Source: Eledone cirrhosa (Eukaryota). From it: a stretch of 64,000 nucleotides of DNA. The notes under the pieces were generated by a model. That model ran no database searches. It was not told where the DNA came from and was given only the letters and a program-made list of their open reading frames with translations. Positions 1 through 64,000 of the stretch are shown piece by piece; the first letter of the stretch is position 1; every line of letters starts with the position of its first letter. A program made the translations under genes and the position numbers. The stretch spans positions 21,824,001 to 21,888,000 of the forward strand of contig OZ024750.1 in the NCBI GenBank assembly GCA_964016885.1. Reading direction: 5' to 3'.

Positions 1-13891: not shown

Positions 13892-14080
13892 GCGGATTGG
13901 CAGTATCGGTAGAGGGTCGGACGCCATGCTTTGACGCATAGAGTTACGGCCCTTGCCATTCTAAGTTCAAATCTCGTCGAGGTTAACTTTGCCTTTCATC
14001 CTTTACGGGGTCGATAAAATAAAGTACCAGTAATACACTGGTTAATTGCTGGCCTTGTGCCAAAAGGTAGAAACAATTAT
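13892..14080 (+). mobile_element. tRNA-derived SINE, short subfamily
   Basis: Near identical to 60-246. Confidence 0.8.
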
Positions 14081-14907
14081 TTGTGTGAATATGCGTATAT
14101 TATTCTCATTATTGTTATCAGAACTTTTATTTCTATATATCTTCCAGACTAAATAATTTAATATTATTCCTTTATTACTATCTACCATTATATTTTTATG
14201 TTATTTTCTTATATATACATATTTTTCCGAGAGGGCATTTTTTTTTTTTTTTTTTTGTTGTTGCCGAAGTTTCATTTTTCTTTCTTTTCTTTGTTTTCTT
14301 TCTGCCTCTGCAAAATTTTTGGTTAACAATATAGAAATAATTGACTGCTTTCTCTGATGTGTGTTAGGTTCTGGCCGTGATTTGTTTTATGTCATGTAAG
14401 TGAATATAAGGCAATATGTATGTATGTAGATAGGTATTTATGTGTGTATGTATGTGTATGTGTATGTGTATGTGTGTGTATATGTGTATGTATATATGTA
14501 TGTATGTATGTATATATATGTATGTATATATCTATGTATGTAGGTAGGTATGTATGTGTGTATGTGTGTATGTATGTGTGTATGTGTGTATGTGTATATA
14601 TGTGTATGTATATATGTATGTATGTATGTATATATATGTATGTATATGTATGTATGTAGGTAGGTATATATGTATGTATATATGTAGGTAGGTAGTTATG
14701 TGTGTATGTGTGTGTATATGTGTGTGTATATGTGTATGTATATATGTATGTATGTATGTATGTATATATATGTATGTATATATCTATGTATGTAGGTATG
14801 TATGTGTGTATGTGTGTATGTATGTGTGTATGTATGTGTGTGTGTATGTGTGTATGTGTGTGTGTATGTGTATGTATATATGTATGTATATATGTATGTA
14901 TATATAT

Positions 14908-15500
14908 GGTGCTACTGGTAACATGTATCCCAGTACAACCTGTCTCATGGTCGGGTCGTTGGCGACTAAACTGGCAACCCCACCAAGGTTTCTTGGTGAG
15001 GAGGGTGACTTTGGAGATCCTGCAGGACTAGAAACAAAACCTGTCAAAGGGCAAAGGAGCTCTTAAGAGTCAATGGCCATCCAAAATCACCGGGAGAGAT
15101 GACCCCTTAGCTTTTGTCAAGGCAGAATTCTAGGAGAAGGAAAACTCTGATATAACACCTGCAACTCTGATGGTATCCAATGATGTTGACTTGTTCTTCT
15201 TTTTGGTAAATATCATCTTGGTTAAGAGAGTGGGACTGGCTTTGTGCAGTGCCTTTGCTCACTATAAATGCTTCACGACACAGGCATTGCTTTATATCTG
15301 GAGATCTCTCTGCACTTGTCGTCACATGGTACCATGGGCCCAGCACTATGTGTCAATAATTGTCACAAATGTAGTGTTTGTAACAGAGTTTTCAAGTCTC
15401 TGGCTGGACTAAAAAGTCACACTCGTTCAGCGCATCGGTAGGGGTTCTCCTACATGGATATAAAGTAGTGGCCGTACTTGAAAACGAGTTGGCAACCACC
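14908..15500 (+). mobile_element. Longest copy (~590 bp) of the bipartite RTE-derived non-autonomous retroposon
   Basis: RTE-type 5' motif TAGGAGAAGGAAAACTCTGA at ~15131, zinc-finger remnant near 15365-15435, (ATGT)n tail and target. Confidence 0.75.
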
Positions 15501-15621
15501 ATATGTATGGATATGTATGTAGGTAGGTATATATGTATGTATATATGTATGTAGGTAGGTAGGTATGTGTGTATGTGTGTATGTATGTGTGTGTGTATGT
15601 ATGTGTATGTGTGTATGTATG

Positions 15622-15654
<33 letters not shown>

Positions 15655-16225
15655 GTATGTATGTAGATAGGTATGTATGTGTGTATGTGTGTATGTATGT
15701 GTGTGGGTGTATGTGTGTGTATATATGGATGTATATGTGTGTGTATATGTGTATGTGTGTATATATATATATATCTATGTATGTAGGTAGGTATTATGTG
15801 TGTATGTATGTATGTATGTGTGTGTGTGTATGTGTGTGTGTGTATATATGAGTATGTATATATGTATGTATGTAGGTACATATGTATGTATATATGTATG
15901 TAGGTAGGTATATATATGTATATATCTATGTAGGTAGGTAGGTATGTGTGTATGTGTGTATGTATGTGTATGTGTGTATGTATGTATATATGTATGTATA
16001 TATGTATGTATATATGTATGTATGTAGATAGGTATGTATGTGTGTATGTGTGTATGTATGTGTGTGGGTGTATGTGTGTGTATATATGTATATGTGTGTG
16101 TATATGTGTATGTGTGTATATGTGTATATGTGTATGTATGTATATATGTATGTATATATGTATGTATGTATGTAGGTAGGTATGTATATGTGTATGTGTG
16201 TATGTATATGTGTATGTGTGTATGT

Positions 16226-16815
16226 TATCTCTTTCTCTTAATTTCGAGTATATTTTTTTGACCGGCCACCTTCCTGGTGGCAAGGTTGTAAAAGAAAAGA
16301 AATTGTCATCCCTTGAATCGCAAGAATGTTTTGCAAATTTTGAAGGTGCCAGCTATCGCAGCCATTTGTAGACTATGAATTAGGGAGCTGCGCTTTTTGT
16401 CCGCAAATCCAAGTTCAGTCATACTTTGGTCCAAGCGGGTTGGTATATAACCCGTAGTTCCAATAATGATGGGTATGAAGCTAAAGGTGTATCTTGGATA
16501 CTGGATTTGTAAACTCCTCATCAATGGTCCGTAGATGTCCTCCTTCTCCTGTATTTTTCTGACAACGTTTACATCAAGTGGGCAGCTGATCTCCACAACA
16601 GAACACGTTTTCAATGTGTGGTCCCAAACCACAATATCAGGCCGGTTGTGCTTTAATTTAGTGGCAGTTTTTATTTTCAGGCTCCACCAGTATTCCTTAG
16701 TGCCATCTGTCTCAATATATTCTTCCTCGTTTGTTGTTAATTTTGTTTTCCGAAGTGCGTTCCAGATGGTTCTAGCTATCCCATCGTGTCTCATGGGGAG
16801 GTAGTAGCGAGATGA
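16226..16815 (-). mobile_element. 5'-truncated R4/Dong-type non-LTR retrotransposon, restriction-like endonuclease domain
   Basis: Open frame to stop at 16306: [40 protein letters not shown] (RHD plus PD-(D/E)xK motifs); inserted in (ATGT)/(AT) repeats. Confidence 0.85.
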
Positions 16816-17017
16816 CATTCTATGTATGTATATATGTATGTATATATGTATGTATATATGTATGTATATATGTATATGTGTATCTATTATGTATGTATGT
16901 ATGTGGACATGTATGTACGTGTGTATGTATGTGTATGTATGTATGTATGTGTATGTATATATGTATGTATGTATGTATGCATATATGTACGCATATATGT
17001 ATGTATCTATGTATATA

Positions 17018-17092
<75 letters not shown>

Positions 17093-17181
17093 ATATGTAT
17101 GTATATATGTATCTATATATGTATCTATGTATGTAGATATGTATCTATGTATGTATGCCTGTATGTATATATGTATGCATG

Positions 17182-17213
<32 letters not shown>

Positions 17214-17247
17214 CATATATGTACGTATATATGTATGTATCTATGTA

Positions 17248-17340
<93 letters not shown>

Positions 17341-17522
17341 GTAAGGAAAAGTGAGTGAGGGAATGATTAATGGGTAAGGGGTATGTTATAGCAGATGAGT
17401 GAGATAGTGTGACATAGAATATAGGTGAAAATTTTAATTATTCAATCTCCGAAGCCATATTGGAAATGCACTAAGAACGAGTAAGGCTAAATGCAGTTTG
17501 TATATACATATATATATATATT

Positions 17523-17607
<85 letters not shown>

Positions 17608-17619
17608 TATATATTATAT

Positions 17620-18041
17620 ATATATATTATATAAATACTATATATTTTATATATATATATAATATATATATATAAGATATATATATAATATAAATACTAT
17701 ATATTATATATATATATATAATATATATATATAAGATATATATATAATATAAATACTATATATTATATATATATATATAATATATATATATAAGATATAT
17801 ATATAATATAAATACTATATATTATATATATATATATAATATATATATATAAGATATATATATAATATAAATACTATATATTATATATATATATATAATA
17901 TATAAGATATATATATAATATAAATACTATATATTATATATATATAATATATATATATAAGATATATATATAATATAAATACTATATATTATATATATAT
18001 ATATAATATATATATATAAGATATATATATAATATAAATAC

Positions 18042-18045
<4 letters not shown>
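17620..18045. repeat. ~60-bp AT-rich minisatellite
   Basis: About 7 units of TATAAGATATATATAATATAAATACTATATATT(AT)n. Confidence 0.85.
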
Positions 18046-18065
<20 letters not shown>

Positions 18066-18072
<7 letters not shown>

Positions 18073-18425
18073 ATACTTTGGGAGGGTCATGTTGCCAATA
18101 AGAAACACACGCACCAGTTGCTTTCACTTCAATTTAATTTAATATATATTTATAAATTTACAAATTTATAAATTTCTGGTTGGTTGGTTGGTTCCACAAC
18201 CAGATAGTTGTTTATATATATAGTCATAGTTCTTTCGTCACACACTCTGTGACCTCTTCAGTGACTGGGGATTTCTTTCTTCGTTTCTGTGCCTTTCCTT
18301 TCTTCAATCCTACGCCATTTTGTTTGTTTCTTATTGGCAACATGACCCTCCCAAAGTATAACAATATCGGTTTCAACACACGATTTCAGATAAAGAATCT
18401 TGCTAAACAAATTCAGAAACGAAAT
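18066..18425. mobile_element. Fold-back PLE-like mini-element: ~41-bp inverted repeat, internal HHR, 3' tail
   Basis: TATTGTTATACTTTGGGAGGGTCATGTTGCCAATAAGAAACA (18066-18107) inverted at 18325-18366; tail 18367-18425; related copies at 9932 and ~22205-22340. Confidence 0.7.
18222..18266 (-). ncRNA. Minimal hammerhead ribozyme
   Basis: Reverse complement AGTCA-CTGAAGA-G-GTCAC.AGAGTGT.GTGAC-GAAA-GAAC-TA-TGACT, with perfect stems I and II. Confidence 0.75.
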
Positions 18426-18449
18426 ATATATATATATATATATATATAA

Positions 18450-18638
18450 GTATTGAAGTTTCCGTTGAAAATTGAAAAAGTCAGAGGAATGAAGAGTGAT
18501 CTATGTCAAATTACAGAGCGAAATATTTAATGTATAATAAAAAATACAATATAATTACCTTGTTTCTTGTATTCGTCTTATTCGGGAAACCTTTGGTAAT
18601 GAGGTAATTATATTGTTTTGTTTATTATACATTAAATA
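18450..18638 (-). mobile_element. Fold-back mini-element (family of 32575-32797 and 53578-53820)
   Basis: Arms ~18525-18560 and 18602-18638; tail 18450-18524 is the reverse complement of 32726-32797; HHR 3' half GAAACCTTTGGTA. Confidence 0.7.
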
Positions 18639-18647
18639 TAAATATAT

Positions 18648-18726
<79 letters not shown>

Positions 18727-19080
18727 TCGCAAAGATTCAGCACGTTTCCTCCAATCGTCCCGGTCGAGCATGACATTTCTCAGTTCATCGATGTTATCAA
18801 TGTTGACATCTCTCAGCAGGGTATCAATGAACGAGACGGCCTGTCTTCCCACGCTTCTTTGTCAGACCGCCGGTTTCGAAATGATGACGTATGCAGTGCC
18901 CAGCCAGGTTCTTTTTTTTTTTTTAGACTGGTGGTAGTGATATGTATAGTTCCTTATTTGTCAGCTTCTGTTTCCAAGAAATGTTGAGACACATTCTCAG
19001 CATCCTTGTCAAGTCTCTTGCAGCACTTTTTCAATAGTCCTCGTTTAACTGCCGTAAAGCGGGAAGGACTCAACATTTGC
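18727..19080 (-). mobile_element. Degraded 3' end of an RTE/RTE-X LINE
   Basis: Peptide fragments RMLRMCLNISWKQKLTNKELY, LAGHCIRH and GRQAVSFIDTLLRD..MLDRDDWR, with frameshifts. Confidence 0.75.
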
Positions 19081-19512
19081 TAGGATGGTAAAATTAACAA
19101 TTATGAAGTCGTTGGCCCGTTATAGATTTCCCTGTATTAGTGGTGTCAGAAGGTGTGATCTTTGCCTCTCAGAGAATTATATCTTTCTATTGCAACTTTT
19201 TCCATAAAATATCAGAATTAGAGGATCCTTGCATATAATTTCACCGTTATCGATCAGGGAATTTCCAACTACCAACTAGATAAAATAATATATTTCTTAC
19301 ATACCCTGAAAAATGGTCGTATATTGGAAAATATTGTTCTATTATTCAGCATTTAACAATGGCAATCTTATTATCTTTTCTGTGCTTTACGCATCTAATG
19401 CTGAAGACGTGAAAGTATTTCATATTTTTGCTTTGAATGTATGATAATTGAATGGATGAATGCGTGACACATTTTTAAATGGATATTTTACGCACACACA
19501 CACACACACATA

Positions 19513-19609
19513 TGGAGTGTCCCCAAAAAATGTATACATTTTTTTATTACATGTACAAGCAATATTCATTAGAATTCTGTTGAAGTGTGTATATATTTTG
19601 GAGGGGACA
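19513..19609. mobile_element. Tc1/mariner-type MITE remnant
   Basis: Opposite-orientation homologue of 34587-34665; GTGTCCCC..GGGGACA termini. Confidence 0.5.
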
Positions 19610-19776
19610 TATATATATACGTAAATAGAAAGAGGGAGAAAGGGAGAGAGAGACATTTTGTATATATATATGTATATATATGTATATATACATACATATA
19701 TATATATACATACATATATATATATATATACATATATATACATACATATATATATATTTATATATATATATTTATA

Positions 19777-19822
<46 letters not shown>

Positions 19823-19842
19823 CATATGTATATATATATATG

Positions 19843-19892
<50 letters not shown>

Positions 19893-19916
19893 CATATGTA
19901 TATATATATATGTATG

Positions 19917-19962
<46 letters not shown>

Positions 19963-20308
19963 CGTATGTATATATATATATATGTATGTATATATATATA
20001 TACATATATATATATACGTATGTATATATATATATATGTATGTATATATATATATACATATATATATATACGTATGTATATATATATATATGTATATATA
20101 TATATACATATATATATATACATATATATATACATATATGTATGTATATATATATATACATATATATATATACATATATATACATATACATATATATATA
20201 TACATATATATACATATACATATATATATATACATATATATACATATATATATACACACACATATATATATATATATATATACACAATGTGATATCACTT
20301 CAGTTTCC

Positions 20309-20372
<64 letters not shown>

Positions 20373-20699
20373 GGAAAGTGAAGTGATATCACTTCAGACA
20401 GAAATTGAATTTTATTCACTGAAATAGCTCTCTTCCTACTCAACACATACTGAATTCTTCCATTTTAACAGCTTGACGTGGAGATGGAATATTGTTATAT
20501 TGTTGTTGGTGTTGGTGTGGTTGTTGTTGGTGTGGTTGTTGTAACTGCTATTTTTTTTTTGTCGTTGTAGTTGCTGTTGTTGTTGTTTACGAAATTATGA
20601 CTCTCGTTTCCGTTGCTTTAATTAAATTTTCATTACCAACATCGTTATTATCGTCATTAATCATCATCATCATCATCATCGTTACTGTAGTGAACCTCA

Positions 20700-20855
20700 G
20701 CAAAGCACTAGCCATTCCATCATCATCACTATCACCCCTACCATCATCAACTGCAAAGCACTAGCCATTCCATCATCATCACTATCACCCCTACCATCAT
20801 CAACTGCAAAGCACTAGCCATTCCATCATCATCTCTATCACCCCTACCATCATCA
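20700..20855. repeat. 53-bp tandem repeat, 3 copies
   Basis: GCAAAGCACTAGCCATTCCATCATCATCACTATCACCCCTACCATCATCAACT. Confidence 0.85.
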
Positions 20856-21159
20856 ACACCATTATTTTTATCAGCGAGTCACTTTTTATCTTTCGCTCTG
20901 TTAACAATGACACATTCAGTGATGTAATGTTGAGTATACTATGCCTGACTAAAAGGAGCCTTTTATTATACGTTCGTTCAGTCAGGACAATCATATCAAC
21001 CTCTTCATCATTATTATCATCATCATCATTATCTTTATAATTATAACCGCTACCATCATCATTTTCATTATCCTTTTTATCAGTACCATCATCATAACTA
21101 TCATCTTTAAAATTACGAATGCCATCACTATCATTATCATTATTTCTATAACAATTATT

Positions 21160-21380
21160 AAGCGGTGGATTGGCAGTATCGGTAGAGAGTCGGACACCAT
21201 TCTTTGCAGCATAGAGTTACGGTCCTTTACGGTCTGAGTTCAAATCCTGCCGAGGTTCACTTTACCTTTCATCCTTACGGGGTCGATAAAATAAAGCACC
21301 AGTAACGTACTGAGGTCGATTTAATCGACTTTCCCCTCCCCCAAATTACTGACCTTGTGCCTATACTAGAAACCATTATT
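21160..21380 (+). mobile_element. tRNA-derived SINE, long form
   Basis: Same head and body as 60-246 plus internal GGTCGATTTAATCGACTTTCCCCTCCCC. Confidence 0.8.
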
Positions 21381-21760
21381 TCTATCGCCATAAACGCCAG
21401 CCACAACTCTCAACAGTGTAGCCATTATGATACCATACGTAATGTTGCGTAAAATAAAAACAAAATACCTGTAATACCTGGTTTATTTAGCAGACTCGTT
21501 ATAGTTCCAACCCCTCCACGGTACACTTTGCTTTTCATAGATTTGTGGTTTATAAACAAAATACCGGTGGCTCAAAAAAGATCAAAGGTGGCATGTTTTA
21601 CTTGCGACTAAATTGGTACCTAAAACCCTTAACGAAAGAGTATTACACACTACAAAGTAATATTCTGTTAGGAGTAATGGATGTAGTAGTTTAATTTTGG
21701 TGTACTGTTTGTTACTGGTGATTATTTACTCCTTATTTTTTTCTTTCCTCTGCCTTTCAG

Positions 21761-21996
21761 GTGAAATGGAACGTCTCCAGAAATTCTGGTTAGCAGGAGC
21801 CTGTAAGAAGCGGGACCAAACTGGTGAATCAAGCAACTCTCTGGGAATTCTCAACTTTACGTCTGCTTTCATTTTATTGGCATGTGGAATGGCACTTGGC
21901 AGCATTTTATTGGTTGTTGAACATTTCTATTTCCGGTTTGGCCGGAAGACCTTACAGAAATGGGATAAGTGTGGTTGTTGCGGTTTAGTGAGCTTG
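21761..21996 (+). CDS. Nmdar2: NMDA receptor GluN2/NR2 exon: end of S2, M4 helix, proximal C-tail
   Basis: Acceptor ttcctctgcctttcag, donor gtaagt; GEMERLQKFWLAGAC..LGILNFTSAFILLACG..EHFYF..CGCCGLVSL resembles invertebrate NR2; phase 1 in, phase 0 out. Confidence 0.93.
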
Positions 21997-22129
21997 GTAA
22001 GTATTATATTATATTATACTATATTACACTAACTAACCCTGTGGAAATTCTACGCTTTATTTAAAAATAACCACACAGTATTAAAGATCTATATGAAATT
22101 TTAAATACTTAATTTATAAGTTATATATA

Positions 22130-22160
<31 letters not shown>

Positions 22161-22831
22161 TAGAATTGGTTATACTTTGGGAGATATTGTTATACTTTTA
22201 CAGATATTGTTATACTTTGGGAGGGTCATGCTATCAAAAAAAAACACGCACCAGTTGGTTGGTTGGTTCAGTAACCGGATGTTTGTTTATATATTGCCAA
22301 AGCTCTTTCGTCACACATTCTGTGACCTCCTCTGTAACCAATCGTCAGATCGAACCAACGAAACGATGTTTCCATTGGTCTTTCCATTGTTGATATTTAT
22401 CTGTTCCATCGCAACTCCTGGCAGAAGAAGGCGAGATTTGAAGTCGAAACGAACAGAGTTACCGTGGAGCATCCCATCCGACGCGTTAACAGTTCCACCA
22501 TTGCACCGCCCTTGGACTAGATGGGAGGTAAAGTTGACCACGGCGGGATTTAAACTCAGAGTACGGATAACCGAAACAAAGTATTTAGTCCGATAAACTA
22601 ACGACTCTGCCAATTCAGTACAATTATCTAAGCACGTAACCAATAATTAGATTTCTAAATTACATTACGAGTAACATCATTGTTTTCCACTTTAACATTT
22701 AAATTTGGTAAATTATTGAAATAGTAATGTATGTGTGTGTTCAAAATACATTGTCTAAATGTGTATATGTATGTGCGTTTTATCTACCATCTCTCTCTCA
22801 TTGTTTCATCGTTCTCCAAATCTCTTCACAA

Positions 22832-22940
<109 letters not shown>

Positions 22941-23114
22941 TATATAGATATATAGATATATAGATATATATATATATATATATATAGATATATTTCTTTA
23001 TTAGCCACAGGGGCACAAAAGAAGGGGACAAATACAAAGAGGGAAGTTTACATACAATAAAAACGTGTAAAATGTTATCACAGGTGGAATTTAAAAGTTA
23101 GTCGATAGATAGAC

Positions 23115-23192
<78 letters not shown>

Positions 23193-23194
23193 AA

Positions 23195-24082
23195 TTAATT
23201 ACACACCCTCTCGTAGACACAAACAGACAATAGACATAAACACTAACATAAACACAATAAATGGCAATCCAAATAATAGGGGTACTCGAACCCAAACAAT
23301 AGAGACAGGACAAATCCGGTTCCAAATAGATATAACTCAAATACCACCAAAACGTTACTTAAGATAGTTAGATCCCGCTCCGTTCTGTGGTATAATCCAC
23401 CCCACTCCCTTGGGATTCAAAATAAAATAGCTAGGTTTTTCTTTAGCGCATTAGATAGGTGTTTTCCTAGATCACATAAATACAGTCAAATCTTTAACTT
23501 TTCTACTCGACTACCAAAAATATAGCCCAGAATATAGTGAAAATTAACAATGAAATCTTGGAATTAAACATTAAACATAAAGAAATAACTCACACTAGCA
23601 AACATATAAACACTGACAGAGTAAACAGCGACTGGAATAACAGGGATAACAGCATTAACATAGATGAGATAAACCTACGGACACACAGACACGGGGAGGG
23701 AACAACGAATTGTAACGTAACTGCTACTCCGGGAAACGTAATATTTTCCCATTGAATAATAACTGTTTAGAGGATAATATTGTTTATGAATGCGAAGTAA
23801 AAACGAGTAGTAAGTCTTATAGATATATTGGTGTAACTTCTACTAGATTTAAGGAAAGGTGGTCCAACCATCACCACACATTTAAAAAAAAACTGATAAA
23901 AGATTTAACACAGCCTAGTAGGAACTAATTTGGTCACTAAAAACCGAGCTGATGATCCGAATAAGGTGAAATAATTGTTCACGGTAATAGTGAACTAACT
24001 GTTGTAGAACTACTTCTACGAAACTAGTCCCATGGACTGAGTGCTCTACTACTACGGATATAACCCACCAGTGTTCTACAAT
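23195..24082 (+). mobile_element. Degraded 5'-truncated Naiad-like PLE with an internal deletion
   Basis: RSRSVLWYNPPHS..FFFSALDRCFPRSHKYSQIFN (~23370-23505) and GIY-YIG FPLNNNCLEDNIVYECEV..YIGVTSTRFKERWSNH (23746-23870) align with the 819-aa ORF; HHR at 23943. Confidence 0.8.
23943..23985 (+). ncRNA. Degenerate minimal HHR of the PLE remnant
   Basis: ACCGAG-CTGATGA-TCC.GAATAA.GGT-GAAA-TAATTG-TT-CACGGT. Confidence 0.55.
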
Positions 24083-24091
24083 TATATATAT

Positions 24092-24264
24092 ATCAGAGAG
24101 GGTGTGGTAAGATATCAAGTGGATCATAACCCACGAGAGTACTCGATACTTGGGGTGTAGAGTGGGTAATATGAAAAAAGATTCAGGACCCCGATGGCTG
24201 AGCTCCGGCCGTTTCGACAGATCCTGATTTAACTATCGGAGCTCAGCCATCGGGGTCCTGAATC

Positions 24265-24270
<6 letters not shown>
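24092..24270 (-). mobile_element. Fold-back mini-element (7201 family)
   Basis: ATTCAGGACCCCGATGGCTGAGCTCCG inverted as CGGAGCTCAGCCATCGGGGTCCTGAAT; tail homologous to 7201-7290. Confidence 0.7.
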
Positions 24271-24308
<38 letters not shown>

Positions 24309-24313
<5 letters not shown>

Positions 24314-24635
24314 CAAAATATTAATAAATGAAAAATATTCTCATAACCAACATATATATTTTATTATACATATTTCAAAGGTAAATGGTGTTTCAGTACG
24401 TTTTCAGTACACATATCCACTCTCCCATATATTGTATGTGATGAAAACGTACTGAAATACCATTGTACCTTTGAAATATCTATAATAAAATATATATTTT
24501 GGTTATGAGAATATTTTTCATTTATTAATATTTTGAATAATATTAAATACTCCAGATAAATTACTGTCGACTGCTTCTAATCTAGTGTAAAATTGTATTC
24601 GTTGAATAATCAACGAACCATATAAACTTTTGGTT
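24309..24635 (+). mobile_element. Fold-back mini-element with ~95-bp arms and a 3' tail
   Basis: Arms ~24309-24405 and 24443-24540, tail 24541-24635, (TA)n on both sides, HHR-half-like GAAA(C/T)ACCATTGTA. Confidence 0.65.
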
Positions 24636-24695
24636 ATATATATATATATATATATATGAAATATATGAATCAAAGAACTGTTCAAAACATTATTG

Positions 24696-24742
24696 TGCTT
24701 ACAGCTGTTTCCTCCAAACCGAGGTTTGGATTCTTCGGAGCA
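24696..24742 (-). ncRNA. PLE minimal HHR, inverted pLTR copy
   Basis: Reverse complement TGCT-CCGAAGA-A-TCCAAACC.TC.GGTTTGGA-G-GAAAC-AGCT-GTA-AGCA. Confidence 0.7.
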
Positions 24743-26933
24743 ATTTATTAATGCATGGACAGTTATATGACCTCCTTTTCAGCCGAGAGACATACCAATA
24801 CATATTCAAACATTGATACATATTCAAACATTGTGGGTCAACATTCATTACAGAATTTAGAGTGGCAGTACACACTTCGAGATTACATTTATATTAATAG
24901 GTACAATCAAAAAAATCAAAGATATAGGTTAAAGTACAACATGAAGATAAGTGGTTATATAGTGCAAATGTTATATGTGTGGCACGCATGTGCGTCTTGT
25001 TTATATAGTGTGGCAGAGAGATATGTGTGGTAGAGGCACTTAGGTAGGTAAATAAGAGTGTTAGGTTGGTAGATCTGGTGGCAAAGTCTTTATATGATTG
25101 ATATAGTCTGTGTGTGGAGAAATATTATAAGCATTAAAGATAGTGCAAGCATTAAAAGTGTTATAAGTATTGGAGATGCACAGCGCAGGGATGTCAAGTA
25201 ATTCATGTACTTCGGTATTTTCATGGTCAAGGGAGTGTATATTTCGATTATATGCCTTTCACATAATCCACGACAATCCAGTTAGAGATCGTAGTCTGGT
25301 GCTCTTTAGTTCGATACAGGTGGTTGTTACGTTTCGAGAGACGCCATTGAATACCGGAAGTGTGTGTGTGGCTAAGGGGAGTTAATGCATGCGGGGAGGT
25401 AACTCTGGGGTTTCTATATCTAGCCATTAAAATGTGTCTCAATATAGACCCTAAATTCTATGGTGAGGTGCACCTTCCAAGAGAGACTTTTAAGGCATAA
25501 AGTGTACTAACTATAGAGTAGTTTAACTAAATTATGCTGAAGGTGATCATATTATTATTAGGGTGGATTAACCCATCTTAAGGTGCTACAAATGGAAATT
25601 ATAGATGATGAGCGAGGATTCTAAATTAATGATCTCTATGGTTGTAGTCTGCTCATATGACCAGGCGCGGTGATTGCAGGATTGCTTCAGGACCCAATGA
25701 TCTCTGGTAAGATCCGGGTCATCGCTTGCTACATTGGATGTCGAAAGATAGTCATCCCCAAGCAGGCCAAAGGTCAAGTCGCAGTCCTCGCGACCCCTCT
25801 CTGACCGTCAGATCATCCATATACGTACAACCCACACTGTGTGGGTTGTACGTATATGGATGATCTGACGGTCAGAGAGGGGTCGCGAGGACTGCGACTT
25901 GACCTTTGGCCTGCTTGGGGATGACTATCTTTCGACATCCAATGTAGCAAGCGATGACCCGGATCTTACCAGAGATCATTGGGTCCTGAAGCAATCCTGC
26001 AATCACCGCGCCTGGTCATATGAGCAGACTACAACCATAGAGATCATTAATTTAGAATCCTCGCTCATCATCTATAATTTCCATTTGTAGCACCTTAAGA
26101 TGGGTTAATCCACCCTAATAATAATATGATCACCTTCAGCATAATTTAGTTAAACTACTCTATAGTTAGTACACTTTATGCCTTAAAAGTCTCTCTTGGA
26201 AGGTGCACCTCACCATAGAATTTAGGGTCTATATTGAGACACATTTTAATGGCTAGATATAGAAACCCCAGAGTTACCTCCCCGCATGCATTAACTCCCC
26301 TTAGCCACACACACACTTCCGGTATTCAATGGCGTCTCTCGAAACGTAACAACCACCTGTATCGAACTAAAGAGCACCAGACTACGATCTCTAACTGGAT
26401 TGTCGTGGATTATGTGAAAGGCATATAATCGAAATATACACTCCCTTGACCATGAAAATACCGAAGTACATGAATTACTTGACATCCCTGCGCTGTGCAT
26501 CTCCAATACTTATAACACTTTTAATGCTTGCACTATCTTTAATGCTTATAATATTTCTCCACACACAGACTATATCAATCATATAAAGACTTTGCCACCA
26601 GATCTACCAACCTAACACTCTTATTTACCTACCTAAGTGCCTCTACCACACATATCTCTCTGCCACACTATATAAACAAGACGCACATGCGTGCCACACA
26701 TATAACATTTGCACTATATAACCACTTATCTTCATGTTGTACTTTAACCTATATCTTTGATTTTTTTGATTGTACCTATTAATATAAATGTAATCTCGAA
26801 GTGTGTACTGCCACTCTAAATTCTGTAATGAATGTTGACCCACAATGTTTGAATATGTATCAATGTTTGAATATGTATTGGTATGTCTCTCGGCTGAAAA
26901 GGAGGTCATATAACTGTCCATGCATTAATAAAT

Positions 26934-26980
26934 TGCTCCGTAGAATCCAAACCTCGGTTTGGAGGAAACAGCTGTAAGCA
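26934..26980 (+). ncRNA. PLE minimal HHR, middle copy, core mutated (CCGTAGA)
   Basis: As 31135-31181 but T at 26941 replaces the conserved A6. Confidence 0.6.
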
Positions 26981-27229
26981 CAATAATGTTTTGAACAGTT
27001 CTTTGATTCATATATTTCATATAACTGCTCTGTAAATCATCTGATGTTTTTACATTGAGCTACTTAACTTACTGGTAATAAGGTAGTAATACATTACTGC
27101 CTACCACTATTTAGGGTGTGTGTAAAATACTTACAACTGCTTAAGGTTTTGTGTTTACATAACCATAAATAGTATAACTAATACTATTAACTGCTCCATA
27201 TCGTTGAGCTGACATATAATATTGCCAAT

Positions 27230-29689
27230 ATGCTAATCAAAGACCAACTCCCCATGTCAACCAAGAACATACCAATACCATCCAGGAATACATATGAGAA
27301 ATTGCTGATCAACAGTGTAAATTCATTTATCAATAGAGTGAGATGGAGGACATTCCATTATGATAGAAACAAATCTAACAACTTGAATAATACTAACAAT
27401 TTTGACTCCTTCGGCTTTAAAACCTTTAAAAGCCCCCCTCATAACACTCTACTTAACTCCTTTGAAAATGACCTAGTTAAACTAGTTAAGAACATTAAAT
27501 ACAATAAGCACCATATTAGAAGCAACACCTTCTTAAACAAACTTAACACTTCTATTAGTGGATTCAAAACTAGTAATAAAATTATTGTACACGCAGATAA
27601 AACTAATAACATATACAGCCTAGATTATATTACTTATAGAAAGTTTATATATAATGAACTACATAAAAGCTACAAAAAAACCACCTTGAAAAACTTAGAA
27701 GATATTAATGTAGAGGGTTATAATATAGTGTCTAAACTAGGACTACAGAGGCATACACAACCTTTCACTCCGAACCCCCCTAGATTCTCTCTGAAGGACC
27801 ATAAGGAGAACTTCATCAGCAACCCCACGATAAGACTTATCTGCCCTTCCAAGTCCGACATTGGTATTATCAGCAAGAAGATTTTGGATAAAATCATCCC
27901 ACAAATTAAACACAAGATACACCTTAAACAATGGGGAAATACGGGTGAAGTAATTGAATGGTTTAAGGATATCAAGAATAATAAGAACAAAAAATTTATT
28001 CAATTTGATATCAATTCATACTACACCTCTATTTCCCCTATCCTATTAAATAAGGCACTTATCATGGCCATGACCAATAGCGACCTGACTAGAGCCCAGG
28101 TTGATGTCATCCTTGCGGCCCGTAAAACCATAATCACCTTCGAGGACCAACTATGGACACGCAAGGATACGCACAACAACTTCGACATAACCATGGGATC
28201 TAGTGACTCGGCGCAGGTCACTGATTTGGTCGGCCTATACCTCCTCAATGAAATCCATAAAGACCTCCCTTACCTCAACGGTGGTTTGTACCGCGATGAT
28301 GCACTTCTACTCATAGAATATAAGAAATTTAATATAGAAAGAACTAGAAAACAACTGCATAAGACATTCAAAAACTTTAACCTTAGTATCACCATGGACA
28401 AAAACACTAAAAATGTTAACTTCCTAGACGCCACACTATACCTAGACTCAAAAATATATACACCCTTCCATAAGCCTAATGAGAAACTTATTTACGTAGA
28501 TACCAAGTCTAATCACCCTAGATCAATATTAAACTCTATCTCTAAGGGGGTGTCCAATAGAATCTCTAGTCTGTCCTATGACGCAAACATATTTAGCAAA
28601 AACTCACAATATTACAATCAAGCATTAGCTAGCTCCGGCCATAATATAGAAATTGAGTTCCTACCTAAGAAAACACATAGCTACAACATCATCTCGCACA
28701 ACATGTCCATGAGGAAATCTAATAATAGGAATAGCAACCACAAGTACACCAAAGCGGAGGGTGCCACCGGAAGTAACCATTACCATGGAAACTACTGTGA
28801 GGCCTTAGGAGGAAGCAACACACCAAACACTAAAAGCAAAAATAGAAGAAGAAATAATACATTTTTCAACCCTCCTTTCAACCTAAATGTCTCCACCAAC
28901 ATACCTAGGGCTTTCTTCTCACTACTAGATAAAAACTTCCCTCTAGGACACAAGTACCACAACCTCTTAAACAAAAACACCATTAAAATCTCATACTCCA
29001 CGACGCCTAACTTAGCATACCACATAGCTAGCAGCAATAATAGTAAAATTAGTTCTTACTTCCAACAAACAAAATCGCAACGGGATGCAAACCCTCTAAA
29101 TACCACTGTAGCAAGCAACAATAGCAACGGCAGTAACAATGGAAATAACACTAGTATAAGTAATAACACCAGGGTTGTCAACCTGAACACCCAAAATCCT
29201 ATACCCACCACACAGACTTCCGCATTGCATTATAACCAGCGGACTAACGCACAGAATAATTGTAACTGTAGAGCTAATAGAACCTGCCCTTTAGATAAAA
29301 AATGCCTAACCAAGGATGTCATATACTCATGCACAGTCACGACTAATAACTCTTCAGAAACCTATGTAGGCTCCACTTCTAACTGCTTCAAAATTAGATA
29401 TAACTCGCACATCCACTCGTTCAAAAAGCACAGCCTAGCCAACTCCACCTCACTTTCTAGCTACATTCACTTTCTAAAATCTAAAAATAAACCATACACA
29501 CTCAAATGGGAAGTGATAGGCAGCGCGACCTCGTACAAACCACCTAATAAATTCTGTAACCTCTGTATACTAGAGACACACAATATTATCTTCTCCAACC
29601 GTAACCTACTTAACAAAAAATCTGAGGTGTTTGCAACTTGCCAGCACCGCCTCAGACATTCCTTCCAAAACTTTAAGCCCCATATATAG
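27230..29689 (+). CDS. PLE polyprotein, 819 aa: reverse transcriptase plus C-terminal GIY-YIG endonuclease (Naiad-like)
   Basis: STKNIPIP..RVRWR, LKDHKENF..PTIRLICPSKS, FIQFDINSYYTSI, FDITMGS.DSAQ, GLYRDDAL, VNFLD, CNCR..CPL..CL..VIYSC..YVGSTSNCFKIRYNSH, CNLC..E, C.H. Confidence 0.95.
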   Translation: MLIKDQLPMSTKNIPIPSRNTYEKLLINSVNSFINRVRWRTFHYDRNKSNNLNNTNNFDSFGFKTFKSPPHNTLLNSFENDLVKLVKNIKYNKHHIRSNTFLNKLNTSISGFKTSNKIIVHADKTNNIYSLDYITYRKFIYNELHKSYKKTTLKNLEDINVEGYNIVSKLGLQRHTQPFTPNPPRFSLKDHKENFISNPTIRLICPSKSDIGIISKKILDKIIPQIKHKIHLKQWGNTGEVIEWFKDIKNNKNKKFIQFDINSYYTSISPILLNKALIMAMTNSDLTRAQVDVILAARKTIITFEDQLWTRKDTHNNFDITMGSSDSAQVTDLVGLYLLNEIHKDLPYLNGGLYRDDALLLIEYKKFNIERTRKQLHKTFKNFNLSITMDKNTKNVNFLDATLYLDSKIYTPFHKPNEKLIYVDTKSNHPRSILNSISKGVSNRISSLSYDANIFSKNSQYYNQALASSGHNIEIEFLPKKTHSYNIISHNMSMRKSNNRNSNHKYTKAEGATGSNHYHGNYCEALGGSNTPNTKSKNRRRNNTFFNPPFNLNVSTNIPRAFFSLLDKNFPLGHKYHNLLNKNTIKISYSTTPNLAYHIASSNNSKISSYFQQTKSQRDANPLNTTVASNNSNGSNNGNNTSISNNTRVVNLNTQNPIPTTQTSALHYNQRTNAQNNCNCRANRTCPLDKKCLTKDVIYSCTVTTNNSSETYVGSTSNCFKIRYNSHIHSFKKHSLANSTSLSSYIHFLKSKNKPYTLKWEVIGSATSYKPPNKFCNLCILETHNIIFSNRNLLNKKSEVFATCQHRLRHSFQNFKPHI

Positions 29690-31134
29690 CAATGTCGGAC
29701 TGGAACCTAACACCACATCTAGCATCAAACACCAGAGACACACCCTATACTACATACCCAACACTAGCTGATCCATTATAACACAAACAACGACATCCCT
29801 CTGGAACCCTTCGCAGGGAAAATACCCATTTATACCTCTACGGCAGGTGTGACAACATCCACCCACCTGGACGGCACTACGCCACTCTAAGGGTAATTTG
29901 AGCATCAATTGATCGGTTGGATGGTGTTGGGCAGAGGAAACACCTCCCTTAGACGGATGTAAATTGATTTAATCGAGTAGCGCTGTTGACCAGTAGGACC
30001 AGGCCGCTGAGCGCAGCGAGTGAATGCAATGCAACTGCCGTGTGGGTTGTACGTATATGGATGATCTGACGGTCAGAGAGGGGTCGCGAGGACTGCGACT
30101 TGACCTTTGGCCTGCTTGGGGATGATTATCTTTCGACATCCAATGTAGCAAGCGATGACCCGGATCTTACCAGAGATCATTGGGTCCTGAAGCAATCCTG
30201 CAATCACCGCGCCTGGTCATATGAGCAGACTACAACCATAGAGATCATTAATTTAGAATCCTCGCTCATCATCTATAATTTCCATTTGTAGCACCTTAAG
30301 ATGGGTTAATCCACCCTAATAATAATATGATCACCTTCAGCATAATTTAGTTAAACTACTCTATAGTTAGTACACTTTATGCCTTAAAAGTCTCTCTTGG
30401 AAGGTGCACCTCACCATAGAATTTAGGGTCTATATTGAGACACATTTTAATGGCTAGATATAGAAACCCCAGAGTTACCTCCCCGCATGCATTAACTCCC
30501 CTTAGCCACACACACACTTCCGGTATTCAATGGCGTCTCTCGAAACGTAACAACCACCTGTATCGAACTAAAGCGCACCAGACTACGATCTCTAACTGGA
30601 TTGTCGTGGATTATGTGAAAGGCATATAATCGAAATATACACTCCCTTGACCATGAAAATACCGAAGTACATGAATTACTTGACATCCCTGCGCTGTGCA
30701 TCTCCAATACTTATAACACTTTTAATGCTTGCACTATCTTTAATGCTTATAATATTTCTCCACACACAGACTATATCAATCATATAAAGACTTTGCCACC
30801 AGATCTACCAACCTAACACTCTTATTTACCTACCTAAGTGCCTCTACCACACATATCTCTCTGCCACACTATATAAACAAGACGCACATGCGTGCCACAC
30901 ATATAACATTTGCACTATATAACCACTTATCTTCATGTTGTACTTTAACCTATATCTTTGATTTTTTTGATTGTACCTATTAATATAAATGTAATCTCGA
31001 AGTGTGTACTGCCACTCTAAATTCTGTAATGAATGTTGACCCACAATGTTTGAATATGTATCAATGTTTGAATATGTATTGGTATGTCTCTCGGCTGAAA
31101 AGGAGGTCATATAACTGTCCATGCATTAATAAAT

Positions 31135-31181
31135 TGCTCCGAAGAATCCAAACCTCGGTTTGGAGGAAACAGCTGTAAGCA
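31135..31181 (+). ncRNA. PLE minimal type I HHR in the 3' pLTR, U4C core variant, palindromic stem III
   Basis: Stem I TGCT/AGCA, CCGAAGA, 8-bp stem II, GAAAC-AGCT-GTA; predicted cleavage after 31177. Confidence 0.72.
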
Positions 31182-31382
31182 CAATAATGTTTTGAACAGT
31201 TCTTTGATTCATATATTTCATATAACTGCTCTGTAAATCATCTGATGTTTTTACATTGAGCTACTTAACTTACTGGTAATAAGGTAGTAATACATTACTG
31301 CCTACCACTATTTAGGGTGTGTGTAAAATACTTACAACTGCTTAAGGTTTTGTGTTTACATAACCATAAATAGTATAACTAA

Positions 31383-31543
<161 letters not shown>

Positions 31544-31932
31544 AATGCATAGACCTATTTTTTAGTTCATTTATGTTAGAATGTATACATTATAATTCAA
31601 TATCAAAATTATATATGTATGTTTTTTTATTGTTGTTGTTTATTTTGGATATATTTCAAAATATATTTCAGACATCATGTAACCTTCATGAATTATGAAA
31701 CAGTAATAGAAAATATTTTCTACTGTGTCTGTACGTGTGTGAGAGAGAGTGTGTTGCTTTATAACTCTACATTCTGACGAGTAATAACGAAATAGCTTTT
31801 GCATTATGCAAATGTGGATGTTTTCAAAATAAAGAGCACCTCTATTTTACAGACGTCTTATACTGACTACTTTATATTCAACGATGGCTACTTCTGTTTT
31901 CACTAACAATGTATGTGTGTGTGTGTGTGTCT

Positions 31933-31966
<34 letters not shown>

Positions 31967-31977
31967 CTGTGTGTGTC

Positions 31978-32009
<32 letters not shown>

Positions 32010-32159
32010 CGAGAGAGAGAAAGAGAGAGAGGGGGAGAGAGAGAGAGAGATTTACAACACAGCGTATATTGCAAATTTGAGATGAACTCAATGTAGATGT
32101 ACTAGAAATATTTGATGTATTTGTTTGAAATATGTTTTTTATTGCTTTCATTTTGTTAG

Positions 32160-32323
32160 AGTATGGGAAAATCTTTGACATTTGAACAATCTGTGAGAGA
32201 GGCGATTGAAAGAAGCAGACGACATAGATGCAAAGATCCATTGTGTGAAACATCGTTGTGGAAAGCACGACATGAGTTAGACCTTGCTCTTCTAAAAATC
32301 GAAAAACTTCACTTGCAGCTGAC
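32160..32323 (+). CDS. Nmdar2: GluN2/NR2 C-terminal exon (absent from the ORF track)
   Basis: Acceptor ttttgttag, donor gtgagt; [54 protein letters not shown] matches the invertebrate NR2 motif SMGK.LTF..HRC.DP.C.T.LWK..HELD; phase 0 in, phase 2 out. Confidence 0.92.
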
Positions 32324-32544
32324 GTGAGTATTTTACATAATCGTAATGCCTTAAAGGATTAATCCAGTGATTTCTAAAATTTAATTTTGTTGTAGAAAGA
32401 ATCTCTATACAATTGTTCAAAAATCTGATAATGATCATGTTTTCTATGTAACAAGTATTTATCTATTCCATGGGGGGGCGATATCTATATGAATTGACAT
32501 AAAGAATCTTTCAAAACAAATACAAAACTGGAGTGTGTATAAAA

Positions 32545-32574
<30 letters not shown>

Positions 32575-32580
<6 letters not shown>

Positions 32581-32797
32581 ATGTATAATAAACAATACAG
32601 TATAATTACCTTATTACCAGAGGTTTCCCGAATAAGACGAATGCGGACGTTTCTTGTATTCGTCTTATTCGGGAAACCTCTGGTAATGAGGTAATTATAC
32701 TGTATTGTTTATTATACATTAAATATTTAGCTCTGTAACTTACATAGAGCACTCTTCATTCCTCTGACTTTTTCAATTTTCAACGGAAACTTCAATA
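32575..32797 (+). mobile_element. Fold-back mini-element with ~70-bp arms and a 3' tail
   Basis: Arms 32575-32643 and ~32657-32725, tail 32726-32797, GAAACCTCTGGTA HHR half, (TA)n flanks. Confidence 0.75.
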
Positions 32798-32819
32798 TAT
32801 ATATATATATATATATTAT

Positions 32820-33215
32820 ATTTAGTAGAACAATTTTGGTGATGCACAGATGTTCGCTTTAATACAAATCTTTACTTTCTAGGTTACGTGTGTCTATAAT
32901 TTAGTTAGGCGTTGTTTTCCTGTGTTTCTGTATTCGCATTCAGATAATCTGTTTCTTCTAATAGATACGACATTGGTGATTCTAGAAATAGATCTAGTTA
33001 GAAAGTCACATACGGTGCATATATTTACTGATCCCACACCCGGTATGGCATACCTGAACACTTCATTGTTGATATATATATATATAATATATATATATCA
33101 AGTAAGAATATTTTCGAAACAGCGAGTGGGTTTGAAATTATTAGAAATGTAAGCTATCGCCGTATTTTGACTAAAGAAATTAAAGAAATTATTTAGCCTG
33201 ATAGCTTACATTTAT

Positions 33216-33255
<40 letters not shown>

Positions 33256-33350
33256 ATACATGAACATATGTGTGTGTGTGCGCGTGTGTGCGTGTGTGTA
33301 TGTATGTATGTTTATATATACCAACACAAATTTCTCTCTCTCTCTCTCTC

Positions 33351-33381
<31 letters not shown>

Positions 33382-33633
33382 CAACAATGAAGTGTTCAGG
33401 TATGCCATACCGGGTGTGGGATCAGTAAATATATGCACCGTATGTGACTTTCTAACTAGATCTATTTCTAGAATCAACAATGTCGTATCTATTAGAAGAA
33501 ACAGATTATCTGAATGCGAATACAGAAACACAGGAAAACAACGCCTAACTAAATTATAGACACACCTAACCTAGAAAGTAAAGATTTGTATTAAAGCGAA
33601 CATCTGTGCATCAGCAAAAATGTTCTACTAAAT
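32820..33633. repeat. ~255-bp inverted repeat pair (MITE/foldback-like) around microsatellites
   Basis: 32820-33073 versus 33380-33633, few mismatches; mirrored ORFs 32922+ and 33531-. Confidence 0.85.
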
Positions 33634-33864
33634 TGAATTAGACTCTTAACAGCTAACATCTAAAGTTATGGTAGCAACAATAATGAAACATCTAAATGAA
33701 ATATTTGTATAATTAGGAAACAATTTTGAAGTAATGCTTGTTTAGTAAGACGGTGATTTGGCGGAGGTATCGGAGTGAATTCTTGCTGGTATTCGTTCCA
33801 GCTCTTTACTCTCCGAGTTCCAATCGCATCGAGGTCAAATTTACCTTTCATCCTTTCTCCTTTA

Positions 33865-33909
<45 letters not shown>

Positions 33910-34586
33910 TTCCCTCCCTCTCTTTATTTCCCCCGCTCTCGCTCTCTCTATTCTCCCCTCTCTCTTGTCTTAGCATCTCTTTCTCTCGCTCTGTATGTAC
34001 AAAGTGTAGTGCAAAAGTAACGTTAGTCAAAATCGGTGTAGTCAAACGTTTAGACTGATGCGCGCCACCAACGTTTACAATTCCCAAGAACCGACAGCAC
34101 CCTAACGACTCCATATGTAGTTATGAGAACACTTACTGCAGCTTGTATTGCAGGTGACTTGATTCGCTACTGTGTGTTGAAATTGAGGCAAACACATCGT
34201 TGAAGAGACGCTTTAGCCATTTAAAAATAACTGAAAAAAACTCTTAAATTCCCTTTACATTTATCACTTATTTTTCTGATATCAAAATTTTCGTTAGTGG
34301 CCAGATAAAGATACACGTAAAAACTGCTATATTGTATTTTCATATATTTCGTGATATCAATATTTTCGTCACCCTGTTTCTGACCTTGTTATTGACAAAA
34401 TACCATCTTAACAGAGTTGACGAAACTTTTGACACTATGATATATATGAAAACAAATTATGACAATTTTTGTGCATGTTTTAGTAACTAAAAGAGTTGTT
34501 CAATCATGTAATTGCTAAGAATCAAATGTTTTTGCTGATGCCTTTTCTTGTTAACATTTTTACAGATATTGTTTAGAACTTAGATG

Positions 34587-34665
34587 CAGGGTGTCCCCCA
34601 AAAAAAGATATACACACTTCAATAGCATTCTAATAATTGTGTGTATACATTTTTGGAACACCCTG
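34587..34665. mobile_element. Tc1/mariner-type MITE
   Basis: Termini CAGGGTGTCC..GGAACACCCTG followed by TA. Confidence 0.6.
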
Positions 34666-34814
34666 TATATTATCAATACACCCTATGTAATCATTTCGTC
34701 TGTTGAAAATATTTTGTGTAATTATTTAACATATACAGTGATATATTTCACTTTAAAATAGTCATCGTTATTATTTATATTCTCTGCTACAGATAATCCG
34801 CTTATAATAATTGT

Positions 34815-35101
34815 TTCTACCTTTGGCACAATTACCCCAGTGCATTCGACAGTCGATCGACCTTCGTCAAATCGGACCGAGGAAACAATATTTCCGTTGG
34901 TCTTTCCAATTGCTAATACTATCTATCGGTCACAACTCCAGATAGAAGGAGCAGCATGAAATAAAGTGTCTTGCTCAAGGATATAACGCATCGCCCGGTC
35001 CAGGAAGCGAACTCATGGCCACGCGCCTTCCAGTGCATTACTGGTACTTTATTTTATCGACCCTGTCCGTAAGAATGAAAGCCAAAGTTAACCTCGGCGG
35101 G
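34815..35101 (-). mobile_element. Main SINE interrupted by a second tRNA-SINE family (~34848-35030)
   Basis: CCAGTGCATT present on both sides of an insert containing AAAGTGTCTTGCTCAAGGA and CCAGGAAGCGAACTC. Confidence 0.6.
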
Positions 35102-35767
35102 AGGTTAACTTTATCTTTAGCAGAGAATATAAAAATCTATAATAATATGCAATGTTGTTGCTGCTTGAACATTGGAAGAGCTTACTCGTAAAATTAACGT
35201 TCAAGTGACTGATAATTCCACAACACATGTACCCTTAACGCAGTTCTCAAGATTTAGTGTAAGACAAAGTGTGACTTGGCTAGTCCTTTAAATTGCAGGT
35301 ACAGTCGATCCGAAGGGCTTCCAAACATTTGTTTGTCTACCCAATTTTCCTCACAATAAGTCCATCAATGGTTATGCTAAATGACTCTTTCTCACGATGC
35401 TAAGCGAATTTCTTAACCATTTTGCCATGGTTTGTGCACAATGTAAAGTTGGGAGGATGTCGGGTGATGAACGTGTGTGTGAGACTAAACCTGTGAGTGA
35501 GCTGCATTAATAATTTTGAGAGTGGCCAGCGTCAGAGGTTTCACGTGACTGAATGGGAAAAGCAGACAACGGAATTAGTATGAACATATACAAAATATAT
35601 TTTTTTTAATCTTCAAAAGTAAAAAAAGAATTTAATTTCATCCACAAAACGCCAGCATCAACAGTTTCCAAGAGATGGCAACATGAATGGATCTGTTGTT
35701 TTTATCTAAAGACATTTTTCCAATTCCACCCCGCCCGTCCCTTCAATCTGTCTAATTTCTCATTCTT

Positions 35768-35803
35768 TCTTCTGACGAAGGACTAGCGTCCGAAACGTTA
35801 AGA
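35768..35803 (+). ncRNA. Minimal hammerhead ribozyme with canonical core
   Basis: TCTT-CTGACGA-A-GGAC.TAGC.GTCC-GAAAC-GTT-AAGA; palindromic AACGTT stem III (dimer type). Confidence 0.75.
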
Positions 35804-35852
35804 CCCTCTTCCTGCTATTTCAAGCGTTAACCTAATATATTCCTTCAATATA

Positions 35853-35975
35853 CTGAAAACCTGTTTGTTTGAATGGGGCGTGCCCGTTGATAGTTGTGTT
35901 GTGTTATTTTGGTCATCAGCAGGACCTGACAACAGCACCGGAACCGAAACTGGTTCCAATAGTTCACATTTATAG
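35853..35975 (-). other. Intronic inverted copy of terminal GluN2 exon segment 36472-36594 (candidate editing-complementary sequence)
   Basis: 123 bp, ungapped, 120/123 complementary; A36517:C35930, A36522:C35925, G36553:U35894. Confidence 0.9.
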
Positions 35976-36004
35976 TGAACTATTCTGTTGTTATTTCTGT
36001 TTAG

Positions 36005-36069
<65 letters not shown>

Positions 36070-36333
36070 CAAAATATAGAAAATATTTTTTATGATTTTC
36101 AAAATTACCAAAACATTTTTCTCTATAATTAACAGAGATATGGTCACAATTCTTAAGATACAGGTACACTTGTAACTTTAGAAAGGCCAAATATCCTATT
36201 ATTCCAGTTTCTCCTATTCCTAAAATATAACTTGAACCAACTTTAAAAATTAACATTATTAAAATTTAGTATTTGATGATAACTTGAATAACTTGTCTTT
36301 ATTAAAAAGAAAATGTTCTACCTTTTTTTTTAG

Positions 36334-36724
36334 ATCGTGCGGAATTACTCCGGAGCCCGGTGCCGTATGGAAACTACAATCAGACTGTTACAAGCCTTGT
36401 GCACGCGAAACTAAGAAAGCCATTAAATTCAAAGAAGACAACGATAATGAGGATTCTCCGATGAAGAAAGGCTATAAATGTGAACTATTGGAACCAGTTT
36501 CGGTTCCGGTGCTGTTATCAGATCCTGCTGATGACCAAAATAACACAACACAGCTATCAACGGGCACGCCCCATTCAAACAAACAGGTTTTCAGGCGCTC
36601 GCCCAGTTATACGACAGCCATGTCTGTAGACGAAGAATCAAAACCTCAGGCGGGTAAAACAAGATATCATAACGGAAATTATTACATTGAAGTTGACAAC
36701 CGAGAAATTGAAAGTGTCCTTTAA
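36334..36724 (+). CDS. Nmdar2: GluN2/NR2 terminal coding exon ending in PDZ-binding-type ...EIESVL*
   Basis: Acceptor cctttttttttag; phase 2 matches the previous exon; open frame SCGITPEPG..REIESVL TAA. Confidence 0.85.
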
Positions 36725-37010
36725 AATAACGATATTTCGTTAAGGGGAATATACAAACTAAAACAAAAAACAAAAAGGAACATTTTTTTTATCGATAATA
36801 AATATATAAAATAAGGAGGTATGCCCAAAATATTAAAATGGCGAAAGTGATAATAATAAAAGATATGAATATAATCTAAATTTGCAAATGAAAAGCAGCG
36901 AAATTATTTCGGGGAAATGAAAACCAAAATGATATTCACTTTGTTATTTTATTAAAAAAAATTATAAAATGAATACTGGAATTTTATTGGAGGAGAGAAG
37001 AAAAAATACT

Positions 37011-37066
<56 letters not shown>

Positions 37067-37599
37067 TGACAATAATGATAAAGATAATATGGAAGCAGAA
37101 CTATAAGAGTATAAGTGATTTTTAAAAATGCGTGTAAAAAATGTGACTGCTGTGAAATATATATATATGTATATACTAACAAGACAGAATATCGTGTTAA
37201 TGCCAAAATAAGAAAGAGTGAAAAACAAAAGATAACAGAAAAAAAAATTATTAATCAATCCTTGATGAATGTATCATACAAATTATCTATGTGACATGGT
37301 AAATTATGACGAAGAAGGAGAAGAAAGAGATGGACAAATATTCTCATTTCATGTTATTTTTACCGTCTATTCTTTTCCACAAAGACAACGACATCTGCGA
37401 AGAAACTGCGAAATACTTTACACGAAGATCTTCTTCTTCAGTGTTTACATAATTTTTTGTTGTTGTTGTTTTCTGGGGTGTTATTATTTTTTTTTCTATG
37501 TCATCATATGACAGTATTTTCTACATTTGGAACGAAAAAACAAAACATGATCTTTTTAGAAAATACGTAACTATATTATTATCAAATATGTATACATAC

Positions 37600-37681
37600 A
37601 TACACACATTCAAATATGTATATATAAATATATATACACACATATATATATATATCTATATATATATATTTATATATATAT

Positions 37682-37761
<80 letters not shown>

Positions 37762-38140
37762 CGTATGAAGATATGTTAGAGTGTATATATAATTATGTAT
37801 ATGTGCATATATGAGTATCCATGTGTGTGTTTGTCTATATATACACTATATATATATATACATATGTATATATATATCATTTGTGTATGTATATATATTA
37901 TGTATATATATTTATACATATGTTATATAATACATATGTGTGTATTTATATATTATATATCTATACATATTTTTATGCATCTCTGTATATACATTCATTT
38001 GCATATAGATATATTTATACATATATACATATTTTTTTATATATATACATACATTTGTGTGTATATATGTGTAAATATATATATATACATATATATATAT
38101 GCATATATATATGCATATATATATATATATGCATATATAC

Positions 38141-38185
<45 letters not shown>

Positions 38186-38255
38186 TATATGTATATATAT
38201 ATGTGCATATATATATATGCATATATATATATATGCACATATATATATACATATA

Positions 38256-38295
<40 letters not shown>

Positions 38296-38599
38296 TGCAC
38301 ATATATATACATATATGCACATATATGCACATATATACATATATGCGCATATATGCATATATATATATATATATTTTATATATATATACATATATTATAT
38401 ATATATATATATATATTATATATATTTTATATATATATATACATATATTATATTATATTTATATACATATATGTATATATATACATATATATTATATATA
38501 TACATATATTATATATATTATACATATATATATATATATATACATATATTATATATATACACATATATATATTATATATATATACATATATATATATAT

Positions 38600-38655
<56 letters not shown>

Positions 38656-38682
38656 CATATATATACATATATACATATATAT

Positions 38683-38732
<50 letters not shown>

Positions 38733-38832
38733 CATATATATACATATATACATATATATTATATATATATATACATATACATATATATATATATATATAT
38801 ATACATATATATACATATATATACATATATAT

Positions 38833-38878
<46 letters not shown>

Positions 38879-39061
38879 GCATATATATATATACATATAT
38901 ATACATATATATATATACATATATACACATATATATACATATATATATATATACATATATACATATATATTATATATATATACATATATATATATATACA
39001 TATATATACATATATACATATATATATACATATATATACATATATACATATATACATATTT

Positions 39062-39104
<43 letters not shown>

Positions 39105-39149
39105 TATACATATATATATATATACATATATATACATATATATATATAC

Positions 39150-39194
<45 letters not shown>

Positions 39195-39293
39195 TATACA
39201 TATATATATATACATATATATACATATATATATATATACATATATATATATACATATATATACATATATATATATACATATATATACATATAC

Positions 39294-39327
<34 letters not shown>

Positions 39328-39481
39328 ATACATATATATATACATATATATAGACATATATATATATACATATATATACACATATATATACATATATATA
39401 TACATATATATATATATACATATATATATACAGATATATATACATATATATATACATATATATATACAGATATATATATAC

Positions 39482-39514
<33 letters not shown>

Positions 39515-39531
39515 CAGATATATATATATAC

Positions 39532-39598
<67 letters not shown>

Positions 39599-39673
39599 CA
39601 TATATTTATATATACATATATATATATATACATATATATATATAGATATATACATATATATATATATATATAC

Positions 39674-39719
<46 letters not shown>

Positions 39720-39780
39720 GTGCACACATATATATATTTATATATATGGGGTATGTGTTTAACTGTATGCATATACTATA

Positions 39781-39824
<44 letters not shown>

Positions 39825-39830
39825 TAATAA
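37600..39830. repeat. Compound (AT)n/(ATAC)n microsatellite block
   Basis: Direct reading. Confidence 0.95.
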
Positions 39831-60449: not shown

Positions 60450-61360
60450 GGCACGAGCATACAAATGCATCGTTTCCTCGTCAGCTACCTTCTTGTCAGT
60501 GCAGTTTCACGCAGTTAAGGTGTACTGCATATGTAATGTATGTGAAATGATAATAAAACAAAAATAATAGATAGTAAAAACTTACATGTGTCGTTCGAAC
60601 ATAGGGAATATTTACTAAGAAAGAACTGAATAGACAATGGATTGCGCATGTAAATAAGCTAGAATTGAGCTTAGCGAGAAGCTAGTATACAATTATCAGT
60701 CTGACACCATAACCTTGTTTAATGAATCATTGAACATATACGTAGTCCCTAATATAGACAGGAAAATGTTTTCTCACCGACACATGAAGGCATCAATAAC
60801 ATCACGGTCGGCTATTTCTGTCTGGAGAGAACAGTTTCCCATATCACACGCTATAATTGGTAACACTAGGACTGCACTACAATAGTATCTATAACACTCT
60901 CGAGCGGTATTGATAGTAATCACACAGACCTCACAAGTAATACATTCAAAGACCGTTATTAACATCATCTACATGCATTGAGCTCAATGTCGCAATTTTT
61001 CTGGAAATTCAGGGGCCGTGAATTGGAACGAACTTCAATAATATATATCATTGTTGACAAAGTTACACTATACTTCAGGATCATGCAAGTGCAGATTATA
61101 TCTGACTAACTAATCGAAATTTCTGGCCTTGCACCTATGTTAGAAACAATTATTCTTATTGTAACTATTATTATTGTTGTTTTTAGGATTATTACCAACA
61201 GTAATGGAATCAGTAGAGCTACGAATGAAATTCTAAGCAGAATTTAGTCATGTCGCTAAGCTCGTGTTTTAAATCTCACCAAAGTCGACTTTCCATTTCA
61301 CTCCCTCTGGGCTTGGTGAAATAAGTATCGGTGAAGTCGGTATATATTCGACTGCACGTA

Positions 61361-61407
<47 letters not shown>

Positions 61408-64000
61408 CACACATACACACACAACTCTGTCCACCAACTATTTGATCTTTGGCTAAATGTTACAAATCATTATATTTTGCTAGTGTTGTTTTTATCATTG
61501 TTGTTAGAACATCAGAATTGGTAGAGCGCTGGATGGAATTCCTAATATTATTTAATTACAGCTAATTATTTTCTGAGTTCAAATCCTGATCAAGTCGGCA
61601 TTGTCTTCAAGAACGATAAAATAGGCACCAACCAAGAACTTGGATCATTGGAATCAACAGCATCCTCCATCAAAGTTTGTGACAATATGAGAAATATTGT
61701 TGTTGTTGTTGTTGTTGTTACTGCTGTTGCAGTTTAGCGTTGTTGTTATATCTGCTGGATGCGTTAAAATTATATCTACGGATGCGTTAAAATATCCTCC
61801 GATGATTTTGAATATTTTACCAAGTATAGCTGAAGGAAAATGTTTCCTTCTCGATAATCTACAGCAAGAAATCTACTGGAACGCGTTGGACACACCCACC
61901 CACCCACCCACCCCCCCACCCCCCCCAAAATACTATGCTAGTCTGTCACAGATTTTACTATAAGGTCTGTCACAGATTTTGACATAATTATATATTTCTC
62001 TATTTTTGTTTACATCCACCTCAAAACGCCGTAGTTATAGAAAAAATAAACAAAAGGAGTAAAAGAAGAACCAATTCCAATTCACAGCAAAGATACATAA
62101 ATTTTACTTGAAAATTAATCATATCTTAACATTTAAATACGTCAGTTTGAATAATCTGTTTTAATGTCAACAATACCCATACACATCTTTTTCTATACGA
62201 AAAAAAGAACAAGAGCATTTTAATGAACGATAGTTTAATGCTGAGCAAAACAGAGGACACTAACATTTCGTCATTTGTGATCTTTCTGGCCGGGCGAACA
62301 CGAGGTACAGAAAGGAAGATAATGGTATACAAAGCAACAACAGGCCACTAATTAAGAATCCAAAATAAGCAGAAGGCATTGCCTCGTCCTCAGTCCCAGA
62401 AGCCAAGGATCAGAGACTCCACGCTCCTGTCAGTATCGATAATACAACCCATCGGTTGACAACGAGGATGAAGAGATGTACAGTTATTAGGGTTGGGATA
62501 TTGTCGAAGACAAATGAAATTAATAGAAGACAAAGGAAACACCACGTGAAGGTGAGTAGAACATAAATGGAATAGTCCTACTCTTGGAAACGTACGAAGC
62601 TTACATTGTCTGCCTCCAATGGCAAACTATTAACTGATAGACGTTCTAAATCATTTGTTACAACCTCTAGGAAAGGATCAAGTGCATATTTACAAAGAGA
62701 TATACTCCGATTATGTGTTGAATGCGAGAGATATATTGCTAGTGAAAGCCACCTTATAGGGTTACGTACCTTAGCCACCAGGAGACCATGAGCCCTTTCT
62801 CATCGACTCCGATGTCCAATCTTCTCGTGTGCATTTTCAGGGCGGTTAGCAGTACCTGAATGTGAGGTACGTGTCCAGGGTCGTGTGACAGGTCTACACA
62901 CGTGTGGGTTGGTTTTATTTGTTCCATTTTTTTTATTAAACCTCTCTTAAATATAAGGTGTATTTATATATTCCTTTAATTATTTTGTATCATTAAAAAC
63001 AAACATACATCTCAATATACTGTACAAAGATTTTGGGGCCCCTCCTCTTTTTTATATAACTTTTCTGCCTATCCACATGTTTTTTTTTTATAATATAACA
63101 TCTTTCTAACACGTTTTTGTATGTATGAATGGGCAAAATAAAAGAAAACATTGTTATTATTATTATTATTATTCTTGGAGTCTCAGTCATTGATGTTATT
63201 TAACTGGAAAGTTTGTTCAAATGAACATCAAGCAGCCTACCTGTAGCCTCAGATATTCAGGAGGTGTCGGAGGGTTCTTGCTGTTCCCAGCAAGCATGCC
63301 TTTTAAAGTGTTCCAAAAAAGGGGGCTAGACTAATGTTCTTTAAACATCCTTATTGTTATTATCATCATCATCATCATCATCATCATCATAAGCAGCAGC
63401 AGCAGCAGCAGCATTATTGCTATTCGGAGTGACTGAATTCCTTTAAGTGTTTAGTCTCGCTCCTTTACATTGTGTATCCAAATCCCACCGAGGTCAACTT
63501 TGCGTTTCATCCTTCTAGGGTCAATAAAATTAAGTACCAGTCAAATGTTGATTCTTTATAATTAACTGCCCTCTCTTGCGATCCCCATTTCAAATATTAT
63601 TTCTGCCTTAATCAGAAACCATTATTCAGTGTGATTAAATTAATCTCTTCCGCTTGTGTTCTAAATTCTAATTCCCTGAGTCTATGGGAAATGTACTAGG
63701 TATCACTCACTTAATATAAATTCAATTAACTACACTCTTTGGTTTCAAATATTGTCGGTTGTGCTTTGCAGAATCGGTAGAACACCATACAAAATTCTTG
63801 TTGCAATTAATTGTATTTCTTTATGCTCTGTGTTCAAATCTCGTTGGGGTGAACTTTGCTTTTCATTCTTTCAGGATCCATAAAATAAACTAGCAGTTCA
63901 AGGGAGGTGATTCGCTCATCTGGGATACCATGTGTTGTGACGCATTTTTCAATGCAAATCTTACTGCTTCGGCCATAAATGCAAGAGCCCCCGCTCGCAG

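Follow-up and report, generated by a model that had tools for sequence, protein, structure and literature searches.

A young inverted copy of the terminal GluN2 exon in the last GluN2 intron of Eledone cirrhosa: probable repair origin and predicted ADAR editing

Editing by ADARs is favoured where an A lies opposite a C, and the editing-complementary sequence (ECS) of GRIA2 is conserved and pairs imperfectly with its target. The GRIA2 Q/R ECS sits in a downstream intron and forms an exon-intron duplex in a neural pre-mRNA, and the ECS of Blcap shows that an upstream intron can serve the same function; in both cases the editing is demonstrated, site-selective and conserved (PMC10404624). Long duplexes are edited heavily, with up to 50–60% of adenosines edited in vitro in dsRNA over ~50 bp, and ADARs prefer a 5′ U or A neighbour and disfavour a 5′ G (PMC3113232), though these preferences belong to human and frog enzymes and may not be those of the host studied here. 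Squid edit repeats and introns in every tissue, with coding sites edited chiefly in neurons (PMC9068888), and some squid recoding is independent of introns (PMC7192619). The origin and adaptiveness of coleoid recoding sites are debated (PMC6881472, PMC8382921).

Other described systems concern how DNA is copied at breaks. Repair-mediated duplications (Pace, Sen, Batzer and Feschotte 2009, PMC2671141) have a median length of 147 bp, a donor within 5 kb and a combination of microhomology, deletion and filler in 10 of 39 cases; most evolve at the neutral rate, and an exon copied backwards into an intron of its own gene is already listed among them. Snap-back synthesis-dependent MMEJ (Yu and McVey 2010, PMC2943611) leaves templated insertions and inverted repeats at the junction after several rounds of synthesis, with templates scored within 20 bp of the break.

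We examined a 64,000-nt stretch of E. cirrhosa DNA (contig OZ024750.1, positions 21,824,001 to 21,888,000; hereafter the window), which carries the 3′ part of a glutamate receptor gene on the + strand. Three exons match a related 1070-aa protein, P0001, in tblastn: 21760–21996 (end of S2, M4 and start of the tail; P0001 residues 805–887) at 92%, the penultimate exon at 32160–32323, with its donor GT at 32324, at 95%, and the terminal coding exon at 36334–36724 at 68–73%, the last two also being supported by contigs of relatives. Protein searches gave molluscan NMDA 2A/2B-like receptors as the named relatives of P0001, which upholds the GluN2 label of the preliminary description; no close named cephalopod GluN2 was found in these searches, and Pfam gave no match for three peptides from the window. 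A relative's spliced RNA-like contig, X15, joins the preceding exon to 36334, and the last GluN2 intron spans 32324–36333 (4010 nt). The terminal exon encodes the cytoplasmic tail, which ends in ESVL, presumably a PDZ ligand.

Within the last intron, positions 35853–35975 (the arm, or acceptor, − strand) are the ungapped reverse complement of coding positions 36472–36594 (the donor segment, + strand), which encode YKCELL...NKQVF and the first two bases of the next Arg codon. Both segments are 123 nt long, lie 496 nt apart and are Watson-Crick complementary at 120 of 123 positions (BLAST E 6e-54 within the window). The exceptions are A36517 opposite C35930, A36522 opposite C35925 and G36553 opposite T35894, a G:U wobble. 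The preliminary description had given the same coordinates, count and exceptions, with a spacing of about 500 nt on one pre-mRNA, and these proved exact. In a search of the 3.0-Gb genome that skips very common words, the terminal exon has two matches, itself and the arm. The last copied base is 260 nt into the exon. Of the conserved RRSPSY motif, the helix reaches only the first Arg codon, at its very end, and ESVL lies beyond it.

The arm interrupts a high-copy repeat near the boundary between its body and tail. The body (35640–35855, + strand) is 5′-truncated, non-coding and likely non-autonomous, and was delimited by genomic matches and comparison with 29 other copies. With 35660–35855 as the query there were 4440 candidates in the genome, of which the best 40 match at 93–95% over query positions 1–196, self-hit aside, and the 7 matches in a 600-kb sample of the genome point to some 35,000 copies; the sequence common to the copies ends about 290 nt upstream of the query. 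In 27 of the 29 other copies the body runs without an insert into a 35-nt tail and then a microsatellite. The other two stop 7 nt into the tail, and more such truncated ends were found among loci with altered junction letters. In the window the rest of the tail is at 35982–36007 (+ strand), and a (TA)n run at 36008–36066 closes the repeat. On the pre-mRNA (+) strand the body contains a minimal type I hammerhead motif at 35768–35803 (stem I 35768–71/35800–03, core 35772–78, stem II 35780–91, GAAA 35792–95, palindromic ACGU; predicted cut after 35799), read from the letters and by a regular expression that is positive in 25 of the 29 other copies. The motif agrees with the description of the min-HHR (PMC4209133); an Rfam search at E up to 5 returned no hammerhead match and only two chance microRNA hits.

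These features suggest a Penelope-type repeat. As in Penelope-like elements (PMC4209133, PMC8557442, PMC11167929), there is a minimal type I hammerhead with a palindromic stem III, a 35-nt tail (an optional tail of 30–40 nt being known), variable 5′ truncation and microsatellite ends. No linked RT/GIY-YIG frame was found upstream of the repeat in 29 loci, using one PLE protein as the query. Intact copies end 111 nt after stem II, the same point at which an anole Penelope-like element begins reverse transcription, and the endonuclease of that element prefers ATT and can nick its own repeat (PMC11167929). Cleavage of GluN2 pre-mRNA by the putative hammerhead would be unlikely, since single minimal motifs are inactive alone (PMC4209133) and the anole motif needs a protein (PMC11167929).

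The junctions of the arm were read against the 29 other repeat copies, using also the loose-end letters of other copies. On the left, CTG at 35853–35855 is common to repeat and donor, giving a 3-nt microhomology. On the right, a 6-nt filler (35976–35981) is copied back from the insert and completes a 10-bp hairpin with a 7-nt loop with the end of the insert (35958–35984, + strand, from repeat-copy comparison and folding), and ATT at 35982–35984 rejoins the repeat tail with the loss of 5 repeat nucleotides. Poly(A) and a target duplication are absent. Given the CTG microhomology, the 5-nt deletion, the snap-back filler and a single donor 496 nt away, we consider it very probable that the arm arose as a repair-mediated duplication. 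The empty state of the transposon can be read from its other copies, and the donor is single, longer than 50 bp and less than 5 kb away. Compared with the duplications of Pace et al. (PMC2671141), the host here is an invertebrate, the donor lies wholly in a coding exon and the filler is a snap-back of the insert itself; their discussion takes up transcription and binding sites, and here it is an RNA duplex and its editing that are considered. The templated insertion, the inverted repeat at the junction and the several rounds of synthesis are shared with snap-back MMEJ (PMC2943611), though the template is ~620 nt from the break and 123 nt long. This is a known kind of scar, then, set apart by its youth, its near-perfect pairing and its wholly coding donor.

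The course of events would have begun with a break in the hammerhead-bearing repeat, perhaps made by a Penelope endonuclease; repair would then have primed on the exon CTG ~620 nt downstream, copied 123 nt, snapped back for 9 nt and rejoined at ATT. An endonuclease cut is plausible as the trigger given the end point of intact copies together with the ATT preference and self-nicking of the anole enzyme (PMC11167929). The 3′ end of the repeat is not a hot spot in our comparison: an inverted copy starts within 250 nt in 1 of 59 repeat copies and in 3 of the 240 stretches used as controls (P 0.59), after removal of four loci that were duplicates or self-matches, and none of 32 other copies with altered junction letters has an inverted local insert at the junction (34 loci, minus the window's own and with one pair of mates counted once). 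For this reason the role of the endonuclease stays at "perhaps".

To place the arm in a genomic context, we used sixty 10-kb stretches at round coordinates on 21 contigs and collected inverted pairs of at least 60 nt and at least 90% identity. There are 59 local inverted pairs in 33 of the 60 stretches, and 5 of the 59 have a spacer and recur in no more than one other stretch, with rarity judged within the 600 kb sampled. These 5 correspond to about 8 local events per Mb, or about 25,000 (8,000–58,000) per genome, so that one hitting an exon is expected without selection; at the sampled rate, well under one exon-templated arm would be expected in ~150 exons.

Relatives of the host allowed the later changes to be placed in order. 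Contigs from three organisms (DNA for D and F, RNA-like for I), which have 13–16 other letters in ~400 nt, all read G36517, A36522 and G36553 (3/3). Because all three relatives have G at 36517, it was the exon that changed there: under parsimony, A36517:C came from a synonymous exon G>A change (TTG>TTA), with the arm keeping the ancestral G, and the differences at 36522 and 36553 are arm-side changes, so that after copying the exon would have changed once and the arm twice. Relatives also differ at four other donor sites; there the arm has the same letters as the exon, and the copy must be later than those differences. The divergence of arm and exon (3/123) is no larger than that of the host repeat, 7 of whose 197 body columns differ from the majority of the 29 closest other copies (median of the others 3.0%), and the insert is therefore as old as the repeat copy or younger. 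In the DNA contigs of D and F the upstream intron is covered for 530 and about 1430 nt, and nothing there matched the arm, which supports the earlier suggestion that the copy is newly born; the upstream introns of the relatives do not align at 80%, and no orthologous repeat copy was seen. The marks of a conserved ECS are likewise missing, as the arm was seen in neither of the two relatives' DNA contigs and none of the three differences is compensated, but a newly born ECS would look the same. One candidate edit, an A>G in the RNA-like contig X15 at 36517, was rejected because the G is also in the DNA of two relatives and is thus genomic; X15 being a contig, minority edits would be invisible in it.

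The preliminary description had proposed folding the region and had claimed a long duplex within one pre-mRNA, and both were followed through. The predicted fold of 35800–36724 has an energy of −351 kcal/mol (z −28), with 0 of 20 shuffles equally good. When 35600–36900 is folded, the duplex itself is predicted at −228 kcal/mol with a mean pair probability of 0.98 and 120 of 123 pairs above 0.9; in the spliced RNA, with the intron removed, only 22 of the 123 donor bases are predicted to have a partner above 0.9. Unspliced GluN2 RNA is thus predicted to fold into a near-perfect and very stable long helix. Terminal introns often splice late, and with the donor ending 260 nt into the exon the helix can close early, when the intron is probably still present.

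There are 39 exon adenosines in the duplex, 25 of which would recode if edited, and 30 intron adenosines. A favourable 5′ neighbour is present at 12 of the 25 recoding positions, examples being Y>C at 36474, K>E and K>R at 36476–7, N>D and N>S at 36539–43 and 36578–9, and T>A at 36548 and 36560, and A36522 is among those least favoured by neighbour context. Our preferred reading, to which we give a probability of roughly 0.52, is that a repair-made inverted copy created a near-perfect duplex that is likely edited promiscuously by ADARs as an unselected by-product. The unspliced RNA would pair over 120 of 123 positions, nuclear ADARs would act ahead of splicing on many of the adenosines in exon and intron, chiefly where the 5′ neighbour is U or A, and some of the mRNAs would end up with several substitutions in the tail upstream of RRSPSY and ESVL. 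Taking the repair origin as given, editing above background has somewhat better than even prospects. The duplex resembles promiscuous substrates of the inverted-Alu type, except that it covers coding sequence. It would act as an upstream ECS does in Blcap (PMC10404624), with the difference that no conservation of it was found, that it is young and near-perfect, and that its editing is a prediction. The host likely has very high editing, which sets the case apart.

A possible alternative, to which we give a clear minority share, is that the arm has the same repair origin and is functionally silent, so that mature GluN2 mRNA is unedited above background. Splicing may outrun pairing, so that the intron is gone by the time a helix could form. 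Alternatively, transcripts with heavy editing may be retained or destroyed, or paired ones may never enter the mature pool. The arm has evolved no more slowly than the exon (two changes versus one), inverted copies are common in the genome, most such duplications evolve at the neutral rate (Pace 2009, PMC2671141), and a local hairpin can trap the last 18 nt of the arm, all of which would suit silence. With that said, the predicted energy of the duplex (−228 kcal/mol) far exceeds that of the hairpin (−11 kcal/mol), the short distance from the exon start to the end of the donor and the late splicing of terminal introns leave room for pairing, and coleoid ADAR activity on repeats is broad (PMC9068888).

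It is unlikely that the arm is an ECS under selection that steers ADAR, through its A:C mismatches, to the particular sites A36522 (GAT>GGT, Asp>Gly) and A36517 (TTA>TTG, synonymous). The preliminary description had taken the mismatches as marks of editing sites, and its codon effects and its caveat about the 5′ G of A36522 were correct on recomputation; the inference drawn from them was not supported. The gene is neural, both true mismatches are of the exon-A:C kind that generally favours editing, and an arm-side T>C makes one of them opposite a recoding position. Against this, designed A:C sites are unsupported, because 36517 owes its mismatch to a synonymous exon change and at least two of three transitions would give exon-A:C by chance with P about 0.16; the other two differences arose on the arm. 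Editing at A36517 would only restore the synonymous ancestral base, and restorative editing of this kind is regarded as neutral (PMC6881472). The 5′ G of A36522 is disfavoured (PMC3113232), the residue it encodes is in a stretch that aligns poorly with P0001, and an unbroken 123-bp helix is non-selective. Three of the five differences to relatives in the donor segment are amino-acid changes, suggesting that this is a fast-evolving part of the tail that tolerates change. The comparison with GRIA2 made earlier is also weak, since the GRIA2 ECS is site-selective and kept, whereas the arm is a near-perfect, lineage-specific repair scar in a repeat for which no conservation was found. Nothing suggests that selection shaped the inverted copy; adaptive tuning of the duplex is doubtful, and the A:C positions would not be special by design.

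We regard it as very improbable that the arm was reverse-transcribed by a Penelope enzyme from edited GluN2 RNA, with its two G letters as fossil inosines. Two of the three differences do read exon A to arm G, and the insert adjoins the tail boundary, the point from which reverse transcription of such elements begins (PMC11167929), but G36517 is ancestral and requires no edit, which leaves 1 of 39 adenosines to explain, in a disfavoured context, and the remaining difference runs G>A. Among the changes in the host repeat, A>G is not in one-way excess (2/7), the lack of poly(A) and target duplication speaks against reverse transcription, germ-line GluN2 RNA would be required, and a donor 0.6 kb away points to DNA capture.

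Same-species contigs were available from three runs (X1, X2 and X3) of one sample, which may be the source of the assembly. X1 has breaks at precisely 36516 and 36554, and its letters are those of the exon itself. The exon-context contig of X2 and X3 reads G/G/A at the three sites and is otherwise free of substitutions over 820 and 674 nt. A RAD-seq run, X21, has no coverage of either copy. The contigs of X1, X2 and X3 are all accounted for by a two-copy bubble in the assembly graph, and exon conversion by the arm on one haplotype may be an alternative for the X2 and X3 letters. An artefact of assembly, or a second allele of the exon put in the wrong place, is a scarcely credible account of the arm, for even though no contig of the three runs spans either junction, so that they support the arm indirectly, and the exon context of X2 and X3 itself carries the arm's letters, all differences of an independent allele would fall inside the copied segment with a probability of 0.003–0.006, X1 breaks as a collapsed two-copy bubble would, and the junction carries coherent repair marks.

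A broader reading, which we hold only tentatively and think improbable on balance, is that this is an editing guide caught at birth and that repair-mediated inverted copying is a standing source of exon-intron duplexes in coleoids. If so, one step would switch on dense recoding of a protein segment, up to 25 codon changes in this case, and selection against G>A changes inside the helix would be relaxed. With an assumed coding share of the genome of 1–1.5%, the 8,000–58,000 local copies would mean that such a copy could have arisen for roughly one hundred exons, or more, and this would contribute to an explanation of the clusters of recoding sites that are particular to single species. Candidate ECSs are mostly old, with imperfect pairing, and their origin is unreadable; here one can read the donor, the acceptor, the mechanism at the junction and the order in which the three later changes came, and relatives in which no arm was seen offer a natural control for the birth of editing guides. 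The locus could show whether a single DNA-repair accident switches on dense recoding in a receptor tail, and were editing absent it would be an ordinary scar. In mainly open-access literature, at the level of titles and abstract openings, we found no description of a cephalopod ECS that derives from a young inverted copy of an exon.

Several smaller observations accompany the locus. In the P0001 cluster (P0003, P0005, P0009, P0012) there are variants K81R, S1031G (RRSPSY>RRSPGY), I786V and K1049E, all reachable by A>G; they may be edits of GluN2 in a more distant relative, outside the copied segment, or alternatively alleles. An older copy of the host repeat family (82%) lies on the same strand at 4409–4512, and its hammerhead stem II looks decayed. 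At 35983–36004 the repeat tail in the window ends in a pyrimidine run and AG, an ending seen in none of 37 pattern-matched tails (34 AC, 2 AT, 1 TC) and in one tail outside the pattern (L098); if the AG at 36003–36004 served as an acceptor, the 129-aa tail is predicted to be exchanged for a few Tyr and Ile residues followed by a stop codon. In an upstream GluN2 intron, 24653–31388 reads as a young Penelope-type insertion. It has an 832-aa open frame (27191–29689, + strand) with RT-like and GIY-YIG-like motifs, which has no Pfam match, whose nearest Atlas clusters carry GIY-YIG, RVT_1 or HTH_animal, and which sits between near-identical repeats beside a 2.37-kb palindrome of 99.9%.

Other inverted sequences were also noted. 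The last GluN2 intron holds a second inverted copy, 32820–33097 and 33355–33633 (279 nt, 98%, 257-nt spacer), which is flanked by (TA)n, has 2 matches genome-wide (a single donor) and would give the pre-mRNA a further long duplex, confined to the intron. At another copy of the host repeat (L123), an inverted pair of 419 nt and 100% identity lies 70–488 and 976–1394 nt after the repeat body, just past the (TA)n run, and would represent a very recent event of similar geometry. Finally, the window contains fold-back palindromes of 130–210 nt (89–94%) at 32571–32729, 52638–52847, 53629–53825 and 7288–7416.
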